Shown here piece by piece: positions 1-64,000 of a stretch of 64,000 nucleotides of DNA. How positions within the stretch are numbered: the first letter of the stretch is position 1; the number at the start of each line of letters is the position of its first letter. Both the position numbers and the translations under genes were made by a program. The stretch lies in assembly GCF_030013205.1 (NCBI RefSeq), contig NZ_CP122648.1. One strand, written 5' to 3'. The notes beneath the pieces were generated by a model that was given only the letters and a program-made list of their open reading frames with translations, made no database searches and was not told the DNA's origin. This DNA is from Escherichia coli. Its GTDB lineage: Bacteria; Pseudomonadota; Gammaproteobacteria; Enterobacterales; Enterobacteriaceae.

Positions 1-860
1 ATACCGAACATCAGGATTGCGACCACAATCGTACCGATGATGATCCCCCGATGTACGGCTTTGCTGTCTTTATAAGAGATACAGCGCACCGCAGTATGCG
101 GCAGGCCAATCACGCCAAAACACACCAGCACCCAGAACGACGTCATAAACGCAGGCGACAGAATATCGTCAGCGCCTTGTGGCGTAACCAGTTGCGGATC
201 GATGGTTTGCAGCGTCTCTACCGCATTGCTTAAGCCGCCAGCAGCATGGACCACGCCAATAAGCAGCACAATGGTGCCAATCAGCATCACCAGCCCTTGC
301 ATGGTGTCGTTCAGCACGCTGGCGCGAAAGCCACCAAAGGCGGTGTAGAGCGCAATGCTGATGCCAAAAATCAGCAAACCTGTTTCATAAGGAATACCCG
401 CCGCAGTTTCCAGCAGGCGCGCACCGCCGATAAACTGCACGGTCATCGCACCAACGAACGCAACCAGCAAACTCAAACTCGCCAGCCACACCAGCAGACG
501 ACTCTGGTAGCGGGCAAATAGCATATCGTTCAGCGTCACCGCATTGTAGCGGCGCGCAAGAATCGCGAACTTCTTGCCGAGAATACCGAGCGAAAGCCAG
601 ACCGCAGGAAGCTGAATCATCGCCAGCAATACCCAACCCAGGCCGTATTTATAAGCAGCGCCAGGCCCGCCGATAAACGAACTGGCACTGATATAGGTCG
701 CGGTGAGCGTCATCGCTAGCACAATACCGCCCATAGAGCGGCTACCGAGGAAATACTCATTAAGGAAGGTGCCGGTGCTCCGTTTACGCATCGCATAAAC
801 AGAGATACCGAACACCACCACCAGATAGGCGACCAGCGGTAGAATCACTTCAAGCTGCAT
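1..860 (-). CDS. panF: sodium/pantothenate symporter PanF, N-terminal part (gene continues past window start)
   Basis: Minus-strand reading frame runs off the window edge; translation from the ATG at 860 reads MQLEVILPLVAYLVVVFGISVYAMRKRSTG..., recognised as PanF. The start overlaps the yhdT stop by 11 nt, as recalled for K-12. Confidence 0.9.
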   Translation of the reverse strand, partial: MQLEVILPLVAYLVVVFGISVYAMRKRSTGTFLNEYFLGSRSMGGIVLAMTLTATYISASSFIGGPGAAYKYGLGWVLLAMIQLPAVWLSLGILGKKFAILARRYNAVTLNDMLFARYQSRLLVWLASLSLLVAFVGAMTVQFIGGARLLETAAGIPYETGLLIFGISIALYTAFGGFRASVLNDTMQGLVMLIGTIVLLIGVVHAAGGLSNAVETLQTIDPQLVTPQGADDILSPAFMTSFWVLVCFGVIGLPHTAVRCISYKDSKAVHRGIIIGTIVVAILMFG

Positions 861-1092
861 CGTCATCCTCCAGTGGGATATCGCGATAGATAAATTTCAC
901 CATCGCCCAGCACAGTCCAATAAACAGCAGCGGCGTCAGGATGCAGGCCATCTCAAACCAGCGCGGAAAGCCGGTAAAACCGGGGGCAACGCCAGGTAAG
1001 TAAGCGGCTACTAACCATACCGCCAGATACAAAAGGGTCAGCCCCAGCGCCCAGCGCGCCTCTTTATGGGCCTGAACAAAACGAGTGTCCAC
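850..1092 (-). CDS. yhdT: small inner-membrane protein YhdT (DUF997)
   Basis: The track ORF 850..1110 is trimmed to a GTG at 1092, which sits 9 nt downstream of a perfect AGGAGG (1102-1107, minus strand); this gives 80 aa, the length recalled for K-12 YhdT. Hydrophobic two-helix protein. Confidence 0.8.
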   Translation of the reverse strand: MDTRFVQAHKEARWALGLTLLYLAVWLVAAYLPGVAPGFTGFPRWFEMACILTPLLFIGLCWAMVKFIYRDIPLEDDDAA

Positions 1093-1184
1093 GGAAGGGG
1101 TCCTCCTCATGGGGGGATACGAGAAACGGGCAATTCTACGGCAACTCTTCAGGCAGGGAAAATAATCTGACAGAAAATTGCCGT

Positions 1185-2141
1185 TCAGTGCTGCTGCAAA
1201 AAGTCTTCAATGTCAGCCAGTGAGGATATCCCTTCCATCGGACCTTGCCGCATTACGGCGAGCGCGCCGCTGGCATTTGCATATTGCAGTGCCTTATGTG
1301 CCGGGAAACCGGATAAGAAAAGAGTGATAAACGTTGCGCCAAAGCAGTCGCCTGCACCCGTTGGATCGATAATTTCGATATCGTGGCCTGTAACATGCTG
1401 GGCGTGTAATGTACCGTTTTTAAGCTTGTAATAGCTGGCCCCACGCTGGGCGCGTTTTATCGCCACATGTTTTACGCCGCCGTGGAGAAGATCGCTAACA
1501 ATCTGTTCTTCTGACAGATTTTTGTGACGCGCGAAGAAAGGGAGTTCGCTTTCGCTGGGGATAAAAATATCCGTATATTCAATCAAATAATCGAGAGCCT
1601 GCGCCATTTCAGGAATACTCAGCATCTCTTTGCGAATATTGGGATCGAAAGAAACGGTGCCGCCAGCCGATTTGATCGTCGTTATTGCTTTACGCATGAC
1701 ATCGATCATGCGAAATGAGAACAATGATGAGCCCACAATATGCAGATGGTTACACTGTTTTAGCAGATCCTTATCAATGTGCTCAGCAGTAAACAAACCG
1801 CAGGCGCTGTTAGGGATATTAAAGACGAAATCCCGCTGCTGGGGATTTTGATAACTCACGAATGCCGTACCTGTTACGGCATTGTTCATAACATGGATCC
1901 CATCGGTAATGACACCTTCATGACGGAGACGCTCTATAATGAGTCGGCCAAAATCATCATTACCAACACATCCGAAGAAGATGGCCCGATGGGACAGTTT
2001 TGCCACCTGAGCAGCAAAAATTGCTGGTGCACCGCTGGGAAATGGCCCGATAAACTCCCCAGGCTGAGTGAATTTTTGATGTGGGTTGCGGGACAAAAAC
2101 TCGGCCAGCAATTCGCCCATAGAGCAGATAGTTATTGTCAC
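1185..2141 (-). CDS. PfkB-family carbohydrate kinase, KdgK-like (islet kinase A)
   Basis: ORF 1185..2195; contains the PfkB signature DPTGAGDCFGATF and an N-terminal IGE..E / GPFPSGAPAIF region; paralogous to the kinase at 7676-8638. Start chosen as the GTG at 2141 preceded by AGAGGGG; the upstream ATG at 2195 would overlap the regulator gene by 44 nt. Confidence 0.8.
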   Translation of the reverse strand: MTITICSMGELLAEFLSRNPHQKFTQPGEFIGPFPSGAPAIFAAQVAKLSHRAIFFGCVGNDDFGRLIIERLRHEGVITDGIHVMNNAVTGTAFVSYQNPQQRDFVFNIPNSACGLFTAEHIDKDLLKQCNHLHIVGSSLFSFRMIDVMRKAITTIKSAGGTVSFDPNIRKEMLSIPEMAQALDYLIEYTDIFIPSESELPFFARHKNLSEEQIVSDLLHGGVKHVAIKRAQRGASYYKLKNGTLHAQHVTGHDIEIIDPTGAGDCFGATFITLFLSGFPAHKALQYANASGALAVMRQGPMEGISSLADIEDFLQQH

Positions 2142-2151
2142 AAAACCCCTC

Positions 2152-2982
2152 TCATTCCTGAAGCCTCTCGCGATTGGACCAAGTAAAGCACTCATTACTG
2201 GTATAAAGGATAACGAAATCAGCCGACTGCAATTGTTGCTGATATTGTTCGTTAATGCTGCGGCTGACGATCACATTTTCTGCCTGATGCAAATGCCCGA
2301 TAGCAGCCGTTGATGGCGCAGGATCGGCGGCAACGATAACTGTCTTATTCTGGGCATGATCGAAACAGAGCTGCCAGGCAGCGGCAAGTCTGGGAACGTT
2401 GATATTTAAAGTACCATCAGCATCCAGATGGCTGATTTCCAGAATGCTGTGTGTAATGGTGAAATGCTGAAGTGCCTGTTCGAGCGGTTTTCCGGCCAGT
2501 GCGGTGTCGGGGCGCAGCATTTCACTGCCAGCCAGTATTATTTCGCCATCAATAAACTGATTTGCCAGCAGCGCATGTTCGGGATCGTTGGTGATCAGAC
2601 GCAGTTTTTTCACTTCGCTGAGCAAGGGAATGATCTTACGACAGATTGTCCCATGTCCAAGAAATAGCGTGTCACGATCCCGAATTAACCGTGCGCAATG
2701 TCGTGCTATTTCCATTTGTTGTGCCAGAGACAATGGCGCGATCGGTTGTATCGCTTCTGGTTCAGAGGAGAGTGGTGTCGCAATAGCACCGCCAAATGAT
2801 CGCTTTAAATATCCCTGTTGCTCCAGATAACTGAGATCGCCGCGGATCGTCACGCCAGAGACACCAAGTTGCGCAGATAAGTCATCAACTTTGATTTCAC
2901 CCTGGGCGGCAACAATTTCTGCAATTTTTAATCTGCGTTTCAGTAGGTTAGACGATTTTCTCGGCACGTTAACACTCTTCAT
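2152..2982 (-). CDS. DeoR-family transcriptional regulator (HTH plus sugar-phosphate-binding domain)
   Basis: 276-aa ORF; N-terminal segment RLKIAEIVAAQGEIKVDDLSAQLGVSGVTIRGDLSYLEQQGYLKRSFGGA resembles the DeoR/GlpR/AgaR HTH; co-directional with and immediately upstream of kinase A. Confidence 0.8.
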   Translation of the reverse strand: MKSVNVPRKSSNLLKRRLKIAEIVAAQGEIKVDDLSAQLGVSGVTIRGDLSYLEQQGYLKRSFGGAIATPLSSEPEAIQPIAPLSLAQQMEIARHCARLIRDRDTLFLGHGTICRKIIPLLSEVKKLRLITNDPEHALLANQFIDGEIILAGSEMLRPDTALAGKPLEQALQHFTITHSILEISHLDADGTLNINVPRLAAAWQLCFDHAQNKTVIVAADPAPSTAAIGHLHQAENVIVSRSINEQYQQQLQSADFVILYTSNECFTWSNRERLQE

Positions 2983-4178
<1,196 letters not shown>

Positions 4179-4213
4179 GACGTTGTACCCTACAAAAACA
4201 ATGAGGATTGTTT

Positions 4214-5104
4214 ATGAAAAATATTAAATTACTTGGTTCAGCTATGTTGGTGAGCCTGGCATTGTTCTCGCCAAGTTCGTTGGCAAAAGAGTATAAAATT
4301 GGTGCGTCATTATTAACACAGCAACATCCTTTCTATATCGATCTTGCGAATGCCATGAAAGAAGAGGCAAAAAAAGACAATGTCAATTTAAGTGTCTCTA
4401 TTGCCAATCAGGATTTAAACAAACAACTTTCTGATGTTGAGGATTTTATTACTAAAAAAGTGGATGCCATTATTATCTCTCCGGTCGATTCGAAAGGCGT
4501 CCAGGCGGCGATAATTAAAGCCGATAAGGCCGGTATTCCCGTTATCACCGTCGACGTTGCTGCGGAAGGCGTTCCGGTCGTATCGCACGTTGCGACCGAT
4601 AACTATGCGGGAGGCGTTGAAGCAGGCAAGTTAATGGGCAAACTTTTGAATGGTAAAGGTACTGTAGCCATTATTTCTTATCCGGCACTACAATCGGTGG
4701 TTGCGCGCGTTGATGGTTTTAAGAAAGGGTTAAGCGAGACACCGGATATTAGAATTGTTGCTGAACAGCCTGGTATTACGCGGGCTGAAGCGTTAACGAC
4801 TGCGCAAAACATTATGCAGGCCAACGCCAACCTGAATGGTCTGTTTGGCTTTGGTGATGATGCGGCGTTGGCAGCGGTTATCGCAGCGAAATCTGCGCAT
4901 AACGACAACATCAAAATCATTGGTTTTGACGGCATGAAAGAAGCGCGTGATGCCGTTGACAGTGAAAAAACGTTTGCGGCCGTGATTCGGCAATATCCCG
5001 ATCAAATGGGTGCTAAAGCCATTGATGCCGCTGTTGATCACCTCAATGGTAAACCGGTAGAAAAAATGATCCCGGTACAACCCGGCGTTTATACAGGTAA
5101 ATAG
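4214..5104 (+). CDS. periplasmic sugar-binding protein of an ABC importer (RbsB-like)
   Basis: ORF 4208..5104 trimmed to the ATG at 4214 (GAGGA RBS at 4203-4207); N-terminal signal peptide MKNIKLLGSAMLVSLALFSPSSLA; overall resemblance to ribose-binding protein. Confidence 0.8.
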   Translation: MKNIKLLGSAMLVSLALFSPSSLAKEYKIGASLLTQQHPFYIDLANAMKEEAKKDNVNLSVSIANQDLNKQLSDVEDFITKKVDAIIISPVDSKGVQAAIIKADKAGIPVITVDVAAEGVPVVSHVATDNYAGGVEAGKLMGKLLNGKGTVAIISYPALQSVVARVDGFKKGLSETPDIRIVAEQPGITRAEALTTAQNIMQANANLNGLFGFGDDAALAAVIAAKSAHNDNIKIIGFDGMKEARDAVDSEKTFAAVIRQYPDQMGAKAIDAAVDHLNGKPVEKMIPVQPGVYTGK

Positions 5105-5164
5105 TAAACATCTTCACCTCACAACAAAACGTTATTGGCGTTTTGTTGTGACACCGAGGTCATT

Positions 5165-6664
5165 ATGACGGATGTTATTCTTGATGTTTCGCATATTGCG
5201 AAGACATTTGGTCATGTTCAGGCATTAAAAGATATTACCCTCTCTTTACGTAAAGGGCGGGTGCATACTTTATTAGGCGAGAATGGTGCCGGTAAATCGA
5301 CATTAATGAAAATACTCGCTGGTGTTTATCCGCCAACCCAGGGAACGATAATACTACGTGGTGAAACCATCACCATTAATAATCCGCAGCATTCTCGCCA
5401 GTTAGGGATTGCGATTATTTTTCAGGAACTGAGCCTGAGTAATAATATGACCGTGGCGGAAAATATTTATGCCAATAATGAACCGCGACGTTTTGGCATT
5501 ATTAACGATAAAAAAATGCTCGCAGATTGCCAGAATCTCCTCGCGGAACTGGGCATCCCACTGGATCCGCTGGAAATGGTCGGCAATATGTCGATGGCAC
5601 ATAGGCAACTGGTAGAAATTGCCAAAGCCTTAAGCTATGCAGCGGATGTCGTGATTATGGATGAACCGACATCTTCGCTAAGTGATAATGAAGCAGAGAT
5701 TCTGTTTAACATTATTGAAAAATTAAAGCAGCGAGGCTGTGCGGTTATTTATATCTCTCATCGCATGGATGAAATTATGCGGATTTCAGATGATATTTCG
5801 GTGATCCGCGACGGTGAGTATATCGCCACGCATGAAAAGAAAAACAGTGATATCCAGCATTTGATTGCCCAAATGGTTGGTCGGGAAATGAAAAATATTT
5901 GGCCAGCACGTCTTGGGGAAAAACCGGATGAAAATGTTCCTGCAAAACTGGAAGTAAAAAATCTTTCCCATCCTTCGCTTTTTAAAGAGGTCAGTTTCGC
6001 TGTGCGTCCGGGGGAGGTCCTCGGATTTTTTGGCCTGGTGGGGGCCGGGCGTTCCGATGTGATGAAGGCGCTATTTGGCCTCGTTTCGTATCAGGGGACT
6101 GTGTTGATTGATGGTAAGGAAGTCAGGATCGCTAATCCCAAACAGGCTATTGATCATGGCATTGCTTTTGTGACCGAAAACCGCAAGGAAGAAGGGTTAG
6201 TGCTGATGCACGACGTCAATATGAACACGCACCATGTGGCGTTTCAATATAACGCTTCGCGGATGGGACTCATTAATCACCGACAAGAAGAGGCGAAGAC
6301 GCTGCAATCAATTGCCAGAATGAACACTAAAGTGAGTTCTGTACATCAGGCAGTGGGAGCGCTGAGCGGCGGTAATCAACAGAAAATCGTGTTATCGAAG
6401 TGGCTGGAGAAAACTCCGCGTATTTTATTGCTCGATGAGCCAACGCGCGGAGTGGATGTCGGCGCAAAATTTGAAATCTATAACGTGATACGTCAACTGG
6501 CTGCGGCAGGGACAGCAATTATTCTGGTGTCCTCTGAACTGCCAGAAGTCATGGCACTTAGCGATCGTCTGGTGGTAATGCGTAATAAAACGATTGCCGA
6601 TATTTATTCATGTGAAAATTTAACGCAGACACAGGTAATGACCGCTGCAACAGGAGTACGTTAA
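5165..6664 (+). CDS. sugar ABC transporter ATP-binding protein with two fused ABC domains (RbsA/MglA-like)
   Basis: ORF 5135..6664 trimmed to the ATG at 5165 (GAGGT upstream). First Walker A GENGAGKST; second domain has LSGGNQQK signature and LLLDEPTRGVD Walker B. Confidence 0.85.
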   Translation: MTDVILDVSHIAKTFGHVQALKDITLSLRKGRVHTLLGENGAGKSTLMKILAGVYPPTQGTIILRGETITINNPQHSRQLGIAIIFQELSLSNNMTVAENIYANNEPRRFGIINDKKMLADCQNLLAELGIPLDPLEMVGNMSMAHRQLVEIAKALSYAADVVIMDEPTSSLSDNEAEILFNIIEKLKQRGCAVIYISHRMDEIMRISDDISVIRDGEYIATHEKKNSDIQHLIAQMVGREMKNIWPARLGEKPDENVPAKLEVKNLSHPSLFKEVSFAVRPGEVLGFFGLVGAGRSDVMKALFGLVSYQGTVLIDGKEVRIANPKQAIDHGIAFVTENRKEEGLVLMHDVNMNTHHVAFQYNASRMGLINHRQEEAKTLQSIARMNTKVSSVHQAVGALSGGNQQKIVLSKWLEKTPRILLLDEPTRGVDVGAKFEIYNVIRQLAAAGTAIILVSSELPEVMALSDRLVVMRNKTIADIYSCENLTQTQVMTAATGVR

Positions 6665-7654
6665 ATGACAGAGAAAACTCTTGCCAGTCCGAAACCTTCG
6701 GAAATTCCCATTGCAAATAATTTTAAAAAAGTCTTCAGGCAATATGGCGGTATCCTCAGTGGAATGGTGGTGTTAATCATTCTGTTCAGTTTTATTAATG
6801 ACAGTTTTTTTACCGCCAATAACATTACTAATATTATTCTTCAGGTTTCGATAATTGCAATTACCGCCTATGGAATGACTTATGTACTTTTGCTTGGCGA
6901 TATTGATTTATCGGTTGGTTCAACCATTGCATTGATTGGCACATTTGCTGCGCTTGGGGCTTCATGGGGAATTCCATTTATTTTATTGGTCCCATTATCC
7001 ATTATTGCAGCACTGGCTCTGGGGATGATAAATGGTGGCTTGACGGCTATAGCGGGGATCCCGTCGTTTATTGTCACCGTTGCTACTATGGGGATCTTCC
7101 GTGGTATCGCTTATATAGTGACCGATGGTATGCCCATCATGATTAAAGATGATGCCTTTCTGGCGCTGGGGAATGAAGAATTTCTCTATATACCTATTCC
7201 TATCTGGATATTAATCATCTTATTGCTGATTAACCACTTCATTCTTACTAAAACAACCTTTGGACGAAAAATTTATATCACTGGTGGTAATAAAGAAGCG
7301 GCAGTTTATTCAGGGATAAATGTCACCCGCTTGAAAATTAAAGTCTTTATGATTACAGCCGTGCTGGCAGGTATCAGCGGGATGATCCTCGCGTCACGCC
7401 TCTATTCCGGGCAACCGAATTCCGCGTTGAGCTACGAACTGGATGCTATTGCTGCGGCTGTACTGGGAGGCACCAGCCTGAACGGCGGCTATGGAACCGT
7501 GGTGGGGACGGTGATCGGCGCATTAACCATCGGCGTTATTAATAATGGCATGAACTTAATGAATGTTCCCTATTTTTACCAGATGGTGGTTAAAGGATTA
7601 GTCATTCTTGTAGCCGTTTATTTTGACGTAAGAAATAAAAGAAAACGCAGCTAA
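6665..7654 (+). CDS. sugar ABC transporter permease (RbsC-like, single membrane component)
   Basis: 329-aa highly hydrophobic ORF starting 1 nt after the ATPase stop; consistent with a monosaccharide ABC permease. Confidence 0.85.
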   Translation: MTEKTLASPKPSEIPIANNFKKVFRQYGGILSGMVVLIILFSFINDSFFTANNITNIILQVSIIAITAYGMTYVLLLGDIDLSVGSTIALIGTFAALGASWGIPFILLVPLSIIAALALGMINGGLTAIAGIPSFIVTVATMGIFRGIAYIVTDGMPIMIKDDAFLALGNEEFLYIPIPIWILIILLLINHFILTKTTFGRKIYITGGNKEAAVYSGINVTRLKIKVFMITAVLAGISGMILASRLYSGQPNSALSYELDAIAAAVLGGTSLNGGYGTVVGTVIGALTIGVINNGMNLMNVPYFYQMVVKGLVILVAVYFDVRNKRKRS

Positions 7655-7675
7655 TCATTTCAAGGAATTAATCAT

Positions 7676-8638
7676 ATGAGTAAGGTCTTCACAATTGGAG
7701 AAATTCTGGTTGAAATTATGGCGAGTAAAATCGGCCAGCCATTTGATCAACCAGGTATCTGGAACGGCCCTTATCCCAGTGGCGCACCCGCTATTTTTAT
7801 CGACCAGGTGACACGTCTTGGCGTTCCGTGCGGCATCATTAGCTGTGTGGGGAATGATGGCTTTGGTGATATTAATATACATCGTCTGGCTGCTGACGGT
7901 GTGGATATCAGGGGGATTTCAGTCTTACCTTTGGAAGCTACCGGGAGTGCCTTTGTTACTTATCATAACTCTGGCGATCGCGATTTTATTTTTAATATCA
8001 AGAATGCCGCTTGCGGTAAATTATCGGCGCAGCATGTTGATGAAAATATTCTGAAGGACTGTACCCATTTTCATATTATGGGTTCATCCCTGTTTTCATT
8101 CCATATGGTAGACGCAGTAAAGAAAGCGGTAACCATTGTAAAAGAGAATGGTGGCGTTATTTCTTTTGACCCTAATATTCGGAAAGAGATGCTCGATATT
8201 CCAGAAATGCGTGACGCCCTCCACTTTGTTCTTGAGTTAACAGATATCTATATGCCCAGCGAGGGAGAAGTGTTGCTCTTGTCGCCACACTCGACACCGG
8301 AGCGTGCAATCGCTGGTTTTCTTGAAGAAGGTGTTAAAGAGGTGATTGTGAAGCGCGGCAATCAAGGTGCCAGTTACTACTCCGCGAATGAGCAGTTTCA
8401 TGTTGAGAGCTATCCGGTGGAAGAAGTTGACCCGACTGGTGCGGGAGACTGTTTTGGTGGCGCGTGGATTGCCTGCCGCCAGCTAGGGTTTGACGCCCAT
8501 CGGGCATTACAATATGCCAACGCCTGCGGTGCACTGGCGGTAACCCGACGTGGCCCAATGGAGGGAACGTCTCGCCTTGCGGAAATCGAAGCGTTCATCC
8601 AGCGCCATGACATGTCCATTCGGGAAGCAGCACAATGA
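7676..8638 (+). CDS. PfkB-family carbohydrate kinase, KdgK-like (islet kinase B)
   Basis: 320-aa ORF; N-terminus MSKVFTIGEILVEIMA and GPYPSGAPAIF, C-terminal DPTGAGDCFGG signature; shares long identical stretches with kinase A (e.g. SFDPNIRKEML.IPEM, MGSSLFSF). Confidence 0.85.
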   Translation: MSKVFTIGEILVEIMASKIGQPFDQPGIWNGPYPSGAPAIFIDQVTRLGVPCGIISCVGNDGFGDINIHRLAADGVDIRGISVLPLEATGSAFVTYHNSGDRDFIFNIKNAACGKLSAQHVDENILKDCTHFHIMGSSLFSFHMVDAVKKAVTIVKENGGVISFDPNIRKEMLDIPEMRDALHFVLELTDIYMPSEGEVLLLSPHSTPERAIAGFLEEGVKEVIVKRGNQGASYYSANEQFHVESYPVEEVDPTGAGDCFGGAWIACRQLGFDAHRALQYANACGALAVTRRGPMEGTSRLAEIEAFIQRHDMSIREAAQ

Positions 8639-9681
8639 AAAACGAAATTTGGTCGTGGATTGGCGATCTCTCGCAGGTTGCCGGAATTAAACACTATGAG
8701 TTACGTAGTGGCAGAGCAAAGGGGACAGAAGCGTTTGATGTCCGTACTGGTGCGGGACTGGCATTTACGGTGGTAAAAGATCGCGCGCTGGATATTGCAT
8801 GGGCCAGCTACAAGGACACTGCGCTCTCTTTTATCACCCCCAACGGCATTGTCGCCCCCGCTTTTTTTGAGTCTCATGGCAACGGGTTTTTACGTAGCTT
8901 CTACGCGGGGTTACTGACTACCTGCGGACTTAGCTACATTGGCACGCCCTGTGAGGATGACGGAGAAACGCTGGGGTTACACGGGCGTTTGGCTGCGACT
9001 CCAGCAGAAGAGGTGGGGTATCGCACAGAACGGACCGACGACGGCATTGAATTTGTCATCAATGGCAAAGTACGGGAAACACGATTGTTCGGTGAAAATC
9101 TGACGCTGGAAAGGACCATTCGCTGCCGTTATGGCGAAAATGTGCTGCGCATTGAAGACAAGGTGACTAATCATGGTTTCACCCGCCAGCCGCTGCAAAT
9201 TCTTTATCACTTTAATTACGGCTGGCCTTTATTATCGCCACAGGCAGAAATCTTGCTGTCGGCTAAAAGCGTAACGCCACGAACCCCGCATGCGGCGGAA
9301 GGGTTAACCAGTCATCTGGAGATTTGTACCCCACAGCCCGGTTTTGACGAGCAAGTTTACTATCTCACGTTGAATAGCGACAGTCAGGGGATGAGTAAAG
9401 TTGCGCTGGTGAACGCCGAACTGGGGTGGGGAATTTACGAGAAATTCGACACCATGCAGCTACCCAACTTTATCCAGTGGAAAAATTTAGGCGCGGGTGA
9501 ATATGTTATGGGGCTGGAGGTCAGCAATAGTTTTCCTGACGGTCGTGATAAAGAACGAGCGCAGGGGCGTCTGCCCTTTATAGAGCCAGGGGAAACAAAG
9601 ACATACTGCTTTGAGCTGGGAATTGTTGATGGCGATGCTGAAATTAGCGCGTTGAAAGCGGAAATTGCAAGCTACCGTTAG
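8635..9681 (+). CDS. galactose-mutarotase-like (aldose-1-epimerase superfamily, possibly DUF4432) protein of unknown function
   Basis: 348-aa ORF whose ATG overlaps the kinase B stop (ATGA). Contains a YHFNYGWP motif; the family assignment is from pattern memory and is not verified. Confidence 0.6.
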   Translation: MKNEIWSWIGDLSQVAGIKHYELRSGRAKGTEAFDVRTGAGLAFTVVKDRALDIAWASYKDTALSFITPNGIVAPAFFESHGNGFLRSFYAGLLTTCGLSYIGTPCEDDGETLGLHGRLAATPAEEVGYRTERTDDGIEFVINGKVRETRLFGENLTLERTIRCRYGENVLRIEDKVTNHGFTRQPLQILYHFNYGWPLLSPQAEILLSAKSVTPRTPHAAEGLTSHLEICTPQPGFDEQVYYLTLNSDSQGMSKVALVNAELGWGIYEKFDTMQLPNFIQWKNLGAGEYVMGLEVSNSFPDGRDKERAQGRLPFIEPGETKTYCFELGIVDGDAEISALKAEIASYR

Positions 9682-9697
9682 CTAACGGCAATAAAAA

Positions 9698-9724
9698 CGC
9701 CGGGCAGCGTTAACAGGCCCGGCG
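9698..9724. terminator. GC-rich hairpin in the convergent gap between the islet and accC
   Basis: Inverted repeat CGCCGGGC / GCCCGGCG around a short loop, lying between the stop of the mutarotase-like gene (9681) and the stop of accC (9773). Confidence 0.5.
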
Positions 9725-9772
9725 TTGATTACGTTCTTTGCTAAGCGCGATGAAAACACCGCGCGTCACAAA

Positions 9773-11122
9773 TTATTTTTCCTGAAGACCGAGTTTTTTC
9801 TCCAGATAGTGGATATTAGTACCACCATGCTGGAAGTTCTCGTCATTCATGATGCGGATCTGCAGATCAACGTTGGTTTTGATACCGTCGATGATCAGCT
9901 CCTGCAGCGCATTCTTCATGCGGGCAATCGCCACGTCACGGTTTTCACCGTAGCAAATCAGCTTACCGATCATTGAGTCATAGTACGGCGGTACGGTGTA
10001 GCCCGCGTAGATATGAGACTCCCAACGTACGCCAAAACCGCCAGGTGCGTGGAAACGGGTGATTTTGCCCGGACTTGGCAGGAAGGTGTTCGGATCTTCG
10101 GCGTTGATACGACATTCCACCGCATGGCCGCGAACGTGAACTTCTTCTTGCTTGATCGACAGCGGTTGACCGGCAGCGATACGCAGCTGTTCTTTGATCA
10201 GGTCAACGCCGGTGATCATTTCGGTAACCGGATGTTCTACCTGAATACGGGTGTTCATTTCGATGAAATAGAACTCGCCGTTTTCGAACAGGAACTCGAA
10301 AGTACCTGCACCGCGATAGCCGATATCAACACACGCTTTAGCGCAACGTTCGCCGATGTAGCGACGCAGTTCCGGGGTAATGCCCGGTGCTGGTGCTTCT
10401 TCGACCACTTTCTGGTGGCGGCGCTGCATGGAGCAGTCACGTTCCGCCAGATAGATAGCGTTGCCCTGACCGTCAGCCAGTACCTGAATCTCGACGTGGC
10501 GAGGATTTTCCAGGTATTTCTCCATGTAAACCATATCGTTGCTGAAAGCAGCTTTCGCTTCCGCACGGGTCATGGAGATGGATTGTGCCAGTTCAGCGTC
10601 GCCACGCACTACGCGCATACCGCGACCGCCGCCGCCGCCGGAGGCTTTGATAATCACCGGATAACCAATGCGTTTAGCAATGGCGCGGTTTTTATCCATA
10701 TCGTCGCCCAGCGGGCCGTCAGAACCCGGTACGCAAGGAACGCCTGCTTTTTTCATCGCCGCGATTGCGGATACTTTGTCGCCCATCAGGCGAATGGTTT
10801 CTGCTTTCGGGCCAATGAAGATAAAGCCGGAGCGCTCAACCTGCTCGGCAAAGTTGGCGTTCTCGGAGAGGAAGCCGTAACCCGGATGGATTGCTACTGC
10901 GCCGGTGATTTCAGCGGCGCTGATGATTGCCGGGATGTTCAGATAACTTTTTACTGACGGAGCAGGGCCGATACAGACCGTTTCATCTGCCAGTAATACG
11001 TGTTTTAGATCGCGATCCGCGCTGGAGTGTACAGCGACAGTCTTGATGCCCAGTTCTTTACAGGCACGAAGAATACGCAATGCAATCTCGCCGCGGTTGG
11101 CAATAACAATTTTATCCAGCAT
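9773..11122 (-). CDS. accC: biotin carboxylase subunit of acetyl-CoA carboxylase
   Basis: ORF 9773..11161 trimmed to [33 protein letters not shown]... (449 aa), the AccC sequence. Confidence 0.95.
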
Positions 11123-11132
11123 GTTCGCCTCG

Positions 11133-11603
11133 TTACTCGATGACGACCAGCGGCTCGTCAAATTCTACCGGTTGTCCACTTTCGACCAGAATTGCTTTCA
11201 CGGTACCGGATTTGTCCGCTTCGATCTGGTTCATCATTTTCATGGCTTCAACGATGCACAGGGTATCGCCCACGTTGACTTTCTGACCCACTTCGATGAA
11301 CGCTTTCGCGTCCGGGCTTGGGGTGCGGTAGAAAGTACCAACCATCGGGGAACGTACGATGTGACCACTGATTTCCGCTGCTGCTGGCGCTTCCATTGAA
11401 GGAACGGTCGCCGGAGCGGCTGCGTTAGATTGAGCTGGCTGCTGCATCATTGGTGCAGCGTAAGCTTGTTGCATCACAGGGAAACTTGCGGCAGGAGCTG
11501 CACGGCTAATGCGTACTGACTCTTCGCCTTCAGAAATTTCCAGTTCGGAGATGCCTGATTCTTCAACCAGCTCGATCAGTTTTTTAATCTTACGAATATC
11601 CAT
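11133..11603 (-). CDS. accB: biotin carboxyl carrier protein of acetyl-CoA carboxylase
   Basis: 156-aa [25 protein letters not shown]... with the biotinylation motif [10 protein letters not shown]. Confidence 0.95.
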
Positions 11604-12580
11604 GAGTGGGTTCCGTACTCTTTGTTTAGTGTGATTGTGACAGGCGTTTCACCGCCGTCTGTAAAGCGTATGCCCCGACAGCTGTATGCATAGCGATAAA
11701 TTCCAGCAGGCCGGGACGCCGGTCTATTTTGCCCCAGAGTGTCAATGTTAGACTTGACGGACATTGTGCAGCGATCTGCTGCTATCCTCCGGCAAAAAAC
11801 AAAATATACCTTCGTTGCGCCAATGTCACCTTTTCCGCAGCGCAAAAACTGCGTCAGGGAGGACGAGGTCGCACATTATAACGATTTCGTAGCAATTGGC
11901 AGCTAAATACTGGTCTTATCAGGGAAGATAATCAACAGCTAACATGTAAATAACCTTCAACACCGTGTAATTTGCAACAAGCCGCACAATTCACGAAATT
12001 AGCGCCATCATCGACGGAACTTCTTATAACGTAAGGTGAAAAGCTGTAAAGCCAGCCCTGCGAAGATGAGGGGCTGCAATGAGATAATCTTCACAGACCA
12101 CAAATAATGTAGGGATGCCAGGATCGCGACAAGATAGACGACATTACGCAGCGGTTGCTGAGGATTACGCAATTTTCACTTCATCGTCTGGATAGATGTG
12201 AATGCTAAAGCACGCAAAATCAACCGTCTGACAATGCTCAGCATCAAATACGTTCGAGTGGTTAATTTGTAGGCAAATAAAATCAGATTATTCACCCCAT
12301 GGTACCAGAAATCAGTAACAGGTTAAGCGTAGCGTCGCCCAGGCAAAGCACCATAAACCTAACAGGCGACGGAGGCGTATCAATAATGGCTGTTTAGTGG
12401 AGTAACAGTGCGCATCAATTTATGGTCAGTCGAAATCATGACTTTCCAGTTTGGATGATGTTGTACAACTTCATGACCAAGATGTTCGACGAAAGCTGTC
12501 CGGCTAACCGCTTTTCCCGTTAACCGATTGAATAATGGTTTCAAAATGAGTTCCCTCTCTTATTAATCCTTGCTAAATGG

Positions 12581-13555
12581 TTAGTTAACCTTCACCAGCG
12601 TGCGCCCCTGGATCTGGTTATTAATGATGGCCTCGGCAAACTTCGGTGCCTCTGCCAGAGATATCTCTTGTGCCGCCTGGGTATAGAATGATTCCGGTAA
12701 ATCGGCGACCAGTCGCTGCCAGGCTTGTGCGCGGCGTGCTGGTGGCGTCATCACTGAATCCACCCCCTGTAAACGGACATTACGCAGAATAAATGGCATG
12801 ACCGTGGTTGGCAGAGTAAAACCACCCGCCAGACCACAGGCCGCCACGCAGCCGCCGTAATTCATTTGCGCCAGCACTTTCGCCAGCACTTTGTCGCCAA
12901 CGGTGTCAATTGCCCCAGCCCAGAGTTGTTTTTCCAGAGGACGGGATTCGGCAAACTCATCGCGAGAGAGAATACGGCTGGCTCCTAAACTTTTCAGATA
13001 TTCATGGGTACTTTCGCGACCAGAAACGGCAACGACCTGATAACCCAACTTATGCAGCAGCGCCACGGCGGTACTGCCGACGCCACCACTGGCACCCGTC
13101 ACGACAATCTCCCCATCCTGCGGGCGAACACCGGCATCTTCCAGCGCCATCACACACAGCATGGCGGTAAAACCGGCAGTACCGATAATCATTGCTTTAC
13201 GCGCGTCCAGCCCTTGCGGCATGGCAACCAGCCAGTCACCTTTCACTCGCGCCTGTTCCGCCAGCCCCCCCCAGTGGTTTTCACCAACGCCCCAGCCAGT
13301 GAGTAATACGTCCTGACCGGCATGAAAACGCGGATCTTCGCTGGTGCGTACAGTTCCGGCAAAATCGATCCCAGGAATCATCGGAAAATTACGGATGATT
13401 TTTCCCTTACCGGTAATCGCCAGCGCATCTTTGTAGTTCAGGCTCGACCAGTGAACATCAACCGTGACATCGCCCTCCGGCAGGCAACTTTCGTCCAGAG
13501 TCTTTACCGATGCGAGAGTTTTGCCGTCCTGCTGTTCTAAAAGTAACGCCTGCAT
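12581..13555 (-). CDS. acuI: acrylyl-CoA reductase / quinone-oxidoreductase-family protein AcuI (YhdH)
   Basis: 324-aa ORF MQALLLEQQDGKTLASVKTLDES...; MDR zinc-independent oxidoreductase fold; expected position next to csrD. Confidence 0.9.
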   Translation of the reverse strand: MQALLLEQQDGKTLASVKTLDESCLPEGDVTVDVHWSSLNYKDALAITGKGKIIRNFPMIPGIDFAGTVRTSEDPRFHAGQDVLLTGWGVGENHWGGLAEQARVKGDWLVAMPQGLDARKAMIIGTAGFTAMLCVMALEDAGVRPQDGEIVVTGASGGVGSTAVALLHKLGYQVVAVSGRESTHEYLKSLGASRILSRDEFAESRPLEKQLWAGAIDTVGDKVLAKVLAQMNYGGCVAACGLAGGFTLPTTVMPFILRNVRLQGVDSVMTPPARRAQAWQRLVADLPESFYTQAAQEISLAEAPKFAEAIINNQIQGRTLVKVN

Positions 13556-13706
13556 AAGTGGTCCTCATGTGCATGATGGATTGGAAAATAATTTCTGAAG
13601 ACTATACTCGCTAATGGAAAAGCAAAGCCGATGAAGCGCAATAAATTGCGAGATAAATCTGATTTGCTAGTATGCCCGCTTCCTCACTATCGGAGTTAAC
13701 ACAAGG

Positions 13707-15647
13707 ATGAGATTAACGACGAAATTTTCGGCCTTTGTTACGCTGCTCACCGGGTTAACAATTTTTGTGACTTTGCTGGGCTGTTCGCTAAGTTTCTACA
13801 ATGCCATTCAGTATAAGTTTAGTCATCGCGTTCAGGCGGTGGCGACGGCAATTGATACCCACCTTGTGTCGAATGACTTCAGCGCATTAAGGCCACAAAT
13901 TACCGAATTAATGATGTCGGCAGATATCGTTCGTGTAGACCTGCTGCATGGTGATAAACAGGTATATACCCTGGCCAGAAATGGAAGTTATCGTCCGGTT
14001 GGCACCAGCGATCTGTTTCGCGAACTGAGCGTTCCGTTGATAAAGCATCCGGGGATGTCGCTGCGTCTGGTTTATCAGGATCCGATGGGCAACTATTTCC
14101 ATTCGTTGATGACCACCGCGCCGCTCACGGGGGCGATTGGCTTTATCATTCTTATGCTCTTTCTGGCGGTACGCTGGTTACAACGGCAACTTGCCGGGCA
14201 AGAATTGCTGGAAACCCGGGCTACTCGTATCTTAAACGGTGAACGTGGCTCTAATGTTTTGGGAACCATCTATGAATGGCCGCCCAGAACCAGCAGTGCG
14301 CTGGATACGCTGCTTCGTGAAATTCAGAACGCACGCGAACAACACAGCCGTCTTGATACGCTGATCCGCTCTTATGCCGCCCAGGACATGAAAACCGGCC
14401 TCAATAACCGACTCTTCTTCGATAATCAGTTAGCAACGTTACTGGAAGATCAGGAGAAAGTAGGTACCCACGGGATCGTGATGATGATTCGTCTTCCGGA
14501 TTTCAATATGTTGAGCGATACCTGGGGGCACAGCCAGGTTGAAGAACAGTTCTTCACTCTGACGAATCTGCTGTCGACATTTATGATGCGCTATCCTGGC
14601 GCACTGCTGGCGCGTTACCACCGCAGTGATTTTGCTGCGCTGTTGCCGCACCGGACGTTAAAAGAGGCTGAGAGCATAGCCAGTCAGTTAATCAAAGCCG
14701 TCGATACCTTGCCGAATAATAAAATGCTCGATCGCGACGATATGATCCACATTGGTATCTGCGCCTGGCGTAGTGGTCAGGATACCGAGCAGGTAATGGA
14801 ACATGCAGAGTCTGCCACGCGTAATGCGGGATTGCAGGGCGGCAATAGCTGGGCTATTTACGATGACTCGTTGCCTGAAAAAGGACGCGGTAATGTTCGC
14901 TGGCGTACGCTTATCGAGCAAATGCTCAGTCGCGGCGGCCCGCGCCTTTATCAAAAACCGGCGGTTACTCGCGAAGGTCAGGTTCATCATCGCGAACTCA
15001 TGTGCCGCATCTTCGATGGTAATGAAGAGGTTAGCTCGGCGGAGTATATGCCGATGGTCTTGCAGTTTGGCTTATCGGAAGAGTATGACCGCCTGCAAAT
15101 CAGCCGTCTTATTCCACTATTGCGTTACTGGCCTGAGGAAAATCTGGCGATTCAGGTTACCGTTGAGTCGCTGATTCGCCCGCGTTTTCAGCGTTGGCTG
15201 CGCGATACGTTAATGCAATGTGAAAGATCGCAACGAAAACGCATAATTATTGAACTTGCAGAGGCCGATGTAGGTCAACATATCAGTCGTTTACAACCTG
15301 TTATTCGTTTAGTGAATGCTTTAGGGGTACGGGTAGCCGTCAACCAGGCTGGTTTGACGCTGGTAAGCACCAGTTGGATCAAAGAACTTAATGTTGAGTT
15401 ACTCAAGCTCCATCCGGGGCTGGTCAGAAACATTGAGAAGCGAACGGAGAACCAGCTGCTGGTTCAAAGCCTGGTGGAAGCCTGCTCCGGGACCAGCACC
15501 CAGGTTTACGCCACCGGCGTGCGTTCGCGAAGCGAGTGGCAGACCCTGATTCAGCGCGGTGTTACAGGTGGGCAAGGGGATTTTTTCGCGTCCTCACAGC
15601 CACTTGATACTAACGTGAAAAAATATTCACAAAGATACTCGGTTTAA
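13707..15647 (+). CDS. csrD: RNase E specificity factor CsrD (degenerate GGDEF/EAL protein)
   Basis: 646-aa ORF with N-terminal membrane segments followed by GGDEF-like and EAL-like domains; expected position upstream of mreB. Confidence 0.9.
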   Translation: MRLTTKFSAFVTLLTGLTIFVTLLGCSLSFYNAIQYKFSHRVQAVATAIDTHLVSNDFSALRPQITELMMSADIVRVDLLHGDKQVYTLARNGSYRPVGTSDLFRELSVPLIKHPGMSLRLVYQDPMGNYFHSLMTTAPLTGAIGFIILMLFLAVRWLQRQLAGQELLETRATRILNGERGSNVLGTIYEWPPRTSSALDTLLREIQNAREQHSRLDTLIRSYAAQDMKTGLNNRLFFDNQLATLLEDQEKVGTHGIVMMIRLPDFNMLSDTWGHSQVEEQFFTLTNLLSTFMMRYPGALLARYHRSDFAALLPHRTLKEAESIASQLIKAVDTLPNNKMLDRDDMIHIGICAWRSGQDTEQVMEHAESATRNAGLQGGNSWAIYDDSLPEKGRGNVRWRTLIEQMLSRGGPRLYQKPAVTREGQVHHRELMCRIFDGNEEVSSAEYMPMVLQFGLSEEYDRLQISRLIPLLRYWPEENLAIQVTVESLIRPRFQRWLRDTLMQCERSQRKRIIIELAEADVGQHISRLQPVIRLVNALGVRVAVNQAGLTLVSTSWIKELNVELLKLHPGLVRNIEKRTENQLLVQSLVEACSGTSTQVYATGVRSRSEWQTLIQRGVTGGQGDFFASSQPLDTNVKKYSQRYSV

Positions 15648-15825
15648 CCTGCCGTTTAATCCGTTTTCACGTAGAATAACGCGCGCTGCGTCTCATGGGA
15701 GTGTGCTTGTCTGCTCGCCAGATTGTTGCAGCACATATGCAGATGAATGACCTTACGTGGTTGCAAACAGGCGAGGAATGCTGCTGATGCATTAAGCCTT
15801 TCTGGACTCAGGCAGAGATTTGTAA

Positions 15826-16995
<1,170 letters not shown>

Positions 16996-17060
16996 TCGGA
17001 TGCAGGCAGGGGAAATGTCTGTTTACCCTGCCTGGTCTGATACGAGAATACGCATAACTT

Positions 17061-18652
<1,592 letters not shown>

Positions 18653-18660
18653 AGGTTTCT

Positions 18661-19254
18661 ATGACTTCTCTGTATTTAGCTTCCGGTTCTCCGCGTCGTC
18701 AGGAGTTACTTGCGCAACTTGGCGTAACCTTTGAACGTATTGTTACGGGCATTGAGGAGCAGCGTCAGCCGCAGGAGAGCGCGCAGCAGTATGTTGTGCG
18801 TCTGGCGCGCGAGAAAGCACAGGCGGGTGTCGCGCAAACGGCGCAGGATCTCCCGGTGTTGGGTGCGGATACTATCGTTATCCTGAATGGAGAAGTGCTG
18901 GAGAAACCGCGCGACGCAGAGCATGCGGCGCAGATGTTGCGCAAATTATCGGGTCAGACCCATCAGGTAATGACGGCAGTGGCGTTGGCCGACAGCCAGC
19001 ACATTCTCGATTGCCTGGTGGTCACCGATGTGACTTTCAGAACGTTAACAGACGAAGACATCGCGGGCTATGTCGCCAGCGGTGAACCGTTAGATAAAGC
19101 AGGTGCATACGGTATTCAGGGGCTGGGTGGCTGTTTTGTCAGGAAGATAAATGGCAGCTATCACGCCGTAGTCGGCTTACCGCTGGTTGAAACGTATGAA
19201 TTATTAAGTAATTTTAACGCACTGCGTGAGAAAAGGGATAAACATGACGGCTGA
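18661..19254 (+). CDS. yhdE: Maf-family nucleoside triphosphate pyrophosphatase YhdE
   Basis: ORF 18601..19254 trimmed to [22 protein letters not shown]... (197 aa). Confidence 0.9.
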
Positions 19255-20713
19255 ATTGTTAGTAAACGTAACGCCTTCGGAAACGCGAGTGGCGTATATT
19301 GATGGCGGTATTCTGCAGGAAATTCATATTGAACGTGAGGCGCGACGCGGAATAGTAGGCAATATCTACAAGGGTCGTGTAAGTCGTGTACTTCCGGGTA
19401 TGCAGGCGGCTTTTGTAGATATTGGGCTGGATAAAGCCGCGTTTCTTCATGCATCTGACATCATGCCGCACACCGAATGTGTGGCGGGTGAAGAACAAAA
19501 GCAATTCACGGTGCGCGACATCTCGGAACTGGTTCGTCAGGGGCAAGATCTGATGGTGCAGGTGGTGAAAGATCCACTTGGCACTAAGGGTGCGCGCCTG
19601 ACCACCGATATCACGCTGCCTTCTCGCTATCTGGTATTTATGCCAGGGGCTTCTCACGTTGGGGTTTCCCAACGAATTGAAAGCGAATCAGAACGTGAAC
19701 GCCTGAAAAAAGTGGTCGCAGAGTATTGCGACGAGCAGGGCGGGTTTATCATCCGTACCGCAGCTGAAGGGGTTGGCGAGGCTGAACTGGCCTCCGATGC
19801 CGCTTATCTGAAACGCGTCTGGACCAAAGTTATGGAGCGTAAAAAGCGCCCACAGACCCGTTATCAGCTGTACGGCGAACTGGCGCTGGCGCAGCGTGTT
19901 CTGCGTGATTTCGCCGACGCCGAACTCGACCGCATTCGCGTTGACTCACGCCTGACTTACGAAGCATTGCTGGAGTTTACCTCGGAGTACATTCCCGAGA
20001 TGACCAGCAAGCTGGAGCATTACACCGGACGCCAGCCGATTTTCGATCTCTTTGATGTCGAAAACGAAATTCAGCGAGCGCTGGAACGCAAAGTAGAACT
20101 GAAATCCGGTGGCTATCTGATTATCGACCAGACCGAAGCGATGACCACCGTAGACATCAATACCGGGGCGTTTGTCGGTCATCGCAATCTGGACGACACC
20201 ATTTTCAATACCAATATTGAAGCGACGCAGGCTATCGCTCGCCAGTTACGGTTGCGCAATCTGGGCGGGATTATCATTATTGATTTCATCGACATGAATA
20301 ATGAAGATCACCGTCGCCGCGTGCTGCACTCGCTGGAGCAGGCGTTGAGCAAAGACCGGGTGAAAACCAGCGTTAATGGTTTTTCGGCGCTGGGGCTGGT
20401 GGAGATGACGCGTAAACGCACCCGCGAAAGCATTGAGCACGTACTATGTAACGAATGCCCAACCTGCCACGGTCGCGGAACGGTGAAAACCGTGGAAACG
20501 GTATGCTATGAAATCATGCGCGAGATTGTTCGTGTACACCATGCTTATGATTCCGACCGTTTCCTGGTCTATGCTTCTCCGGCAGTAGCTGAAGCCTTGA
20601 AAGGCGAAGAGTCACACTCGCTGGCGGAAGTGGAAATTTTCGTTGGTAAACAGGTTAAAGTACAAATTGAACCGCTCTATAACCAGGAGCAGTTTGACGT
20701 CGTAATGATGTAA
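19244..20713 (+). CDS. rng: ribonuclease G
   Basis: ORF 19226..20713 trimmed to [30 protein letters not shown]... (489 aa); S1 domain plus RNase E/G catalytic domain. Confidence 0.95.
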
Positions 20714-20780
20714 ACAGATGCTGGGCCGCCATCCGGCAAAGGGTTTTTGAGTCACATTTTTAGCAGACAAGGAGTGACGG

Positions 20781-23700
20781 GTGAGGCGATTGCCGGGGAT
20801 TTTACTGCTTACTGGAGCCGCGCTCGTTGTGATCGCTGCCCTGCTGGTTAGCGGCCTGCGTATTGCTTTACCGCATCTTGACGCTTGGCGTCCGGAAATC
20901 CTCAACAAAATAGAATCCGCGACTGGCATGCCGGTAGAAGCCAGTCAGCTCTCAGCCAGCTGGCAGAATTTTGGCCCGACGCTTGAAGCACACGACATCC
21001 GTGCAGAACTAAAGGATGGCGGCGAATTTTCGGTTAAACGCGTTACTCTTGCGCTAGATGTCTGGCAGAGCCTGTTACATATGCGCTGGCAGTTTCGCGA
21101 CCTCACTTTCTGGCAGCTGCGCTTTCGCACCAACACTCCTATCACCAGCGGCGGTGGTAATGATAGCCTGGAAGCCAGTCACATCAGCGATCTGTTTCTT
21201 CGTCAGTTCGACCATTTTGATCTCCGCGACAGTGAAGTCAGTTTCCTGACGCCATCCGGTCAGCGCGCCGAGCTGGCGATCCCACAACTCACCTGGCTGA
21301 ACGATCCACGTCGACACCGTGCAGAAGGCCTGGTAAGCCTCTCCAGCCTTACCGGACAGCACGGCGTGATGCAGGTGCGCATGGATTTGCGCGATGATGA
21401 GGGGTTGTTAAGCAATGGTCGCGTCTGGCTCCAGGCGGATGACATCGACCTGAAGCCGTGGCTCGGTAAATGGATGCAGGACAATATTGCGCTGGAAACG
21501 GCACAGTTCTCCCTTGAAGGCTGGATGACGATCGACAAAGGCGATGTAACCGGCGGTGACGTCTGGCTGAAACAGGGCGGTGCCAGCTGGTTGGGCGAGA
21601 AGCAAACGCATACGCTGTCGGTGGATAATCTGACCGCGCATATTACGCGTGAAAATCCAGGCTGGCAGTTCTCTATTCCCGATACACGGATCACGATGGA
21701 CGGCAAACCCTGGCCGAGCGGAGCATTGACGCTGGCCTGGATACCGGAACAGGACGTTGGCGGCAAAGACAATAAACGCAGTGACGAACTCCGGATTCGC
21801 GCCAGTAATCTGGAGCTGGCAGGCCTGGAGGGCATACGCCCGCTGGCCGCGAAACTTTCACCTGCACTGGGTGATGTTTGGCGCTCCACACAACCGAGCG
21901 GCAAGATTAACACTCTGGCGCTGGATATCCCGCTTCAGGCGGCAGACAAGACCCGTTTTCAGGCATCGTGGAGCGATCTGGCCTGGAAGCAATGGAAATT
22001 ATTACCGGGTGCGGAACACTTCTCCGGGACGCTTTCCGGCAGCGTAGAAAATGGTTTGCTTACCGCGTCGATGAAACAGGCAAAGATGCCTTACGAAACG
22101 GTATTCCGTGCGCCACTGGAAATCGCCGACGGCCAGGCAACGATAAGCTGGCTGAACAATGACAAAGGTTTCCAGCTGGATGGGCGTAATATTGACGTTA
22201 AAGCCAAAGCCGTCCATGCGCGCGGCGGTTTTCGTTACCTGCAACCAGCTAACGATGAACCCTGGCTGGGTATTCTGGCTGGCATCAGTACCGATGATGG
22301 TTCACAAGCCTGGCGCTATTTCCCGGAAAACTTGATGGGTAAAGACCTGGTTGATTACTTAAGTGGCGCGATTCAGGGCGGTGTAGCGGATAACGCGACG
22401 CTGGTTTATGGTGGCAATCCGCAACTCTTCCCCTATAAACACAACGAAGGTCAGTTTGAAGTGCTGGTGCCGCTGCGCAACGCGAAGTTTGCCTTCCAGC
22501 CGGACTGGCCTGCATTAACTAACCTTGATATTGAACTGGACTTTATTAACGACGGTTTATGGATGAAAACCGATGGCGTTAATCTGGGCGGCGTGCGCGC
22601 GAGTAATCTCACCGCAGTGATCCCTGACTACTCGAAAGAAAAACTGCTGATTGACGCTGACATTAAAGGTCCGGGTAAAGCCGTCGGCCCTTACTTTGAT
22701 GAGACACCGCTGAAAGATTCTCTGGGTGCAACCCTGCAAGAACTCCAGCTCGACGGCGATGTGAATGCTCGCTTACATCTCGATATTCCGCTGAACGGCG
22801 AACTGGTAACCGCGAAAGGTGAAGTGACGCTGCGTAATAACAGTCTGTTTATCAAACCACTCGACAGCACCCTGAAAAATTTGAGCGGTAAATTCAGCTT
22901 TATCAATGGCGATTTGCAAAGTGAACCACTGACAGCAAGCTGGTTTAATCAGCCGTTGAACGTGGATTTTTCCACCAAAGAAGGGGCAAAAGCCTACCAG
23001 GTTGCGGTGAATCTCAACGGTAACTGGCAACCAGCGAAAACCGGCGTTCTGCCTGCAGCGGTGAACGAAGCATTAAGTGGCAGCGTGGCGTGGGATGGTA
23101 AAGTGGGCATTGATCTGCCTTATCATGCTGGCGCGACCTATAACGTAGAGCTGAACGGCGACCTGAAGAATGTGAGCAGTCACTTACCTTCACCGTTAGC
23201 CAAACCTGCGGGTGAACCACTAGCGGTAAACGTTAAGGTTGATGGCAATCTCAACAGCTTTGAATTAACCGGACAGGCAGGTGCGGATAACCATTTCAAT
23301 AGCCGCTGGTTGCTCGGTCAAAAGCTGACGCTCGATCGTGCTATTTGGGCGGCAGACAGTAAAACGCTCCCGCCGTTGCCGGAACAAAGTGGCGTTGAAC
23401 TCAATATGCCGCCGATGAATGGTGCCGAGTGGCTGGCCCTGTTCCAGAAAGGCGCGGCGGAGAGTGTCGGTGGTGCAGCGAGTTTCCCACAACACATAAC
23501 GTTACGTACGCCTATGTTGTCGCTGGGAAATCAGCAATGGAATAACCTGAGTATTGTTTCGCAACCGACGGCAAATGGCACCCAGGTTGAGGCGCAAGGG
23601 CGTGAAATCAACGCCACGCTGGCGATGCGTAATAACGCGCCGTGGCTGGCGAATATCAAATATCTTTATTACAACCCGAGCGTGGCGAAAACTCGTGGTG

Positions 23701-24581
23701 ATTCAACACAGTCATCACCTTTCCCGACAACGGAGCGCATTAACTTCCGTGGCTGGCCGGACGCCCAAATACGATGCGCAGAGTGCTGGTTCTGGGGGCA
23801 AAAATTTGGGCGCATTGACAGTGATATCACCATTTCTGGCAATACATTAACGCTGACCAATGGACTGATTGATACTGGTTTCTCGCGGCTTACTGCCGAT
23901 GGTGAATGGGTTAACAATCCGGGAAATGAACGCACCTCGCTGAAAGGAAAACTGCGTGGGCAGAAAATTGATGCCGCCGCAGAATTTTTTGGTGTCACGA
24001 CGCCCATACGCCAGTCGTCATTTAATGTGGATTACGATTTACACTGGCGCAAAGCACCCTGGCAACCAGATGAGGCGACGTTGAATGGCATCATTCATAC
24101 TCAACTGGGCAAAGGCGAAATTACCGAAATCAATACCGGACATGCCGGGCAATTGCTGCGCTTATTGAGCGTTGATGCCCTGATGCGTAAGCTGCGTTTT
24201 GATTTCAGAGACACCTTTGGTGAAGGGTTCTATTTTGACTCCATTCGCAGCACCGCGTGGATTAAAGACGGCGTTATGCACACCGACGACACGCTGGTGG
24301 ATGGCCTGGAAGCGGACATTGCCATGAAAGGGTCGGTAAATCTGGTGCGTCGCGACCTGAATATGGAAGCGGTTGTCGCACCAGAGATTTCTGCGACGGT
24401 GGGCGTGGCTGCGGCTTTTGCGGTTAACCCCATTGTTGGCGCGGCAGTGTTTGCAGCCAGTAAAGTGCTGGGGCCGCTGTGGAGCAAAGTCTCCATTTTG
24501 CGCTATCACATTTCGGGTCCGCTGGACGATCCGCAAATCAACGAAGTGTTGCGCCAACCGCGTAAAGAAAAAGCGCAATGA
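20781..24581 (+). CDS. yhdP: AsmA-like inner-membrane-anchored envelope protein YhdP
   Basis: 1266-aa ORF with an N-terminal transmembrane anchor; size and position match YhdP. Confidence 0.9.
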   Translation: MRRLPGILLLTGAALVVIAALLVSGLRIALPHLDAWRPEILNKIESATGMPVEASQLSASWQNFGPTLEAHDIRAELKDGGEFSVKRVTLALDVWQSLLHMRWQFRDLTFWQLRFRTNTPITSGGGNDSLEASHISDLFLRQFDHFDLRDSEVSFLTPSGQRAELAIPQLTWLNDPRRHRAEGLVSLSSLTGQHGVMQVRMDLRDDEGLLSNGRVWLQADDIDLKPWLGKWMQDNIALETAQFSLEGWMTIDKGDVTGGDVWLKQGGASWLGEKQTHTLSVDNLTAHITRENPGWQFSIPDTRITMDGKPWPSGALTLAWIPEQDVGGKDNKRSDELRIRASNLELAGLEGIRPLAAKLSPALGDVWRSTQPSGKINTLALDIPLQAADKTRFQASWSDLAWKQWKLLPGAEHFSGTLSGSVENGLLTASMKQAKMPYETVFRAPLEIADGQATISWLNNDKGFQLDGRNIDVKAKAVHARGGFRYLQPANDEPWLGILAGISTDDGSQAWRYFPENLMGKDLVDYLSGAIQGGVADNATLVYGGNPQLFPYKHNEGQFEVLVPLRNAKFAFQPDWPALTNLDIELDFINDGLWMKTDGVNLGGVRASNLTAVIPDYSKEKLLIDADIKGPGKAVGPYFDETPLKDSLGATLQELQLDGDVNARLHLDIPLNGELVTAKGEVTLRNNSLFIKPLDSTLKNLSGKFSFINGDLQSEPLTASWFNQPLNVDFSTKEGAKAYQVAVNLNGNWQPAKTGVLPAAVNEALSGSVAWDGKVGIDLPYHAGATYNVELNGDLKNVSSHLPSPLAKPAGEPLAVNVKVDGNLNSFELTGQAGADNHFNSRWLLGQKLTLDRAIWAADSKTLPPLPEQSGVELNMPPMNGAEWLALFQKGAAESVGGAASFPQHITLRTPMLSLGNQQWNNLSIVSQPTANGTQVEAQGREINATLAMRNNAPWLANIKYLYYNPSVAKTRGDSTQSSPFPTTERINFRGWPDAQIRCAECWFWGQKFGRIDSDITISGNTLTLTNGLIDTGFSRLTADGEWVNNPGNERTSLKGKLRGQKIDAAAEFFGVTTPIRQSSFNVDYDLHWRKAPWQPDEATLNGIIHTQLGKGEITEINTGHAGQLLRLLSVDALMRKLRFDFRDTFGEGFYFDSIRSTAWIKDGVMHTDDTLVDGLEADIAMKGSVNLVRRDLNMEAVVAPEISATVGVAAAFAVNPIVGAAVFAASKVLGPLWSKVSILRYHISGPLDDPQINEVLRQPRKEKAQ

Positions 24582-24654
24582 TTTGACGAGGGCGCGTAAT
24601 TGCCCCAATCTCATATGATAATCGTTGCCAAAGGCCAACGAGCCGGAACATAAC

Positions 24655-24689
24655 CGTAGGCCGGATAGGGCGTTCACGCCGCATCCGGC
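24655..24689. repeat. REP (repetitive extragenic palindromic) element
   Basis: CGTAGGCCGGATAGGGCGTTCACGCCGCATCCGGC matches the REP consensus in the yhdP-tldD intergenic region. Confidence 0.85.
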
Positions 24690-24721
24690 AGCCGTAAAAA
24701 ATCCTCTACTGCAGTAACTAA

Positions 24722-26182
<1,461 letters not shown>

Positions 26183-26233
26183 TAATTTCACTATTTTCAG
26201 AAGGATAATTAATCCTTCTACGTGCACGAACGG

Positions 26234-26266
26234 TCCCCTCGCCCCTCTGGGGTTAGGGTGAGGGGA
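26234..26266. repeat. GC-rich palindromic repeat TCCCCTCGCCCCT...GGTGAGGGGA (copy 1)
   Basis: Inverted arms TCCCCTC / GAGGGGA downstream of tldD; a near-identical unit recurs at 44793-44825. Confidence 0.7.
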
Positions 26267-26309
26267 ACCCGTTGGCACAGGTTTGTACAACGTAACAGTA
26301 TAATATTAA

Positions 26310-27239
26310 TTACTTCTCTTTCCCGCGCCCGTGCATCTCCTGAAACAATTTACCGACCTCAACAAAATAATCCGTCAGCGAGTTGATCACGACCTGTACC
26401 TTCAGCGGCAGCTTATCTTTTTCGGTATATAACGCATAAACCGGGCGTGGATCTGACTGATAACGCGGCAGCAGGATCTCCAGCTCCCCACGATTGATCT
26501 CGTTGATCACCCACATCAGCGGCACGTAGGCGATCCCGGCACCCGCCGTCAGCCAGCGCACCAGCGTCATCGGATCATTAGTCACAAATCTTCCTTGTGG
26601 GATCAGGCGAGTCGAGATCCCTTCCGGTGCGATCAGTTCAAATTCATTGTCGGGCCGCACGCTGTATTCAAGCCATGAATGACTACTCAAATCGGCGGGT
26701 TTTTCCGGTATGCCGTATTGTGTGAGATAGCTTTTCGCGGCGCACACCACCATCGGCATCGCGCCCAGACGGCGGGAAAACAGGCTGGAATCCTGCAACG
26801 CGCCGACGCGGATCACCACATCCAGACCGTCGGCAATCAGGTCGGGGGCAGGAATTCCGGTAACCAGATTGACGCTCAAACCTGGGTATTCTTTCAGCAT
26901 TTTTGCTGTCAGCCCGGCGAGAACATTTTGTGCCATAGTTGAAGAACAGCCAATGCGCAGCGTCCCGATGGGGGTGTTATTGAAGGCATACAGTTGCTCA
27001 TGAACATCCTGCACTTCATGGAGCATCCGACGGCAGCCCTGGTAGTAAATTCTACCGGCTTCGGTCAGGCCAATGCTGCGTGTGCTACGGTTTAACAGCT
27101 TTACCTGCAACTCATCTTCCAGTTTTGACACCGTCTGACTGATGGACGAAACGCTCATCTGTAGCTGTCTGGCGGCGGCGGTAAAAGAGCCAAATTCAAC
27201 TACTTTGGCAAACACCGACATGCGTTTTAGTCGTTCCAT
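26310..27239 (-). CDS. aaeR: LysR-family activator of the aaeXAB efflux operon
   Basis: 309-aa ORF with LysR-type N-terminal HTH; divergent from aaeX. Confidence 0.9.
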   Translation of the reverse strand: MERLKRMSVFAKVVEFGSFTAAARQLQMSVSSISQTVSKLEDELQVKLLNRSTRSIGLTEAGRIYYQGCRRMLHEVQDVHEQLYAFNNTPIGTLRIGCSSTMAQNVLAGLTAKMLKEYPGLSVNLVTGIPAPDLIADGLDVVIRVGALQDSSLFSRRLGAMPMVVCAAKSYLTQYGIPEKPADLSSHSWLEYSVRPDNEFELIAPEGISTRLIPQGRFVTNDPMTLVRWLTAGAGIAYVPLMWVINEINRGELEILLPRYQSDPRPVYALYTEKDKLPLKVQVVINSLTDYFVEVGKLFQEMHGRGKEK

Positions 27240-27421
27240 TATTCACTCTGACTTAAAAGTGATTTAGATCACATAATATAGATAACAGCATAACAGTTAC
27301 GTTAATATATTAAATATCAATCTACAGCAATGTTGCTCTCGCCCGGCTTTCCATGCCCTTCTCTGCGGCGACAGATGCTGAAAATAATAACGCCTGCTCT
27401 CTCTATACAACCAAGGTCAAC

Positions 27422-27625
27422 ATGAGTCTGTTTCCCGTTATCGTGGTGTTTGGGCTGTCCTTCCCACCGATATTTTTCGAATTGCTTTTATCACTGGCGA
27501 TTTTCTGGCTGGTGCGCCGGGTACTTGTGCCAACAGGTATCTACGACTTTGTCTGGCATCCGGCGTTGTTCAACACCGCGCTCTATTGCTGCTTGTTTTA
27601 TTTGATATCGCGACTGTTCGTTTGA
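27422..27625 (+). CDS. aaeX: small membrane protein AaeX
   Basis: ORF 27353..27625 trimmed to [30 protein letters not shown]... (67 aa). Confidence 0.85.
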
Positions 27626-27632
27626 GGTTGAA

Positions 27633-28565
27633 GTGAAAACACTAATAAGAAAATTCTCCCGTACGGCCATCACGGTCGTATTAGTCATTCTGGCCTTCAT
27701 CGCAATTTTTAATGCCTGGGTCTATTACACCGAATCCCCGTGGACGCGTGACGCGCGCTTTAGCGCTGACGTCGTTGCGATCGCGCCGGACGTTTCTGGA
27801 CTTATCACCCAGGTGAATGTTCATGATAACCAGCTGGTGAAAAAAGGACAGGTACTGTTCACCATCGACCAGCCGCGCTATCAAAAGGCGCTTGAGGAAG
27901 CGCAAGCCGATGTTGCTTATTATCAGGTACTGGCACAGGAGAAACGCCAGGAGGCAGGACGTCGTAACCGTCTCGGTGTGCAGGCGATGTCCCGCGAAGA
28001 GATCGACCAGGCCAACAACGTACTACAAACAGTTCTGCATCAGTTAGCGAAAGCGCAGGCGACCCGCGATCTGGCAAAACTGGATCTTGAACGCACGGTG
28101 ATCCGCGCGCCAGCAGATGGCTGGGTGACCAACCTCAACGTCTATACCGGTGAGTTTATTACCCGTGGATCAACGGCGGTTGCGCTGGTGAAACAGAACT
28201 CCTTCTATGTACTGGCCTATATGGAAGAAACTAAGCTGGAAGGGGTGCGCCCTGGGTATCGTGCAGAGATCACGCCGCTTGGCAGTAACAAAGTGCTAAA
28301 AGGGACTGTTGATAGTGTTGCCGCAGGGGTCACCAACGCCAGCAGCACGCGTGACGACAAAGGGATGGCGACCATCGACTCTAACCTTGAATGGGTGCGT
28401 TTGGCGCAACGTGTTCCGGTTCGTATTCGTCTCGACAACCAGCAAGAGAACATCTGGCCTGCGGGCACCACTGCTACAGTGGTGGTCACTGGCAAACAAG
28501 ATCGCGACGAAAGCCAGGATTCGTTCTTCCGTAAAATGGCCCATCGCCTGCGTGAGTTTGGTTAA
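27633..28565 (+). CDS. aaeA: p-hydroxybenzoic acid efflux pump, membrane-fusion subunit AaeA
   Basis: 310-aa ORF with an N-terminal membrane anchor and HlyD-like coiled-coil region. Confidence 0.9.
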
Positions 28566-28570
28566 TCACG

Positions 28571-30538
28571 ATGGGTATTTTCTCCATTGCTAACCAACAT
28601 ATTCGCTTTGCGGTAAAACTGGCGACCGCCATTGTACTGGCGCTGTTTGTTGGCTTTCACTTCCAGCTAGAAACGCCACGCTGGGCAGTACTGACAGCGG
28701 CGATTGTTGCCGCCGGTCCGGCCTTTGCTGCGGGAGGTGAACCGTATTCTGGCGCTATTCGCTATCGTGGCTTTTTGCGCATCATCGGCACATTTATTGG
28801 CTGTATTGCCGGACTGGTGATCATTATTGCGATGATCCGTGCACCATTATTGATGATTCTGGTGTGCTGTATCTGGGCCGGTTTTTGTACCTGGATATCC
28901 TCGCTGGTACGAATAGAAAACTCGTATGCGTGGGGGCTGGCCGGTTATACCGCGCTGATCATTGTGATCACCATTCAGCCGGAACCATTGCTTACGCCGC
29001 AGTTTGCCGTCGAACGTTGTAGCGAGATCGTTATCGGTATTGTGTGTGCCATTATGGCGGATTTGCTCTTTTCTCCGCGATCGATCAAACAAGAAGTGGA
29101 TCGAGAGCTGGAAAGTTTGCTGGTCGCGCAATATCAATTAATGCAACTCTGTATCAAGCATGGCGATGGTGAAGTTGTCGATAAAGCCTGGGGCGATCTG
29201 GTGCGACGCACCACGGCGTTACAAGGTATGCGCAGCAACCTGAATATGGAATCTTCCCGCTGGGCGCGGGCCAATCGACGTTTAAAAGCGATCAATACGC
29301 TATCGCTGACTCTGATTACCCAATCCTGCGAAACTTATCTTATTCAGAATACGCGCCCGGAATTGATCACTGATACTTTCCGCGAATTTTTTGACACGCC
29401 GGTAGAAACCGCGCAGGACGTCCACAAGCAGCTCAAACGCCTGCGGAGAGTTATCGCCTGGACCGGGGAACGGGAAACCCCTGTCACCATTTATAGCTGG
29501 GTCGCGGCGGCAACGCGTTATCAGCTTCTCAAGCGCGGCGTTATCAGTAACACAAAAATCAACGCCACCGAAGAAGAGATCCTGCAAGGCGAACCGGAAG
29601 TCAAAGTAGAGTCAGCCGAACGTCATCATGCGATGGTTAACTTCTGGCGAACCACACTTTCCTGCATTCTGGGGACGCTTTTCTGGCTGTGGACGGGCTG
29701 GACTTCCGGTAGTGGTGCAATGGTGATGATTGCGGTAGTGACGTCACTGGCAATGCGTTTGCCGAATCCACGCATGGTGGCGATCGACTTTATCTACGGG
29801 ACGCTGGCAGCGCTGCCGTTAGGGCTGCTCTACTTTTTGGTGATTATCCCTAATACTCAACAGAGCATGTTGCTGCTGTGTATTAGCCTGGCAGTGCTGG
29901 GATTCTTCCTCGGTATAGAAGTACAGAAACGGCGACTGGGCTCGATGGGGGCGCTGGCCAGCACCATAAATATTATCGTGCTGGATAACCCGATGACTTT
30001 CCATTTCAGTCAGTTTCTCGACAGCGCATTAGGGCAAATCGTCGGCTGTGTGCTCGCGTTCACCGTTATTTTGCTGGTGCGGGATAAATCGCGCGACAGG
30101 ACTGGACGTGTACTGCTTAATCAGTTTGTTTCTGCCGCTGTTTCCGCGATGACTACCAATGTGGCACGTCGTAAAGAGAATCACCTCCCGGCACTTTATC
30201 AGCAGCTGTTTTTGCTGATGAATAAGTTCCCAGGGGATTTGCCGAAATTTCGCCTGGCGCTGACGATGATTATCGCGCACCAGCGCCTGCGTGATGCGCC
30301 GATCCCGATTAACGAGGATTTATCGGCGTTTCACCGACAAATGCGCCGCACAGCAGACCATGTGATATCTGCCCGTAGCGATGATAAACGTCGTCGGTAT
30401 TTTGGACAGTTGCTGGAAGAACTGGAAATCTACCAGGAAAAGCTACGCATCTGGCAAGCGCCACCGCAGGTGACGGAACCGGTTCATCGGCTGGCGGGTA
30501 TGCTGCATAAGTATCAACATGCGTTGACCGATAGTTAA
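28571..30538 (+). CDS. aaeB: p-hydroxybenzoic acid efflux pump subunit AaeB
   Basis: 655-aa polytopic membrane protein immediately downstream of aaeA. Confidence 0.9.
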
Positions 30539-30543
30539 GTCAA

Positions 30544-30571
30544 AGCCGACGCCCGAAGCGTCGGTTTTTTC
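30544..30571 (+). terminator. rho-independent terminator after aaeB
   Basis: Stem CCGACGC / GCGTCGG around loop CCGAA, followed by TTTTTT. Confidence 0.75.
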
Positions 30572-30629
30572 ATGGCTATACTTAGCGATGAACGGCAGAA
30601 CTCGCCGCGAAACGTGACGGTGGCAACAG

Positions 30630-30902
30630 ATGAATATTTATACCTTTGATTTTGATGAGATTGAGAGTCAGGAGGATTTTTATCGTGACTTTAGCCAAAC
30701 CTTTGGTCTGGCAAAAGATAAAGTACGCGATCTCGACTCTCTATGGGATGTGTTAATGAACGATGTCCTGCCGCTACCACTTGAGATTGAATTTGTTCAT
30801 CTGGGAGAGAAAACGCGTCGCCGTTTTGGCGCGTTAATATTGCTGTTTGATGAGGCAGAGGAAGAGCTGGAAGGGCATTTGCGTTTTAATGTTCGTCATT
30901 AG
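30630..30902 (+). CDS. yhcO: barstar-like protein YhcO
   Basis: 90-aa acidic [24 protein letters not shown]...; recognised from memory. Confidence 0.8.
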
Positions 30903-30904
30903 CG

Positions 30905-30929
30905 CAAAAAAAGCCCCCGAACCGGGGGC
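30905..30929 (-). terminator. hairpin terminator between convergent yhcO and yhcN
   Basis: GCCCCCGAACCGGGGGC flanked by an A-run on the plus strand, i.e. a T-run for the minus-strand yhcN transcript. Confidence 0.7.
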
Positions 30930-30956
30930 AATATCGTCGGACAAGACGATGAGGGT

Positions 30957-31220
30957 TTATTTGTACAGTTCAGCCGTAGCGTGCCAGGTGTCACCGCTAC
31001 GAGCTTCCGTAATCTGGTAGGCCGTTGCGCCTTTCTCTTCTGCTTTTTTGTTCAGCATTTCACGCATATCCATTGGCGAAGACGCCACACCACTTACGGA
31101 TACGGTCCCGATTGCTTCACGATTTTGTGCTTGTGCAGCATCAATGGAGTCGGCAGCGAATGCACCGAAAGAGAGAACAGAAAGTACACTTAATGCAGCA
31201 ACAGTGGTTTTGATTTTCAT
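30957..31220 (-). CDS. yhcN: DUF1471 periplasmic stress-induced protein YhcN
   Basis: ORF 30957..31271 trimmed to MKIKTTVAALSVLSVLSFGAFA... (87 aa) with a signal peptide. Confidence 0.85.
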   Translation of the reverse strand: MKIKTTVAALSVLSVLSFGAFAADSIDAAQAQNREAIGTVSVSGVASSPMDMREMLNKKAEEKGATAYQITEARSGDTWHATAELYK

Positions 31221-31584
31221 GATTTTTACCTCGACATAATCTTTTAGCTGGGCCTTTGTTTCGTGACCCATATCACAAAATCAAGTATACACTAATTATT
31301 GAACTAATTAATACCACGCTAACTGTTTCAGTTGATACTAAGTGTTAAAAATGTGAATTTTAATAACAAAAAAGAATTAAAAACACGGTTATTTATTTTT
31401 AATTCTAGTATTTTCAATTAGATAATGAATTTTGCATAATGTGCTTTTTTTATCGTATGTATTCATTGTGTGAATGACATGTCGCAGTAAAACGCACTAT
31501 TCGTTAAATTAATCGCAGGGGAAAGCAGGGGGGTGAGAGGGATAAGCAACATTTTCCCCGCCGCCAGAAGCGACGGGGCAGAGA

Positions 31585-32058
<474 letters not shown>

Positions 32059-32084
32059 TCACCCGATATGGTGGTTGATACAAC

Positions 32085-32120
32085 ATTATTGTGCATACAG
32101 ATGAATTTTTATGCAAACAG
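32085..32120. promoter_or_regulatory. ARG box(es) in the argR promoter (autoregulation)
   Basis: TGCATACAGATGAATTTTTATGCAAA matches the ARG-box pattern TnTGAAT(W4)ATTCAn with one mismatch, about 40 nt upstream of the argR start. Confidence 0.55.
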
Positions 32121-32414
32121 TCAGCCCTGAAGAAGGCTGAAATAATGTTATGAAAGAGCGGGATTTTATCAAATTTCGTTATTGAGAAACATGCCTGCGT
32201 CACGGCATGCAAATTCTGCTTAAAAGTAAATTAATTGTTATCAAATTGATGTTGTTTTGGCTGAACGGTAGGGTATATTGTCACCACCTGTTGGAATGTT
32301 GCGCTAATGCATAAGCGACTGTTAATTACGTAAGTTAGGTTCCTGATTACGGCAATTAAATGCATAAACGCTAAACTTGCGTGACTACACATTCTTGAGA
32401 TGTGGTCATTGTAA

Positions 32415-33428
<1,014 letters not shown>

Positions 33429-33445
33429 TTGATTAGCGGATAATA

Positions 33446-34155
33446 AAAAACCGGAGCACAGACTCCGGTTTTTTGTTGTGCACAGAAAACCCCCAGCTAG
33501 GCTGGGGGTTCCGGAAAGCTTTCAGCTTTGAGCCAGTTATTAAAACCCCTTTTGATTTGTTAAAACACCTTGCGGTCTGGCAACTGCAAGTGTCAAACAA
33601 GAAATCAAAAGGGGGTCCCAATGGGGAACGAAAAGAGCTTAGCGCACACCCGATGGAACTGTAAATATCACATAGTTTTTGCGCCAAAATACCGAAGACA
33701 GGTGTTCTACAGAGAGAAGCGTAGAGCAATAGGCAGTATTTTGAGAAAGCTGTGTGAGTGGAAAAGCGTACGGATTCTGGAAGCTGAATGCTGTGCAGAT
33801 CATATCCATATGCTTGTGGAGATCCCGCCCAAAATGAGCGTATCCGGGTTTATGGGATATCTGAAAGGGAAAAGCAGTCTGATGCTTTACGAGCAGTTTG
33901 GTGATTTGAAATTCAAATACAGGAACAGGGAGTTCTGGTGCAGAGGGTACTACGTCGATACAGTGGGTAAGAACACGGCGAAGATACAGGATTACATAAA
34001 GCACCAGCTTGAAGAGGATAAAATGGGAGAGCAGTTATCGATTCCCTATCCGGGCAGCCCGTTTACGGGCCGTAAGTAACGAAGTTGGATGCAAATGTCA
34101 GATCGTGTGCGCCTGTTAGGGCGCGGCTGGTAAGAGAGCCTTATAGGCGCATTTG
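33446..34155 (+). mobile_element. IS200-family insertion sequence (IS200/IS605 family, about 0.71 kb)
   Basis: Encodes a 152-aa Y1 (HuH) transposase closely matching Salmonella IS200 TnpA as I recall it. Left-end hairpin with T-run (33451-33474) and internal hairpin CCCCCAGC-tag-GCTGGGGG (33490-33508). The convergent mdh-degS gap is recalled as about 60 bp in K-12 and is 774 bp here. Boundaries are inferred, give or take about 15 bp. Confidence 0.75.
33621..34079 (+). CDS. tnpA: IS200 transposase TnpA (Y1 HuH transposase)
   Basis: ORF 33570..34079 trimmed to MGNEKSLAHTRWNCKYHIVFAPKYRRQVFY...; HuH motif (HIHMLVEIPP) and catalytic-Tyr region present. Confidence 0.85.
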   Translation: MGNEKSLAHTRWNCKYHIVFAPKYRRQVFYREKRRAIGSILRKLCEWKSVRILEAECCADHIHMLVEIPPKMSVSGFMGYLKGKSSLMLYEQFGDLKFKYRNREFWCRGYYVDTVGKNTAKIQDYIKHQLEEDKMGEQLSIPYPGSPFTGRK

Positions 34156-34186
34156 AAAAACCTCCGGCTATGCCGGAGGATATTTA
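34156..34186 (-). terminator. rho-independent terminator of degS (probably the native bidirectional mdh/degS terminator)
   Basis: CCTCCGGC-tat-GCCGGAGG with a T-run on the minus strand just downstream of the degS stop. Confidence 0.75.
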
Positions 34187-34202
34187 TTTTTGAGCGCACG
34201 AC

Positions 34203-35270
34203 TTAATTGGTTGCCGGATATTCCTGAATGGTGACCTGCAGCGTTAACTGCTTATCATCACGCATCACTACAACCGGGATCACCGAGCCAGGGCGAATTT
34301 CCGCCACCTGATCCATCGTCTCCAGAGCAGAGATGGCCGGTTTGTTATCCACCGAAATAATCAAATCGTTGACCTGAATACCCGCATTCGCCGCCGGGCC
34401 GTCAGGTGACACTTCATTAACCACGATCCCTTGCAGTTGATCTATACCACCGCCCTGCGCGTGCAGTGGTGCGATCTCACGTCCGCCGATACCAATGTAG
34501 CCGCGGATCACGCGACCATCGCGGATCAGCTTATCCATAATTTTGGTTGCTAACTGGAAAGGAATCGCAAAGCCGATGCCTTCCGGCGTTTCGCCATCGT
34601 TACTCTTATCAAACGACAGCGTGTTAATGCCCATCAGTTCGCCCAGCGAGTTCACCAGCGCGCCGCCAGAGTTACCGTGGTTAATGGAAGCATCTGTTTG
34701 CAGGAAGTTTTGCCGCCCGGTCGGGTTCAGACCAATTCGACCCGTGGCACTAATAATCCCCTGGGTAATGGTCTGCCCGAGGTTGTATGGGTTACCGATC
34801 GCCAGTACCACGTCACCAATGTGCGGTACGCGACGTGCATTGATTGGAATGGTAGGTAAACCGCCAGTGGCATTAATTTTAAGTACCGCCAGATCGGTTA
34901 GAGAGTCAGATCCCACCAGCAATGCTTCAAATACACGTCCATCCTGTAAGGCGACGATGATCTGATCGGCGTCGTTGATGACGTGTTTATTGGTGATGAT
35001 ATAACCGCGTTGATCCATGATTACACCGGATCCCAGGGTGCGGATCTCAAGCTGGTTGTGAGAGTTGGTGTTCAAACCACGGTTGTAAACGTTAACCACC
35101 GCTGGCGCGGCGCGGCGAACCGCCAGATTATAGCTGGCAGGCGTCTCATCGGTACTGTCAAATTGCGGAGTGGAAAGCGGGTTAAGGCTGCGCAGCGAAG
35201 GCATGGCAACCAGCAGAATAGCGCCGACAATTAATCCAATCGCAACGGAACGTAAGAGCTTCACAAACAT
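34203..35270 (-). CDS. degS: periplasmic serine endoprotease DegS
   Basis: 355-aa ORF with an N-terminal anchor, trypsin-like domain (GNSGGAL) and one PDZ domain. Confidence 0.95.
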   Translation of the reverse strand: MFVKLLRSVAIGLIVGAILLVAMPSLRSLNPLSTPQFDSTDETPASYNLAVRRAAPAVVNVYNRGLNTNSHNQLEIRTLGSGVIMDQRGYIITNKHVINDADQIIVALQDGRVFEALLVGSDSLTDLAVLKINATGGLPTIPINARRVPHIGDVVLAIGNPYNLGQTITQGIISATGRIGLNPTGRQNFLQTDASINHGNSGGALVNSLGELMGINTLSFDKSNDGETPEGIGFAIPFQLATKIMDKLIRDGRVIRGYIGIGGREIAPLHAQGGGIDQLQGIVVNEVSPDGPAANAGIQVNDLIISVDNKPAISALETMDQVAEIRPGSVIPVVVMRDDKQLTLQVTIQEYPATN

Positions 35271-35359
35271 GATGGAGGCGTCATTAAAAAAGGGAACGGC
35301 AGCAGCATACCACGAGTTAACCGGACATCACACGTCAGCCTGATGCCCGGTTTACGACA

Positions 35360-36727
35360 TTAACGCATCAGCAGATAGATGCTTTCATTGCCGCGTACAA
35401 TTTGCAGGGCGATGATGGCCGGTTTTGCCGCCAGCACTTTACGCATTTCAGCAATCGAGTTCACCCGATCGCGGTTGACGCCAATGATCACATCGTCTTT
35501 TTGCAAGCCAGCCTGAGCAGCTGGGCTTCCTTTGACAACCTCATCGATCTTAATACCTTTGCCGCCATCTTTTAGCTGACCATCGCTCAACGTTGCACCT
35601 TCAAGCGCTGGCGTGATCATTTCAGCGCTGGCCGACGAAGAGGTGCTGGTATCGAGCGTCACTTCTACTTCCAGTGGTTTGCCGTTACGCAGCAGGCCAA
35701 GCTTCACTTTCGTGCCCGGCTCGGTGGTTGCGATACGAGAGCGCAACTCAGCAAAGCTATTCAGCGGTTTGCCGTTGAGGCTGGTAATAATATCGCCCGC
35801 TTTGACGCCCGCTTTTGCCGAGCCAGAACCTGGCAACACTTCGCTGACAAACGCGCCACGCTGCACGTCAAGGTTGAAGGCTTTGGCGATATCGGCACTC
35901 ATCTCGGTGCCTTTGATGCCTAACAAACCGCGTTTGATTTCACCAAAGTCGATAAGCTGCTGCGCCAGTGTTCGCGCCATATTACTGGGGATGGCAAATC
36001 CAATCCCGACGCTCCCGCCGCCAGGCGCAAGGATTGCAGTGTTGATGCCAATTAACTCACCGTTAAGGTTTAACAGTGCACCGCCGGAGTTACCGCGGTT
36101 AATGGAAGCATCTGTCTGGATAAAGTTTTCCAGACCTTCAAGATTCAACCCACTGCGGCCTAATGCGGAAACAATGCCAGAGGTGGCGGTTTGCCCAAGG
36201 CCAAATGGGTTACCGACCGCCACGGCAAAATCACCGACGCGCAATTTATCGGAGTCGGCAATAGCGATTTGCGTTAATTTGCTCGGGTTTTGAATTTGCA
36301 ACAGGGCGATATCGCTCTGGTCATCGCTACCAATCAGTTTTGCATCAAACTCGCGCCCATCATTGAGCTGAATACTGATTTTCTGTGCCTGATTAATCAC
36401 ATGGTTGTTAGTCAGCACATAGCCTTTACTGGCGTTGATGATGACACCGGAGCCTAAACCTTCGAAGGGTTGTGCCGGTTGATCCGGTAAATCATCACCA
36501 AAAAACTTTTTGAATTCTTCCGGGATTTTCTGTCCCTGACTGGCCGTTCCTTCCACCCGTACGCTCACCACTGCCGGAAGCACTTTTTCCAGCATTGGGG
36601 CCAGACTGGGGAGGGGGGCCTGATCGGCAACCTGGCCTGGAATCGACGCGACGGCCTGAAATGACGCCGAGAGAGTTAACCCGACACTTAACGCTAATGC
36701 ACTCAACAGCTGGGTTTGTTTTTTCAT
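35360..36727 (-). CDS. degQ: periplasmic serine endoprotease DegQ
   Basis: ORF 35360..36769 trimmed to MKKQTQLLSALALSVGLTLSASFQAVA... (455 aa); GNSGGAL catalytic motif and two PDZ domains. Confidence 0.95.
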   Translation of the reverse strand: MKKQTQLLSALALSVGLTLSASFQAVASIPGQVADQAPLPSLAPMLEKVLPAVVSVRVEGTASQGQKIPEEFKKFFGDDLPDQPAQPFEGLGSGVIINASKGYVLTNNHVINQAQKISIQLNDGREFDAKLIGSDDQSDIALLQIQNPSKLTQIAIADSDKLRVGDFAVAVGNPFGLGQTATSGIVSALGRSGLNLEGLENFIQTDASINRGNSGGALLNLNGELIGINTAILAPGGGSVGIGFAIPSNMARTLAQQLIDFGEIKRGLLGIKGTEMSADIAKAFNLDVQRGAFVSEVLPGSGSAKAGVKAGDIITSLNGKPLNSFAELRSRIATTEPGTKVKLGLLRNGKPLEVEVTLDTSTSSSASAEMITPALEGATLSDGQLKDGGKGIKIDEVVKGSPAAQAGLQKDDVIIGVNRDRVNSIAEMRKVLAAKPAIIALQIVRGNESIYLLMR

Positions 36728-36880
36728 TATTCCTGCTCTCGTACCTGAATGATAAGAAAAGAGATTCAAAACAGTTTGATGTTATTGAATTTTCAGACGG
36801 CTAACAATGAGACACCAGATTAAATGATAGTCGGGGAGGGAGAGAAGAGGAGGGCGCAATGGCTGCGCCCGAAAAATAAA

Positions 36881-37279
36881 TTAGTCGCGCTTCGCGCCAG
36901 TACGCAGCAGGCCGGACGCGCCTTCAGAATAGTCGCGAGGCATCTGCACCGGTGCCTGATCGTTGCTGGCTTCAGACTCTGCCAGACGATTACGGAACGG
37001 GTTTGCTTCAGCAGACAGTTCCGGCAGCAGGCTGCTGGAGCTTTTCGCCATGTGCTGATACAGCTGGCGATAGTCGTGCGCCATGGTATCCAGTAATTCC
37101 GCGCTGCGGGCAAAGTGGCTAACCAGCTCTTCGCGATACTCGTCCAGTTCAGCTTTATTCTTTTCCAGTTCGTACTGCAACGCCTGTTGCTGGCGTAGTT
37201 TACGATTACCAAAACGCATGGCCACAGCACCAATAATGATGCCGACGACTAACCCAATTAGCGCATATTCCCAGGTCAT
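36881..37279 (-). CDS. yhcB: divisome-associated membrane protein YhcB (ZapG)
   Basis: ORF trimmed to MTWEYALIGLVVGIIIGAVAMRFGNRKLRQ... (132 aa). Confidence 0.9.
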   Translation of the reverse strand: MTWEYALIGLVVGIIIGAVAMRFGNRKLRQQQALQYELEKNKAELDEYREELVSHFARSAELLDTMAHDYRQLYQHMAKSSSSLLPELSAEANPFRNRLAESEASNDQAPVQMPRDYSEGASGLLRTGAKRD

Positions 37280-37472
37280 GAACATCTCCCGTTGTCTTTT
37301 GTTTCCGTAGGGTGTTGGCTTCAGGCTCCATGCCTGCGGCTGATTATGCCACTATAACCGTTAATTCCACAGAAGTGGAATCCCGACTGCATATCGCGTA
37401 GTGTAGAACGGCCTTTTTTTCGTCAACCGTGAACAACGGCGCACCGATTATTCAAGGAATAACAATAAGATC

Positions 37473-38600
37473 ATGCAAAGCGTTACCCCAACATCGCAAT
37501 ACCTGAAGGCGCTCAATGAAGGCAGCCATCAACCCGACGACGTTCAAAAAGAGGCCGTCAGCCGCCTGGAAATTATTTATCAGGAACTCATCAATAGCAC
37601 GCCTCCAGCCCCCAGGACGAGTGGGCTAATGGCGCGGGTCGGTAAGCTGTGGGGTAAACGCGAAGACACAAAGCATACGCCAGTGCGTGGCTTATATATG
37701 TGGGGCGGTGTAGGACGCGGGAAAACCTGGCTGATGGACCTTTTCTATCAAAGCCTGCCGGGAGAGCGGAAACAGCGTCTGCACTTTCACCGTTTTATGC
37801 TGCGGGTGCACGAAGAGCTGACCGAATTACAAGGCCAAAGCGATCCGCTGGAAATTATTGCCGATCGCTTTAAAGCAGAAACTGACGTGCTCTGTTTTGA
37901 CGAATTTTTTGTTTCTGATATTACCGATGCCATGCTACTTGGCGGTCTGATGAAAGCCCTGTTCGCCCGCGGTATTACCCTGGTAGCGACGTCAAATATT
38001 CCGCCGGACGAACTTTATCGAAATGGCCTACAACGTGCGCGTTTTTTGCCTGCAATCGATGCCATTAAACAGCATTGTGATGTAATGAACGTGGACGCTG
38101 GTGTTGATTATCGACTGCGTACACTCACTCAGGCGCATCTGTGGCTTTCGCCCCTCAACGATGAAATCCGGGCGCAAATGGATAAACTATGGTTGGCGCT
38201 GGCGGGGGCGAAACGAGAAAATTCACCGACGTTAGAAATCAACCATCGGCCATTGGCGACAATGGGCGTCGAGAACCAGACGCTGGCGGTCTCTTTTACT
38301 ACGCTGTGCGTCGACGCCCGCAGTCAGCATGACTATATTGCGCTCTCACGCCTCTTTCATACGGTCATGTTGTTTGATGTACCAGTTATGACTCGGTTGA
38401 TGGAGAGTGAAGCGCGGCGCTTTATTGCGCTGGTGGATGAGTTTTACGAGCGCCATGTCAAATTAGTGGTGAGTGCAGAAGTGCCGCTATATGACATTTA
38501 TCAGGGCGAGCGGCTGGAATTTGAGTTCCTGCGTTGCCTGTCACGTCTGCAAGAGATGCAAAGCGAAGAGTATCTGAAGCGCGAGCATTTAGCGGGTTAA
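37473..38600 (+). CDS. zapE: cell-division ATPase ZapE (YhcM, AFG1-like)
   Basis: 375-aa ORF with Walker A GGVGRGKT. Confidence 0.9.
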   Translation: MQSVTPTSQYLKALNEGSHQPDDVQKEAVSRLEIIYQELINSTPPAPRTSGLMARVGKLWGKREDTKHTPVRGLYMWGGVGRGKTWLMDLFYQSLPGERKQRLHFHRFMLRVHEELTELQGQSDPLEIIADRFKAETDVLCFDEFFVSDITDAMLLGGLMKALFARGITLVATSNIPPDELYRNGLQRARFLPAIDAIKQHCDVMNVDAGVDYRLRTLTQAHLWLSPLNDEIRAQMDKLWLALAGAKRENSPTLEINHRPLATMGVENQTLAVSFTTLCVDARSQHDYIALSRLFHTVMLFDVPVMTRLMESEARRFIALVDEFYERHVKLVVSAEVPLYDIYQGERLEFEFLRCLSRLQEMQSEEYLKREHLAG

Positions 38601-38731
38601 AACCTGCCACAAATCACAAAAAGGGGTCGATCTTTGACCCCGACTTCTCTATAATCCTGCGACCCCACGTTACAAGAAAGTTTTTTTCCCAAAACTTTTT
38701 GTGTGCTGGCATAGGCTATTCGAAGGGGTAG

Positions 38732-39247
<516 letters not shown>

Positions 39248-39259
39248 TCGGGATTATAG

Positions 39260-39655
<396 letters not shown>

Positions 39656-39690
39656 TTGGCTTCTGCTCCGGCAGAAAACAATTTGCGAAA

Positions 39691-39716
39691 AAACCCGCTT
39701 CGGCGGGTTTTTTTAT
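39691..39716 (+). terminator. rho-independent terminator of the rplM-rpsI operon
   Basis: AAACCCGCTTCGGCGGGTTTTTTT: GC stem, GNRA-like loop, T-run. Confidence 0.85.
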
Positions 39717-40049
39717 GGCTAAATTCTGAATCAGCGTAAAAAATGGAAAGTTGCTTTTTGCTGCCGTCTGACAGACAGGCAAAACAAAAACCACATCGCC
39801 AATAAGGGACTAAGTCAACTATTTCAGACTAAAGCGCATCTCTTTTTCCCCATTTCCGGCATCGACTCACCACAAAGGTCGCAAAATCTGGTAAACTATC
39901 ATCCAATTTTCTGCCCAAATGTCGGGTATTGCTCATTTTTTGTTTGATTTTCGAACAAAGAGAGTCGTTCCTTACTGGGTAACACAACTTCTGACTGGCC
40001 ACCTGGTGGCTGGTAGCAGTAAAAATTCTGACTATACCTGGAGGTTTTC

Positions 40050-40688
40050 ATGGCTGTCGCTGCCAACAAACGTTCGGTAATGACGCTGTTTTCCGGTCCT
40101 ACTGACATCTATAGCCATCAGGTCCGCATTGTGCTGGCTGAGAAAGGTGTAAGTTTCGAGATCGAACACGTGGAAAAGGACAATCCGCCTCAGGATCTGA
40201 TTGACCTCAACCCGAATCAGAGCGTTCCGACTCTGGTGGATCGTGAGCTGACCCTGTGGGAATCTCGCATCATTATGGAATATCTGGATGAGCGTTTCCC
40301 GCATCCGCCACTGATGCCTGTTTACCCGGTAGCTCGCGGTGAAAGCCGTCTGTACATGCATCGCATCGAAAAAGACTGGTACACGCTGATGAACACCATC
40401 ATCAACGGTTCAGCTTCTGAAGCAGATGCCGCACGTAAGCAACTGCGCGAAGAACTGCTGGCGATTGCGCCGGTCTTCGGTCAGAAGCCGTACTTCCTGA
40501 GCGATGAGTTCAGCCTGGTCGATTGCTACCTTGCTCCGCTGCTGTGGCGTCTGCCGCAACTGGGTATCGAGTTCAGCGGCCCGGGTGCGAAAGAGCTGAA
40601 AGGCTATATGACCCGCGTCTTTGAGCGTGACTCTTTCCTTGCTTCTTTAACTGAAGCTGAACGTGAAATGCGTCTGGGCCGGAGTTAA
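40050..40688 (+). CDS. sspA: stringent starvation protein A (GST-fold, RNA-polymerase-associated)
   Basis: 212-aa ORF MAVAANKRSVMTLFSGPTDIYSHQVRIVLAEKGV... Confidence 0.95.
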   Translation: MAVAANKRSVMTLFSGPTDIYSHQVRIVLAEKGVSFEIEHVEKDNPPQDLIDLNPNQSVPTLVDRELTLWESRIIMEYLDERFPHPPLMPVYPVARGESRLYMHRIEKDWYTLMNTIINGSASEADAARKQLREELLAIAPVFGQKPYFLSDEFSLVDCYLAPLLWRLPQLGIEFSGPGAKELKGYMTRVFERDSFLASLTEAEREMRLGRS

Positions 40689-40693
40689 TCTGT

Positions 40694-41191
40694 ATGGATT
40701 TGTCACAGCTAACACCACGTCGTCCCTATCTGCTGCGTGCATTCTATGAGTGGTTGCTGGATAACCAGCTCACGCCGCACCTGGTGGTGGATGTGACGCT
40801 CCCTGGCGTGCAGGTTCCTATGGAATATGCGCGTGACGGGCAAATCGTACTCAACATTGCGCCGCGTGCTGTCGGCAATCTGGAACTGGCGAATGATGAG
40901 GTGCGCTTTAACGCGCGCTTTGGTGGCATTCCGCGTCAGGTTTCTGTGCCGCTGGCTGCCGTGCTGGCTATCTACGCCCGTGAAAATGGCGCAGGCACGA
41001 TGTTTGAACCTGAAGCTGCCTACGATGAAGATGCCAGCATCATGAATGATGAAGAGGCATCGGCAGACAACGAAACCGTTATGTCGGTTATTGATGGCGA
41101 CAAGCCAGATCACGATGATGACACTCATCCTGACGATGAACCACCGCAGCCACCACGTGGTGGTCGACCAGCATTACGCGTTGTGAAGTAA
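40694..41191 (+). CDS. sspB: ClpXP adaptor SspB
   Basis: 165-aa ORF MDLSQLTPRRPYLLRAFYEWLLDNQLTPHLVV... ending in the ClpX-binding tail GGRPALRVVK. Confidence 0.95.
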   Translation: MDLSQLTPRRPYLLRAFYEWLLDNQLTPHLVVDVTLPGVQVPMEYARDGQIVLNIAPRAVGNLELANDEVRFNARFGGIPRQVSVPLAAVLAIYARENGAGTMFEPEAAYDEDASIMNDEEASADNETVMSVIDGDKPDHDDDTHPDDEPPQPPRGGRPALRVVK

Positions 41192-41196
41192 TACTA

Positions 41197-41227
41197 AAAC
41201 AGGCCCTGGCGGCCTGTTTTGTCTTTT
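41197..41227. terminator. bidirectional hairpin terminator between sspB and dcuD
   Basis: AAAACAGGCC-ctggc-GGCCTGTTTT followed by a T-run, flanked by A-runs on the other side. Confidence 0.8.
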
Positions 41228-41234
41228 TAATCGC

Positions 41235-42602
41235 TTAATAAAATAGCGTGATAGTGGCAATCATATTCACCACGAAACCGACTGCCATGGGGATCGCTGT
41301 CCGCTTCACTACCGCAAAAGGCGAAACGCCTGCAATTCCTGACGTAACGACCACCACCGCAGTAATCGGCGAAACAGCGCGCGCTAGCGTCGTGGCAAAA
41401 TGCATCGGCATAATCATTACAACCGCTGGTACATGTAGTCCGGCTGCGATATTCGGAATAAGACTGGCAAATGACATAAACGGCGCATTGCCTGAGCCCA
41501 TCACAATGGCACAAATGGCAATGACCAGCGCCATAATAATCATCACGCCAATACCGCCCAGACCAGAATGCTCCGCCCCCCTGATAACCGCATCGACAGT
41601 GCCAATCGTCGTTAAGCCTTTCGCAAATATTTCACCCGCGACCACCAGCGTTACCACGTTGGCAAACTGCGTACCCATGCCATCAAAAAACGCCTGCACA
41701 TCGTCCATTGTTTCGCGCAAGTTATGCTTGCGGAAGAACTCAACAAACATCGTCACCGTCAAACTCAGTAACATCACCACCACCAGATGCAGTTCTGACT
41801 GCATCAGCCCGACGTGGGCAAGGAACAGCGAGCCGAGCATCAGGATTAACGGCATCACCGGTAAAATGGCGTAATAGAGCGGCGGGACATTATCGAGAGC
41901 TTTTTGCTCTGCCTGTTCGTGATTGATATTTTTATCTTTTTTGTCGAAAGCGCGTTGCACGAAAAAGTGGGAGATCGCCACCGAGATAATGACGCAAGAG
42001 GCGACCGGAAGCTGGTAGTGGAAGAAGTAAGTGGCAATTTTCATTCCTGCGACCTGGGCAGCAAAAATGGAGTTCGTTTCCAGAATCCCCCACTCAATGG
42101 ACATGGTGGTTGCGATAACCGCCACCGCAGAGAGACTACTTACTCCCAGACTCACCAGCGTCGGAAATAAGGTGACCATCAGCAACATACCCAGACCGGA
42201 GGCGCTGGTAATAAACTGCGCCATGATTTGGCCGATGACGTAAGTTGCCGACAGAATAATATACGGCGAGCGAATGAGTTTTAACGGGCGGCTTAACAAG
42301 CTCACCATCGCGCGACTTGCCCCTATGCGCTCCATATAGCGGGCATAACCGCCCACTGCCATAATCGACAGCCCCAATCCGGCAATGCGGTTGGACAGCA
42401 TGCGCAGGATTTCATTATAAATATCGACGATCAAGTAGCCGCTGCTTTTGGCGGGATCGAGCACACCACCGAACCCTAACCAGACACCGCACATCATCAG
42501 GAAGATACCTGCGGCAGCCAGCACCACCTGAGGTTTGTAGTTTTTCAGGATCAAATAGCCCATCGTAATTAATACGATGACAGATATAATTATGCCGAAC
42601 AT
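41235..42602 (-). CDS. dcuD: DcuC-family anaerobic C4-dicarboxylate transporter homolog DcuD (YhcL)
   Basis: ORF 41235..42620 trimmed to [25 protein letters not shown]... (455 aa); polytopic membrane protein at the expected position next to nanR. Confidence 0.85.
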
Positions 42603-42981
42603 TGTTGAACTCCGTGTCAAAAGAAAACGGTCAATCCCATAAACGGCAGATTGAAAACAATGATGTTATATTTTTTGCAAGGCTATTTATGGTGCGGATG
42701 TCGTGTTTTTAATTGTAGGTGAGGTGATTTTTCATTAAAAAATATGCGCTTATGATTATTTTGTAAGAACACATTTATAATATTCATAATGCTCGTGAAT
42801 AGTCTTATAAATAATTCAATCGGGATGTTTTTATCTGCGTTACATTAATTTTTCGCAATAGTTAATTATTCCGTTAATTATGGTAATGATGAGGCACAAA
42901 GAGAAAACCCTGCCATTTTCCCCTACTTTCAATCCTGTGATAGGATGTCACTGATGATGTTAATCACACTGACCTTACAGA

Positions 42982-43773
42982 ATGGGCCTTATGAACGCAT
43001 TTGATTCGCAAACCGAAGATTCTTCACCTGCAATTGGTCGCAACTTGCGTAGCCGCCCGCTGGCGCGTAAAAAACTCTCCGAAATGGTGGAAGAAGAGCT
43101 GGAACAGATGATCCGCCGTCGTGAATTTGGCGAAGGTGAACAATTACCGTCTGAACGCGAACTGATGGCGTTCTTTAACGTCGGGCGTCCTTCGGTGCGC
43201 GAAGCGCTGGCAGCGTTAAAACGCAAAGGTCTGGTGCAGATAAACAACGGCGAACGCGCTCGCGTCTCACGTCCTTCTGCGGACACCATCATCGGCGAGC
43301 TTTCCGGCATGGCGAAAGATTTCCTTTCTCATCCTGGCGGGATTGCCCATTTCGAACAATTACGTCTGTTCTTTGAATCCAGCCTGGTGCGCTATGCGGC
43401 TGAACACGCCACCGATGAACAAATCGATTTGCTGGCAAAAGCACTGGAAATCAACAGTCAGTCGCTGGATAACAACGCGGCATTCATTCGCTCAGACGTT
43501 GATTTCCACCGCGTTCTGGCGGAGATCCCCGGTAACCCAATCTTCATGGCGATCCACGTTGCTCTGCTCGACTGGCTGATCGCCGCACGTCCAACCGTGG
43601 CTGATCAGGCTCTGCACGAGCATAACAACGTTAGCTATCAACAGCATATTGCGATCGTTGACGCGATCCGCCGCCACGATCCCGATGAAGCCGATCGCGC
43701 GTTGCAATCGCATCTCAACAGCGTCTCTGCTACCTGGCACGCCTTCGGTCAGACCACCAACAAAAAGAAATAA
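42982..43773 (+). CDS. nanR: GntR/FadR-family repressor of sialic acid catabolism NanR
   Basis: 263-aa ORF; GntR-type HTH and FCD domain; immediately upstream of nanA. Confidence 0.9.
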
Positions 43774-43836
43774 TGCCACTTTAGTGAAGCAGATCGCATT
43801 ATAAGCTTTCTGTATGGGGTGTTGCTTAATTGATCT

Positions 43837-43859
43837 GGTATAACAGGTATAAAGGTATA
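43837..43859 (+). promoter_or_regulatory. NanR operator: three direct GGTATA repeats in the nanA promoter
   Basis: GGTATA at 43837-43842, 43846-43851 and 43854-43859 (GGTATAACAGGTATAAAGGTATA), the known NanR recognition repeat. Confidence 0.85.
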
Positions 43860-43894
43860 TCGTTTATCAGACAAGCATCACTTCAGAGGTATTT

Positions 43895-44788
43895 ATGGCA
43901 ACGAATTTACGTGGCGTAATGGCCGCACTCCTGACTCCTTTTGACCAACAACAAGCACTGGATAAAGCGAGTCTGCGCCGCCTAGTTCAGTTCAATATTC
44001 AGCAGGGCATCGACGGCTTATACGTGGGTGGTTCGACCGGCGAAGCCTTTGTACAAAGCCTTTCCGAGCGTGAACAGGTACTGGAAATCGTCGCCGAAGA
44101 GGCGAAAGGCAAGATTAAACTCATCGCCCACGTTGGTTGCGTCAGCACTGCTGAAAGCCAACAACTTGCGGCATCGGCTAAACGTTATGGCTTCGATGCC
44201 GTCTCCGCCGTCACGCCGTTCTACTATCCTTTCAGCTTTGAAGAACACTGCGATCACTATCGGGCAATTATTGATTCAGCGGATGGGTTGCCGATGGTGG
44301 TGTACAACATTCCAGCCCTGAGCGGGGTAAAACTGACCCTGGATCAAATCAACACACTTGTTACGTTGCCTGGCGTCGGTGCGCTGAAACAGACTTCTGG
44401 CGATCTCTATCAGATGGAACAGATCCGTCGTGAACATCCTGATCTGGTGCTCTATAACGGTTACGACGAAATCTTCGCCTCTGGTCTTCTGGCGGGCGCT
44501 GATGGTGGTATCGGTAGTACCTACAACATCATGGGCTGGCGTTATCAGGGGATTGTGAAGGCGCTGAAAGAAGGCGATATCCAGACCGCGCAGAAGCTGC
44601 AAACCGAATGTAATAAAGTCATTGATTTACTGATCAAAACGGGCGTATTCCGCGGCCTGAAAACGGTCCTGCATTATATGGATGTCGTTTCTGTGCCGCT
44701 GTGCCGCAAACCGTTTGGACCGGTAGATGAAAAATATCTGCCAGAACTGAAGGCGCTGGCCCAGCAGTTGATGCAAGAGCGCGGGTGA
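43895..44788 (+). CDS. nanA: N-acetylneuraminate lyase
   Basis: 297-aa [36 protein letters not shown]... Confidence 0.95.
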
Positions 44789-44792
44789 GTTG

Positions 44793-44825
44793 TTTCCCCT
44801 CGCTCGCCCCTACCGGGTGAGGGGA
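44793..44825. repeat. GC-rich palindromic repeat TCCCCTCGC..GCCCCT...GGTGAGGGGA (copy 2)
   Basis: TTTCCCCTCGCTCGCCCCTACCGGGTGAGGGGAAA in the nanA-nanT spacer; same arms as the copy at 26234-26266. Confidence 0.7.
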
Positions 44826-44896
44826 AATAAACGCATCTGTACCCTACAATTTTCATACCAAAGCGTGTGGGCATCGCCCACCGCGGGAGACTCACA

Positions 44897-46387
44897 ATGA
44901 GTACTACAACCCAGAATATCCCGTGGTATCGCCATCTCAATCGTGCACAATGGCGGGCATTTTCCGCTGCCTGGTTGGGATATCTGCTTGACGGTTTTGA
45001 TTTCGTTTTAATCGCCCTGGTACTCACCGAAGTACAAGGTGAATTCGGGCTGACGACGGTGCAGGCGGCAAGTCTGATCTCCGCAGCCTTTATCTCTCGC
45101 TGGTTCGGCGGCCTGATGCTCGGCGCTATGGGTGACCGCTACGGGCGTCGTCTGGCAATGGTCACCAGCATCGTTCTCTTCTCGGCCGGGACGCTGGCCT
45201 GCGGCTTTGCGCCAGGCTACATCACCATGTTTATCGCTCGTCTGGTCATCGGCATGGGGATGGCGGGTGAATACGGTTCCAGCGCCACCTATGTCATTGA
45301 AAGCTGGCCAAAACATCTGCGTAATAAAGCCAGTGGTTTTCTGATTTCCGGCTTCTCTGTGGGGGCCGTCGTTGCCGCTCAGGTCTATAGCCTGGTGGTT
45401 CCGGTCTGGGGCTGGCGTGCGCTGTTCTTTATCGGCATTTTGCCAATCATCTTTGCTCTCTGGCTGCGTAAAAACATCCCGGAAGCGGAAGACTGGAAAG
45501 AGAAACATGCTGGTAAAGCACCAGTACGCACGATGGTAGATATTCTCTACCGTGGTGAACATCGCATTGCCAATATCGTAATGACACTGGCGGCGGCTAC
45601 TGCGCTGTGGTTTTGCTTCGCCGGTAACCTGCAAAATGCCGCGATCGTCGCTGTTCTTGGGCTGTTATGCGCCGCAATCTTTATCAGCTTTATGGTGCAA
45701 AGTACGGGCAAACGCTGGCCAACGGGCGTAATGCTGATGGTGGTCGTGTTGTTTGCTTTCCTCTACTCATGGCCGATTCAGGCGCTGCTGCCAACGTATC
45801 TGAAAACCGATCTGGCTTATAACCCGCATACTGTCGCCAATGTGCTGTTCTTTAGTGGCTTTGGCGCGGCGGTGGGATGCTGCGTAGGTGGCTTCCTCGG
45901 TGACTGGCTGGGAACCCGCAAAGCGTACGTTTGTAGCCTGCTGGCCTCGCAGCTGCTGATTATTCCGGTATTTGCGATTGGCGGCGCAAACGTCTGGGTG
46001 CTCGGTCTGTTACTGTTCTTCCAGCAAATGCTTGGACAAGGGATCGCCGGGATCTTACCGAAACTGATTGGCGGTTATTTCGATACCGACCAGCGTGCAG
46101 CGGGCCTGGGCTTTACCTACAACGTCGGCGCATTGGGCGGTGCACTGGCCCCAATCATCGGCGCGTTGATCGCTCAACGTCTGGATCTGGGTACTGCGCT
46201 GGCATCGCTCTCGTTCAGTCTGACATTTGTGGTGATCCTGCTGATTGGTCTGGATATGCCTTCCCGCGTTCAGCGTTGGCTGCGCCCGGAAGCATTGCGT
46301 ACTCATGACGCTATCGACGGCAAACCATTTAGCGGTGCCGTGCCATTTGGCCGCGCCAAAAACGATTTAGTCAAAACCAAAAGTTAA
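44897..46387 (+). CDS. nanT: sialic acid:H+ symporter NanT (MFS)
   Basis: ORF 44867..46387 trimmed to [36 protein letters not shown]... (496 aa). Confidence 0.9.
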
Positions 46388-46434
46388 TCCTGTTGCCCGG
46401 TCTCTGTACCGGGCCTTTCGCTAAGGGAAGATGT

Positions 46435-47120
46435 ATGTCGTTACTTGCACAACTGGATCAAAAAATCGCTGCTAACGGTGGCCTGATTGTCTCCTGCCAG
46501 CCGGTTCCGGACAGCCCGCTCGATAAACCCGAAATCGTCGCCGCCATGGCATTAGCGGCAGAACAGGCGGGCGCGGTTGCCATTCGCATTGAAGGTGTGG
46601 CAAATCTGCAAGCCACGCGTGCGGTGGTGAGCGTGCCAATTATCGGGATTGTGAAACGCGATCTGGAGGATTCTCCGGTACGCATCACGGCCTATATTGA
46701 AGATGTTGATGCGCTGGCGCAGGCGGGCGCGGACATTATCGCCATTGACGGCACCGACCGCCCGCGTCCGGTGCCTGTTGAAACGTTGCTGGCACGTATT
46801 CACCATCACGGTTTACTGGCGATGACCGACTGCTCAACGCCGGAAGACGGCCTGGCATGCCAAAAGCTGGGAGCCGAAATTATTGGCACTACGCTTTCTG
46901 GCTATACCACGCCTGAAACGCCAGAAGAGCCGGATCTGGCGCTGGTGAAAACGTTGAGCGACGCCGGATGTCGGGTGATTGCCGAAGGGCGTTACAACAC
47001 GCCTGCTCAGGCGGCAGATGCGATGCGCCACGGCGCGTGGGCGGTGACGGTCGGTTCTGCCATTACGCGTCTTGAACACATTTGTCAGTGGTACAACACA
47101 GCGATGAAAAAGGCGGTGCT

Positions 47121-47124
<4 letters not shown>
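46435..47124 (+). CDS. nanE: N-acetylmannosamine-6-phosphate 2-epimerase
   Basis: ORF 46393..47124 trimmed to [29 protein letters not shown]... (229 aa). Confidence 0.9.
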
Positions 47125-48457
<1,333 letters not shown>

Positions 48458-48476
48458 AACTTAGTTCGTTTTAAAG

Positions 48477-48501
48477 ATTCTGCAGACACTGTCTGCAGAA
48501 T
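48477..48501. repeat. 25-bp perfect palindrome ATTCTGCAGACA-c-TGTCTGCAGAAT in the yhcH/yhcG convergent gap
   Basis: Read directly from the sequence; 12-bp arms around a single central base; related to the palindromes at 49266-49327. Confidence 0.8.
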
Positions 48502-48516
48502 TCGAAACCGCTGAAA

Positions 48517-49629
48517 TTAACGGCGTCTATAGCCTTCCTCTAGCACCGCCTGTGTTCGAACGAGTTCATCCGCGAGTCGTTTTTCATCAGGTAGTTGCAT
48601 CTTATATTCGCTCGCCAGAACGGTGTTAGGCAAACCAGCCAGTGCATAATACGCTTCGCCGGCTCCTTTCTCTGCACAGAGAACCAGACCGATGGGCGGA
48701 TTTTCATCCGGTAGTGTCCAGTGCTCTTTGGCGTAGTTGAGATACATATTCATCTGTCCGGCATCGCTATAGCTGAATTTGCCCACTTTTAGATCGACGA
48801 TTAGCAGGCAGCGTAAACGGCGGTGGAAAAACAGCAGATCGACACGAAACCAGTTGTCATCAATGCGTAACCTTCGCTGTCGACCAACAAAGGCAAAATC
48901 ATCCCCAAGTTCCAGCATGAAATCCATCAGGTGGTTGATCAGCGCCTCCTCAAAATCGGATTCTGAGTATTCATCTTTCAATTCCAGAAATTCGAGCACA
49001 AAGGGATCGCGTATCGCCTGCTGCGGAAGAATATGCGTCTCGGTAGGAGCGTGTTGTTGCAGCATGGCTGATTTGTCATGTGACAGTAGTGTCCGCTCAT
49101 AAAACTGGGTCGCAATTTGTCGTTCGAGCTGACGAGCAGACCAGCCACAGCGGAGTGTCTCTTTCTCATAAAAGCTGCGAGCATCAGCTTTTTTAACAGA
49201 AAGCAAACGGACGTAAGTGGACCAGGGCAGGGGGAAGGATTTGGCGAGTTGCGCTAAATGGCAAGATTCTCCAGACACAGTCTGGAGAATTGTGGGGGTG
49301 AATTGTGCAGACAGTGTCTGCACAATTTCAATTCTTTGAAAACAAATATAAAAATTCTTAAACTGCCATAAATTCCTGGTGGAAAATCCACGCTTATACC
49401 TTAGACTTAAATCCTTTGATAGTCGCTTGATTAGCTGCGCACCATACGCAGCCCTGGCCTCGCCACCTTGTTCAAATTCGACAATTCGTCGGCCAATTTC
49501 CCAGTACGTCGCGGTCATTAACGCGTTAACGCTACGTACCGTTTCCGTTCGGGCGCTATCGACCAGATGAATAATGCCGTCGTGGATTTGCTGGTAGCCT
49601 GCTGTGGTTCCTTCTGAGAGCGATTCCAT
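48517..49629 (-). CDS. yhcG: DUF1016 (YhcG-family, predicted PD-(D/E)xK nuclease-fold) protein
   Basis: 370-aa ORF MESLSEGTTAGYQQIHDGIIHLVDSARTETVRSVNALMTATYWEIGRRIVEFEQ...; size and position correspond to YhcG. Confidence 0.85.
   Translation of the reverse strand: MESLSEGTTAGYQQIHDGIIHLVDSARTETVRSVNALMTATYWEIGRRIVEFEQGGEARAAYGAQLIKRLSKDLSLRYKRGFSTRNLWQFKNFYICFQRIEIVQTLSAQFTPTILQTVSGESCHLAQLAKSFPLPWSTYVRLLSVKKADARSFYEKETLRCGWSARQLERQIATQFYERTLLSHDKSAMLQQHAPTETHILPQQAIRDPFVLEFLELKDEYSESDFEEALINHLMDFMLELGDDFAFVGRQRRLRIDDNWFRVDLLFFHRRLRCLLIVDLKVGKFSYSDAGQMNMYLNYAKEHWTLPDENPPIGLVLCAEKGAGEAYYALAGLPNTVLASEYKMQLPDEKRLADELVRTQAVLEEGYRRR
49266..49327. repeat. two further palindromes of the same family inside the 5' third of yhcG
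   Basis: ATTCTCCAGAC-aca-GTCTGGAGAAT (49266-49290) and AATTGTGCAGACA-g-TGTCTGCACAATT (49301-49327); both share the CAGACA..TGTCTG core with 48477-48501. Confidence 0.8.
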
Positions 49630-49812
49630 TATCTGTCCCTTAATATGGCGCAGTGTTGAATAATGGAATCAGCTATACGCCGGGCATCTGCCGGTAACAA
49701 TCCAGATGTGCGTATTACATTGGTTTTCTTCAGATTATGCGAGGCGCTTTCCAGAACGAAAGGAGAATTTCAGCGCCGACTCTTTTCTGAGGAGGCGGCG
49801 CTGGGACAGAGC

Positions 49813-51243
<1,431 letters not shown>

Positions 51244-54200
51244 TTACTGCGCCTGCACGCGCAACTCTGCTGCGCTACGACTACGGTGACCCAGCAGTGC
51301 TTTTACATCACTGGACTTCGGTTTAACCAGCGCAAATTTAGTGGCGAAGGTTGACCAGTTCGCCAGAATCTCTTCACCGCGCTGAGAACCGGTATGCTGA
51401 ACATGCTCGGTGATAAGACCGCGCAGATGCTCTTCATGGATCGCCAGATCGTCAACGCTTAAGACCTCGACCAGTTCCGGGTTAACGCGTTTGCGGAAAT
51501 CGCCGCTTTCATCGAGAACGTAAGCGAAGCCGCCGGTCATGCCCGCGCCGAAGTTAACGCCGGTTTTACCCAGAATACAGACAATACCGCCCGTCATATA
51601 TTCACAGCCGTTGTCGCCAATGCCTTCTACCACGGTGATAGCACCGGAGTTACGCACGCCGAAACGTTCACCCGCGCGGCCTGCGGCATACAGACGACCT
51701 CCGGTCGCGCCATACAGGCAGGTGTTGCCGATAATGCTTGCTTCATGGCTGCGGAAGGCTGAGCCAACCGGAGGACGAATGGCGATTAAGCCGCCCGCCA
51801 TGCCTTTACCGACATAGTCGTTGGCATCACCGGTCAGGTACAGTTCCACGCCGCCCGCGTTCCACACACCGAAGCTCTGGCCTGCGGTGCCGTTGAAGTA
51901 CGCTTTGATCGGATCGGCTGCCAGACCCTGATCGCCGTGCGTCTGGGCGATATAGCCTGAAAGCGACGCGCCGACAGAACGGTCGGTGTTGCGAATATCG
52001 AACCAGAAGGTTTTGCTCTGACGCTCATCGACAAACGGTTTTGCCTGTTGCAGCAACTGTGCGTTCAGCAGGCCGTTATCAAACGGCGGGTTGTTTTCGG
52101 TACAGTAGAGCGCCTTACCTGGATGCGGCTCAGCGGTCTCCAGCAGTTTCGACAGCGCCAGTTTCTGCTGTTTGGCGGTGAAACCGTCCAGCTCTTTCAG
52201 CAGGTCGGTGCGACCAATCAGATCCACCAGACGCGTTACCCCCAGCTGTGCCATCAGCTCGCGGGTTTCACGGGCGATAAACTCAAAGTAATTAGTCACC
52301 TTGAACGGCAGGCCGTGATAGTGATTCTTACGCAGTTTGTCATCCTGAGTTGCTACACCCGTCGCGCAGTTGTTCAGGTGGCAAATACGCAGATATTTAC
52401 AGCCGAGCGCCACCATCGGACCGGTGCCGAAGCCGAAGCTTTCTGCGCCGAGAATCGCCGCTTTGATGATATCGACACCCGTTTTCAGGCCGCCATCGAC
52501 CTGCAAACGAATTTTATGACGTAAACCGTTGGCAACCAGCGCCTGTTGGGTTTCCACCAGGCCGAGTTCCCACGGACAGCCTGCGTATTTCACCGATGAA
52601 AGCGGACTTGCGCCGGTGCCGCCATCATAGCCTGCGATGGTGATTAAATCGGCATAAGCTTTCGCCACGCCAGTCGCGATGGTGCCTACGCCCGGTTCGG
52701 AAACCAGCTTCACGGAGATCATCGCTTTCGGGTTAACCTGCTTGAGGTCGAAAATAAGCTGCGCTAAGTCCTCGATAGAGTAGATATCATGGTGCGGCGG
52801 CGGGGAGATCAGCGTCACTCCGGGCACCGAATAGCGCAGTTTGGCGATGTAAGGCGTGACTTTATCGCCCGGTAACTGACCGCCTTCGCCCGGCTTCGCG
52901 CCCTGGGCGACTTTAATCTGAATGACGTCGGCATTGACCAGATACGCCGGAGTAACCCCAAAGCGACCGGAAGCCACCTGCTTGATGCGCGACACTTTGT
53001 TGGTGCCGTAGCGTGCCGGATCTTCGCCGCCTTCACCGGAGTTAGAGTTGCCGCCGATGCTGTTCATCGCTTCAGCCAGCGCCTCGTGGGCTTCCGGGCT
53101 TAACGCGCCGATAGACATCGCAGCGGTATCGAAGCGTTTAAACAGTTCGCTTGCCGGTTCAACATCAGCAATGTTGACCGCGTTTTCACCCGGCGTAATT
53201 GCCAGCAGATCGCGCAGCGTGGTTGCCGGACGCTCATTAACCAGCTTCGCGTATTCCTGATAGTCGCTGTACTCGCCGCTTTGTACCGCCTGTTGCAGCG
53301 TGCGCACCACGTCCGGGTTGTAGGCGTGGTATTCGCCGCCGTGCACATATTTCAGCAGGCCGCCCTGGCTGATGGGCTTACGCGCCAGCCAGGCACGTTT
53401 CGACAGATTCAGCAGATCCTGCTGGAAGTCTTCAAAGCTTGCCCCGCCAATGCGGCTGACCGCGCCCTGGAAGCACAGGCCCACTACATCATCGTGTAGA
53501 CCGACCGCTTCAAACAGTTTCGAGCAGCGGTAAGAGGCGATGGTGGAGATGCCCATTTTGGACATGATTTTGTACAAGCCTTTGTTGATGCCGTTACGGT
53601 AGTTGAGCATCACGGTACGATAATCTTTGGCAATCGCGTGGGTGTCTACCAGGCGGCCCAGCGTTTCATAGGCAAGGTACGGATAAATAGCCGTCGCACC
53701 GAAGCCCAGCAACACGGCGAAATGGTGCGGATCGCGGGCGCTGGCGGTTTCGACGATGATGTTGGCATCGCAACGCAAGCTTTGATCGACCAGACGGGTC
53801 TGGATCGCGCCAACCGCCATCGGGGCTGGAACCGGCAGGCGATCTTTAGCGATATTCCTGTCGGAGAGCACCAGCAGCACAGTGCCGCTACGTACCATTT
53901 TTTCAGCTTTGTCGCACAGCTCTTTGACCGTCGCTTCGAGCGTGGTTTTGGTGACGTCAAAGGTGATATCCAGTGTATCTGCGCGGTAGTGCTCCTCTTT
54001 CATCGTCGTGAGCTGTTTGAAATCGGAGTAGAGCAGAATCGGCGATTTAAAACTTAAACGGTGCGCCTGGCCCTCTGCTTCACAGAAGACGTTCATTTCA
54101 CGCCCTATGCTGGTGGCGAGCGACATAACATGCGCTTCACGCAGTGGGTCGATTGGCGGGTTGGTGACCTGGGCAAATTGCTGGCGGAAGTAATCGTAAA

Positions 54201-55797
54201 TAATGCGCGGCTGACTGGAGAGCACGGCGAATGGGGTGTCGTCGCCCATCGAACCGACCGCTTCCTGACCGTTTTCGCCCAGTACGCGAATTACGGAGTC
54301 CAGCTCTTCCGCGCTGTAGTTAAACTGTTTCTGGTAGCTGGCAAGTGTGTCGTCGTCCAGTTCGCGGCTACCCACTTCTTCATCGGGCAGATCTTCAAAC
54401 GGTACCAGTCGGCGGACGTTTTTCTCCATCCACTCTTTATATGGATGGCGGCTTTTCAGATCGTCATCAGTTTCTGCCGAGTGCAGAATGCGCCCACTGC
54501 GAGTGTCGATCACCATCAGTTCGCCTGGCCCGACGCGGCCTTTTTCGACCACTTCGTCAGGCTGATAATCCCAGATACCGACTTCAGAGGCGCAGGTGAT
54601 GAGCTTATCTTTGGTGATGACGTAGCGCGCCGGACGCAGACCGTTACGGTCGAGGTTACAGGCGGCAAAACGACCATCGGACATCACGATGCCCGCCGGG
54701 CCATCCCACGGCTCCATATGCATGGAGTTAAAGTCAAAGAAGGCACGCAGTTCCGGGTCCATATCCGGGTTGTTCTGCCAGGCGGGTGGTACTAACAGAC
54801 GCATGGCGCGGATGATATCCATCCCGCCTGCCAGCAGCAGTTCCAGCATGTTATCCATGGAACTGGAGTCAGAGCCGGTTTCGTTGACGAACGGCGCGGC
54901 GTCGTGCAGGTCAGGGATCAGCGGCGTCTGGAATTTATAGGTACGCGCACGCGCCCATTGGCGGTTGCCGGTGATGGTGTTGATTTCACCGTTATGCGCC
55001 AGGTAGCGGAACGGCTGCGCCAGCGGCCAGCGCGGTACGGTGTTAGTGGAGAAGCGCTGGTGGAACAGGCAAATGGCCGATTCCAGACGCAGGTCCGCAA
55101 GATCCAGGTAGAAGCGCGGTAGATCCGCCGGCATACACAGACCTTTATAGATGTTCACCAGATTCGACAGGCTACAGACGTAGAAGTCTTTGTCGGCTTC
55201 GAGACGCTTTTCAATGCGGCGGCGGGCGATAAACAGACGGCGCTCCATATCGCGCGGACGCCAGCCTGCCGGGGCGTTCACAAAAATTTGCTCAATGCGT
55301 GGCAGAGAGGAGAGGGCGATTTCACCCAGCACGCCTTCGTTGGTGGGGACATCACGCCAGCCCACAATCGATAAGGTTTCGCGTTGCAGCTCTTCTTCAA
55401 CGATGCGGCGTGCGGCAGCGGCGAGTTCAGGATCTTTATTCAGGAAGAGCATCCCGACGGCGTAGTTTTTCGCTAAACGCCAGCCGCGCTCCTGCGCAAC
55501 GATGCGAAAAAAGCGATCCGGTTTTTGTAACAGCAAGCCGCAACCGTCACCGGTTTTACCATCGGCGAGAATCGCGCCACGGTGCTGCATGCGGGCCAGT
55601 GCGTGTATTGCAGTACGCACTACCTTGTGGCTAGGTTCGCCTTCTATGTGGGCGATCAGGCCGAAACCACAGTTATCCCTCTCAAGGGATTTATCGTACA
55701 ACATATCGTGAACCTCCCCCAGGCTCTGCGGGAACCCCACTTCCGAACCGCTGCGCACGGGCACAGAAAGAGCGTGGCGACGGGGGTTGCGTGTCAT
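51244..55797 (-). CDS. gltB: glutamate synthase (NADPH) large subunit
   Basis: ORF 51244..55812 trimmed to [53 protein letters not shown]... (1517 aa, includes propeptide). Confidence 0.95.
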
Positions 55798-56378
55798 ACG
55801 CGCGCCTCGCATTCGCCCCCTTGTTGTCCTTTTCGCATCGGTTAATACGGTGAAGAGGGGATCTCAATTACTGCATAAATATGATGAGCAGGCTGCTCAT
55901 CCAGAAAGCTTCCAGCGGATTTCCAACTTATCGGGAAAGCTGATACAGGTCAAATGGCAAGCTTATTGGTACAGAAATGTGCTTTAGCGCAAAATTCTTT
56001 ATTAATTTGCTGAAATTAAAGTGGATTTTCTATTTAAGGCTAAAAGGGGCGTCGTTAGAGAAACAGTCAATTCCTGACTGTCATAAAGGCGTGTTAACCC
56101 TTATCCTGCCTTGAACTGACGAGAAAGCCAGCATTTTATACTGCTTTAATTGGTAATGGCATTTTATGCTACTGTTTTTGCCTAAAATCCATAAGGAGAT
56201 AAAAAAATCTGACACAAGATAAGCAAAAATGATTTATGTGATCATGCATGAAATTTCGGTAATTTTGATTGATTATGCAGTTGATAAAAGCAGGCCGGGA
56301 CGATTGATCCAGGTCATCGCCGAATTGAGCTAAAAATGGCAGGCTTTGGCCTCTTTTCAAGGCGCGGTCTATCAGATT

Positions 56379-57308
56379 ATGCAGTTACAGAAATTAGTCA
56401 ATATGTTTGGTGGTGATCTCACCCGTCGTTATGGGCAAAAGGTGCATAAGCTGACGCTGCACGGCGGTTTTAGCTGCCCTAACCGTGACGGTACCATCGG
56501 GCGTGGTGGCTGCACATTCTGTAATGTTGCCTCGTTTGCCGATGAAGCGCAGCAACATCGTTCCATTGCCGAACAACTGGCGCACCAGGCGAATTTAGTT
56601 AACCGCGCTAAACGCTATCTGGCCTACTTTCAGGCGTATACCAGCACCTTTGCGGAAGTTCAGGTGCTGCGTTCTATGTATCAGCAGGCGGTGAGCCAGG
56701 CCAATATTGTCGGTTTGTGTGTTGGTACCCGCCCGGACTGCGTGCCGGATGCAGTGCTGGATCTGCTTTGTGAATATAAAGACCAGGGCTACGAAGTGTG
56801 GCTGGAGCTGGGGCTACAAACCGCCCACGACAAAACGCTACATCGCATCAACCGCGGCCATGATTTTGCCTGTTATCAGCGTACAACCCAGCTGGCACGT
56901 CAGCGCGGGCTGAAGGTGTGTTCCCACTTAATTGTCGGCCTGCCTGGCGAAGGGCAGGCTGAATGTTTGCAAACGCTGGAGCGAGTGGTTGAAACCGGCG
57001 TGGACGGCATAAAGCTGCATCCGCTGCATATTGTGAAAGGCAGCATTATGGCGAAAGCCTGGGAAGCGGGGCGTTTGAACGGTATTGAACTGGAGGATTA
57101 CACGCTCACTGCCGGAGAAATGATTCGCCATACGCCACCGGAAGTGATCTACCACCGCATTTCCGCCAGCGCCCGTCGCCCGACGCTGCTTGCTCCTCTG
57201 TGGTGCGAAAATCGATGGACGGGAATGGTCGAGCTGGATCGTTATCTGAATGAACATGGCGTACAGGGATCGGCGCTGGGACGTCCGTGGCTACCTCCAA
57301 CGGAGTAG
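56379..57308 (+). CDS. yhcC: radical SAM protein YhcC
   Basis: ORF 56346..57308 trimmed to MQLQKLVNMFGGDLTRRYGQK... (309 aa); Cys-rich cluster motif region (CPNRDGTIGRGGCTFC). Confidence 0.85.
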   Translation: MQLQKLVNMFGGDLTRRYGQKVHKLTLHGGFSCPNRDGTIGRGGCTFCNVASFADEAQQHRSIAEQLAHQANLVNRAKRYLAYFQAYTSTFAEVQVLRSMYQQAVSQANIVGLCVGTRPDCVPDAVLDLLCEYKDQGYEVWLELGLQTAHDKTLHRINRGHDFACYQRTTQLARQRGLKVCSHLIVGLPGEGQAECLQTLERVVETGVDGIKLHPLHIVKGSIMAKAWEAGRLNGIELEDYTLTAGEMIRHTPPEVIYHRISASARRPTLLAPLWCENRWTGMVELDRYLNEHGVQGSALGRPWLPPTE

Positions 57309-57403
57309 TCCATTGAGGGGGATTCCGCATTTCTCACACAATTTATAACGTAACTGTCAGAATTGGGTATTATTGGGGCAGGTTGTCGTGAAGGAATTCC
57401 CTA

Positions 57404-59740
57404 ATGAAGCAAATTCGTCTGCTGGCGCAGTATTATGTTGACCTGATGATGAAGTTAGGTCTGGTGCGCTTCTCAATGTTGCTGGCGCTGGCCCTCGTCG
57501 TTCTTGCCATTGTGGTACAAATGGCGGTAACCATGGTGCTGCATGGTCAGGTCGAAAGCATTGATGTTATTCGTTCTATCTTCTTTGGTTTGCTGATTAC
57601 GCCGTGGGCGGTCTACTTTCTATCGGTGGTCGTCGAGCAACTGGAGGAGTCACGGCAACGTCTGTCACGGCTGGTGCAAAAACTGGAGGAGATGCGCGAG
57701 CGCGATTTGAGCCTCAACGTTCAGTTAAAAGATAATATTGCCCAGCTAAATCAGGAAATCGCCGTTCGTGAAAAAGCGGAAGCAGAACTGCAGGAAACCT
57801 TCGGCCAACTGAAAATTGAAATTAAAGAGCGCGAAGAGACACAAATTCAGCTCGAACAGCAATCCTCATTCTTACGTTCCTTTCTTGATGCTTCACCCGA
57901 CCTGGTTTTTTATCGTAACGAAGATAAAGAGTTTTCCGGCTGTAACCGCGCGATGGAGCTGCTGACCGGAAAAAGCGAAAAACAACTGGTTCACCTGAAA
58001 CCTGCTGATGTTTACTCACCGGAAGCCGCCGCAAAAGTCATTGAAACCGATGAAAAAGTGTTCCGTCATAATGTGTCACTGACCTATGAACAGTGGCTGG
58101 ATTACCCGGACGGGCGCAAAGCCTGTTTTGAAATCCGTAAAGTGCCGTACTACGACCGCGTGGGTAAACGTCACGGTTTGATGGGTTTTGGTCGCGACAT
58201 TACCGAGCGTAAGCGGTATCAGGATGCGCTTGAACGGGCCAGCCGCGACAAAACGACGTTTATCTCCACCATCAGTCACGAATTGCGTACACCGCTGAAT
58301 GGTATCGTCGGCCTGAGCCGCATTCTGCTGGATACCGAACTCACCGCCGAGCAGGAAAAATATCTCAAAACCATCCATGTTTCGGCCGTCACGCTCGGGA
58401 ATATCTTCAACGATATTATCGACATGGATAAGATGGAACGGCGTAAGGTCCAGCTTGATAATCAGCCGGTTGATTTCACCAGCTTCCTTGCCGATCTGGA
58501 AAATCTCTCCGCATTGCAGGCGCAACAAAAAGGATTGCGCTTTAATCTGGAGCCTACGCTGCCATTACCGCATCAGGTCATTACCGACGGGACGCGTTTA
58601 CGGCAGATCCTGTGGAATCTCATCAGTAACGCCGTCAAATTCACCCAGCAAGGCCAGGTTACCGTGCGCGTGCGCTACGATGAAGGCGATATGCTGCATT
58701 TTGAAGTGGAAGACTCTGGTATCGGCATTCCGCAGGATGAGCTGGATAAAATCTTTGCCATGTATTACCAGGTGAAAGACAGTCATGGCGGTAAACCTGC
58801 CACCGGCACCGGTATTGGTCTGGCCGTTTCTCGTCGTCTGGCGAAAAATATGGGCGGCGATATTACGGTTACCAGCGAACAGGGTAAAGGTTCAACCTTT
58901 ACGTTGACGATCCACGCACCGTCGGTGGCTGAAGAGGTCGATGATGCGTTTGATGAAGACGATATGCCTTTACCGGCGCTGAATGTGCTGCTGGTGGAAG
59001 ACATTGAACTGAACGTGATTGTCGCGCGTTCTGTGCTGGAAAAATTAGGTAACAGCGTTGATGTCGCCATGACCGGCAAGGCGGCGCTGGAGATGTTTAA
59101 ACCGGGCGAATACGACCTGGTATTGCTGGATATTCAGTTGCCAGATATGACCGGGCTGGATATCTCTCGTGAACTGACGAAGCGTTATCCGCGCGAGGAT
59201 TTACCGCCGCTGGTGGCCTTAACCGCTAACGTGCTGAAAGACAAGCAAGAGTACCTCAATGCTGGAATGGATGATGTGCTGAGTAAGCCGCTTTCTGTTC
59301 CGGCGCTAACCGCGATGATCAAGAAATTCTGGGATACCCAGGATGATGAGGAGAGTACGGTGACGACAGAAGAGAACAGTAAATCAGAAGCATTGCTCGA
59401 TATTCCCATGCTGGAACAGTATCTCGAACTTGTAGGACCGAAGCTGATCACCGACGGGTTAGCGGTGTTTGAGAAGATGATGCCGGGCTATGTCAGCGTG
59501 CTGGAGTCGAATCTGACGGCGCAGGATAAAAAAGGCATTGTTGAGGAAGGACATAAAATTAAAGGTGCGGCGGGGTCAGTGGGGTTACGCCATCTGCAAC
59601 AGCTGGGTCAGCAAATTCAGTCTCCTGACCTTCCCGCCTGGGAAGATAACGTCGGTGAATGGATTGAAGAGATGAAAGAAGAGTGGCGTCACGACGTAGA
59701 AGTACTGAAAGCGTGGGTGGCAAAAGCCACTAAAAAATGA
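57404..59740 (+). CDS. arcB: aerobic respiration control sensor histidine kinase ArcB
   Basis: 778-aa ORF MKQIRLLAQYYVDLMMKLGLVRFSMLLALALVV...; transmembrane, PAS, kinase, receiver and HPt modules. Confidence 0.95.
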   Translation: MKQIRLLAQYYVDLMMKLGLVRFSMLLALALVVLAIVVQMAVTMVLHGQVESIDVIRSIFFGLLITPWAVYFLSVVVEQLEESRQRLSRLVQKLEEMRERDLSLNVQLKDNIAQLNQEIAVREKAEAELQETFGQLKIEIKEREETQIQLEQQSSFLRSFLDASPDLVFYRNEDKEFSGCNRAMELLTGKSEKQLVHLKPADVYSPEAAAKVIETDEKVFRHNVSLTYEQWLDYPDGRKACFEIRKVPYYDRVGKRHGLMGFGRDITERKRYQDALERASRDKTTFISTISHELRTPLNGIVGLSRILLDTELTAEQEKYLKTIHVSAVTLGNIFNDIIDMDKMERRKVQLDNQPVDFTSFLADLENLSALQAQQKGLRFNLEPTLPLPHQVITDGTRLRQILWNLISNAVKFTQQGQVTVRVRYDEGDMLHFEVEDSGIGIPQDELDKIFAMYYQVKDSHGGKPATGTGIGLAVSRRLAKNMGGDITVTSEQGKGSTFTLTIHAPSVAEEVDDAFDEDDMPLPALNVLLVEDIELNVIVARSVLEKLGNSVDVAMTGKAALEMFKPGEYDLVLLDIQLPDMTGLDISRELTKRYPREDLPPLVALTANVLKDKQEYLNAGMDDVLSKPLSVPALTAMIKKFWDTQDDEESTVTTEENSKSEALLDIPMLEQYLELVGPKLITDGLAVFEKMMPGYVSVLESNLTAQDKKGIVEEGHKIKGAAGSVGLRHLQQLGQQIQSPDLPAWEDNVGEWIEEMKEEWRHDVEVLKAWVAKATKK

Positions 59741-59852
59741 CCCCGGCTAGACCGGGGTGCGCGAATACTGCGCCAACACCAGGGAAATCTTGGCTGCGCC
59801 GTAAATTATTATGATGAGTTACAAGGGCACAGCACTGTTTTTCAGGCCGCAC
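59732..59852 (-). ncRNA. arcZ: small regulatory RNA ArcZ (SraH/RyhA)
   Basis: Minus-strand sequence GTGCGGCCTGAAAAACAGTGCTGTGCCCTTGTAACTCATCATAATAATTTACGGCGCAGCCAAGATTTCCCTGGTGTTGGCGCAGTATTCGCGCACCCCGGTCTAGCCGGGGTCATTTTTT matches ArcZ as I recall it; its terminator overlaps the arcB stop codon. Confidence 0.85.
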
Positions 59853-59969
59853 GCAGTTAAGATAGCAAAACTTAAATGATTTGTTACATGAATCAGTTAA
59901 ATGTGTGATGCGTAGCATTTTTATTAAAAAAATTAATGTGTTTCAGTCAATTGCGAAAGGATGATCACA

Positions 59970-60623
59970 ATGAAGAAAATTGGCGTAATTCTGAGCGGAT
60001 GCGGCGTCTATGACGGTTCTGAAATTCATGAAGCGGTGTTGACGTTGTTAGCTATTTCACGCAGCGGTGCGCAGGCGGTCTGCTTTGCACCGGATAAGCA
60101 GCAGGTTGATGTTATCAACCATTTAACGGGCGAAGCGATGACGGAAACGCGCAATGTGCTGATTGAAGCGGCACGAATAACGCGCGGTGAAATCCGTCCT
60201 CTGGCCCAGGCCGATGCCGCTGAACTGGATGCGTTGATTGTGCCGGGGGGGTTTGGCGCGGCGAAGAATTTAAGCAATTTTGCCAGTCTTGGTAGCGAAT
60301 GCACCGTTGACCGTGAATTAAAGGCGCTGGCACAAGCGATGCATCAGGCCGGAAAACCGCTTGGTTTTATGTGTATTGCCCCGGCGATGCTGCCGAAAAT
60401 TTTCGATTTCCCGCTGCGTTTGACCATCGGTACTGATATCGATACCGCAGAAGTGCTGGAAGAGATGGGCGCGGAGCATGTGCCGTGTCCTGTCGATGAT
60501 ATCGTGGTTGATGAAGACAATAAGATTGTCACCACCCCGGCATATATGCTGGCGCAGAACATTGCAGAAGCGGCGAGCGGCATTGATAAGCTGGTTTCCC
60601 GCGTGCTGGTCCTGGCGGAATGA
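59970..60623 (+). CDS. elbB: DJ-1/PfpI-fold protein ElbB (YhbL)
   Basis: ORF 59961..60623 trimmed to [29 protein letters not shown]... (217 aa). Confidence 0.9.
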
Positions 60624-61348
60624 GTAAAAGCCGCTTAACGGTGTTTAGTTTCATTCGCCGTTTTCTTCTGCGGTTAATGGTTGTCCTCGCCGTTTTCTGG
60701 GGCGGGGGCATTGCGTTGTTTAGCGTTGCGCCTGTTCCTTTCTCTGCGGTAATGGTCGAGCGGCAAGTCAGCGCCTGGCTGCATGGCAATTTTCGTTACG
60801 TGGCACATTCTGACTGGGTCAACATGGATCAAATCTCGCCGTGGATGGGACTGGCGGTGATTGCCGCAGAAGATCAGAAGTTTCCTGAGCACTGGGGCTT
60901 TGATGTCGCTTCCATTGAGCAAGCCCTGGCGCACAACGAACGCAATGAAAACCGTATTCGCGGTGCGTCGACGATTTCTCAGCAGACAGCCAAAAATCTC
61001 TTTTTATGGGATGGGCGCAGCTGGGTTCGAAAAGGGCTGGAAGCCGGATTAACGCTGGGGATAGAAACTGTCTGGAGCAAAAAGCGTATCCTGACGGTTT
61101 ACCTGAATATCGCCGAATTTGGCGACGGTGTGTTTGGCGTCGAAGCTGCGGCACAACGTTATTTCCACAAACCCGCGAGCAAACTTACCCGCTCGGAAGC
61201 TGCATTACTGGCTGCTGTATTACCTAATCCACTTCGTTTCAAAGTCTCCGCGCCATCGGGCTACGTGCGTAGCCGTCAGGCGTGGATTTTACGGCAGATG
61301 TATCAGTTAGGCGGTGAGTCGTTTATGCAACAGCACCAGCTGGATTAA
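60620..61348 (+). CDS. mtgA: monofunctional peptidoglycan glycosyltransferase
   Basis: 242-aa ORF with membrane anchor and transglycosylase domain; ATGA overlap with elbB. Confidence 0.9.
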
Positions 61349-61977
61349 GCTTCGCGCGAAGTGAGGGCCAGCGTTTTGCTCTCACGAGGTTGCAGATCTT
61401 TCTGCAGGGCAATAGCCAGCGCCGGTTGGGCGATAAATCGTTTCCATAACCGCTCTTGCTTACGCAGACAACACCACTTCGACCAGGTCGCCAGTGGAAT
61501 CAATGTGCTTTCACCAATGTTGTCGCAGACGACGGGGATAACCTCTGACTCACTGATGCGGTGACAGAGGATATTCTGCGGCTTCAGCGACATCGTCACG
61601 ATACGGTTATCCTGCAAATAACGCTTCAGCTGTTTCAGTAGCTGGCGCAGTTGTGCAATGTCTTCTTCGTAACGGCATTGTTCAGCAAATTCGGTCAGCG
61701 TAATGGAGGGTTTGCCGTCAAAATCTGCAATCACATCGTAGACATAACCGGTTCCGCAATCCGTCTCAACGGTACCGTGATAGCGCGGTATTCCACTCCA
61801 GTCTTTTAACCGACGACCAAGATGCGCGTAGTACTTTAACTCACGGCGGATCTCTTTATCGCCACCATCGCCACGATGGTAGACAATCTTGATACAGCGT
61901 TGGGCATCTTCCGGATGCGCATAACATTTCCGATGTCTTCCGGTGCCCAGGGGACTTTGTTCAGATAAGCGAATCAT
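61345..61977 (-). CDS. yrbL: PhoP-regulated kinase-fold protein YrbL
   Basis: ORF 61345..62034 trimmed to [34 protein letters not shown]... (210 aa). Confidence 0.8.
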
Positions 61978-62189
61978 GCCATCTCCTGGAAATATTTTCT
62001 GACGATCTCCAGTATGGTCGATTAACTTAAACAAAACCTAAACAATGCCTCTTAAGGTTTTCTTAAGGTTCTTCTGAAAGTGAAAAGCGCACAAAATGTA
62101 CAAATGACGTTGATTGAGAACGATTTCAGTACGCGCTTTTCTTATTGCCGGAGGAGCTTGAAGGGATTTGAATGTCAAAGTGATGAAGA

Positions 62190-62462
62190 TTAATCTTCAT
62201 CAAAACCAGAGTTAAAGAGGGCGATAACGGCGGCCAGTGCTTCCTCTTCCTGTGGACCGGTCGCTTCAACTTCAATCTGCCGTCCTTTGGCAGAATCCAA
62301 CATCAGCAGCGCAATAACGCTGTTGGCTTCAGCCTCGGTGCCTTCGTCATTACGTAACAGCACTTCAGCGTCAAAACCCTGCATTAATTCAAACAGCTTC
62401 ATTGCAGGCCGGGCATGCATGCCCAGCTTGTTTGTGATTTCAACAGTTTGCTTGACGGTCAT
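62190..62462 (-). CDS. npr: nitrogen-related phosphocarrier protein NPr (PtsO)
   Basis: 90-aa HPr-like [29 protein letters not shown]... Confidence 0.9.
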
Positions 62463-63313
62463 GGTTTACGTTTTTCCAGCGTCCGATGGCGTGACTGGAC
62501 GTTTTTACCGCGCGAGCGGAAGTAGTCTGCCAGTTGCTCTGCAATATACACCGAACGGTGCTTCCCGCCGGTACAACCAATGGCGACCGTCAGGTAGCTA
62601 CGGTTGTTGGTTTCCAGCATAGGTAACCATAGCTCAAGATAGCTTCGCGTCTGGTAGATAAAATTGTGTACTTCTGTGTGGCGGTCGAGGAACGCGGCGA
62701 CAGGTTTATCAAGACCTGTCATTGGACGCAGTTTCGGATCCCAGTGCGGGTTCGGCAAGAAGCGCACGTCAAAGACGTAATCTGCATCGATAGGGATACC
62801 GTGTTTGAAGCCGAAAGACTCAAAGACCATTGTCAGTTCGCGTTCACGTTTACCCAGCAGACGGGTACGCAGCATTTCAGCCAGCTCGTGAACGGACATT
62901 TCTGAGGTATCGACAATCAGATCCGCTCGCGAACGCAGAGGCTCCAGCAAATCGCTTTCTTTGTCGATAGCACTTTCCAGCGACAGGTTTTTGCTGGAAA
63001 GCGGATGCAGTCGGCGCGTGTCACTGTAACGACGAATTAAGGTATTACGGTCGGCATCCAGGAACAGGAGTTGCGGTGAGAAAGCGTCAGGCAGGTTACT
63101 CATCGCCTGTTCGAATATTTCTGGTGACTCCGGCATATTACGAACATCAATGCTGACGGCGGCAGAAATCTCGCGATCGGCCAGGGTTCGAGCCAGATCG
63201 GGTAACAACACTACGGGAAGGTTATCCACGCAGTAAAAACCCATATCTTCCAGCGCACGCAGGGCGACAGATTTACCTGAACCTGAACGTCCGCTGACGA
63301 TCATCAGTACCAT
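62459..63313 (-). CDS. rapZ: RNase adaptor protein RapZ (YhbJ)
   Basis: 284-aa [36 protein letters not shown]... with Walker A; overlaps npr by 4 nt. Confidence 0.9.
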
Positions 63314-63358
63314 GTACTGTTTCTCCTCACAACGTCTAAAAGAGACATTACCGAATAA

Positions 63359-63850
63359 CTACGCTTCATCCGGAGTACCTTCGGTATCCGTAATGATTTG
63401 ATACAGCTCTTCATCGCTCTGGGCTGCGCGTAAACGGCGGCAGATGGTTTTGTCCGCCAGACGTTTCGCCACCAGTGACAGAGTATGCAGGTGCGTTTTA
63501 GTTTGGTCTGCCGGCACCAGCAGGGCAAAAAGTAAGTCCACCGGTTGGTTGTCGATGGCATCGAAAGCTATAGGCGTTTCGAGCTGAACGAAAACGCCAA
63601 CGGCGCGCAGAGTATCTTCTTCCAGTTTGCCATGCGGAATGGCAATACCATTGCCGATACCGGTACTGCCCATTTTTTCCCGCGTCAGGATAGCTTCAAA
63701 AACCACCTGAGGCGGCAGACTAAGTTGTTTCGCCGCCAGCTCGCTGATGATTTCCAGGGCGCGTTTTTTGCTCTGACAGTGGACGCGGCTTCGCGTACAT
63801 TCCCTGTTAAGAACACTGCTAAGCTGTAGAGTTGTATCATTATTTGTCAT
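63359..63850 (-). CDS. ptsN: nitrogen-related PTS enzyme IIA (EIIA-Ntr)
   Basis: ORF 63359..63874 trimmed to MTNNDTTLQLSSVLNRECTRSRVHCQSKKRALEIISELAAK... (163 aa). Confidence 0.9.
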   Translation of the reverse strand: MTNNDTTLQLSSVLNRECTRSRVHCQSKKRALEIISELAAKQLSLPPQVVFEAILTREKMGSTGIGNGIAIPHGKLEEDTLRAVGVFVQLETPIAFDAIDNQPVDLLFALLVPADQTKTHLHTLSLVAKRLADKTICRRLRAAQSDEELYQIITDTEGTPDEA

Positions 63851-63967
63851 AATTTCACCTAAGAACCTGCCCACTCAAACAGTGGAACAGGCTCGGAGCA
63901 TTAACCGTACAAATGGCCCGTTGTGCCGCACAACAGGCCGCCATGCACATGCTAATTGCCCGGACAA

Positions 63968-64000
63968 TTAGTGTTGTTTCAGTTTATCTTTATGTTTGGT
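63968..64000 (-). CDS. hpf: ribosome hibernation promoting factor Hpf, C-terminal 10 codons (gene continues past window end)
   Basis: Minus-strand frame ending ...TKHKDKLKQH-stop at 63968-63970, matching the Hpf C-terminus as recalled; expected position upstream of ptsN. Confidence 0.65.
   Translation of the reverse strand, partial: TKHKDKLKQH

Follow-up and report, generated by a model that had tools for sequence, protein, structure and literature searches.

[quoted passage not shown] Deletion of the cluster, or in-frame deletion of its kinase gene, abolished growth on and consumption of D-tagatose, and six cloned genes allowed K-12, B and W strains to grow on this sugar, the six-gene cluster being both necessary and sufficient (PMC9720028). 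PfkA was also required, and expression of tagY, tagA and tagB increased more than 1000-fold on tagatose (PMC9720028). TagR has been shown to act as a repressor (PMC12226905). In K-12 the site between yhdT and accC that is occupied by the cluster is empty (PMC9720028), and the cluster has been described as a lineage marker; among E. coli of phylogroup B2, 93% of the genomes carry it. The 2022 authors stated as a limitation that individual cluster genes other than the kinase gene were not deleted (PMC9720028). In both papers we found no ligand-binding data for TagA, no uptake assay and no deletion of tagA, tagB or tagC, singly or as tagABC only.

Here, we analyzed a stretch of 64,000 nucleotides of E. 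coli DNA (RefSeq assembly GCF_030013205.1, contig NZ_CP122648.1; hereafter the window), in which a preliminary description had noted a sugar importer at 4214-7654. This segment consists of three intact open reading frames on the plus strand, which RefSeq likewise annotates as genes in an E. coli genome of 100% identity. They are part of an island (1093-9772) bordered by yhdT (850-1092) on one side and accC (9773-11122) on the other, as is the cluster in Nissle 1917. The window and the Nissle 1917 genome (NZ_CP058217) have the same order of eight genes, with tagK-tagR divergent from tagYABCDE (Table 1). DNA identity between island and Nissle cluster was 98.0% over 8.67 kb, and the eight proteins were 97.1-99.4% identical to their Nissle orthologues in full-length alignments. 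Judged by this sequence agreement, the genes at 4214-7654 are tagA, tagB and tagC of the E. coli D-tagatose cluster, tagYABCDE plus the divergent tagR-tagK. The cluster, and hence the identity of tagABC, is already published for Nissle 1917 and is not new.

Table 1. Genes and predicted regulatory sites of the tag island, in window positions.
Feature	Positions	Strand	Assignment	Basis or remark
tagK	1185-2120	-	Second PfkB sugar kinase, co-transcribed with tagR	99.4% identical to Nissle orthologue
tagR	2152-2982	-	DeoR-family repressor, tagatose-responsive	99.3% identical to Nissle TagR
CRP site	3210-3225	+	Predicted CRP site TTCGA-N6-TCACG, upstream of Ptag	Exact match to published site
Ptag	3227-3253	+	Promoter	-35 TTTTTT (Nissle TTTTTG; G>T at 3232); -10 TAGTTT at 3248-3253
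tagO1	3255-3273	+	Predicted TagR operator	One mismatch to published 19-mer; 0.04 chance matches expected
tagO2	3279-3297	-	Predicted TagR operator	Exact match to published 19-mer; 0 chance matches expected
tagY	3324-4178	+	Class II D-tagatose-1,6-bisphosphate aldolase, first operon gene	TIGR01858; 99.3% identical to Nissle TagY
tagA	4214-5104	+	Predicted periplasmic D-tagatose-binding protein, 296 aa	Peripla_BP_4; 98.6% identical to Nissle TagA
tagB	5165-6664	+	Fused double-domain ABC ATPase, 499 aa	Two ABC_tran domains; 99.2% identical to Nissle TagB
tagC	6665-7654	+	Sole permease gene, 329 aa	BPD_transp_2; 99.1% identical to Nissle TagC
tagD	7676-8638	+	D-tagatose kinase, PfkB family, makes tagatose 6-phosphate	NF049991; 99.1% identical to Nissle gene
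tagE	8635-9681	+	DUF4432 protein, annotated 'aldose 1-epimerase family'	97.1% identical to Nissle TagE

None of the three transporter genes is disrupted, each aligning over its full length with the Nissle 1917 orthologue. Compared with the Nissle allele, four substitutions were present in TagA, four in TagB and three in TagC, all of them outside the ATPase motifs and the pocket positions. The genes are closely packed, with 60 nt between tagA and tagB and no gap between tagB and tagC. For tagA, we kept the start codon of the preliminary description (ATG 4214); the frame is open from TTG 4208, two codons further upstream. The tagB frame likewise reaches upstream of its RefSeq start (ATG 5165) to a TTG at 5135. 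This region of the window is 100% identical to genomes of porcine ETEC O139:H1, and the island is carried by 1419 of 5426 complete E. coli genomes, about a quarter.

The divergent intergenic region (2983-3323) has a length of 341 bp, the same size as in Nissle, and differs from the Nissle sequence at 16 positions, one of them in the -35 hexamer of Ptag and one in tagO1. Both -10 hexamers (Ptag and Preg) and the -35 hexamer of Preg match the published sequences exactly. The transcription start of Ptag was placed at about 3260 from its published position 64 nt upstream of tagY. Scanning the operon for consensus promoters and terminators yielded sites no more numerous than in shuffled sequence. 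Growth on D-tagatose and induction by tagatose were demonstrated with the Nissle allele only.

Regarding the genes that accompany the transporter, TagY scored 477.6 bits with NCBIfam TIGR01858 (cut-off 443.55). The product of tagD, the gene that directly follows tagC and is the orthologue (7676-8638) of the kinase gene deleted in Nissle, gave 413.9 bits with the 'tagatose kinase' model NF049991, just below the cut-off of 420; TagK reached 343 bits with the tagatose-kinase model, also below the cut-off. TagE carries a Pfam DUF4432 domain (E 3e-104) and had no match in an NCBIfam search. The top NCBIfam match of TagR was AgaR, with 105.6 bits below the cut-off of 260. According to NCBIfam and the gene calls, neither a polyol dehydrogenase nor a PTS component is encoded on the island, and neither ribokinase nor RbsD in the operon. 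The order binding protein, ATPase, permease and PfkB kinase is kept in four distant loci, from Verminephrobacter, Serratia, an alphaproteobacterial MAG and a low-GC metagenome contig, the kinases of which scored 447, 430, 314 and 405 bits, respectively, with the tagatose-kinase model (cut-off 420).

In terms of transporter class, the segment at 4214-7654 has the layout of a CUT2 ('ribose-type', TC 3.A.1.2) system by Pfam and NCBIfam: a periplasmic binding protein of the Peripla_BP_4 type with a signal peptide, a fused two-domain ABC ATPase of about 500 aa, and one BPD_transp_2 permease. The preliminary description had proposed an RbsBAC-type importer in the order binding protein, ATPase and single permease (B-A-C). 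The order is borne out by three intact co-oriented reading frames with the corresponding Pfam domains, and the RbsBAC type by the assignment of all three proteins to CUT2, to which the Rbs, Als, Ara, Xyl and Mgl systems belong. In TagB, the two ABC_tran domains were recognized with E values of 4e-31 and 6e-20, and the protein aligned end to end with XylG, AraG, RbsA and AlsA at 490-556 bits, in each case under the equivalog cut-off. Its Walker A motifs are GENGAGKS (38) and GLVGAGRS (290), Walker B motifs lie at 162 and 420, and the signature motifs are MSMAH (142), which is degenerate, and LSGGN (400). TagC contains a complete BPD_transp_2 domain (PF02653; residues 53-317, E 1.6e-41) and resembles AraH, RbsC and AlsC from end to end. 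Neither the list of reading frames nor the gene calls contain a second permease within the operon. TagC probably forms a homodimer in the membrane.

TagA contains a complete Peripla_BP_4 domain (PF13407; residues 30-280, E 1.8e-53), and its N-terminus, MKNIKLLGSAMLVSLALFSPSSLA followed by KEYK, resembles by eye a Sec signal peptide of about residues 1-24 (4214-4285). The top NCBIfam match was RbsB (NF007936), yet the score of 160.2 bits was far from the cut-off of 337; the AlsB model gave 106 bits (cut-off 335). Identity with E. coli RbsB was 31%. The best PDB match was the ribose binder 2IOY (E 7.5e-48, 166.5 bits). PDB entry 5DKV, which we take to be an Agrobacterium vitis binding protein crystallized with tagatopyranose, is with 63 bits a distant relative only. 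The ribose pocket of E. coli RbsB is made up of N13, F15, F16, D89, R90, R141, F164, N190, D215 and Q235 (PMC2630998). Five of these ten residues are kept in TagA (F15, D89, R141, D215 and Q235), and the others are exchanged (N13>H, F16>Y, R90>V, F164>I and N190>G), including R90 and N190, which contact ribose. The altered pocket is near-invariant among 113 homologues, down to 64% identity. NCBIfam relatives include autoinducer-2 binders, rhizopine binders and TorT, the partner of a TMAO sensor, and because of such relatives the rule that CUT2 means monosaccharide is looser than had been stated.

Given that the published pathway requires both the kinase and PfkA, the sugar enters the cell unphosphorylated and is phosphorylated inside. 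Import of an unphosphorylated ketohexose by an ABC transporter fits the published TagD/PfkA/TagY pathway better than PTS delivery, and the latter was rejected because PTS components are missing from the island and the pathway depends on a cytoplasmic kinase. The preliminary description had likewise argued against a PTS-delivered phospho-sugar, and its expectation of a hexose or pentose agrees with D-tagatose, a ketohexose, at a locus 98% identical to the published cluster. Its claim that a free monosaccharide is handled agrees with the kinase genetics (PMC9720028) and the identity of the cluster.

We consider it very probable that TagABC is an ATP-driven importer of free D-tagatose, encoded in the E. 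coli tag cluster, an accessory island flanked by yhdT and accC. The part ascribed to TagABC itself draws on whole-cluster genetics and homology, which suggest that TagA would bind D-tagatose directly and that the transporter would be the only or main uptake route for this sugar. In the proposed mechanism, secreted TagA would capture D-tagatose in the periplasm and dock on a dimer of the TagC permease. TagB, a single chain with two nucleotide-binding domains, would drive translocation by ATP hydrolysis, with one canonical and one degenerate ATP site. In the cytoplasm, TagD would convert tagatose to tagatose 6-phosphate, housekeeping PfkA would form tagatose 1,6-bisphosphate, and TagY would cleave the latter into DHAP and glyceraldehyde 3-phosphate. 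Ptag would be repressed by TagR and relieved by tagatose, and the operon would be subject to catabolite repression.

The strongest competing explanation is that TagABC has a broader or another specificity and serves a different rare ketohexose, a hexitol (candidates being galactitol, D-altritol, L-sorbose and D-psicose) or a tagatose-containing gut metabolite, with D-tagatose as one of several substrates. In its favor, rhizobial clusters of ABC transporter and tagatose kinase serve the catabolism of galactitol and tagatose in Sinorhizobium meliloti, and a study on D-altritol and galactitol in Agrobacterium tumefaciens is cited, both according to PMC9720028; moreover, tagE and the second kinase gene tagK are without an assigned role, and neither of the two papers on the Nissle cluster reports ligand binding by TagA. 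However, a polyol dehydrogenase is absent from the E. coli island, D-tagatose itself induces more than 1000-fold and is the sugar to which TagR responds, and the transporter-linked kinase is consistently of the tagatose-kinase type at distant loci. We therefore regard a broader importer as unlikely, though still the foremost of the alternatives. A related proposal, to which we give slightly less credence, is that tagatose is a surrogate substrate: the TagA pocket (H38, Y41, S89, V115, I188, F213 and G214) may have evolved for other or broader gut-derived sugars, and tagE and tagK may constitute a second catabolic branch served by the same importer.

Alternatively, D-tagatose could enter mainly via a housekeeping transporter, TagABC being dispensable or a high-affinity scavenger and kinase and aldolase alone essential. 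In PMC9720028, deletions and growth tests were confined to the kinase and to the six-gene cluster as a whole, leaving the minimal gene set undefined, which would accommodate such a route. Against it, two of the three genes that tagatose induces more than 1000-fold are tagA and tagB, and transporter and kinase are kept as a unit in distant bacteria. Hence we think this route improbable. As to a second D-ribose or D-allose transporter, ribose binders head the TagA matches and several database entries give near relatives the name 'RbsB' or 'ribose transport system substrate-binding protein', but the scores below the RbsB and AlsB cut-offs, a pocket that has lost five of ten residues including R90 and N190, operon partners (tagatose kinase and tagatose-bisphosphate aldolase) that do not fit, and the growth on tagatose conferred by the cluster (PMC9720028) leave this reading next to no probability, and on the sequence evidence ribose is not the ligand of TagA.

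The tag cluster gives probiotic as well as pathogenic E. coli the ability to grow on D-tagatose, a food sweetener. Since free D-tagatose is rare in nature, there may be other physiological ligands as well. To the published picture the window adds little beyond an intact, about 2% divergent allele in a genome that is regionally 100% identical to porcine ETEC. What the present analysis contributes is the non-ribose pocket of TagA, its near-invariance in homologues, and the conserved module of transporter and tagatose kinase. Of practical interest would be direct biochemical evidence for binding of D-tagatose by TagA and for uptake through TagABC. A ligand screen with TagA, for which the preliminary description had recommended the binding protein, would most likely return the answer already in the literature.

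Among known systems, TagABC of Nissle 1917 (HW372_RS02450-RS02460, also ECOLIN_RS18690-RS18680) is the same as that of the window in chromosomal site, gene order and the 341-bp regulatory region with its CRP site and tagO1/tagO2; the two alleles differ by about 2% in DNA, with 16 intergenic substitutions, of which one changes the Ptag -35 hexamer and another changes tagO1. With RbsABC and AlsBAC of E. coli, which are CUT2 transporters, TagABC has the three-part architecture in common (Peripla_BP_4, two-domain ATPase of about 500 aa, BPD_transp_2). The B-A-C gene order of tagABC is also that of the alsBAC operon. Unlike in these systems, TagA falls below both equivalog cut-offs and has a remodelled pocket (N13>H, R90>V, F164>I, N190>G), and the neighbouring genes encode a tagatose kinase and an aldolase instead of ribokinase or allose enzymes.

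In TagABCDE on S. meliloti pSymB (Kohlmeier et al., 2019) and in the D-altritol/galactitol system of A. tumefaciens C58 (Wichelecki et al., 2015), an ABC importer is followed by a tagatose kinase, as in E. coli tag, and free sugar is converted to tagatose 6-phosphate in the rhizobial systems and E. coli alike, according to PMC9720028, in which homologues were called at an identity of at least 30%. In the rhizobial route, as given in the same paper, a 4-epimerase then turns tagatose 6-phosphate into fructose 6-phosphate. The E. coli island, in contrast, relies on the aldolase gene tagY together with PfkA; it has a DUF4432 protein at the position of the epimerase and no tagatose-6-phosphate 4-epimerase in the cluster. 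The PTS-dependent tagatose pathways of Klebsiella oxytoca, Salmonella and Gram-positive bacteria proceed through tagatose 1,6-bisphosphate to the same end products as E. coli tag, likewise with a class II aldolase (PMC9720028). They differ at the entry step, since the PTS pathways import a phospho-sugar, whereas in E. coli tag an ABC importer would deliver the sugar in free form, and its phosphorylation requires a separate kinase (PMC9720028).

The three successive open reading frames at 4214-7654, all on the plus strand, are tagABC, part of a system already known and named, because DNA, proteins and regulatory sites match the locus of E. coli Nissle 1917. RefSeq calls the same genes in an E. 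coli genome showing 100% identity to 3000-10000. The open frame of tagB extends back as far as TTG 5135. The preliminary description had seen a B-A-C arrangement of binding protein, tandem ATPase and a single permease, which proved exactly right, as the reading frames, their domains and end-to-end alignments of all three products with components of ribose, arabinose, xylose and allose transporters (NCBIfam) concur; neither TagA, TagB nor TagC reached an NCBIfam equivalog cut-off. The TagA N-terminus, MKNIKLLGSAMLVSLALFSPSSLA followed by KEYK, resembles a Sec signal peptide when read by eye. In TagB, a canonical Walker A (GENGAGKS) pairs with the second signature (LSGGN), also canonical, and the first signature (MSMAH), which is degenerate, pairs with a variant Walker A (GLVGAGRS), implying that one ATP site would be consensus and the other degenerate. 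Transporters of this family usually show such an asymmetry.

Positions of the tag genes, neighbouring features and related genes elsewhere
Feature	Position	Strand	Description
partial panF	1-860		
tagK	1185-2120	minus	PfkB sugar kinase
tagR		minus	DeoR regulator
tagR-tagY region	2983-3323		intergenic, 341 bp
tagY		plus	class II tagatose-bisphosphate aldolase
tagA	4214-5104	plus	296 aa; full-length Peripla_BP_4 domain
tagB	5165-6664	plus	499 aa from ATG (RefSeq start); two ABC_tran domains
tagC	6665-7654	plus	329 aa; single full-length BPD_transp_2 domain
tagD	7676-8638	plus	second PfkB kinase
tagE	8635-9681	plus	DUF4432 protein; last gene of operon
accB to yhdH	11604-12580		~980 bp; no annotated gene in identical genome; truncated YedZ-like pseudogene in Nissle 1917 record
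transposase gene	33621-34079		IS200C family, inserted between mdh and degS (RefSeq annotation of identical genome)
nuclease-domain gene	48517-49628		PDDEXK; downstream of nan operon; annotated pseudogene, frameshifted, internal stop
Serratia cluster	2174-16148 (CAMKRK010000004.1)		homologous cluster
Serratia tagK homologue	4875-5834 (same contig)		adjoins regulator
Serratia GatZ-type gene	12682-14007 (same contig)		aldolase partner, at tagE position
GatZ/KbaZ-like gene	5769-7043 (alphaproteobacterial MAG, L006)		adjoins module
tagK homologue	12461-13435 (low-GC metagenome contig, L007)		adjoins regulator

The island in Nissle 1917 was described as a D-tagatose utilisation cluster by Ha et al. 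(2022; PMC9720028). Deletion of the six-gene operon, or of the kinase alone, abolished growth on and consumption of D-tagatose; according to the authors, single-gene deletion in the cluster was confined to the kinase. The whole operon was necessary and sufficient for growth, and K-12, B and W strains gained the trait from the cloned operon. Tagatose induced the aldolase, binding-protein and ATPase genes more than 1000-fold (PMC9720028). The names tagK, tagR, tagY, tagA, tagB, tagC, tagD and tagE are those of Park et al. (2025; PMC12226905), who mapped both transcription start sites, predicted two operators as well as a CRP site, and demonstrated that TagR is a tagatose-responsive repressor.

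On this near-identical allele, free D-tagatose is phosphorylated in the cytoplasm by TagD and then by PfkA, itself needed for growth, and cleavage by tagatose-bisphosphate aldolase follows (PMC9720028). The required cytoplasmic step by TagD supports the earlier view of a monosaccharide ABC importer bringing in a free hexose and not a PTS phospho-sugar. In uptake, TagA would bind periplasmic D-tagatose, a TagC homodimer would form the channel and TagB would hydrolyse ATP.

Among solved structures, ribose-binding proteins come nearest to TagA (2IOY, E = 7.5e-48; E. coli RbsB, ~1e-34), yet TagA shares only 31% identity with RbsB. Five of the ten ribose-pocket residues of E. coli RbsB (PMC2630998) are retained (F15, D89, R141, D215 and Q235, as TagA F40, D114, R165, D239 and Q260) and five differ (N13 to H38, F16 to Y41, R90 to V115, F164 to I188 and N190 to G214). 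Three of the changes replace a large side chain with a smaller one, a pattern that might accommodate a bulkier ligand than a pentopyranose. A database search with TagA found 1657 relatives at E ≤ 1e-30; in 113 full-length homologues, with identities down to 64%, the altered residues vary little or not at all, with V or I at position 115 and almost always I at position 188. A ribose or allose role for TagABC is effectively excluded.

Binding protein, ATPase, permease and PfkB kinase adjoin in all four distant loci compared. Against the tagatose-kinase model of NCBIfam (cut-off 420), the kinase scored 447 bits in Verminephrobacter (64% identity), 430 in Serratia (86%), 314 in an alphaproteobacterial MAG (65%) and 405 in a low-GC metagenome contig (71%). 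Module adjacency and these scores lend independent comparative support to the view that the TagA-type lineage feeds a tagatose kinase. D-tagatose is the expected ligand of mature TagA. That the natural ligand is broader than, or different from, D-tagatose seems unlikely, and that the transporter is dispensable for D-tagatose use is likewise improbable; both retain some weight because the deletions are confined to operon and kinase and we found neither an uptake assay nor TagA binding data in the published work searched.

TagK, co-transcribed with the DeoR regulator, scored 343 bits on the same model, under the cut-off, and cannot replace TagD, as the published kinase deletion shows by abolishing growth on D-tagatose (PMC9720028). 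The Serratia GatZ-type protein scored 767.7 bits against a cut-off of 579. Since the DUF4432 protein holds its position in E. coli, the TagY aldolase of the island is without a GatZ-type subunit of its own.

The transporter genes lie in an eight-gene, 8.7-kb accessory island of the E. coli chromosome, with yhdT on one side and accC on the other and a G+C content of 46.3% versus 52.0% in the remainder of the window. At least 80% of 3000-10000 is present in 1419 of 5426 complete E. coli genomes (~26%). The insertion site is common to different families of Enterobacterales, because the Serratia cluster occupies the same junction (prmA, panF, yhdT, cluster, accC, accB). An early acquisition followed by repeated losses, or spread by recombination via the conserved flanks, would account for this.

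Compared with the Nissle 1917 locus, the cluster is 98.0% identical in DNA over 8.67 kb, and all eight proteins align over their full length with 97.1-99.4% identity (TagA 98.6%, TagB 99.2%, TagC 99.1%). The partial panF (95.5%) and tagD (96.9%) are less alike than their neighbours (98.2-99.2%), and this patchy divergence hints at local recombination. The published tagO2 19-mer, CRP site and -10 hexamers occur exactly, and tagO1, the other predicted TagR operator, has one mismatch. The tagR-tagY region is 95.3% identical to that of Nissle 1917, with 16 of 341 positions differing, including G>T at 3232 in the -35 hexamer of Ptag, the promoter upstream of tagY, and A>G at 3271 in tagO1, and the flanking tag genes are mostly ~98.2-98.5% identical.

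Follow-up and report, generated by a model that had tools for sequence, protein, structure and literature searches.

The last gene of the Escherichia coli D-tagatose (tag) operon, tagE, encodes a DUF4432 protein whose predicted structure resembles GalM-type galactose mutarotases and whose family-wide invariant residues include a candidate catalytic His/His/Glu set. Judging from the fold, these residues and the genomic context, TagE quite probably has mutarotase-type activity of some kind. Whether free tagatose is its substrate is an evenly balanced matter, and we give the same even weight to the specific model developed below, in which TagE would be a cofactor-free mutarotase that acts on free D-tagatose and feeds a furanose with a free 6-OH to the adjoining kinase, TagD. 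The literature and databases already contained the gene, its operon and its fold class, together with the question of what TagE does.

D-tagatose is a commercial low-calorie sweetener, and gut bacteria ferment it. The tag island is present in most E. coli of phylogroup B2, a group with uropathogenic and adherent-invasive members as well as the probiotic Nissle 1917 (Ha 2022, PMC9720028), and the island is under development as an inducible expression system (PMC12226905). If TagE is a ketose mutarotase, the tagatose pathway would be complete, and the widespread DUF4432 family, which already has a crystal structure, would receive its first function. TagE would then possibly be the first ketohexose mutarotase, and would offer a simple means of raising flux in engineered pathways for tagatose or rare sugars. 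Such an advance would be incremental rather than conceptual; accessory mutarotase genes are a familiar feature of sugar operons.

The window, a 64,000-nucleotide stretch of the E. coli chromosome, carries, between yhdT/panF and accBC, an accessory island that measures about 8.5 kb and has a lower G+C content than its flanks. The ORF map, the RefSeq annotation and the NCBIfam families gave eight genes between yhdT and accC in the order tagK-tagR / tagY-tagABC-tagD-tagE, which agrees with the description of the Nissle 1917 D-tagatose cluster published by Ha et al. 2022 (PMC9720028). These names come from a 2025 paper, in which TagE is called a ‘putative aldose 1-epimerase’ (PMC12226905). Both tagK (positions 1185–2120; a second PfkB kinase) and the divergent tagR (2152–2982; a DeoR regulator) lie on the minus strand and were assigned with RefSeq and NCBIfam. 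The operon on the plus strand is headed by tagY (3324–4178), which encodes a class II tagatose-1,6-bisphosphate aldolase (NCBIfam GatY subfamily, 529.7 bits; TIGR01858, 477.6 bits). It continues with tagABC (4214–7654, plus strand), encoding the binding protein, ATPase and permease of an RbsBAC-like ABC importer (NCBIfam, RefSeq and Ha 2022, PMC9720028), for which the best NCBIfam matches were RbsB, XylG/AraG/RbsA and AraH/RbsC. The next gene, tagD (7676–8638, plus strand), encodes a PfkB-family D-tagatose kinase (NCBIfam; Ha 2022, PMC9720028); TagD scored 413.9 bits against the NCBIfam TagKinase model, which has a cutoff of 420, and its sequence is that of PDB 3IQ0/3K9E.

Tagatose induces the six-gene operon, described as encoding an aldolase, a binding protein, an ATPase, a permease, a kinase and an ‘aldose 1-epimerase’, more than 40-fold (PMC9720028). 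The operon is needed by Nissle for growth on tagatose and suffices for it in K-12, B and W strains; deletion in Nissle of the kinase gene adjoining tagE, the tagD orthologue, abolishes this growth, which also depends on host pfkA (PMC9720028). The Nissle gene ECOLIN_RS18670 (HW372_RS02470) is tagE itself, with island and gene order shared and only allelic differences (PMC9720028; PMC12226905).

The tagE coding sequence spans positions 8635–9681 on the plus strand, with an ATG start and 348 codons plus stop, and in E. coli genomes with the identical sequence RefSeq places a gene at these coordinates, with the product ‘aldose 1-epimerase family protein’. A sequence-only reading of this DNA had proposed that tagE overlaps the stop of the upstream kinase gene, there called kinase B, in an ATGA, and the ORF ends confirm this: the tagE ATG (8635–8637) and the tagD TGA (8636–8638, the end of the kinase ORF) share the tetranucleotide at 8635–8638 on the plus strand. 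A Shine–Dalgarno-like hexamer, GGGAAG, lies within the tagD coding sequence (8622–8627, plus strand), 7 nt from the tagE ATG, and would serve tagE. The length of 348 amino acids and the YHFNYGWP motif singled out by the same reading were both recovered by translation, the motif as residues 191–198 within LQILYHFNYGWPLLSP (residues 188–203). Downstream of tagE, the gap to the convergent accC gene contains a GC-rich hairpin (9696–9723, assigned to neither strand), within which a terminator-like site was found on the minus strand (9711–9696). This hairpin is likely to be a terminator common to both genes that closes the tag operon, and would then be used on the plus strand as well. As tagE is followed by the hairpin alone and then by convergent accC, it is the final gene of the plus-strand operon, the place that had been supposed for it at the end of the transporter operon.

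Several observations establish tagE as a real, functional gene rather than a chance ORF. Of 5426 complete E. coli genomes, 1421 match tagE and 1419 carry at least 80% of the tag island, and homologues of TagE align with it from residue 2 onward. Moreover, dN/dS was 0.056 against an E. coli allele of 95% identity and 0.061 against the Enterobacter orthologue; at about 0.06, tagE is under strong purifying selection. The tagYABCDE-accC arrangement also occurs in Superficieibacter, Klebsiella spallanzanii and an Enterobacter species, and tagE has been retained with the tag operon across four genera.

At the family level, the earlier guess of DUF4432 was correct. Pfam matched TagE end to end with DUF4432 (PF14486; E = 3.3e-104, 348.4 bits; residues 29–329, model positions 2–303 of 304); this was its single Pfam match, with PF01263 not reported, and PF14486 was present in 120 of the 120 homologues listed. 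No NCBIfam model matched TagE. Among solved structures, 3TY1 alone is related to TagE in sequence (E = 5e-33); it is a structural-genomics entry for KPN_04629 of Klebsiella pneumoniae, annotated as a ‘hypothetical aldose 1-epimerase’. KPN_04629 is a DUF4432 protein like TagE; at 26–27% identity it represents a different subfamily, and it adds no functional information. A search of PDB sequences with a DUF4432 profile, at E values up to 10, also returned 3TY1 alone, and our literature search for DUF4432, PF14486, 3TY1, KPN_04629 and tagatose together with mutarotase or aldose 1-epimerase brought up no family member that has been characterised.

We then turn to the fold. An AlphaFold2 model of TagE based on 36 homologues (pLDDT 92.1, pTM 0.90) is β-rich and has no membrane segments, in line with the soluble, β-rich product expected from the composition. 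On structure comparison, this model scored 43.3 with the DUF4432 structure 3TY1, 22–27 with B. subtilis and L. lactis GalM, YphB, YeaD and yeast hexose-6-phosphate mutarotase, and at most 17 with sugar-binding accessory domains of glycosidases and lyases. The structurally nearest relatives of TagE are enzymes rather than binding modules, and the modelled protein has a galactose-mutarotase-like fold, a single-domain β-sandwich that superposes on GalM-type enzymes. The suspected likeness to galactose mutarotases therefore holds in the fold comparison of the model, with GalM, YphB and YeaD all at 22–27.

By sequence, TagE falls outside PF01263, the family of GalM, YeaD, YihR and YphB, with none of which it shares significant sequence or profile similarity. 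In hhalign, a 115-sequence DUF4432 profile reached a probability of 0.6% against a 123-sequence GalM profile and 0.2% against a 92-sequence YphB profile, so that YphB, although structurally closer, gave no gain in significance as a bridge; the YphB–GalM control reached 99.1%. A 36-sequence DUF4432 alignment found nothing when compared with the single E. coli GalM sequence, and the global mode (115 DUF4432 and 123 GalM-family sequences) produced a meaningless alignment.

Local hhalign comparison nevertheless paired TagE H116, H192 and E295 with E. coli GalM H104, H175 and E309 in similar motifs, within an alignment that is non-significant but makes chemical sense. His116 (codon at 8980–8982, plus strand; LGLHGR) is at least 97% invariant among 115 homologues and is a candidate equivalent of GalM His104 (NQLHGG). 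His192, in the YHFNYGWP motif (9205–9228, plus strand), is a candidate equivalent of GalM His175 (TNHVYFNL), and H192, N194, G196 and P198 are 99–100% invariant in DUF4432 homologues. Glu295 (codon at 9517–9519, plus strand; GLEVSNSFPDG) is 100% invariant and is a candidate base equivalent to GalM Glu309 (ALESEFLPDSPN). The alignment with YphB, also non-significant, paired H192 and E295 with H148 and E253, and the FDEQ of TagE (D238/E239) fell roughly opposite the GYDH of GalM (D243). Coming from a weak alignment, the equivalence of H116, H192 and E295 to the GalM His/His/Glu set is suggestive, not proven. TagE shows no evident motif for a cofactor or metal.

To see the company that DUF4432 genes keep, we clustered the ORFs within 5 kb of 7 loci obtained by exact protein look-up and 80 loci from a scan of species-representative genomes. 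All 83 non-enterobacterial loci (41–56% identity) placed the DUF4432 gene in a sugar operon on the same strand. The neighbours encoded GH38 mannosidases at 16 of these 83 loci, FGGY kinases and members of the mannitol-dehydrogenase family at 15 each, lyxose/mannose isomerases at 14, 400-aa PfkB kinases at 11, ABC ATPases at 10, periplasmic binding proteins and GH92 mannosidases at 9 each, SDRs at 8 and Zn-ADHs at 7; GFO/IDH oxidoreductases, class II aldolases and fucose-isomerase-like proteins were each found at 4, and TagD-like PfkB kinases at 3. In Bacteroidota, a typical cassette ran GH38/GH92, DUF4432, lyxose isomerase, PfkB and mannitol dehydrogenase. Other typical cassettes were importer, DUF4432, SDR and lactonase, and fucose-isomerase-like protein, DUF4432, class II aldolase and FGGY kinase. 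One Eubacteriales genome had the order importer, DUF4432 and PfkB (36% identical to TagD), with the DUF4432 and PfkB genes 4 nt apart. The common niche of DUF4432 is right after sugar release or import and ahead of an anomer- or ring-form-specific enzyme that works on the free sugar, which is also the niche of GalM, RbsD, FucU and RhaM; the K-12 yphFEDCB operon likewise closes with a mutarotase, YphB.

Ketohexoses, tagatose among them, are chiefly pyranoses in water (as in Angyal's NMR compilations). The O6 of a 2-ketohexopyranose is the ring oxygen, so that the substrates open to a 6-kinase are the furanose and the open-chain sugar. In a PfkB fructose 6-kinase related to TagD, against which TagD scored 98 bits, β-D-fructofuranose is bound with O6 alone exposed (PMC6240065). 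On the strength of the pyranose excess, the need of a 6-kinase for a free O6, and the presence of an RbsBAC/ribokinase-like importer and kinase, we propose TagE as a tagatopyranose ring-opener, which bears out the earlier suggestion that the protein could govern the anomeric or ring form of the imported sugar. TagABC would deliver free D-tagatose as the substrate of TagE. As in GalM, Glu295 would then deprotonate the anomeric hydroxyl while His192, aided by His116, would protonate the ring oxygen, and the hemiketal ring would open and re-close in another form. By speeding pyranose-to-furanose and α/β interconversion, TagE would keep a form with a free 6-OH always on hand for the PfkB-type 6-kinase TagD, to be followed by PfkA and then by the TagY aldolase. 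The catalytic part given to these residues, the substrate and the direction from pyranose to furanose are what we infer from the fold, the invariant residues and the operon.

The ribose operon rbsDACBK combines an ABC importer and a ribokinase-family kinase with an accessory gene, rbsD, whose product turns the pyranose that has been imported into the furanose, the form with the terminal OH required by the kinase. We propose RbsD (ribose) and FucU (fucose) as functional analogues of TagE, TagABC being RbsBAC-like and TagD RbsK-like. The analogy would be one of role, as RbsD and FucU are of an unrelated fold and family, and neither was matched by TagE in the Pfam, PDB or fold searches. The substrates of the known PF01263 members are aldopyranoses or aldose 6-phosphates; the sugar of the tag operon is a ketohexose. 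To our knowledge, no enzyme of the mutarotase superfamily acts on a ketohexose or carries out pyranose–furanose conversion. We advance only tentatively, at somewhat below an even chance, the wider proposition that TagE would be the first enzyme dedicated to converting the ring forms of a ketohexose (a ‘D-tagatose pyranase/mutarotase’) and that DUF4432 as a whole would be a second mutarotase lineage, one hidden from sequence comparison, that provides kinases, isomerases and dehydrogenases with the right ring form or anomer in sugar operons of Bacteroidota, Bacillota, Planctomycetota and other phyla.

Some observations weigh against the free-tagatose model. Many DUF4432 contexts involve aldoses. 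The spontaneous pyranose–furanose exchange of ketoses is fairly fast, so that the benefit of TagE may be small; it would be expected to raise the rate and to be non-essential. Furthermore, tagatose clusters of alpha- and betaproteobacteria have the same importer and kinase without DUF4432, and in its place a tagatose 6-phosphate (Tag-6-P) 4-epimerase (Ha 2022, PMC9720028), so that a pyranase is no general need of this kinase.

The chief rival to a mutarotase of free tagatose is an anomerase of a phosphorylated intermediate, most likely Tag-6-P, which would provide PfkA with its anomer or open tagatose 1,6-bisphosphate for TagY. There is a model for such an activity in YeaD and yeast Ymr099c, which are glucose 6-phosphate anomerases. 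The placement of tagE after the kinase gene would suit this role, as would the Tag-6-P epimerase that rhizobial clusters without DUF4432 hold at the tagE position; however, the DUF4432 contexts are those of free sugars, and we regard an anomerase of this kind as unlikely. TagE could instead be a general aldose 1-epimerase for another sugar taken up by the same importer, such as a tagatose-related aldose, and either be irrelevant to tagatose or add a second substrate to the operon. The many relatives that adjoin a lyxose/mannose isomerase, an aldose 1-dehydrogenase-like SDR or GFO/IDH protein with a lactonase, or GH65 would fit this idea, and the GC3 of tagE (0.53, against 0.42–0.46 for tagYABCD) hints at a separate history. 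By contrast, the tag operon has no aldose-processing enzyme, tagE is translationally coupled to the tagatose kinase gene, and it stays with the operon in four genera at a dN/dS of about 0.06. Its co-induction with the operon by tagatose, at more than 40-fold (PMC9720028), also makes a role in the use of some other aldose decidedly improbable.

The rhizobial clusters raise a further alternative, an epimerase or isomerase built on the mutarotase scaffold, for example a non-homologous substitute for Tag-6-P 4-epimerase that would yield fructose 6-phosphate. C4 epimerisation normally requires NAD or aldolase-type metal chemistry, which counts against it, with no cofactor or metal motif evident in TagE and the invariant residues fitting a mutarotase acid/base set. 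The rhizobial enzyme (TagE of Sinorhizobium meliloti and Agrobacterium, GatZ/KbaZ-like) takes the equivalent position after the tagatose kinase and has the same gene name, but it is not homologous to E. coli TagE, and the two are ‘highly divergent’ (Ha 2022, PMC9720028). E. coli TagE showed no GatZ/KbaZ-type homology, with Pfam returning DUF4432 alone and NCBIfam nothing. The downstream routes differ as well, passing through fructose 6-phosphate in the rhizobial system and, most probably, through tagatose 1,6-bisphosphate and the aldolase in E. coli. Both routes need PfkA, so that the pfkA dependence alone separates neither, and DUF4432 is an uncharacterised family; yet the operon opens with a dedicated tagatose-bisphosphate aldolase, which would serve no purpose on a route via fructose 6-phosphate, and the diverse DUF4432 contexts are easier to reconcile with a general accessory step than with a single defined conversion. 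We hold such an epimerase to be very unlikely. Finally, TagE might be non-catalytic, a sugar-binding or partner protein that stabilises, for instance, the kinase or the GatZ-less aldolase TagY. GatY and KbaY reach full activity only with GatZ and KbaZ, a kind of partner that the tag operon lacks; class II aldolases cluster near DUF4432 at 8 of 87 loci, 4 of them non-enterobacterial, and the ATGA coupling suggests expression matched to that of TagD. However, class II aldolases are absent from most loci, the candidate catalytic His/His/Glu set is invariant family-wide, and the nearest structural relatives are enzymes, not binding modules, which leaves a non-catalytic role scarcely credible. A mutarotase that supplies TagD with tagatofuranose is the reading that we prefer.

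Two apparent features of DUF4432 genes proved spurious. A 493-aa kinase–DUF4432 ‘fusion’ (P0017) is an internal deletion that joins TagD at about residue 300 to TagE at about residue 157, and no natural fusion; the antisense ORFs conserved within DUF4432 genes at 22 loci are an artefact of the conserved coding strand. At the DNA level, other E. coli alleles of tagE are 95–100% identical to that of the window, which is identical to the allele of pig-associated E. coli strains.

The kinase gene preceding tagE, tagD (7676–8638, plus strand), encodes a tagatose kinase that is essentially identical, over its full length, to the proteins in PDB entries 3IQ0 and 3K9E (phmmer E 1.7e-217). Both entries bear the title 'putative ribokinase II', so that the tagatose kinase of E. 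coli already has a solved structure, albeit under a non-informative name. The generic RefSeq name 'sugar kinase' for tagD is explained by the score of its product against the NCBIfam TagKinase model, which at 413.9 bits falls just below the cutoff of 420.

A second PfkB kinase is encoded by tagK (1185–2120, minus strand), in the divergent tagR–tagK pair. TagKinase was likewise the best NCBIfam model for its product, at 346 bits, below the cutoff. The tagK and tagD products share 51% identity, tagatose induces tagK only approximately twofold, and the tagK product cannot replace TagD (Ha 2022, PMC9720028). RefSeq places the tagK start at 2120, whereas in the mechanical list of ORFs the gene reaches 2195 and thereby overlaps tagR. 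Further along the pathway, conversion of tagatose 6-phosphate to tagatose 1,6-bisphosphate was inferred from the lost growth of a pfkA mutant (Ha 2022, PMC9720028). This growth loss would also be expected if tagatose 6-phosphate were converted to fructose 6-phosphate, and the two routes are thus not strictly separated.

Analysing base composition across the operon (3324–9681), we found that tagE (8635–9681, plus strand) has a G+C content of 0.508 and a GC3 of 0.527, compared with lower values of 0.42–0.485 and 0.42–0.46, respectively, in the five upstream genes. This difference hints that tagE entered the operon from a different source. An NCBI E. coli record of 493 amino acids (P0017), in which TagD up to RRGPMEGTSRL is followed directly by TagE from around residue 157 (TLERTIRC), corresponds to approximately 7676–9681 in the window. 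We rejected this protein as a natural fusion; it reflects an in-frame internal deletion in one isolate that destroyed both tagD and tagE. Also rejected as genes were antisense ORFs, namely one of 94 amino acids that spans the tagD/tagE junction (8410–8694, minus strand) and those of 150–500 amino acids antisense to DUF4432 genes, which form one cluster across 22 related loci. Conservation of the coding strand is expected to give rise to such ORFs.

The layout of tagABC, tagD and tagE is matched by the cryptic yphFEDCB operon of E. coli K-12 (NC_000913.3, 2673816–2679367; L093), which runs from an ABC importer through a Zn-dehydrogenase and ends with the gene for the PF01263 mutarotase YphB. 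Among the loci of DUF4432 relatives, a Bacteroidota cassette conserved in at least 12 genomes (L002, L031, L032, L034, L037, L042–L044, L049, L051, L057 and L067) comprises GH38 and/or GH92 alpha-mannosidase, DUF4432, a lyxose/mannose isomerase, a 400-amino-acid PfkB kinase and a mannitol-dehydrogenase-family gene. It looks like a mannoside-to-fructose-6-phosphate route, with DUF4432 placed between sugar release and isomerization. A repeated cassette in Blautia/Eubacteriales loci (L076, L083, L088 and L091) runs from a binding protein and ABC ATPase through a DeoC-like aldolase, FGGY kinase, DUF4432, two DeoC-like aldolases and a further FGGY kinase to a GntR regulator, and represents an uncharacterized sugar pathway in which genes for both the kinase and the aldolase are duplicated. 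L088 and L091 additionally carry a TagD-like PfkB kinase.

Follow-up and report, generated by a model that had tools for sequence, protein, structure and literature searches.

Probable relics of three genes around the accBC promoter and leader in the acuI-accB gap of Escherichia coli

The gap between acuI and accB

The window analyzed here is a 64,000-nt stretch of an Escherichia coli genome (contig NZ_CP122648.1 of assembly GCF_030013205.1). On its minus strand, acuI (yhdH) is followed by a gap of 977 nt (11604-12580) and then by accB and accC. The gap is core E. coli sequence, at least 80% of it being carried by 5420 of the 5426 complete E. coli genomes, and it is 100% identical in several swine ETEC strains. 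An earlier reading of these letters, the original prediction, described nearly 1 kb free of open reading frames (ORFs) of 60 aa or more except for one overlapping accB, and this description is accurate: only an 89-aa ORF (11576-11845, minus strand) touches the gap. The prediction also pointed to a 54-codon minus-strand frame that starts with TTG and is preceded by the motif AGAGAGGGA, and both were found where it had placed them, the motif at 12560-12552, 7 nt 5′ of the TTG and ~20 nt past the acuI stop codon. Automated annotation by PGAP is inconsistent at this locus. Depending on the strain, it calls nothing, a hypothetical protein or, in several strains, a YedZ pseudogene, and the gap of a strain identical to the window carries zero annotation. 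The features assigned to the gap and its edges are as follows.

11133-11603, minus strand: accB, biotin carboxyl carrier protein, the downstream edge of the gap (ORF call; annotation of K-12 and of an identical strain)
11604-11866, minus strand: 5′ leader of accBC, ~263 nt (published start site)
11626-11764, minus strand: aroQ relic, with the ATG at 11764-11762, ~90 nt of drifted sequence, and the last 15 codons plus TAA at 11672-11626
11868-11936, minus strand: promoter block, with CTGATAAGACCAG at 11922-11910, the -35 hexamer CTGCCA at 11902-11897 and the -10 hexamer TATAAT at 11880-11875 (nine-genus alignment)
12008-12401, minus strand: yrdE′ (K-12 b4646), assigned by tblastn, DNA identity and collinearity as a relic of msrQ codons 68 to ~197
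12380-12544, minus strand: the 54-codon frame, composed of yrdF′ and seven out-of-frame codons in the msrQ relic, then a stop
12402-12544, minus strand: yrdF′ (K-12 b4697), codons 1-47 and a further 2 nt of a DUF1444-like gene that is otherwise deleted
12552-12560, minus strand: Shine-Dalgarno-like AGAGAGGGA, the native ribosome-binding site of the DUF1444-like gene
12581-13555, minus strand: acuI, acrylyl-CoA reductase, the upstream edge of the gap (ORF; acuI in an identical strain, yhdH in K-12)

The frame and its neighbor are already known in K-12 as the pseudogenes yrdF and yrdE, and the long accBC leader is known as well. Both pseudogenes are on the list of a 2020 paper (PMC7648144). They occupy the same positions as the relics of the window, with no indels between K-12 and the window, and the window allele differs from them by point substitutions only, such as S3P, I46T and D47V. 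As K-12 yrdF maps to 12544-12402, it begins at the frame's own TTG. The RefSeq record of K-12 lists yrdF and yrdE without a product name or a parent gene; the parents were identified in this analysis.

Farther downstream, at ~1187-9681, the window harbors an 8.5-kb sugar-utilization island between accC and yhdT, where K-12 has accC followed after ~100 nt by yhdT-panF and no such island. It encodes a tagatose-bisphosphate-type aldolase, an ABC sugar transporter, two sugar kinases, an aldose 1-epimerase and a DeoR regulator, and two of its genes are frameshifted.

yrdE, yrdF and the 54-codon frame

MsrQ (YedZ) is the heme-binding membrane subunit of the MsrPQ periplasmic methionine sulfoxide reductase. 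When the gap was searched by tblastn with K-12 MsrQ (E = 3e-39), residues 69-95 and 101-195 aligned to 12395-12315 and 12298-12014 in different frames, with amino-acid identities of 89% and 64% in the two segments. Over ~390 nt, the DNA is 77% identical to K-12 msrQ and 78% identical to the msrQ that Escherichia L006 has at this locus, with which the window is collinear from msrQ codon 68 through to accB (12397-11560). This is not an intact gene, as no uninterrupted frame of ~199-211 codons exists. Codons 1-67 are absent, stops occur at codons 95, 141, and 197, a net +1 frameshift lies near 12301-12295, and Arg stands in place of His91 and His151. The frame-corrected translation scores 91 bits against the NCBIfam MsrQ equivalog NF003831, below the cut-off of 130, and 16 bits against PF01794 (Ferric_reduct), below the cut-off of 28. 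The partner gene msrP is missing, with no match to MsrP found in the gap.

The position of this relic is that of msrQ in most of the order. An AcuI scan using one genome per species gave 80 loci from other Enterobacterales, and the order acuI-msrP-msrQ-(aroQ)-accB was present in ~75 of them, including those of Citrobacter, Salmonella, Klebsiella, Enterobacter, Yersinia, Erwinia, and Pantoea. Two Escherichia lineages among them (L004 and L006) keep an intact msrPQ between acuI and accB. These two were deposited as E. coli yet are separate species representatives; they do not carry the DUF1444-like gene, and their AcuI proteins are 95-96% identical to that of the window.

Because the relic is ~77-78% identical to both the K-12 and the L006 msrQ, its orthology rests on position and collinearity rather than on a tree, and on these grounds we identify yrdE as the remains of the resident msrQ. 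An old label, "yedZ paralog", reflects a different origin, in which yrdE would be a horizontally acquired or duplicated msrQ paralogue that was inserted at this place, and not what is left of a resident msrPQ. Such an origin would suit the presence of a working msrPQ elsewhere in K-12 and the identity of only 77%, but it leaves unexplained why the relic sits at the place of msrQ in ~75 other species, collinear with the following spacer and accB. Moreover, the other E. coli allele of the locus has a relic of the msrP 5′ end in the right place, and a related contig reads acuI, DUF1444-like gene, msrP. A paralogous origin is therefore improbable, and descent of yrdE from the resident msrQ is the reading that we retain.

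The 211-aa MsrQ proteins of E. coli and E. albertii have a C-terminal tail (LRSLFNRLRKQV...) that is missing in the 199-aa MsrQ of other genera. The K-12 tail, LRSLFNRL, resembles the N-terminus of yrdF, LKSLFNRL (L003 5060-5119, the 3′ end of K-12 msrQ, versus L085 1858-1900). A relocation junction in the K-12 MsrQ tail was considered and rejected, as the local DNA alignment scored 22 against 18.7 ± 2.4 for shuffles, which is not significant.

The parent of yrdF is a different gene. At the E. albertii locus, the same start codon opens an intact ORF of 271 aa (L005 7012-7827), which makes this ORF the true parent gene. Identity between yrdF′ and E. albertii is 96.7% up to 12402, where the 271-aa ORF runs on, and identity to E. 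coli ATCC 8739 is 97.5%, a 276-aa gene running on there; for the latter, PGAP annotates the same 36-nt spacer and TTG start. Since the intact homologs continue past 12402, the 54-codon frame consists of 47 inherited codons and seven more that lie in the wrong frame of the msrQ relic. The window and the DUF1444-like gene (WP_000838307.1, WP_000202360.1) have these 47 codons, the TTG start and the ribosome-binding site in common, and the window retains 17% of the gene. The 855-nt remainder of the gene is found in 670 of the 5426 complete E. coli genomes (~12%), including ATCC 8739 and O26, O103, and O111 strains, and PGAP labels the intact 276-aa product either a hypothetical protein or a DUF1444 domain-containing protein. 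An alternative parentage, suggested by a by-eye N-terminal likeness to both MsrP and MsrQ, was discarded, as 12580-12398 has no DNA homology to intact msrPQ loci.

The family to which this gene belongs is narrow, comprising 11 protein clusters only. Pfam DUF1444 (PF07285) matches at 17-18 bits, below the gathering threshold of 23.8 but across profile positions 15-254 of 264, and this sub-threshold match is present in five of six family members. At the N-terminus, the family alignment shows no variation at K2 and N6-V13. Searching the PDB with a profile of the protein returned no match, and its AlphaFold2 model, with a mean pLDDT of 53, was too poor for a fold search. Distant homologs sit among plasmid-like or mobile genes, e.g., KfrA_N and Aca2, which points to a mobile origin of the inserted gene. 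Separately, an 817-nt metagenome contig (L084) joins a serine-recombinase-like N-terminus to the 3′ part of yrdF′ at HPNWKV. Its upstream 440 nt have no match in any complete E. coli genome, so the contig is probably a chimeric assembly, the alternative being an unknown insertion.

The length of the frame is what chance would give. Dinucleotide-preserving shuffles of the gap yield a mean of 3.0 ORFs of at least 54 codons, where three are observed, and their longest ORF has a median of 81 codons, where 55 are observed. The presence of the frame is therefore, by itself, without weight. The original prediction, which left it undecided between a small protein and an untranslated leader, proposed to judge it by its conservation in related genomes and by synonymous versus non-synonymous change, and both comparisons go against a small protein. 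Outside E. coli, the start codon either opens a gene of 271-277 aa or is absent. The pN/pS ratio is 0.72 for the 47-codon stump in K-12-type alleles, an estimate from 46 codons, few substitutions, and a small sample, versus 0.12 for acuI and 0 for accB among 10 E. coli. The intact DUF1444-like gene, with a pN/pS of 0.15 between E. coli and E. albertii, is under purifying selection, whereas the stump is not, and the 54-codon frame evolves nearly neutrally. Nucleotide diversity in E. coli tells the same regions apart: it is 0.031 in yrdF′ and 0.040 in the msrQ relic, as against 0.015 in acuI and 0 to 0.004 in the promoter and leader, and it reaches 0.076 in the last seven codons of the frame, the most variable part of the gap.

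Searches with the frame led back to the same gene. Against 1.84 billion representative proteins, phmmer returned 11 proteins at an E-value of at most 0.001. They are mostly stumps or truncated alleles of this gene, together with one full-length member (P0142, 277 aa), and three of the matches are low-identity partial alignments to much longer proteins. No independent small protein was present among the phmmer and database matches, which are otherwise E. coli hypothetical ORFs, and a literature search found no report of a YrdF product.

It is very unlikely, then, that the frame encodes a functional small protein, that is, an N-terminal fragment of the DUF1444-like protein co-opted after truncation. 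The retention of AGAGAGGGA and TTG, the absence of a predicted terminator between acuI and the frame, its length of 54 codons in nine of the ten sampled K-12-type strains, and the hypothetical protein that PGAP calls in at least one genome (strain S1-THA-01-A) could all be taken in favor of such a product. However, the ribosome-binding site and the start codon were both inherited from the full-length gene, which ~12% of E. coli have in place of the stump, and the other marks of a small-protein gene (a length beyond chance, a frame and length conserved in relatives, and purifying selection) are lacking. The length itself varies: the frame exceeds 81 codons in the tenth sampled strain, and the protein database holds called versions of 54, 55, 61, 65, and 77-92 aa, alleles other than the 54-codon one ranging from 55 to at least 92 aa. 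The frame is better described as the 5′ stump of the 276-aa gene extended into an out-of-frame msrQ relic, and the doubt with which it had been put forward was justified.

This does not mean that the stump must be silent. With its ribosome-binding site and start kept and no predicted terminator following acuI, the stump may plausibly be translated at a low level into a 54-aa peptide, for example via read-through from acuI. If made, the peptide would in all likelihood be a by-product without a selected function, although nine of the ten K-12-type alleles preserve a length of exactly 54 codons along with the TTG and its ribosome-binding site, which counts against this view.

The accBC promoter, leader and aroQ relic

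The expectation that the gap must hold the accBC promoter and a long leader was correct, as a conserved -35/-10 pair and a published start site agree. The promoter block (11936-11868) is invariant across nine genera and has no segregating site among 10 E. coli. It contains a sigma-70 promoter composed of CTGCCA, a 16-nt spacing, and TATAAT (promoter scan, 10 of 12). A genome-wide start-site map places an accB start at -263 (~11866), with seven reads and the same hexamers (PMC2760140, supplement 3). No terminator-like site was predicted anywhere in the gap, and the predicted fold of the leader RNA is unremarkable (z = -1.6). The palindrome CTGATAAGACCAG, centered ~50 nt before the start site, resembles FadR operators and is a candidate FadR box. 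Li and Cronan reportedly described an unusually long accBC leader in 1993. A reported leader length of 313 nt, longer than the mapped one, disagrees with the -263 start site.

The unusual length of this leader, together with the possibility of acuI read-through offered by the lack of a predicted terminator, might suggest that the whole gap is an untranslated accBC leader or regulatory RNA made from a promoter just downstream of acuI, but this is highly improbable, as the mapped start at -263 comes right after the sole strongly conserved -35/-10 pair, the region upstream of 11937 is high-diversity relic DNA where other genera have an intact msrPQ, and Rfam has no match in 12000-12580. For the same reason, the 54-codon frame is not part of the untranslated accB leader, as had been suggested, since the promoter and start are over 500 nt farther downstream. 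Within the gap, function resides in the accBC promoter and leader, and what lies upstream of ~11937 is decaying DNA.

Within E. coli, the whole 404 nt preceding accB is almost invariant. Where the msrQ relic ends with its stop codon, diversity falls sharply from 0.03-0.04 (12008-12544) to 0-0.004 (11604-12007), and the low-diversity stretch takes in the section of the aroQ relic in which genera differ freely.

The early leader is also where an Rfam model finds a weak match. RF02764 (Ysr190, Yersinia sRNA 190) scores 25.3 bits (E = 0.39) at 11801-11900 on the minus strand, against a gathering threshold of 66, whereas in Yersinia (L072 8931-9032) it scores 130 bits just upstream of aroQ, at the matching position. 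The site, i.e., the -10 region and early leader, is thus the same in both, although E. coli is not a member by the Rfam criterion. As the model begins inside the -10 region of the aroQ-accBC promoter and covers the first leader nucleotides, it probably describes a fragment of a 5′ UTR and not an independent sRNA gene.

The leader itself contains the two ends of a lost gene. In other Gammaproteobacteria, aroQ, coding for the type II 3-dehydroquinate dehydratase, precedes accBC; E. coli relies on the type I dehydroquinase AroD. The window has the promoter block, the aroQ start position, the last 15 codons, and the 22-nt spacer in common with these aroQ-accBC clusters, but ~105 aroQ codons (~315 nt) are missing and the reading frame is broken. 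Compared with Raoultella (L018), which encodes an intact 157-aa AroQ, window 11941-11744 is 82% identical over 198 nt to 8711-8907, covering the region upstream of aroQ and its first 14 codons, and window 11672-11565 is 98% identical over 108 nt to 9293-9400, a block that runs from the last 15 aroQ codons and the TAA across the 22-nt spacer into the accB start. The C-terminal AroQ peptide of the relic is identical to that of Raoultella. Homology at both ends and the conserved position before accB establish descent from aroQ, while an intact frame of ~150 codons is excluded, as the ATG part and the last 15 codons are in different frames.

The msrQ-accB spacer accordingly falls into two classes, ~709 nt in most genera, with aroQ, and ~394 nt in Escherichia, Salmonella, Citrobacter, the Klebsiella oxytoca complex, and Superficieibacter, the difference being 315 nt. 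A near-full AroQ match was present in 53 of the 80 loci. The Klebsiella oxytoca complex (L015-L017, L068) is aroQ-less, in contrast to Raoultella and most other genera (L018-L023), which keep the gene; this distribution could reflect a single deletion followed by transfer, or two events. Among the more recent papers searched, none was found that links aroQ to the E. coli accBC leader, and the aroQ fossil in the leader may be new.

Proposed history and meaning of the locus

With high probability, the gap consists of what is left of three decayed genes, together with a single working promoter and the accBC leader. How it came to this state can be traced in part from the alleles that coexist in E. 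coli. The K-12-type junction is carried by 4747 of the 5426 complete genomes (~87%), including the window. The window and ATCC 8739 alleles share 12640-12402 and 12300-11560. Only the window allele has 12401-12301, which corresponds to msrQ codons 67-100, and only the ATCC 8739 allele has a stretch of 856 nt, made up of the remainder of the DUF1444-like gene and 86 nt left over from the msrP 5′ end. As each allele contains unique DNA, neither derives from the other by one deletion, and at least two independent deletions are required; both alleles descend from the order acuI, DUF1444-like gene, msrP, msrQ, accB. The intermediate predicted by this comparison was found in a metagenome contig (L097), which encodes AcuI (90% identity), the DUF1444-like protein (77% identity), and then the N-terminus of MsrP. 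Further deletion variants were seen, e.g., P0137 and L091. The working msrPQ of K-12 and E. albertii adjoins hprRS-hiuH (hprSR-hiuH-msrPQ-zinT in E. albertii), and since E. albertii has the hiuH-linked msrPQ as K-12 does, this second copy probably predates the split of the two species.

From these data, we infer the following order of events. The ancestral Enterobacterales arrangement would have been acuI-msrP-msrQ-aroQ-accB-accC. The lineage of Escherichia, Salmonella, and Citrobacter would first have lost ~105 aroQ codons, which would leave the old aroQ promoter ~263 nt before accB and so explain why the accBC leader is of unusual length. Next, a DUF1444-like gene obtained by horizontal transfer would have entered between acuI and msrP in an ancestral Escherichia. 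A working copy of msrPQ would have been established beside hiuH and hprRS before the split between E. coli and E. albertii, and the msrPQ of the acuI locus would subsequently have been destroyed by at least two independent deletions. The K-12-type deletion would begin at codon 48 of the DUF1444-like gene and end at msrQ codon 67, and the 54-codon frame would be the stump that it left.

What this analysis adds is small: it names the gene from which yrdF derives, identifies yrdE as orthologous to the resident msrQ (as judged by synteny), and describes the coexisting deletion alleles and the aroQ fossil. The history of the locus leaves our understanding of how any system works unchanged. It does hold a lesson for annotation, as a ribosome-binding site and start codon that survive on the stump of a gene can mimic a small-protein gene.

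From a biological perspective, msrPQ appears, in the lineage of E. coli and E. albertii, to have departed from its ancestral site next to accBC. This departure fits the observation that msrP is under different two-component systems in E. coli and Salmonella (PMC10083560), and the loss of the resident msrPQ after the appearance of the copy on the hiuH/hprRS side may explain the difference. A joint reading, in which the accBC leader of E. coli, Salmonella, and Citrobacter is a domesticated aroQ fossil and the loss of msrPQ lies behind the difference in msrP regulation, is tentative, and we consider it somewhat doubtful as a whole. If it is true, the aroQ promoter, start region, last 15 codons, and spacer would have been kept nearly as they were, for signals that accB expression needs, and candidates for such signals may be AccB autoregulation, growth-rate control, or translation initiation. 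Independently of this joint reading, a lost aroQ is the probable source of the distant promoter and long leader of accBC in E. coli. The ancestral locus was inactivated by different deletions, which still coexist in the species.

Follow-up and report, generated by a model that had tools for sequence, protein, structure and literature searches.

The mdh–degS locus

The window analysed here is a 64-kb stretch of Escherichia coli DNA in which the malate dehydrogenase gene mdh (32490–33428, plus strand; stop codon 33426–33428), placed from the list of open reading frames and the RefSeq annotation of NZ_CP028192.1, converges with degS (34203–35270, minus strand; stop codon 34203–34205). The spacer between the two genes is 774 bp long, against 62 bp in the K-12 derivative DH5alpha, a difference of 712 bp; the initial annotation had given a gap of about 60 bp in K-12. 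An uninterrupted spacer of 62 bp is also found in strain PRO_A-1490, and both of these empty sites read ...AAAAAACCGGAGCACAGACTCCGGTTTTTTGTTTTGAGCGCAC...; the reference strains do not share the 774-bp spacer.

The spacer holds one meaningful open reading frame, tnpA (33621–34079, plus strand), whose 152-aa product is identified by profile and structure matches as a transposase of the Y1 (HUH) type. It matches the Pfam model Y1_Tnp (PF01797; 4.4e-38, model positions 2–121 of 121) and the NCBIfam equivalog transpos_IS200 (NF033573; 147.7 bits, cutoff 55), and its relatives in the PDB are the IS200/IS605 transposases 2ec2, 2f4f, 2a6m, 2vjv and 2xm3, with E values of 1e-16 to 1e-19 against the last three. 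Alignment to the solved TnpA structures places the HUH motif at H61-I-H63, and the predicted catalytic tyrosine, Y125, aligns together with Q129 with the tyrosine helix of these proteins. The 90% cluster that contains TnpA includes Salmonella enterica IS200F transposases, one of which is identical at 144 of 152 positions (95%), and the earlier description of the protein as nearly identical to Salmonella IS200 TnpA is borne out. A Yersinia pestis protein in the same cluster is 95% identical over 136 aligned residues and is annotated merely as an IS200/IS605 family transposase.

TnpA is identical to RefSeq WP_000526135.1 ('IS200/IS605-like element IS200C family transposase'), and it is from this RefSeq/PGAP label that we take the subtype name IS200C. 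E. coli CFSAN018748 (NZ_CP028192.1), from swine in Denmark, matches the window region with 100% identity, and there RefSeq gives the order mdh, tnpA (IS200C family), degS; the element is thus already catalogued and annotated in identical RefSeq genomes and is not itself new. The region aligns to IS200 elements, as expected from the proposal that a copy of about 0.71 kb occupies the convergent mdh–degS gap, and by its sequence the segment 33478–34188 is a complete, intact IS200C element (IS200/IS605 family, IS200 group). tnpA is the sole open reading frame with a family match in this 711-bp element, there is no space for tnpB, and a search of the 64-kb window found no IS200 copies besides the one at mdh–degS. 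IS200 has been described as nearly dormant (PMC4513863), on which account the mdh–degS copy is at most potentially active.

Two other regions of the window are noted here. The ArcZ sRNA (59745–59852, minus strand; Rfam RF00081, 120.8 bits, full length) is an ordinary core-genome feature. Positions 1–9700 have a GC content of 46.6%, compared to 51.2% for the whole window, and by reading of the translations encode proteins that resemble a DeoR-type regulator, a class II aldolase, two PfkB-type kinases, an epimerase-like protein, and the binding protein, ATPase and permease of a sugar ABC transporter; this segment is probably an accessory carbohydrate-utilisation cluster.

Ends of the element and insertion junctions

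The empty sites of DH5alpha and PRO_A-1490 have the junction ...CTCCGGTTTTTTGTT|TTGAGC. The left flank in the window agrees with them through GTT (33475–33477), and the right flank resumes with TTTGAGC. Copies at 22 other E. coli loci, 12 of which came from a first query and 10 from a query with the IS only, share exactly GTGCACAG...GGAGGATATTTATT, nearly always with a length of 711 bp, and outside these limits their sequences diverge. The empty-site alignment and the 22 other loci together place IS200C at 33478–34188 (plus strand; 711 bp, GTGCACAG...ATATTTATT), immediately 3' of the last TT of the terminator T-tract. The terminal sequences GTGCACAG... and ...ATATTTATT are not inverted repeats, and in strains L007–L009 the 711-bp unit cleanly splits GTT|TTGAGC without a target duplication.

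In the lineage of the window there is an extra T at 34189 that brings the insert to 712 bp. This residue is absent from every empty site, and no empty site with five T residues was found in 5,425 genomes, the best match being 99% identical with a 1-nt gap. Either slippage in the T-run or 1-nt imprecise processing of the right end could account for it. The ends to be used in the design of PCR typing or 3' RACE are 33478 and 34188.

Hairpins and terminators

A native, bidirectional intrinsic terminator common to mdh and degS (33445–33477) occurs without change in both DH5alpha and PRO_A-1490, where the site is empty. It is composed of an A-run, a stem CCGGAG (33451–33456) / CTCCGG (33463–33468), and T6GTT (33469–33477), with A6 immediately before CCGGAG and T6 immediately after CTCCGG, and folds at -21.8 kcal/mol on the plus strand (z = -7.0) and -17.4 kcal/mol on the minus strand (z = -5.8). 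A consensus terminator scan did not list the native mdh terminator, and we think that the A6 and T6 flanks lengthen the stem and consume the T-tract; despite this miss, the native nature of the hairpin is settled by the folding and by the comparison with the empty sites.

The element has a hairpin near each of its ends. At the left is a perfect inverted repeat (33488–33510, plus strand; AACCCCCAGC-TAG-GCTGGGGGTT) that folds at -18.7 to -22.1 kcal/mol and is the first helix of the Rfam STnc490 match described below. Nucleotides 12–34 of Salmonella IS200 act as a rho-independent terminator in both directions and stop impinging transcription (Ellis 2015, PMC4513863; PMC5435999), and 33488–33510 corresponds to this hairpin; it is presumed also to be the left-end hairpin bound by TnpA. 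At the right, the subterminal hairpin (34161–34179, plus strand; CCTCCGGC-TAT-GCCGGAGG) is preceded by GAAAAA and followed by a 9-nt tail, ATATTTATT (34180–34188), that closes the element. The consensus scan scores it as terminator-like on both the plus and the minus strand, with folds of -15.9 and -15.5 kcal/mol.

Right ends of the IS200 group were aligned for 19 elements, drawn from Enterobacterales, Vibrio, Sutterella, Desulfovibrio and Bacillota. All 152 cells of this alignment are paired (100%), with compensatory changes through which the third pair of the hairpin is seen as AU, UA, CG and GC, and no shuffled or slid control approaches this pairing. The left hairpin (CCCCCAGC-TAG-GCTGGGGG) differs from the right one by paired changes, the two have the common pattern CC-CC-GC / GC-GG-GG, and GAAAA precedes both; by this comparison of their sequences they are versions of each other.

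These assignments exchange the roles that the initial annotation had given to the two hairpins, with the element at 33446–34155, its left-end hairpin at 33451–33474, and the native terminator at 34156–34186. Folding confirms that hairpins exist at both places, each resembles an intrinsic terminator, and the span of 710 bp suits the size of an IS200. However, the supposed left-end hairpin and its T-tract are host DNA, found base for base in the empty sites, and the supposed native terminator is the right end of the IS, which leaves no trace in the empty sites, ends the copies at all 22 other, unrelated E. coli loci, and occurs in elements of other phyla too. Nor does the published IS200 terminator hairpin fall at 33451–33474, mapping instead to 33488–33510. 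The earlier span is displaced by about 32 bp leftward relative to the aligned ends, and the arrangement as a whole, to which we attach next to no probability, is already refuted by the empty-site alignment.

The 5' untranslated region

[quoted passage not shown] The Rfam match lies on the tnpA-sense strand. STnc490/art200 was described by Ellis et al. 2015 as an RNA antisense to the tnpA 5'UTR (PMC4513863), and the orientation in which STnc490 was deposited may be that of the 5'UTR rather than that of art200. Going by the descriptions in the literature (Ellis 2015, 2017), the antisense sRNA art200 would lie opposite roughly 33540–33629. Matches to Ysr202 (26 bits, gathering score 315), MicX and anti-hemB covered only the terminator hairpins and were rejected as chance matches.

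Distribution in E. coli genomes

IS200-like DNA is present in 3,096 of 5,426 complete E. coli genomes, with near-full-length copies in 2,063, and the genomes that carry it have a median of one IS200 place and a maximum of 35. The mdh–degS spacer contains an IS200 in 26 of the 5,426 genomes and is uninterrupted in 5,376. Eighteen of the 26 carriers are 100% identical to the window and all of these come from pigs, with O139:H1 and 'ETEC' strains among them; the remaining eight come from humans, differ in their flanking haplotypes and include ST69 O15:H18. In the pig lineage, which is that of the window's host (CFSAN018748, O139:H1 strains, EC556/571/581 and 'ETEC' strains), there are 19–33 IS200 places per genome, whereas Ellis 2015 quotes 2.9 copies per E. 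coli genome (PMC4513863). This looks like a lineage-specific expansion of IS200C in a pig-associated lineage, by an element that is usually called dormant.

The carriers are not uniform at the locus. Three Mdh alleles are found among those examined (WP_001315036.1, WP_001309792.1 and WP_001521411.1), and the right junction has five T residues in the pig lineage and four in L007–L009 and ECE204, as called from inspected junctions or from a row spanning 880 bases. The occupied positions that were compared are 699–1409 in L007, 699–1409 in L008 and L009, and 33478–34189 in the window. Over 711 positions, the IS of FDAARGOS_1276 (L007) has 29 differences from the window copy but only four from an IS that a chicken strain carries at its sseA locus, and its flanks are about 1% different from those of the window.

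The identical position of the element in all of the carriers could reflect one ancestral insertion that spread among the 26 genomes by recombination, in which case the IS of FDAARGOS_1276 would have arisen by gene conversion and there would be no hotspot; E. coli does recombine, and conversion donors are available in the 17 IS200 places of FDAARGOS_1276. We regard a single origin as fairly unlikely, however, given the presence of at least three mdh protein alleles among the carriers, the junctions with five and with four T residues, the distance of the FDAARGOS_1276 IS from the window copy and its closeness to the sseA-locus IS, with flanks only about 1% away from those of the window, and the empty site in a genome that has the same Mdh protein (WP_001315036.1) as a carrier. 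Two IS200 subtypes about 4% apart at one nucleotide probably mark a recurrent hotspot, with gene conversion the less likely alternative to repeated insertion. The suggestion that the copy is a stable strain marker holds for the pig lineage, where it is useful, but not in general, as several haplotypes and two subtypes share the position. It is a rare but imperfect lineage marker, whose presence alone is no proof of common descent.

On many E. coli plasmids IS200 is found as fragments and not as whole copies. In O157:H7 and related strains, plasmids of about 92 kb have a 141-bp right-end fragment with 92% identity (e.g. NZ_CP017441.1, 35747–35887), and plasmids of 100–195 kb, several of them from poultry, have a 337-bp left-end fragment (e.g. 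NZ_CP135958.1, 15251–15587); in two of the listed records the 337-bp match runs into an IS1 transposase gene.

Insertion behind terminators

By eye, all 22 of the sampled E. coli sites besides mdh–degS are directly 3' of a GC-rich hairpin and a T-tract ending in TT. Examples are the sites after yceK, mlaA, trpS, ccmH, plaP, dgcZ, gndA, sseA, pheP, deoD, guaA, clpA, yfeX, htpX and emrB, and at the annotated sites tnpA points in the same direction as the upstream gene whose terminator the hairpin forms. TT is immediately 5' of the left end in all 23 E. coli copies, and at the sampled sites the copies begin 5–10 nt beyond the GC stem and lie without exception on the strand of the T-tract. The target in the left flank is TGTT, TATT or TTTT, and the element itself closes with TATT on the right.

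The query for the first 12 E. coli sites contained the T-rich flank and may have biased that sample, whereas the later 10 sites were recovered with the IS alone. A strict test (a perfect stem of at least 5 bp with at least 3 GC pairs, a loop of 3–8 nt and a T-rich tail) is passed by seven of these 10 sites (P about 6e-11); all 10 are a hairpin with a T-run by eye, the three failures having a bulge or a long loop. In the window, 0.28% of positions overall and 1.7% of those after TT pass the same test as background. A TnpA search of genome contigs gave, among the matches listed, a sample of 80 loci that is unbiased by flanks (the best match among those listed, in Dickeya/Citrobacter, is 93%). 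Copies in other genera were taken from it by protein similarity only, from Edwardsiella, Budvicia, Erwinia, two Vibrio species, Sutterella, and several Bacillota MAGs and isolates. Seven of 13 cross-species sites pass the strict test (P about 8e-10), and most of the copies that fail have a degraded left end. Insertion of IS200 directly 3' of a terminator T-tract is thus a general rule, followed at all of the sampled E. coli sites and by most cross-species copies.

A tendency of this kind has been reported before. Odaert et al. (J Bacteriol 180:178, 1998) reportedly found that the IS1541 sites in Y. pestis resemble rho-independent terminators at 8 of 14 loci, and suggested these stem-loops as hot spots. 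In Yersinia, IS1541 disrupts the pheL-pheA attenuator region (PMC3082878), and a recent preprint reads upstream terminators as favouring IS persistence (10.1101/2025.07.22.666184). What is added here is resolution to the nucleotide.

The reading in that preprint bears on the question of whether there is any targeting at all, in that IS200 could insert at any T-rich site with only the harmless copies behind terminators surviving selection. Intergenic positions behind terminators are indeed neutral, and the target TNTT is very common, with 9,237 positions that follow TT on the two strands of the window. Selection of this sort would not be expected to produce the nucleotide-level precision that is seen, in which every copy starts after a terminal TT within a short range of the stem and on the T-tract strand, nor to place two IS200 subtypes at the identical nucleotide in mdh–degS; none of the sampled copies lies in neutral AT-rich intergenic DNA of another kind, and the pattern is repeated across phyla. 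Survival without targeting accordingly seems to us an unlikely explanation, and we favour a target choice by the element itself.

Relationship to other elements

The right end of IS200 (34161–34188) has the same architecture as the target terminator (33451–33477), a GC-rich hairpin and a T-rich tail that ends in TT, and insertion therefore recreates a terminator-like, target-like structure at the downstream edge of the element. In Enterobacter sp. [quoted passage not shown] Repeated use of one target, or of the right end itself, would be expected to give this arrangement.

The closest comparison is with IS200 of Salmonella enterica (IS200F and related elements; Lam and Roth 1983; Beuzon and Casadesus 1997, 1999; Ellis et al. 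2015, 2017). The Salmonella elements are similar in size (707–711 bp), contain tnpA only and encode a 152-aa TnpA that is 95% identical, and they have the same terminator hairpin at nucleotides 12–34 of the left end, a stem-loop in the 5'UTR that hides the Shine-Dalgarno sequence, and the art200/STnc490 region. The window copy differs in being of the E. coli subtype that RefSeq calls IS200C, and riboregulation by the E. coli copies would be a putative function. IS1541 (IS200G) of Y. pestis and Y. pseudotuberculosis is about 87.5% identical in DNA across all 711 bp, with the TnpA identity over 136 aligned residues given above, and has a high copy number; it belongs to another host and subtype, and the E. 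coli association with terminators holds at every sampled site and is resolved to the nucleotide after the T-tract.

IS608 of Helicobacter pylori and ISDra2 of Deinococcus radiodurans are more distant members of the same Y1 HUH fold family (2a6m, 2vjv, 2xm3). They too lack terminal inverted repeats, generate no target duplication, have subterminal hairpins and a left end that abuts a short target, and show a bias to the lagging-strand template. Unlike IS200C, which is without tnpB and has the target TNTT by a terminator hairpin, they possess tnpB, their targets are TTAC and TTGAT, and their hairpins differ from those of IS200C, which are perfect, GC-rich, and double as transcription terminators. 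The niche itself has an analogue in the bacterial class C (IIC) group II introns, which home to the 3' side of intrinsic-terminator hairpins, where insertion does the host no harm and the DNA becomes single-stranded or structured as it is replicated. Their mechanism, a ribozyme with a reverse transcriptase, is unrelated and they have no protein homology to IS200, and the analogy is one of niche only.

A proposed model for insertion and its probable consequences

We are highly confident in the overall account of the locus, in which IS200C lies at 33478–34188 on the 3' side of the T6GTT of the mdh/degS terminator, brings its own structured ends, and leaves the mdh terminator in place. Members of the IS200/IS605 family insert with the left end always 3' of a short specific target that is recognised by a guide 5' of the hairpin foot, have no inverted repeats or target duplications, and prefer the lagging-strand template (PMC5027513; PMC3333891). 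The element at mdh–degS has tnpA in the same orientation as mdh and no target duplication. By analogy with IS608 and ISDra2, it would most likely have arrived as a single-stranded circle, which the Y1 transposase would have joined to the lagging-strand template on the 3' side of the T-rich target. The target would have been read, as in IS608, by the A-rich GAAAA found on the 5' side of the foot of each end hairpin. Pairing between an A-rich guide and a T-rich target is the natural inference from the related systems, and the GAAAA guide and T-tract target vary too little across species to show covariation. The GC skew of the window plus strand is +0.039, and the tnpA-sense top strand would therefore be the leading-strand sequence, i.e. 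the lagging-strand template, in the orientation of the family model; a single copy is too few to establish a bias.

The insertion would thereby have supplied the locus with the left-end terminator hairpin (33488–33510), the right-end hairpin (34161–34179), and a 5'UTR that is predicted to occlude the ribosome-binding site and to encode art200 or 5'UTR-derived sRNAs. Two hairpins in series, that of the host terminator and then that of the left end, would insulate tnpA from read-through from mdh. It had been proposed that the copy could alter formation of the mdh 3' end; mdh retains the hairpin and the first 9 nt of the T-tract, and because these are intact its 3'-end formation is probably unaltered. 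The corrected anatomy shifts the prediction to degS, as the gene whose 3' end may change. In the degS direction the IS right-end hairpin comes 24 nt past the stop codon and is followed by TTTTT (34160–34156; TTTTTC on the minus strand), and beyond it come, in order, the left-end hairpin, with TTTTCTGTG after it on the minus strand, and the native terminator. Transcripts of degS would reach the right-end hairpin and its U-run before the native terminator. degS is separated from the terminator that it shares with mdh, and its 3' end may change.

Why the element should favour these sites is a matter on which we offer one tentative proposal. IS200-group transposases could recognise terminators as structured targets, since a terminator mimics the right end of the element itself, with the point of insertion set by the pairing of the A-rich guide to the T-tract together with the hairpin; we consider this possible, although on balance it is doubtful. 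Neither this mechanism nor a rule at nucleotide resolution is established in the literature consulted, and the mimicry is put forward as a hypothesis only. For the mdh–degS locus itself the insertion is of little consequence, being a catalogued IS in a neutral intergenic position, and its placement at a terminator T-tract is a tidy illustration of target choice. If mimicry of the right end is correct, IS200 would be a terminator-specific insertion sequence, and this would account both for insertions at the same nucleotide, as in mdh–degS, and for abutting copies.

Follow-up and report, generated by a model that had tools for sequence, protein, structure and literature searches.

Three perfect palindromes of 25-27 nt lie at a single locus, in and beside yhcG, in the 64-kb stretch of Escherichia coli DNA that we analysed (the window), and we show here that they are copies of one self-complementary element belonging to the yhcG gene family. 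Family-wide comparison strongly supports the view that pairing between the arms, and not the encoded peptide, is under constraint. We consider it plausible, if short of probable, that this is a family-wide DNA element that folds as a hairpin or cruciform and is read by the structure-specific nuclease encoded by its own gene. The features of the locus are collected in Table 1.

Table 1. Features of the yhcG locus (positions are those of the window).
Feature	Position	Strand	Description
yhcG	48517..49629	-	370-aa ORF, YhcG/DUF1016-family PD-(D/E)xK nuclease
DUF1016_N (PF17761)	49093-49575	-	residues 19-179; Pfam, E 7.6e-43
YhcG_C (PF06250), PD-(D/E)xK domain	48565-49023	-	residues 203-355; Pfam, E 5.2e-56
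Interdomain linker	49225..49341	-	hosts the hairpin units; residues ~97-135, between the FYxxF and LPWSxY helices
P1	48477-48501	.	ATTCTGCAGACA-C-TGTCTGCAGAAT, 12+1+12; orphan hairpin unit
P2	49266-49290	-	ATTCTCCAGAC-ACA-GTCTGGAGAAT, 11+3+11; in-gene hairpin unit, 3-nt loop
P3	49301-49327	-	AATTGTGCAGACA-G-TGTCTGCACAATT, 13+1+13; in-gene hairpin unit, 13-bp arms
Mosaic patch	49240..49400	-	centred on the hairpins; gene nt ~230-390, horizontally exchanged

The original prediction had located three related palindromes here, and a search of the 64-kb window agrees with it: the core pattern CAGACANTGTCTG, with at most one mismatch, has three matches against 0.14 expected, and a 25-nt degenerate pattern with at most three mismatches also has three (0.00 expected), with no further match in the 64 kb besides P1-P3. 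These were also the only sites found in the window by a covariance model built from homologs (39.8, 35.9 and 41.6 bits for P1, P2 and P3, respectively). When folded as DNA, each forms a hairpin of -10 to -12 kcal/mol with z -5 to -6 (P2, -10.2 kcal/mol and z -5.2; P3, -12.1 kcal/mol and z -5.8). P1 and P2 differ, as had been noticed, by a mirrored, compensatory G>C / C>G pair, to which we add one centre-adjacent change, and the match between them is limited to the palindrome and about 4 nt. P2 and P3 are tandem in-gene units that lie 36 nt (12 codons) apart and are translated as ILQTVSGE (yhcG residues ~114-121) and (E)IVQTLSAQ(F) (residues ~101-110), respectively. P3 is the counterpart of the unit present in all homologs, and a Pseudocitrobacter locus (L090) carries a unit identical to it.

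P1 lies in the 59-nt convergent spacer between nanQ (yhcH) and yhcG, 16 nt beyond the yhcG stop codon. It is in frame with yhcG, read-through would give the peptide ILQTVSAE, and in one case (P0003) P1 is read through and translated. It is Escherichia-specific, being absent 3' of yhcG in Salmonella, Citrobacter, Pseudocitrobacter and Kluyvera, and from strain to strain its arms vary by two mirrored substitutions (CTC/GAG in L005 in place of CTG/CAG). P1 is an orphan copy, like the scars left by DUF1016 gene remodelling. Two other readings of P1 were rejected. A decayed copy of the whole linker is not supported, as the flanks of P1 match the linker no better than shuffled sequence (p ~0.5 and ~0.9). 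P1 is also not terminator-like because it lacks a T tract: no T run is present in the tail on either strand, and P1 is absent from the terminator scan. The terminator pattern was matched only by P3, on the antisense strand, and this count equals that of shuffles.

The nuclease-fold assignment made for YhcG from the sequence agrees with its Pfam domains and catalytic residues. E240 and D264 are nearly invariant among 53 diverse sequences, and the 22 enterobacterial sequences compared all share D279 and K281; with both domains and the E...D...(D/E)xK residues present, YhcG belongs to the YhcG/DUF1016 family, its (D/E)xK motif being as described (PMC1189080). Further profile matches are PADLOC PDC-S02 (E 2e-133) and phrog_22762 (E 2.5e-78). 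The hairpin units lie in the linker that separates the N-terminal helical domain from the remainder of the nuclease and is predicted to be disordered (low pLDDT of 58 and 53 for residues 101-120) and whose length changes among homologs by steps of one unit; the DUF1016_N match spans 161 residues versus 136 model positions. The family, with over 24,000 clusters at 50% identity (E up to 0.001), occurs in bacteria, prophages and some archaea and figures among the single-gene candidates for phage defence. In the window, the neighbours of yhcG are nanE, nanK and nanQ on one side and gltD and gltB on the other. Elsewhere hsdR, hsdM and hsdS recur, most loci lying in type I restriction-modification (R-M) operons, in which the gene often lies between hsdM and hsdS and is translationally coupled to both.

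The hairpin is found throughout this family. Scoring a hairpin as present when the best 12-pair window contains at least 10 Watson-Crick pairs, we found a linker with 1-4 hairpin units in 83 of the 84 YhcG/DUF1016 loci compared, which span more than 10 phyla and share 54-66% identity with the E. coli protein; in an equally long control stretch of the nuclease domain, 4 of the 84 loci reach 10 pairs and none goes above 10. The consensus is ATT-NNN-CAGAC-R-S-Y-GTCTG-NNN-AAT, with a stem of 11-15 bp and a 3-nt loop. Tandem units lie one repeat apart (36 nt in the window, 39 nt in K-12), and many family members carry a single unit only. Across a 74-locus set that covers many phyla, the 180 nt leading up to the W[ST]xY anchor contain 95 hairpins, compared with ~1-3 per 60-nt bin outside this region. 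Codon phase is equally constant in this set: all 101 windows with at least 10 of 12 pairs are in phase 0 (none in phase 1 or phase 2), and the centre of strong units is always on the first codon base. Homologs at ~40% identity and a short-linker prophage branch have hairpins with quite different arms; in the latter, distant branch the hairpin is present in about half of the members and about 40% are without a clear hairpin. No comparable hairpins were found in 412 kb of flanking DNA, and in 466 kb of other loci the covariance model found linkers and three orphans only, with no copies outside YhcG-family genes or relics. In the literature on the yhcG/DUF1016 family and on palindromes and hairpins, no description of the element was found.

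Within the stem, 11 of the 12 pairs are altered on both sides. Doubly changed cells number 338 against 103 +/- 13 in shuffles (338 being reached in 0 of 500 shuffles), and the covariation score is 0.54 versus 0.03-0.13 with slid partners. Core types swap whole (CAGACA/TGTCTG, GAGACA/TGTCTC, GCGACA/TGTCGC, TCGACA/TGTCGA and CAGATG/CATCTG), and arm sequence varies by lineage, by copy within a gene and by E. coli strain, both arms varying together. The stem-base and loop-proximal bases are conserved and the middle triplet of the arm is free but complementary, which implies intrastrand pairing.

An I-x-Q-T-x-S-x-E peptide does recur throughout the family, but it is hardly credible that this peptide is what is selected and that the symmetry of the DNA is incidental. 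Residue 2 covaries with residues 7-8 as base pairing dictates (V-AQ, W-AK, P-AE, R-GE), and synonymous positions are fixed, the codons ATT, TCT, NAA and ACR being retained even where the GC3 of the gene is at least 0.6-0.8. The ATT/AAT, AGAC and ACR bases are conserved against genomic GC, and more than pairing alone needs. Locus L125 carries a canonical palindrome in a different reading frame, translated as EFARQCLTN; in other branches an entirely different motif (HALRD, YTLC or QQLVAQ) is found with the palindrome still there, in a region predicted to be disordered; and pseudogenes and relics retain the hairpin. The frame-shifted copies and the codon data refute the peptide as the selected feature. 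Because the arms covary, synonymous positions are fixed and one copy is frame-shifted, the IxQTxSxE repeats are a translated by-product. Altogether, covariation, codon phase and fixed synonymous positions extend to the whole family the earlier suggestion that selection acts on structure rather than on peptide.

The same suggestion had described the palindromes as invading yhcG, with a miniature inverted-repeat element landed in frame as one explanation. Neither survives comparison with homologs, essentially every one of which has at least one unit at the same position. The view of residues ~100-125 as an insertion holds for one unit only: in-gene units number 1-3 in E. coli alleles and one in Salmonella, Citrobacter and Kluyvera, one unit being ancestral and the extra 12-aa unit lineage-specific. 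An insertion of MITE or Rickettsia-palindromic-element (RPE) type, in frame in yhcG and beside it, would account for palindromic, in-frame DNA that adds peptide to a tolerant, low-pLDDT region and for one copy outside the ORF. It is nevertheless very improbable, and for E. coli it is already refuted by copy number and orthologous position. Among the matches listed (best place per genome), E. coli genomes have a median of 3 places each and a maximum of 6, 13,494 of 13,495 being chromosomal, and the window holds none elsewhere; the median of 3 is consistent with P1 plus the in-gene copies. The units also occupy an orthologous position in the same codon phase across phyla, we found neither non-orthologous polymorphic sites nor target-site duplications, and units of 25-33 nt are far below known MITE or RPE size. 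RPEs are likewise palindromic DNA translated as extra peptide in a tolerant part of a protein, but they measure ~100-150 bp and are scattered over many unrelated genes of one genus, whereas the yhcG element is confined to one gene family and one orthologous position. That the segment is conserved and has no copies elsewhere, which the original prediction had put forward as grounds for its own dismissal, removes the mobile-element reading only and leaves structural selection standing.

REP/RAYT systems (REPINs) also join a nuclease-type gene to short hairpins maintained by pairing, some of them orphan copies. REPs, however, are extragenic, occur as tens to hundreds of dispersed copies and have an HUH/Y1 transposase as partner, whereas a yhcG-family gene carries 1-4 units in frame within its own ORF, a genome has about 3, and the partner is a PD-(D/E)xK nuclease; we found neither dispersed copies nor an HUH/Y1 (IS200-like) transposase. 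Targeting by insertion sequences was considered and rejected: in strain CREC8 an IS629 lies ~70 nt from the hairpins and is therefore an ordinary insertion.

Constraint on pairing could also be exerted in RNA. The hairpin may act in the yhcG mRNA, being bound by YhcG or by a host factor, serving in processing or stability, or forming a ToxI-like inhibitory cis RNA, a possibility that we regard as real but doubtful; binding would then control translation of the nuclease domain, and P1 would add a further copy in the 3' UTR. All copies including P1 are on the yhcG transcript and, in line with the RNA structure that had been envisaged, the two in-gene units are predicted to fold as independent hairpins over 111 nt (-35 kcal/mol, z -5.5). 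A single-gene defence candidate would need control of its toxicity, some fold neighbours of YhcG act on RNA (tRNA-splicing and cap-snatching endonucleases, Can2/Card1), and the translational coupling of the gene to hsdM and hsdS in type I R-M operons could allow an mRNA element to tune expression. The stems themselves point the other way, being near-perfect with a 3-nt loop and an R(-1)/Y(+1) constraint that is symmetric on both strands, features more characteristic of palindromic DNA. The stems contain few G-U pairs, and sense-strand mismatches show no excess of G.U over A.C (36 versus 69, counted without phylogeny correction). This count leans away from a sense-strand RNA; much of the A.C excess reflects the choice between Lys (AAA) and Glu (GAA) at codon 8, a coding confound, and RNA and DNA are not told apart by the mismatch spectrum. 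Rfam 15 gave no match at E up to 1 over 48300-49800 on both strands, and a PDB sequence search gave neither a match nor a solved structure for the element. In the curated MG1655 Term-seq table, neither yhcG nor nanQ has a listed 3' end; the only signals there come from Rho-termination regions, one at gene nt 80 and another, antisense, at nt 755, and neither coincides with a hairpin. Against a role in the mRNA, too, many members have a single unit, and relics in decayed ORFs keep the hairpin.

The tandem period of 36 nt in the window and 39 nt in K-12 recalls ToxIN, in which ~36-nt tandem structured repeats also accompany a defence nuclease. ToxI is a non-coding array of tandem 36-nt repeats upstream of the toxin gene that folds into pseudoknots, and ToxN is an endoribonuclease inhibited by ToxI. 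The yhcG units differ in being coding, simple hairpins that are often single: the repeats are in the ORF instead of in a non-coding upstream array, and the PD-(D/E)xK fold of YhcG differs from that of ToxN/AbiQ.

Arm covariation can also come from intrastrand template switching without selection. Correction of quasipalindromes by template switching is an established mutational pathway in E. coli, and its hotspots are likewise short palindromes with equalised arms and apparent compensatory changes. The element might then be a neutral, self-perpetuating palindrome, derived from an ancestral quasipalindrome, corrected by template switching and copied by slippage, its covariation being mutational and functionless. 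Copy number does shift by whole units, orphans and relics are still palindromic without an intact gene, and the linker is variable as well as disordered by prediction. We nonetheless find this reading unlikely: at least one unit in 83 of 84 loci at 54-66% identity is hard to square with the deletion bias of palindromes. Conservation of ATT/AAT, AGAC and ACR against genomic GC, the 412 kb of flanking DNA without comparable hairpins and the rare core types shared by the units of one gene also speak against it. Quasipalindrome hotspots are moreover sporadic and not conserved between phyla, whereas the yhcG element keeps one position and fixed flanking and loop-proximal bases.

The hairpin tract is a recombination hotspot, as shown by mosaic alleles, unit gain and loss and a replacement ending at a hairpin edge. 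Compared with K-12, the window is 64-68% identical in the mosaic patch and 97-100% in the remainder of yhcG; compared with Pseudocitrobacter, it is 93-95% identical at gene nt 202-320 and ~80% elsewhere in the gene. In PEC165, the replaced segment stops at the exact hairpin edge (a 101-aa 'transposase' ORF in this allele has no match in Pfam, NCBIfam or PHROG). Orphan scars are found in L012 and L065, the L012 orphan being flanked by a duplicated junction; in L177, relic repeats flank a MazF-like toxin-antitoxin cassette beside a tyrosine integrase; and solitary copies are present in prophage DNA.

Some of these events would fit a site-specific recombination site, like a tyrosine-recombinase core or an attC-like folded single strand, that exchanges the C-terminal half of the gene or neighbouring cassettes, with P1 as the distal boundary. 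The geometry of two 11-bp inverted arms and a short spacer is like that of lox, dif and attC; the PEC165 edge, the L177 relics and the duplicated junction in L012 are in keeping with it; YhcG co-purifies with PinE and the integrases IntF and IntS (PMC2672614); and DUF1016 genes are enriched beside targets of programmed inversion (PMC9881135). We still judge it quite improbable. There is no constant recombinase neighbour, the genes being nan/glt in the window and type I R-M operons at most loci. Of the two ends of the PEC165 replacement, the second does not coincide with P1. The mosaic patch resembles homologous gene conversion and not cassette exchange, and duplex sites bound by a recombinase are not expected to show arm covariation. 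Integron attC shares with the element a conserved structure with free sequence, fixed stem-base bases, covarying arms and a possible link to cassette boundaries. The yhcG element differs in its short perfect stems, without extrahelical bases, that lie in frame in a conserved gene and not between cassettes, and we found no IntI, attI or Pc and no R''/R' boxes (RYYYAAC/GTTRRRY).

A DNA hairpin read by the gene's own nuclease is the reading that we put forward. The element would work as DNA, the hairpin or cruciform forming on strand separation or under negative supercoiling; arms of 11-15 bp are short for spontaneous cruciform extrusion, and single-stranded contexts would therefore be needed. 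Once folded, it would be recognised by the protein of its own gene and may serve as a portable self-recognition site for a potentially toxic defence-island nuclease, for autoregulation or tethering. Since the site is inside a tolerant linker, it would travel with the gene in horizontal transfer. Where the structure is cut or stalls replication, it may become a double-strand-break hotspot, which would explain why sequence is converted, units are gained and lost and segments are replaced at the hairpins.

We infer by elimination that the reader is the product of the gene itself: hosts range from Proteobacteria to an archaeon, and its own product is therefore the only constant partner. A reader of both structure and sequence would be expected to conserve the stem-base and loop-proximal bases and to leave the middle triplet free as long as it pairs, and this is what the arms show. 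A palindrome embedded in the gene of a DNA-binding protein has a precedent in parS, which lies within the coding sequence of spo0J/parB, the gene of its own binding protein, and the helical part of YhcG weakly resembles ParB/KorB-type DNA-binding domains. parS is nevertheless conserved in sequence, shows no arm covariation and is bound as duplex by a protein that is not a nuclease, whereas the middle of the yhcG arm is free but complementary; the yhcG element does not match a sequence-conserved duplex palindrome bound by a ParB/Srx-fold protein. The catalytic domain of YhcG has its nearest counterparts among nucleases whose substrates are DNA structures or DNA ends (NucS, Cas4, Dna2 and YraN/Holliday-junction-resolvase-like proteins), in line with the resolvase-like assignment of the family by Kosinski et al. 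2005 (PMC1189080). Deletion of yhcG is synthetic-lethal with hypomorphic dnaB, dnaN and parE alleles, and besides integrases and PinE the protein co-purifies with HsdMRS and McrABC (PMC2672614); these genetic data, the fold relatives and the co-purification support the proposed reader. The persistence of orphans without an intact gene is explained at least equally well by a palindrome that maintains itself as by a site that a protein reads.

A more specific and more tentative proposal is that the hairpin is the cognate substrate of the encoded nuclease, YhcG proteins being structure-and-sequence-specific hairpin or cruciform nucleases with their own target in the linker. If so, binding would provide portable self-regulation and occasional cutting would drive homing-like gene conversion and cassette turnover, and the solitary prophage copies would be genuine trans targets. 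YhcG genes would then form a new class of self-addressed nuclease gene, and this would be the first biochemical activity for the family.

An in-frame hairpin kept by covariation at one spot of one gene across phyla is an unusual constraint. Here a nucleic-acid structure dictates a conserved 'protein motif', a caution against reading such motifs as functional peptides. In E. coli, the hairpin accounts for a mosaic, length-variable yhcG locus, and the covariance model (R1) offers a compact signature for family members, relics and possible targets. For the family as a whole, the element suggests a gene that carries a recognition site for its own product.

At the window locus, which is E. coli-like, plus-strand nanE-nanK-nanQ(yhcH) converges on yhcG, followed by gltD and gltB. 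All three palindromes of the original prediction were confirmed here, each of them perfect, and the mirrored G>C and C>G changes it described between P1 (past the yhcG stop codon) and P2 were also seen. P2 and P3, both within the gene, are spaced by 36 nt, or 12 codons. The three palindromes were the sole matches in 64 kb to a 25-nt degenerate pattern with up to 3 mismatches (shuffles expect 0.00) and alone matched R1, a covariance model built from homologs. Each unit folds as DNA at -10 to -12 kcal/mol (z about -5 to -6), and the 33-nt K-12 unit at -15.8 kcal/mol. A 14-nt palindrome in gltB (CCAGACGGGTCTGG, window 53790-53803) has the CAGAC/GTCTG core, with 6-bp arms and no covariance-model match, and is probably a chance occurrence.

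Locations of yhcG, its palindromes, copies outside intact linkers and Rho signals
Feature	Position	Strand	Description
yhcG	48517..49629	minus	370 aa
P1	48477-48501		perfect palindrome in 59-nt spacer; orphan copy (E. coli)
P2	49266-49290		perfect palindrome in yhcG; encodes ILQTVSGE
P3	49301-49327		perfect palindrome in yhcG; encodes IVQTLSAQ
Orphan	L065		intergenic; decayed second unit 41 nt on
Orphan	L012		GAGAC-type, between hsdM and a DUF1016 gene with CAGAC-type units; duplicated junction flanks orphan
Solitary copies	L149 5813; L158 1209; L155 3424; L163 9938; L159, L170, L174		prophage/viral contigs
Rho signal, MG1655 (L179)	NC_000913.3 3367906 (window ~49550)	+	termination region, yhcG nt 80
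Rho signal, MG1655 (L179)	NC_000913.3 3368581 (window ~48875)	-	antisense, yhcG nt 755

YhcG comprises DUF1016_N (residues 19-179) and the PD-(D/E)xK domain YhcG_C (203-355), and matches PADLOC PDC-S02, a candidate defence family; sequence search found no solved homologous structure. Because the DUF1016_N match spans 161 residues against 136 model positions, extra residues lie mid-domain, and the hairpin-encoded linker region is predicted to be disordered. Close homologs differ widely in length, including 12-aa steps (358, 370, 382), and in the enterobacterial alignment the linker holds 0-3 copies of a unit I-x-Q-T-x-S-[GA]-[EQK]-F-x-x-x, with three in K-12 (one a perfect 15+3+15 palindrome) and one in O157. 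Residue 2 of the unit covaries with residues 7-8 as the palindrome ATT-NNN-CAG-ACA|NTG-TCT-GNN-NAA-T demands (V(GTG)-AQ, L(CTC)-GE, P(CCG)-AE, R(CGC)-GE, W(TGG)-AK), which was borne out in the DNA of E. coli alleles. Salmonella, Citrobacter, Pseudocitrobacter and Kluyvera likewise carry yhcG after gltBD, with linker units and no copy downstream of the gene, so P1 is peculiar to Escherichia; its arms are CTC/GAG in place of CTG/CAG in strain MSB1_4I, and in P0003, a YhcG protein, the stop codon is read through and P1 is translated as ILQTLSGE. Upstream, gltD directly adjoins yhcG in the window and O157 (window 49630-49812 vs 2706-4224 of L001, the K-12 locus); the 1.5 kb fetched upstream of K-12 yhcG holds yhcF, a yhcE pseudogene and IS5, with gltD farther out, and some 35 nt ahead of the start codon the identity of window and K-12 falls to 54-73%. 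In E. coli CREC8 (L003 5026-8509), an IS629 that itself holds a group II intron (ltrA) interrupts yhcG ~70 nt upstream of the hairpins.

The hairpin extends far beyond the enterobacteria. A profile-free search returned more than 24,000 representatives related to YhcG, whose linkers carry 1-4 repeats with lineage-specific motifs (QTxS, HPLG, DALR, YTVC, QPVA), and two ~40%-identical metagenomic homologs have palindromes at the unchanged position with different arms (GATTCGAGACGC-gct-GCGTCTCGAATC and AATTGTGCACCCA-c-TGGGCGCACAATT). We took 80 loci from species-representative genomes of Beta-, Gamma- and Deltaproteobacteria, Acidobacteria, Cyanobacteria, Planctomycetes, Ignavibacteria, Chloroflexi, Nitrospirae, Verrucomicrobia, Actinomycetes and a Methanoperedens archaeon; the 54-66% identity to E. 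coli YhcG across such distant lineages (L008-L087) implies that the gene has spread extensively by horizontal transfer, together with its hairpin. Within 180 nt upstream of the conserved W[ST]xY helix we counted 95 hairpins, compared with 1-3 for each 60-nt bin in the rest of the 412 kb. The best 12-pair window held at least 10 Watson-Crick pairs in 83/84 loci, vs 4/84 in an equal-size control zone, and strong units were always centred on a codon first base (phase 0, n = 101 windows; phases 1 and 2, n = 0). The core arms covary (CAGACA/TGTCTG, GAGACA/TGTCTC, GCGACA/TGTCGC, TCGACA/TGTCGA, CCGACA/TGTCGG, CAGATG/CATCTG), and 11 of 12 stem pairs vary on both sides among 136 distinct 27-nt units, which were selected for pairing, so that the evidence lies in pair-type diversity, position and phase statistics and not in the percentage paired. 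Doubly changed cells numbered 338 vs 103 +/- 13 after shuffling (0/500 shuffles reached 338), and the covariation score was 0.54 vs 0.03-0.13 with partners slid. In a short-linker branch on prophage contigs, the hairpin lies immediately 5' of LSWSHY and its arms are very different (GTCACGCA/TGCGTGAC, TGGTTCCACA/TGTGGAACCA, AATTGTGCAACAA/TTGTTGCACAAAT); 28/57 loci have a stem of 7 bp or more without interruption, vs 0/57 in the control zone.

Selection on structure rather than on the peptide, as first proposed, is borne out by codons, frame and decay, as well as by the predicted disorder. In genes with GC3 >=0.6-0.8 the hairpin keeps ATT, TCT and NAA, and its Thr codon is ACA or ACG in 74/74 units (99/101 overall). 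The canonical ATTCGCCAGACAgTGTCTGACGAAT is read in a different frame, as EFARQCLTN, in L125 (one of the retrieved loci) and its relatives, a unit in L137 is likewise out of phase, and the palindrome is kept in three pseudogenised loci (L053, L062, L066) and in decayed relics. Altogether, the YhcG gene family very probably carries a hairpin element that is conserved and selected as nucleic acid. Any middle triplet is allowed in the arm as long as the arms are complementary, and it is identical in only 13 of 47 within-gene unit pairs. Such a constraint would not apply between the half-sites of a duplex operator, and intrastrand pairing must therefore take place. Despite GC pressure, the ATT/AAT of the stem base and the loop-proximal AGAC-R-S-Y-GTCT stay conserved, which implies that some factor reads sequence too; that the element is a neutral palindrome that merely corrects itself is improbable.

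Across 466 kb of other loci, R1 found linker sites and three orphans, nothing else. Per E. coli genome, a P1-like 41-mer occurs at 3 places in the median and at no more than 6; of 13,495 places, a single one is not chromosomal. These counts exclude the dispersed miniature inverted-repeat element once considered. In Methylomonas methanica (L012 2337-2480), the junction CATGAGGTGGA.C.ATGA.C (hsdM end and next gene start) is duplicated around a 122-nt insert starting with the orphan unit, which suggests that the hsdM-hsdS slot once held an earlier DUF1016 gene that was then replaced. In viral contigs, scanning for the exact pattern turned up 31 sites: 18 in DUF1016 ORFs, 4 in DUF1016 relics and 9 solitary, most of the latter still perfect palindromes (that in L163 is two tandem units), with no DUF1016 remnant detectable within 600 nt; these could be old scars or genuine trans sites. 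The relics include two 179-nt direct repeats (94% identical) in IMG/VR contig 2534681820_000001 (L177 4686-6186). Decayed DUF1016 linker fragments with two hairpin units apiece, they bracket a MazF-like toxin-antitoxin cassette, whose two genes encode a 176-aa protein of unknown function and a MazF-like protein of 126 aa. A tyrosine integrase follows directly downstream, an arrangement that resembles tandem integration into a DUF1016 remnant; the relic recurs in L152 and L176.

The hairpin tract also marks allelic rearrangement. Identity between the window and K-12 alleles of yhcG is 97-100% over nt -8..200 and 511..1153 and drops to 64-68% over nt 230-390, a tract which includes the hairpins (nt 303-364) and where the window allele matches Pseudocitrobacter at 93-95% (~80% elsewhere). 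In the PEC165 allele, unrelated DNA takes over at the nanQ stop codon and runs precisely to the edge of a hairpin. This mosaicism, unit gain and loss, the O157 deletion and the PEC165 replacement together identify a site of repeated breakage and repair. The PEC165 replacement (L004 3372-3842; window ~48458-49265) puts ~470 nt in place of P1 and the C-terminal two-thirds of yhcG, recurs in at least 6 E. coli genomes and encodes a 101-aa ORF annotated 'transposase' (WP_000639208.1) that matched nothing in Pfam, NCBIfam or PHROG; the truncated N-terminal ORF stops just past hairpin unit 3 (…IWQTLSAK*). A recombinase site is quite improbable, and the element lacks the defining features of attC, as of REP/RAYT, MITE/RPE, intrinsic terminators, ToxIN and parS. 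Rfam holds no family for it, and the literature searched contained no description of palindromes or hairpins in DUF1016/yhcG genes, with a precedent possible in subscription journals.

The gene order seen most often across phyla, hsdR-hsdM-DUF1016-hsdS with stop and start codons that overlap, was counted in at least 10 of 74 loci and agrees with the enrichment of DUF1016 beside type I R-M and inversion targets (PMC9881135); DISARM-like helicases lie nearby in some loci. YhcG co-purified with HsdMRS, McrABC, IntF, IntS and PinE, and its deletion is synthetic-lethal with hypomorphic dnaB, dnaN and parE alleles (Hu et al. 2009, PMC2672614).

An element acting in the mRNA is unlikely, if less so than the neutral and recombinase readings. 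Published MG1655 data have no 3' ends at the hairpins, and the only signals in published Rho-dependence data are the two tabulated; a separate paper describes ncRNA G0-10703 as a yhcG antisense transcript, with a proposed 128-bp overlap with the 5' UTR of the divergent yhcG mRNA. With these Rho-termination regions and this antisense RNA, K-12 yhcG may be mostly silenced at the transcription level. Several features fit DNA better than RNA, short of proof: stems perfect almost to the centre with rare G-U pairs, a preference for purine at -1 and pyrimidine at +1 that holds symmetrically as a rule on both strands, the recombination scars and the replication-linked genetic interactions. Sense-strand G-U pairs number 36 vs 69 A-C, a count confounded by codon choice.

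We tentatively favour a DNA hairpin or cruciform. Its reader would be the gene's own product, the sole constant partner among hosts too diverse for a common specific factor; YhcG is a predicted nuclease related to enzymes acting on DNA structures or DNA ends, and its nuclease domain has been placed near YraN and the archaeal Holliday-junction resolvase (Kosinski et al. 2005, PMC1189080). Breakage at the tract may then be a side effect of YhcG reading the hairpin in its own gene.

What the first reader, a model, noticed from the sequence alone, without database searches (positions are those of the whole stretch)
49630..49812. gltD abuts yhcG: gltF and the yhcADEF fimbrial-like cluster appear to be absent
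In the K-12 map as I recall it, gltD is followed by gltF and the yhcA-yhcD-yhcE-yhcF chaperone-usher genes before yhcG. Here only 183 bp separate the gltD stop from the yhcG start. This strain therefore lacks about 5 kb of K-12 sequence, or K-12 gained it. The junction interval contains a GC-rich inverted repeat (CAGCGCCG...CGGCGCTG) that may be the gltD terminator.
Basis: partly seen in the sequence, partly recalled or inferred. Interest (0 to 1): 0.35.

Follow-up and report, generated by a model that had tools for sequence, protein, structure and literature searches.

The report
Common gltD–yhcG junction without Yhc fimbriae
This strain carries the common, evolutionarily old form of a variable spot next to the glutamate synthase genes; the fimbrial gene cluster that K-12 has there is an optional cassette found in about a quarter of E. 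coli, so its absence is ordinary.

Summary
On the minus strand gltD (49813-51231) is followed after 183 bp (49630-49812) by yhcG (48517-49629). No gltF or yhcADEF homologue exists in the 64-kb window.

Against K-12, homology stops 2 nt after the gltD stop and resumes 127 nt upstream of yhcG. The window has 54 private bases there (49757-49810, holding the inverted repeat at 49771-49803). MG1655 has 7,080 bp, about 5.9 kb without IS5.

Among 5,426 complete E. coli genomes:
- 3,137 have this short junction;
- 1,293 have the K-12 cluster, 1,288 of them at >=99% identity;
- 947 have gltD directly against nanQ, without yhcG.

The gltD-yhcG adjacency is also found in E. albertii, a cryptic Escherichia lineage, Pseudocitrobacter, Citrobacter koseri and Salmonella, so the window shows the old state. 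The K-12 cluster is a low-GC, locus-specific cassette. Strongly diverged versions sit in the same slot in E. marmotae and some E. albertii.

The sporadic, phylogroup-A-restricted distribution of Yhc fimbriae is already published. The terminator reading of the inverted repeat is plausible but not canonical, because there is no U-tract.

Seen in passing: yhcG-family genes carry a conserved, covarying perfect palindrome inside the coding sequence.

The parts
49813..51231 (-). gltD, glutamate synthase small subunit; the stop codon TAA is at 49813-49815
   Evidence: ORF; TIGR01318 1e-270; 99.6% aa identity to K-12 GltD
49630..49812 (-). 183-bp gltD-yhcG intergenic spacer: the short ('type B') form of the gltD-nanQ variable slot
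   Evidence: the same junction is present in 3,137 of 5,426 complete E. coli genomes
49757..49810 (-). 54 bases with no counterpart in K-12; K-12 has 7,080 bp (hairpin HP1, gltF, yhcA, yhcD, yhcE::IS5, yhcF) in their place
   Evidence: BLAST breakpoints: window 49811 = K-12 3360618 and window 49756 = K-12 3367699. The same 54 bases follow gltD in O157, E. albertii and a cryptic Escherichia lineage
49771..49803 (-). GC-rich inverted repeat (8-bp stem CAGCGCCG/CGGCGCUG plus 3 more pairs), 9 nt after the gltD stop; probable 3'-end hairpin of the gltBD transcript, with no U-tract
   Evidence: The 76-nt stretch folds at -23.2 kcal/mol, z = -2.2. The terminator scan does not call it. No Rfam match. 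A hairpin sits at this position with different stem sequences in Pseudocitrobacter, C. koseri and Salmonella
49630..49756 (-). yhcG 5' region (presumed promoter and leader), homologous in all yhcG-bearing forms; 73% identical to the K-12 allele
   Evidence: includes the conserved block CTGGAAAGCGCCTCGCAT (49737-49754)
48517..49629 (-). yhcG, DUF1016_N + YhcG_C PD-(D/E)XK nuclease, 370-aa allele; matches the PADLOC candidate defence family PDC-S02
   Evidence: Pfam; PADLOC 2e-133; 90% aa identity to K-12 YhcG, with divergence concentrated in nt 240-420
49265..49327 (-). two tandem palindromic units inside yhcG (49301-49327 and 49265-49291), each encoding I-x-Q-T-L/V-S-x-E/Q-x
48476..48502 (.). 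HP2: a copy of the same palindrome 14 nt after the yhcG stop, between the convergent yhcG and nanQ genes (bidirectional terminator-like hairpin)
   Evidence: z = -3.2 and -5.9 on the two strands
47993..48457 (+). nanQ (yhcH), last gene of the nan operon; conserved right-hand border of the variable slot
   Evidence: NF040884 2e-70

Best explanation
The window shows the common and evolutionarily old arrangement of a small variable slot between the convergent gltBD and nan operons: gltD, a 3' hairpin, the yhcG 5' region, yhcG, a palindromic hairpin, then nanQ. Nothing was recently deleted from this strain. The gltF-yhcADEF genes of K-12 form a 5.9-kb low-GC beta-class chaperone-usher cassette (7.1 kb with IS5) that occupies the same slot in about 24% of E. 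coli. That cassette arrived in, or was kept only by, the K-12-like part of phylogroup A as a locus-specific allele exchanged by homologous recombination through the conserved flanks. It was not inserted by a site-specific element. A third form (B2 strains) lacks yhcG as well. The GC-rich inverted repeat 9 nt after the gltD stop most likely marks the 3' end of the gltBD mRNA, as a weak or non-canonical terminator or a 3'-stabilising stem. The arrangement, the breakpoints, the census and the cross-species synteny are shown here. The direction (gain in phylogroup A), the recombination mechanism and the terminator role are inferred.
For: Breakpoints: 54 bp in the window against 7,080 bp in K-12, starting 2 nt after the gltD stop and ending 127 nt upstream of yhcG. 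Census of 5,426 complete genomes: 3,137 short junction, 1,293 K-12 cluster (1,288 at >=99% identity, none on plasmids), 947 gltD-nanQ; the sum of 5,377 is consistent with mutually exclusive forms. The same 54-bp segment and yhcG 5' region follow gltD in the E. albertii type strain and in a cryptic Escherichia lineage whose gltD is 92% identical. gltD-(181-209 bp)-yhcG synteny holds in Pseudocitrobacter faecalis, C. koseri and Salmonella enterica. The cassette has 43% GC, against 57% for gltBD and 55% for nan. Published surveys found the yhc locus only in phylogroup A (PMC5216030) and called it sporadic (PMC3559732). Real recent deletions look different: IS1 sits between gltD and a 5'-truncated yhcG in three strains of K-12-type background. 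K-12 and E. coli B, both phylogroup A by my own knowledge, differ by 0.0-0.8% per kb in gltBD up to the junction. They differ by 3.3% and 1.8% in the two 1-kb bins covering nanQ and nanK, then 0.1% beyond, which is the footprint of a recombination tract ending at the slot. A hairpin follows the gltD stop in every lineage examined, canonical with a T-run in several genera.
Against: The change is a replacement, so neither form derives from the other by one simple event. The gltD-proximal hairpin of K-12 is shared with the yhcG-less B2 form and not with the window's form. Cassettes with the same gene order sit in the same slot in E. marmotae (YhcD 67% aa identity) and some E. albertii (82%). Inverted ones lie next to gltD in Citrobacter and Enterobacter, so the cassette could be an ancient resident that most lineages lost. 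I did not map the three forms on a genome tree, and flank divergence gave no directional signal. The inverted repeat has no U-tract, its fold z-score is only -2.2, and it shows no base-pair covariation within Escherichia.
Confidence: 0.75

Rival explanations
1. The beta-fimbrial cassette is the ancient resident of the slot, present in the common ancestor of Escherichia or even of Escherichia, Citrobacter and Enterobacter. On this reading the short gltD-yhcG junction is an old deletion derivative that later spread, so the window's lineage did lose the cluster, but long before E. coli diversified.
For: Same-slot cassettes occur in E. marmotae and E. albertii, and inverted next to gltD in Citrobacter, Enterobacter asburiae and E. 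cloacae. Their divergence increases with taxonomic distance: YhcD is 82% identical in E. albertii, 67% in E. marmotae, 56% in Citrobacter and 41-49% in Enterobacter. E. marmotae shares with K-12 the hairpin after gltD, the yhcF-yhcG spacer (87.5% over 56 nt) and the K-12-type yhcG 5' region. Wurpel et al. raised this possibility (PMC3559732).
Against: The short junction is itself shared across genera as far as Salmonella, so it is at least as old. The 54 private bases cannot be produced by a deletion. Cassette genes are far more diverged than the flanks: yhcD is 66-77% nt identical against 92-94% for gltD. That fits imported alleles as well as it fits fast evolution. The low GC points to a foreign origin.
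Confidence: 0.2
2. A recent deletion in this particular strain or clone removed gltF-yhcF.
For: Deletions do occur at this slot: IS1-mediated ones and palindrome-mediated ones.
Against: There is no IS or scar. The junction is shared by 58% of complete genomes and by other species. The window differs from K-12 by 1-3.6% per kb over most of the shared flanks, so it is not a K-12-like background.
Confidence: 0.03
3. The inverted repeat is not a gltBD terminator but part of yhcG regulation, for example a protein-binding site or leader structure, or a neutral remnant.
For: There is no U-tract and the terminator scan does not call it. It is followed in all genera by a similar A/T-rich CT motif (AAATTCTCCT) and lies on the same strand upstream of yhcG.
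Against: It starts 9 nt after the gltD stop, and a hairpin at this position is the only feature common to all forms and genera, including those without yhcG.
Confidence: 0.25

Closest known systems
Yhc (beta-class) chaperone-usher fimbrial locus gltF-yhcADEF of E. coli K-12, described as sporadic and phylogroup-A-restricted (Wurpel et al. 2013, PMC3559732; Del Canto et al. 2017, PMC5216030)
   Same: This is the same presence/absence polymorphism. K-12 carries the cluster between gltD and yhcG, and most other E. coli do not.
   Different: The window is a non-carrier. Added here are base-level breakpoints, a census of 5,426 genomes, a third form without yhcG, and same-slot diverged cassettes in E. 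marmotae and E. albertii.
Variable segments between conserved core genes of the E. coli chromosome that are exchanged by homologous recombination of the flanks (general knowledge of E. coli pan-genome structure)
   Same: The borders are conserved (gltD, nanQ), alternative contents occupy one slot, there is no integrase or tRNA, and a recombination-tract footprint is seen between K-12 and E. coli B.
   Different: The slot is very small (0.07 to 8.4 kb). One of its contents (yhcG) is conserved in place across genera.
Rho-independent (intrinsic) terminators
   Same: A GC-rich stem immediately downstream of a stop codon, at the end of an operon.
   Different: No U-tract, a long 9-nt loop with an interrupted stem, and no call from the consensus scan.
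YhcG / DUF1016 PD-(D/E)XK nucleases (Pfam PF17761 + PF06250; PADLOC candidate PDC-S02)
   Same: The neighbouring gene is a full-length member. The family is common on plasmids, with 520 records. A homologue lies inside a type I restriction-modification operon in locus L102, and the literature reports the same association.
   Different: Here it is a chromosomal gene that is syntenic across genera. Its function has not been tested.

Membership tests
Yhc beta-class chaperone-usher fimbrial operon | Usher (PapC_N/Usher/PapC_C), PapD-like chaperone and DUF1120 subunits (GltF, YhcF) encoded between gltD and yhcG | tested here: not met
   No tblastn or blastn match of K-12 GltF, YhcA, YhcD or YhcF in the window. 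Only 183 bp lie between gltD and yhcG. The K-12 proteins do carry these domains.
Rho-independent terminator (for the inverted repeat 49771-49803) | Stable GC-rich stem-loop just downstream of the stop codon | tested here: met
   8+3 bp stem starting 9 nt after the stop; the 76-nt stretch folds at -23.2 kcal/mol, z = -2.2.
Rho-independent terminator (for the inverted repeat 49771-49803) | Run of U immediately 3' of the stem | tested here: not met
   The tail is AAAUUCUCCUUUCG. The consensus scan does not report the site.
Rho-independent terminator (for the inverted repeat 49771-49803) | Conservation of the structure, or termination activity | tested here: inconclusive
   A hairpin sits at the same position with three different stem sequences in four genera, but the sequences cannot be aligned pair by pair. 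Activity cannot be tested with these tools.
YhcG / DUF1016 PD-(D/E)XK nuclease | DUF1016_N plus the YhcG_C PDDEXK domain | tested here: met
   PF17761 6e-43 and PF06250 3e-56.
PADLOC PDC-S02 candidate defence system | Match to the PDC-S02 profile | tested here: met
   PDLC04807, 2e-133.
PADLOC PDC-S02 candidate defence system | Protection against phage | not testable with these tools
   PDC systems are candidates only. Titles and abstracts of the papers returned for the term did not indicate a functional test, and I did not read them in full.
Classical genomic island (for the K-12 cassette) | Deviant base composition | tested here: met
   43% GC against 55-57% in the flanks.
Classical genomic island (for the K-12 cassette) | Integrase, tRNA target and flanking direct repeats | tested here: not met
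   No integrase or tRNA gene is annotated in the K-12 region. The only repeats are the two 27-bp palindromes (after gltD and after yhcG), which flank cassette plus yhcG together.

The most novel reading that the evidence does not exclude
The 25-31-bp perfect palindrome inside yhcG may be a functional nucleic-acid element of the whole YhcG/DUF1016 nuclease family. Window copies lie at 49301-49327 and 49265-49291, with an extragenic copy at 48476-48502. Candidate roles are a symmetric DNA site or cruciform recognised by the nuclease or a partner, or a built-in recombination and contingency element. On this reading its copies, inside and outside the gene, set the breakpoints that generate the alternative gltD-nanQ forms. 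It occurs at the same codon position with different, complementary arms in Salmonella, C. koseri, a Burkholderia pseudogene (61% aa identity), an Acidisarcina plasmid gene (58%) and four of five viral-contig homologues (37-50%). It is multiplied in tandem (36-39-bp period) in Escherichia and Pseudocitrobacter.
Probability: 0.35. Interest if true: 0.6.

Novelty: already known. Interest (0 to 1): 0.15.

Why it matters
For annotation and comparative work, gltF is not part of a universal gltBDF operon. It belongs to an optional fimbrial cassette absent from about three quarters of E. coli, and K-12 is the atypical reference at this locus. The slot is a compact example of three nested forms maintained across species. 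The junction itself raises no new biological question. The palindrome embedded in yhcG-family genes, if functional, would give a first experimental handle on an uncharacterised and widespread candidate defence nuclease.

Tried and rejected
- Remnants of gltF or yhc genes in the spacer or elsewhere in the window: none.
- Rfam at permissive threshold on 48300-50100: no family.
- NCBIfam gave no family for YhcG or for the 105-aa plus-strand ORF at 49663-49980. I treat that ORF as spurious.
- PDB sequence search for YhcG: no hit.
- Promoter scan found no sigma-70-like site for yhcG in the spacer.
- Mismatch counts per 200 nt in gltB/gltD and nanK/nanQ among the window, K-12, ST131, O157, E. albertii and the cryptic lineage gave no directional signal.
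- A first palindrome pattern with a 4-nt centre was wrong and found nothing. The correct 3-nt centre gave three hits.
- A clean insertion with target duplication was considered for the K-12 cassette and rejected. The two flanking palindromes enclose cassette plus yhcG, and the window's form lacks the left one.
- A recent deletion in this strain was rejected on distribution and absence of a scar.

Full report
**Observation**

On the minus strand the window encodes gltB (51244-55812), gltD (49813-51231) and a 370-aa ORF at 48517-49629. On the plus strand nanR, nanA, nanT, nanE, nanK and nanQ end at 48457.
- gltD matches TIGR01318 (1e-270) and nanQ matches NF040884.
- The 370-aa protein has DUF1016_N plus the YhcG_C PDDEXK domain and is 90% identical to K-12 YhcG.
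- The interval 49630-49812 is exactly 183 bp.
- It contains CAGCGCCG (49771-49778) and CGGCGCTG (49796-49803).
- No homologue of GltF, YhcA, YhcD or YhcF is present anywhere in the window.

**Breakpoints**

BLAST against K-12 shows homology up to window 49811 (K-12 3360618, 2 nt past the gltD stop) and again from window 49756 (K-12 3367699, 127-128 nt upstream of the yhcG ATG). Between these points the window has 54 bases (49757-49810). K-12 has 7,080 bases, of which about 1.2 kb is IS5. The two segments share no similarity, so this is a replacement and not a clean insertion or deletion.

**How common each form is**

Three searches of 5,426 complete E. coli genomes gave these counts.

| Form | Arrangement | Genomes |
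|---|---|---|
| B | short gltD-yhcG junction (this window) | 3,137 |
| A | K-12 cluster present | 1,293 (1,120 with at least 80% of the query in one place) |
| C | gltD and nanQ 67 bp apart, no yhcG (e.g. ST131) | 947 |

- 1,288 of the 1,293 type A carriers are at least 99% identical to K-12, and all copies are chromosomal.
- The counts sum to 5,377, consistent with three mutually exclusive forms.
- The window's own junction is 100% identical to that of strain CFSAN018748.
- Published surveys already describe the Yhc beta-class chaperone-usher locus as sporadic in E. coli. One found it only in phylogroup A (PMC5216030).
- The other explicitly left open whether it is an ancient remnant or a recent acquisition (PMC3559732).

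**Which state is older**

The same 54 bases and the same yhcG 5' region follow gltD in three places:
- O157:H7;
- the E. albertii type strain;
- a genome labelled E. coli whose gltD is only 92% identical to all E. coli sequences, which I take to be a cryptic Escherichia lineage.

gltD-(181-209 bp)-yhcG synteny also holds in Pseudocitrobacter faecalis, Citrobacter koseri and Salmonella enterica. In Salmonella a permease/amidohydrolase gene pair lies between yhcG and nanQ. In several other genera gltD abuts nanQ directly. The window's arrangement is therefore old and widespread.

The K-12 cassette has 43% GC, against 57% for gltBD and 55% for the nan genes.

Genuinely recent losses of the cassette look different. 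In three strains an IS1 lies between the K-12-type sequence after gltD and a 5'-truncated yhcG.

K-12 and E. coli B (both phylogroup A, from my own knowledge) were compared across the region:
- They differ by 0.0-0.8% per kb in gltBD right up to the junction.
- They differ by 3.3% and 1.8% in the two 1-kb bins covering nanQ and nanK.
- Beyond that they differ by 0.1%.

This is the footprint of a recombination tract whose left end is at the slot.

**Complications**

- The cassette is not unique to E. coli. YhcD has an 82%-identical relative in some E. albertii, a 67% relative in E. marmotae, and 56% and lower relatives in Citrobacter, Kluyvera and Klebsiella.
- The E. albertii and E. marmotae clusters lie in the same slot and in the same order. 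The Citrobacter cluster, and the Enterobacter asburiae and E. cloacae clusters, are inverted next to gltD.
- E. albertii is itself polymorphic. Two strains with 99.5% identical gltD carry either the cassette or the short junction.
- Cassette genes are far more diverged between species (62-85% nt) than gltD (92-94%).
- K-12 also shares its gltD-proximal hairpin with the yhcG-less B2 form, not with the window's form.

I therefore regard the slot as holding an old, trans-specific polymorphism. For E. coli I favour import, or retention, of the cassette in the K-12-like part of phylogroup A through recombination in the flanks (confidence 0.75 for the overall picture). The rival is that the cassette is an ancient resident lost long ago (0.2). 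A recent deletion in this strain is excluded for practical purposes.

**The inverted repeat**

- On the gltD-sense RNA the repeat forms an 8+3-bp stem. The 76-nt stretch folds at -23.2 kcal/mol, z = -2.2, and 4 of 200 shuffles fold as well.
- It starts 9 nt after the stop codon, but it is followed by AAAUUCUCCUUUCG and not a U-run.
- The consensus terminator scan does not report it, and Rfam has nothing there.
- A hairpin sits at the same place in Pseudocitrobacter (a longer stem of related sequence) and in C. koseri and Salmonella (GGCYCCCC...GGGGAGCC).
- Every other form and genus examined also has some hairpin right after gltD. Several are canonical with a T-run.

A role at the 3' end of the gltBD transcript is the best guess, but it remains an inference.

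**Seen in passing: a palindrome in yhcG**

Divergence between the window and K-12 yhcG alleles is concentrated in nt 240-420. That stretch consists of tandem 36-39-bp units, each a near-perfect palindrome of the form AATTCnnCAGAC-N3-GTCTGnnGAATT. Each unit encodes I-x-Q-T-L/V-S-x-E-x.

Where the motif occurs:
- In the window it occurs three times only: twice in yhcG and once 14 nt after its stop. The chance expectation is 0.02.
- In about 1.75 Mb of fetched loci and the window it occurs nowhere else apart from one 5-bp-stem chance hit.

Copy number and extragenic copies:
- Copy number varies from one in Salmonella, Citrobacter and Kluyvera to two to four in Escherichia and Pseudocitrobacter. 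This gives protein lengths of 349/362/375 and 357/370/382 aa.
- Extragenic copies form the hairpin after gltD in K-12, B2 strains, E. marmotae and a Pseudocitrobacter MAG. They also form the hairpin after yhcF in cassette-bearing E. albertii and the hairpin after yhcG in Escherichia.
- A read-through variant translates the post-stop copy as RILQTLSGES.
- Deletion endpoints fall in these copies. The E. albertii type strain has a hybrid of an internal copy and the post-stop copy and has lost about 800 bp of yhcG. E. marmotae has a similar pseudogene.

How far the palindrome extends through the family:
- A perfect palindrome lies at the same codon position in a Burkholderia pseudogene (61% aa identity, 14-bp arms).
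- An Acidisarcina plasmid gene has one too (58% identity, 15-bp arms, with the core changed on both sides).
- Four of five viral-contig homologues at 37-50% identity have one, with unrelated arm sequences of 9-12 bp.
- A 40%-identity Iodobacter homologue and a 59%-identity viral one have none of at least 8 bp.
- The background in 1.56 Mb is 0.16 such palindromes per kb for arms of at least 9 bp.

Covariation over 21 distinct copies:
- 93.7% of cells pair.
- 7 of 12 pairs show changes on both sides.
- No shuffle out of 500 reaches the observed values.
- Only one G-U pair is seen.
- The copies were selected for palindromy, so these figures are biased upward.

The near-exclusive Watson-Crick complementarity suggests selection, or templated correction, at the DNA level more than an RNA fold. 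That is inference.

YhcG matches the PADLOC candidate defence family PDC-S02 (2e-133). It has homologues on 520 plasmid records and no solved structure by sequence search. My searches for yhcG, DUF1016 and PDC-S02 returned nothing about this palindrome in titles or abstracts.

**Verdict**

The finding is correct and ordinary. It rediscovers a published presence/absence polymorphism in which K-12 is the minority state. The window strain carries the ancestral-type junction. Interest is low for the junction. The palindrome in yhcG-family genes is the only item here that may deserve separate follow-up.

Noticed in passing
window 49301-49327, 49265-49291 (inside yhcG) and 48476-48502 (after the yhcG stop): Near-perfect 27-bp palindromes (AATTCnnCAGAC-N3-GTCTGnnGAATT) that encode I-x-Q-T-L/V-S-x-E-x. 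The same position in yhcG homologues down to 37% identity carries a perfect palindrome with different arms (Salmonella, Burkholderia, Acidisarcina, viral contigs). This indicates selection at the nucleotide level.
   Followed up: partly
window 49240-49340; proteins P0001-P0091: YhcG is a variable-number tandem-repeat protein: 1-4 copies of a 12-13-aa unit give length series of 349/362/375 and 357/370/382 aa. Shorter variants of 307 and 326 aa have lost sequence starting just after the first repeat unit.
   Followed up: partly
L006 2930-3500 (E. albertii type strain); L095 12856-13290 (E. marmotae): In E. albertii, yhcG is truncated by recombination between an internal palindrome copy and the copy after the stop codon. 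E. marmotae carries a similarly decayed yhcG downstream of its own yhc-like cassette.
   Followed up: partly
L003 and L005 (B2-type strains), 11936-12002: A third form of the slot: gltD and nanQ are only 67 bp apart, separated by a single palindromic hairpin identical (27 of 27 nt) to the first internal repeat of the O157 yhcG allele. These loci also lack dcuD between sspB and nanR. The window has a dcuD-like ORF at 41235-42620.
   Followed up: partly
L014, L015 (Enterobacter asburiae, E. cloacae) and L097 (Citrobacter): A beta-class chaperone-usher cluster (usher 41-56% identical to YhcD) lies directly downstream of gltD, in the opposite orientation to K-12.
   Followed up: partly
L086-L088 (three E. 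coli strains); L098 19444-20245 (E. coli B): There are independent secondary rearrangements of the slot. In three strains an IS1 lies between the K-12-type sequence after gltD and a 5'-truncated yhcG; gltF-yhcF are absent. In E. coli B a transposase gene follows a 3'-truncated yhcG.
   Followed up: partly
window 49737-49754 (minus strand CTGGAAAGCGCCTCGCAT): A block upstream of yhcG is conserved from Escherichia to Salmonella. It has GG-N10-GC spacing reminiscent of sigma-54 promoters, but C. koseri has CG in place of the GG. Its function is unknown.
   Followed up: no
L099 31000-33000 versus L098 (K-12 versus E. coli B): Divergence jumps from 0.8% per kb or less in gltBD to 3.3% and 1.8% in the two 1-kb bins covering nanQ and nanK, then falls to 0.1%. 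This marks a roughly 2-kb recombination tract on the nan side of the slot between two phylogroup A strains.
   Followed up: partly
window 49663-49980 (+): A 105-aa ORF lies antisense to the spacer and the gltD 3' end. It has no family match and is probably not a gene.
   Followed up: partly
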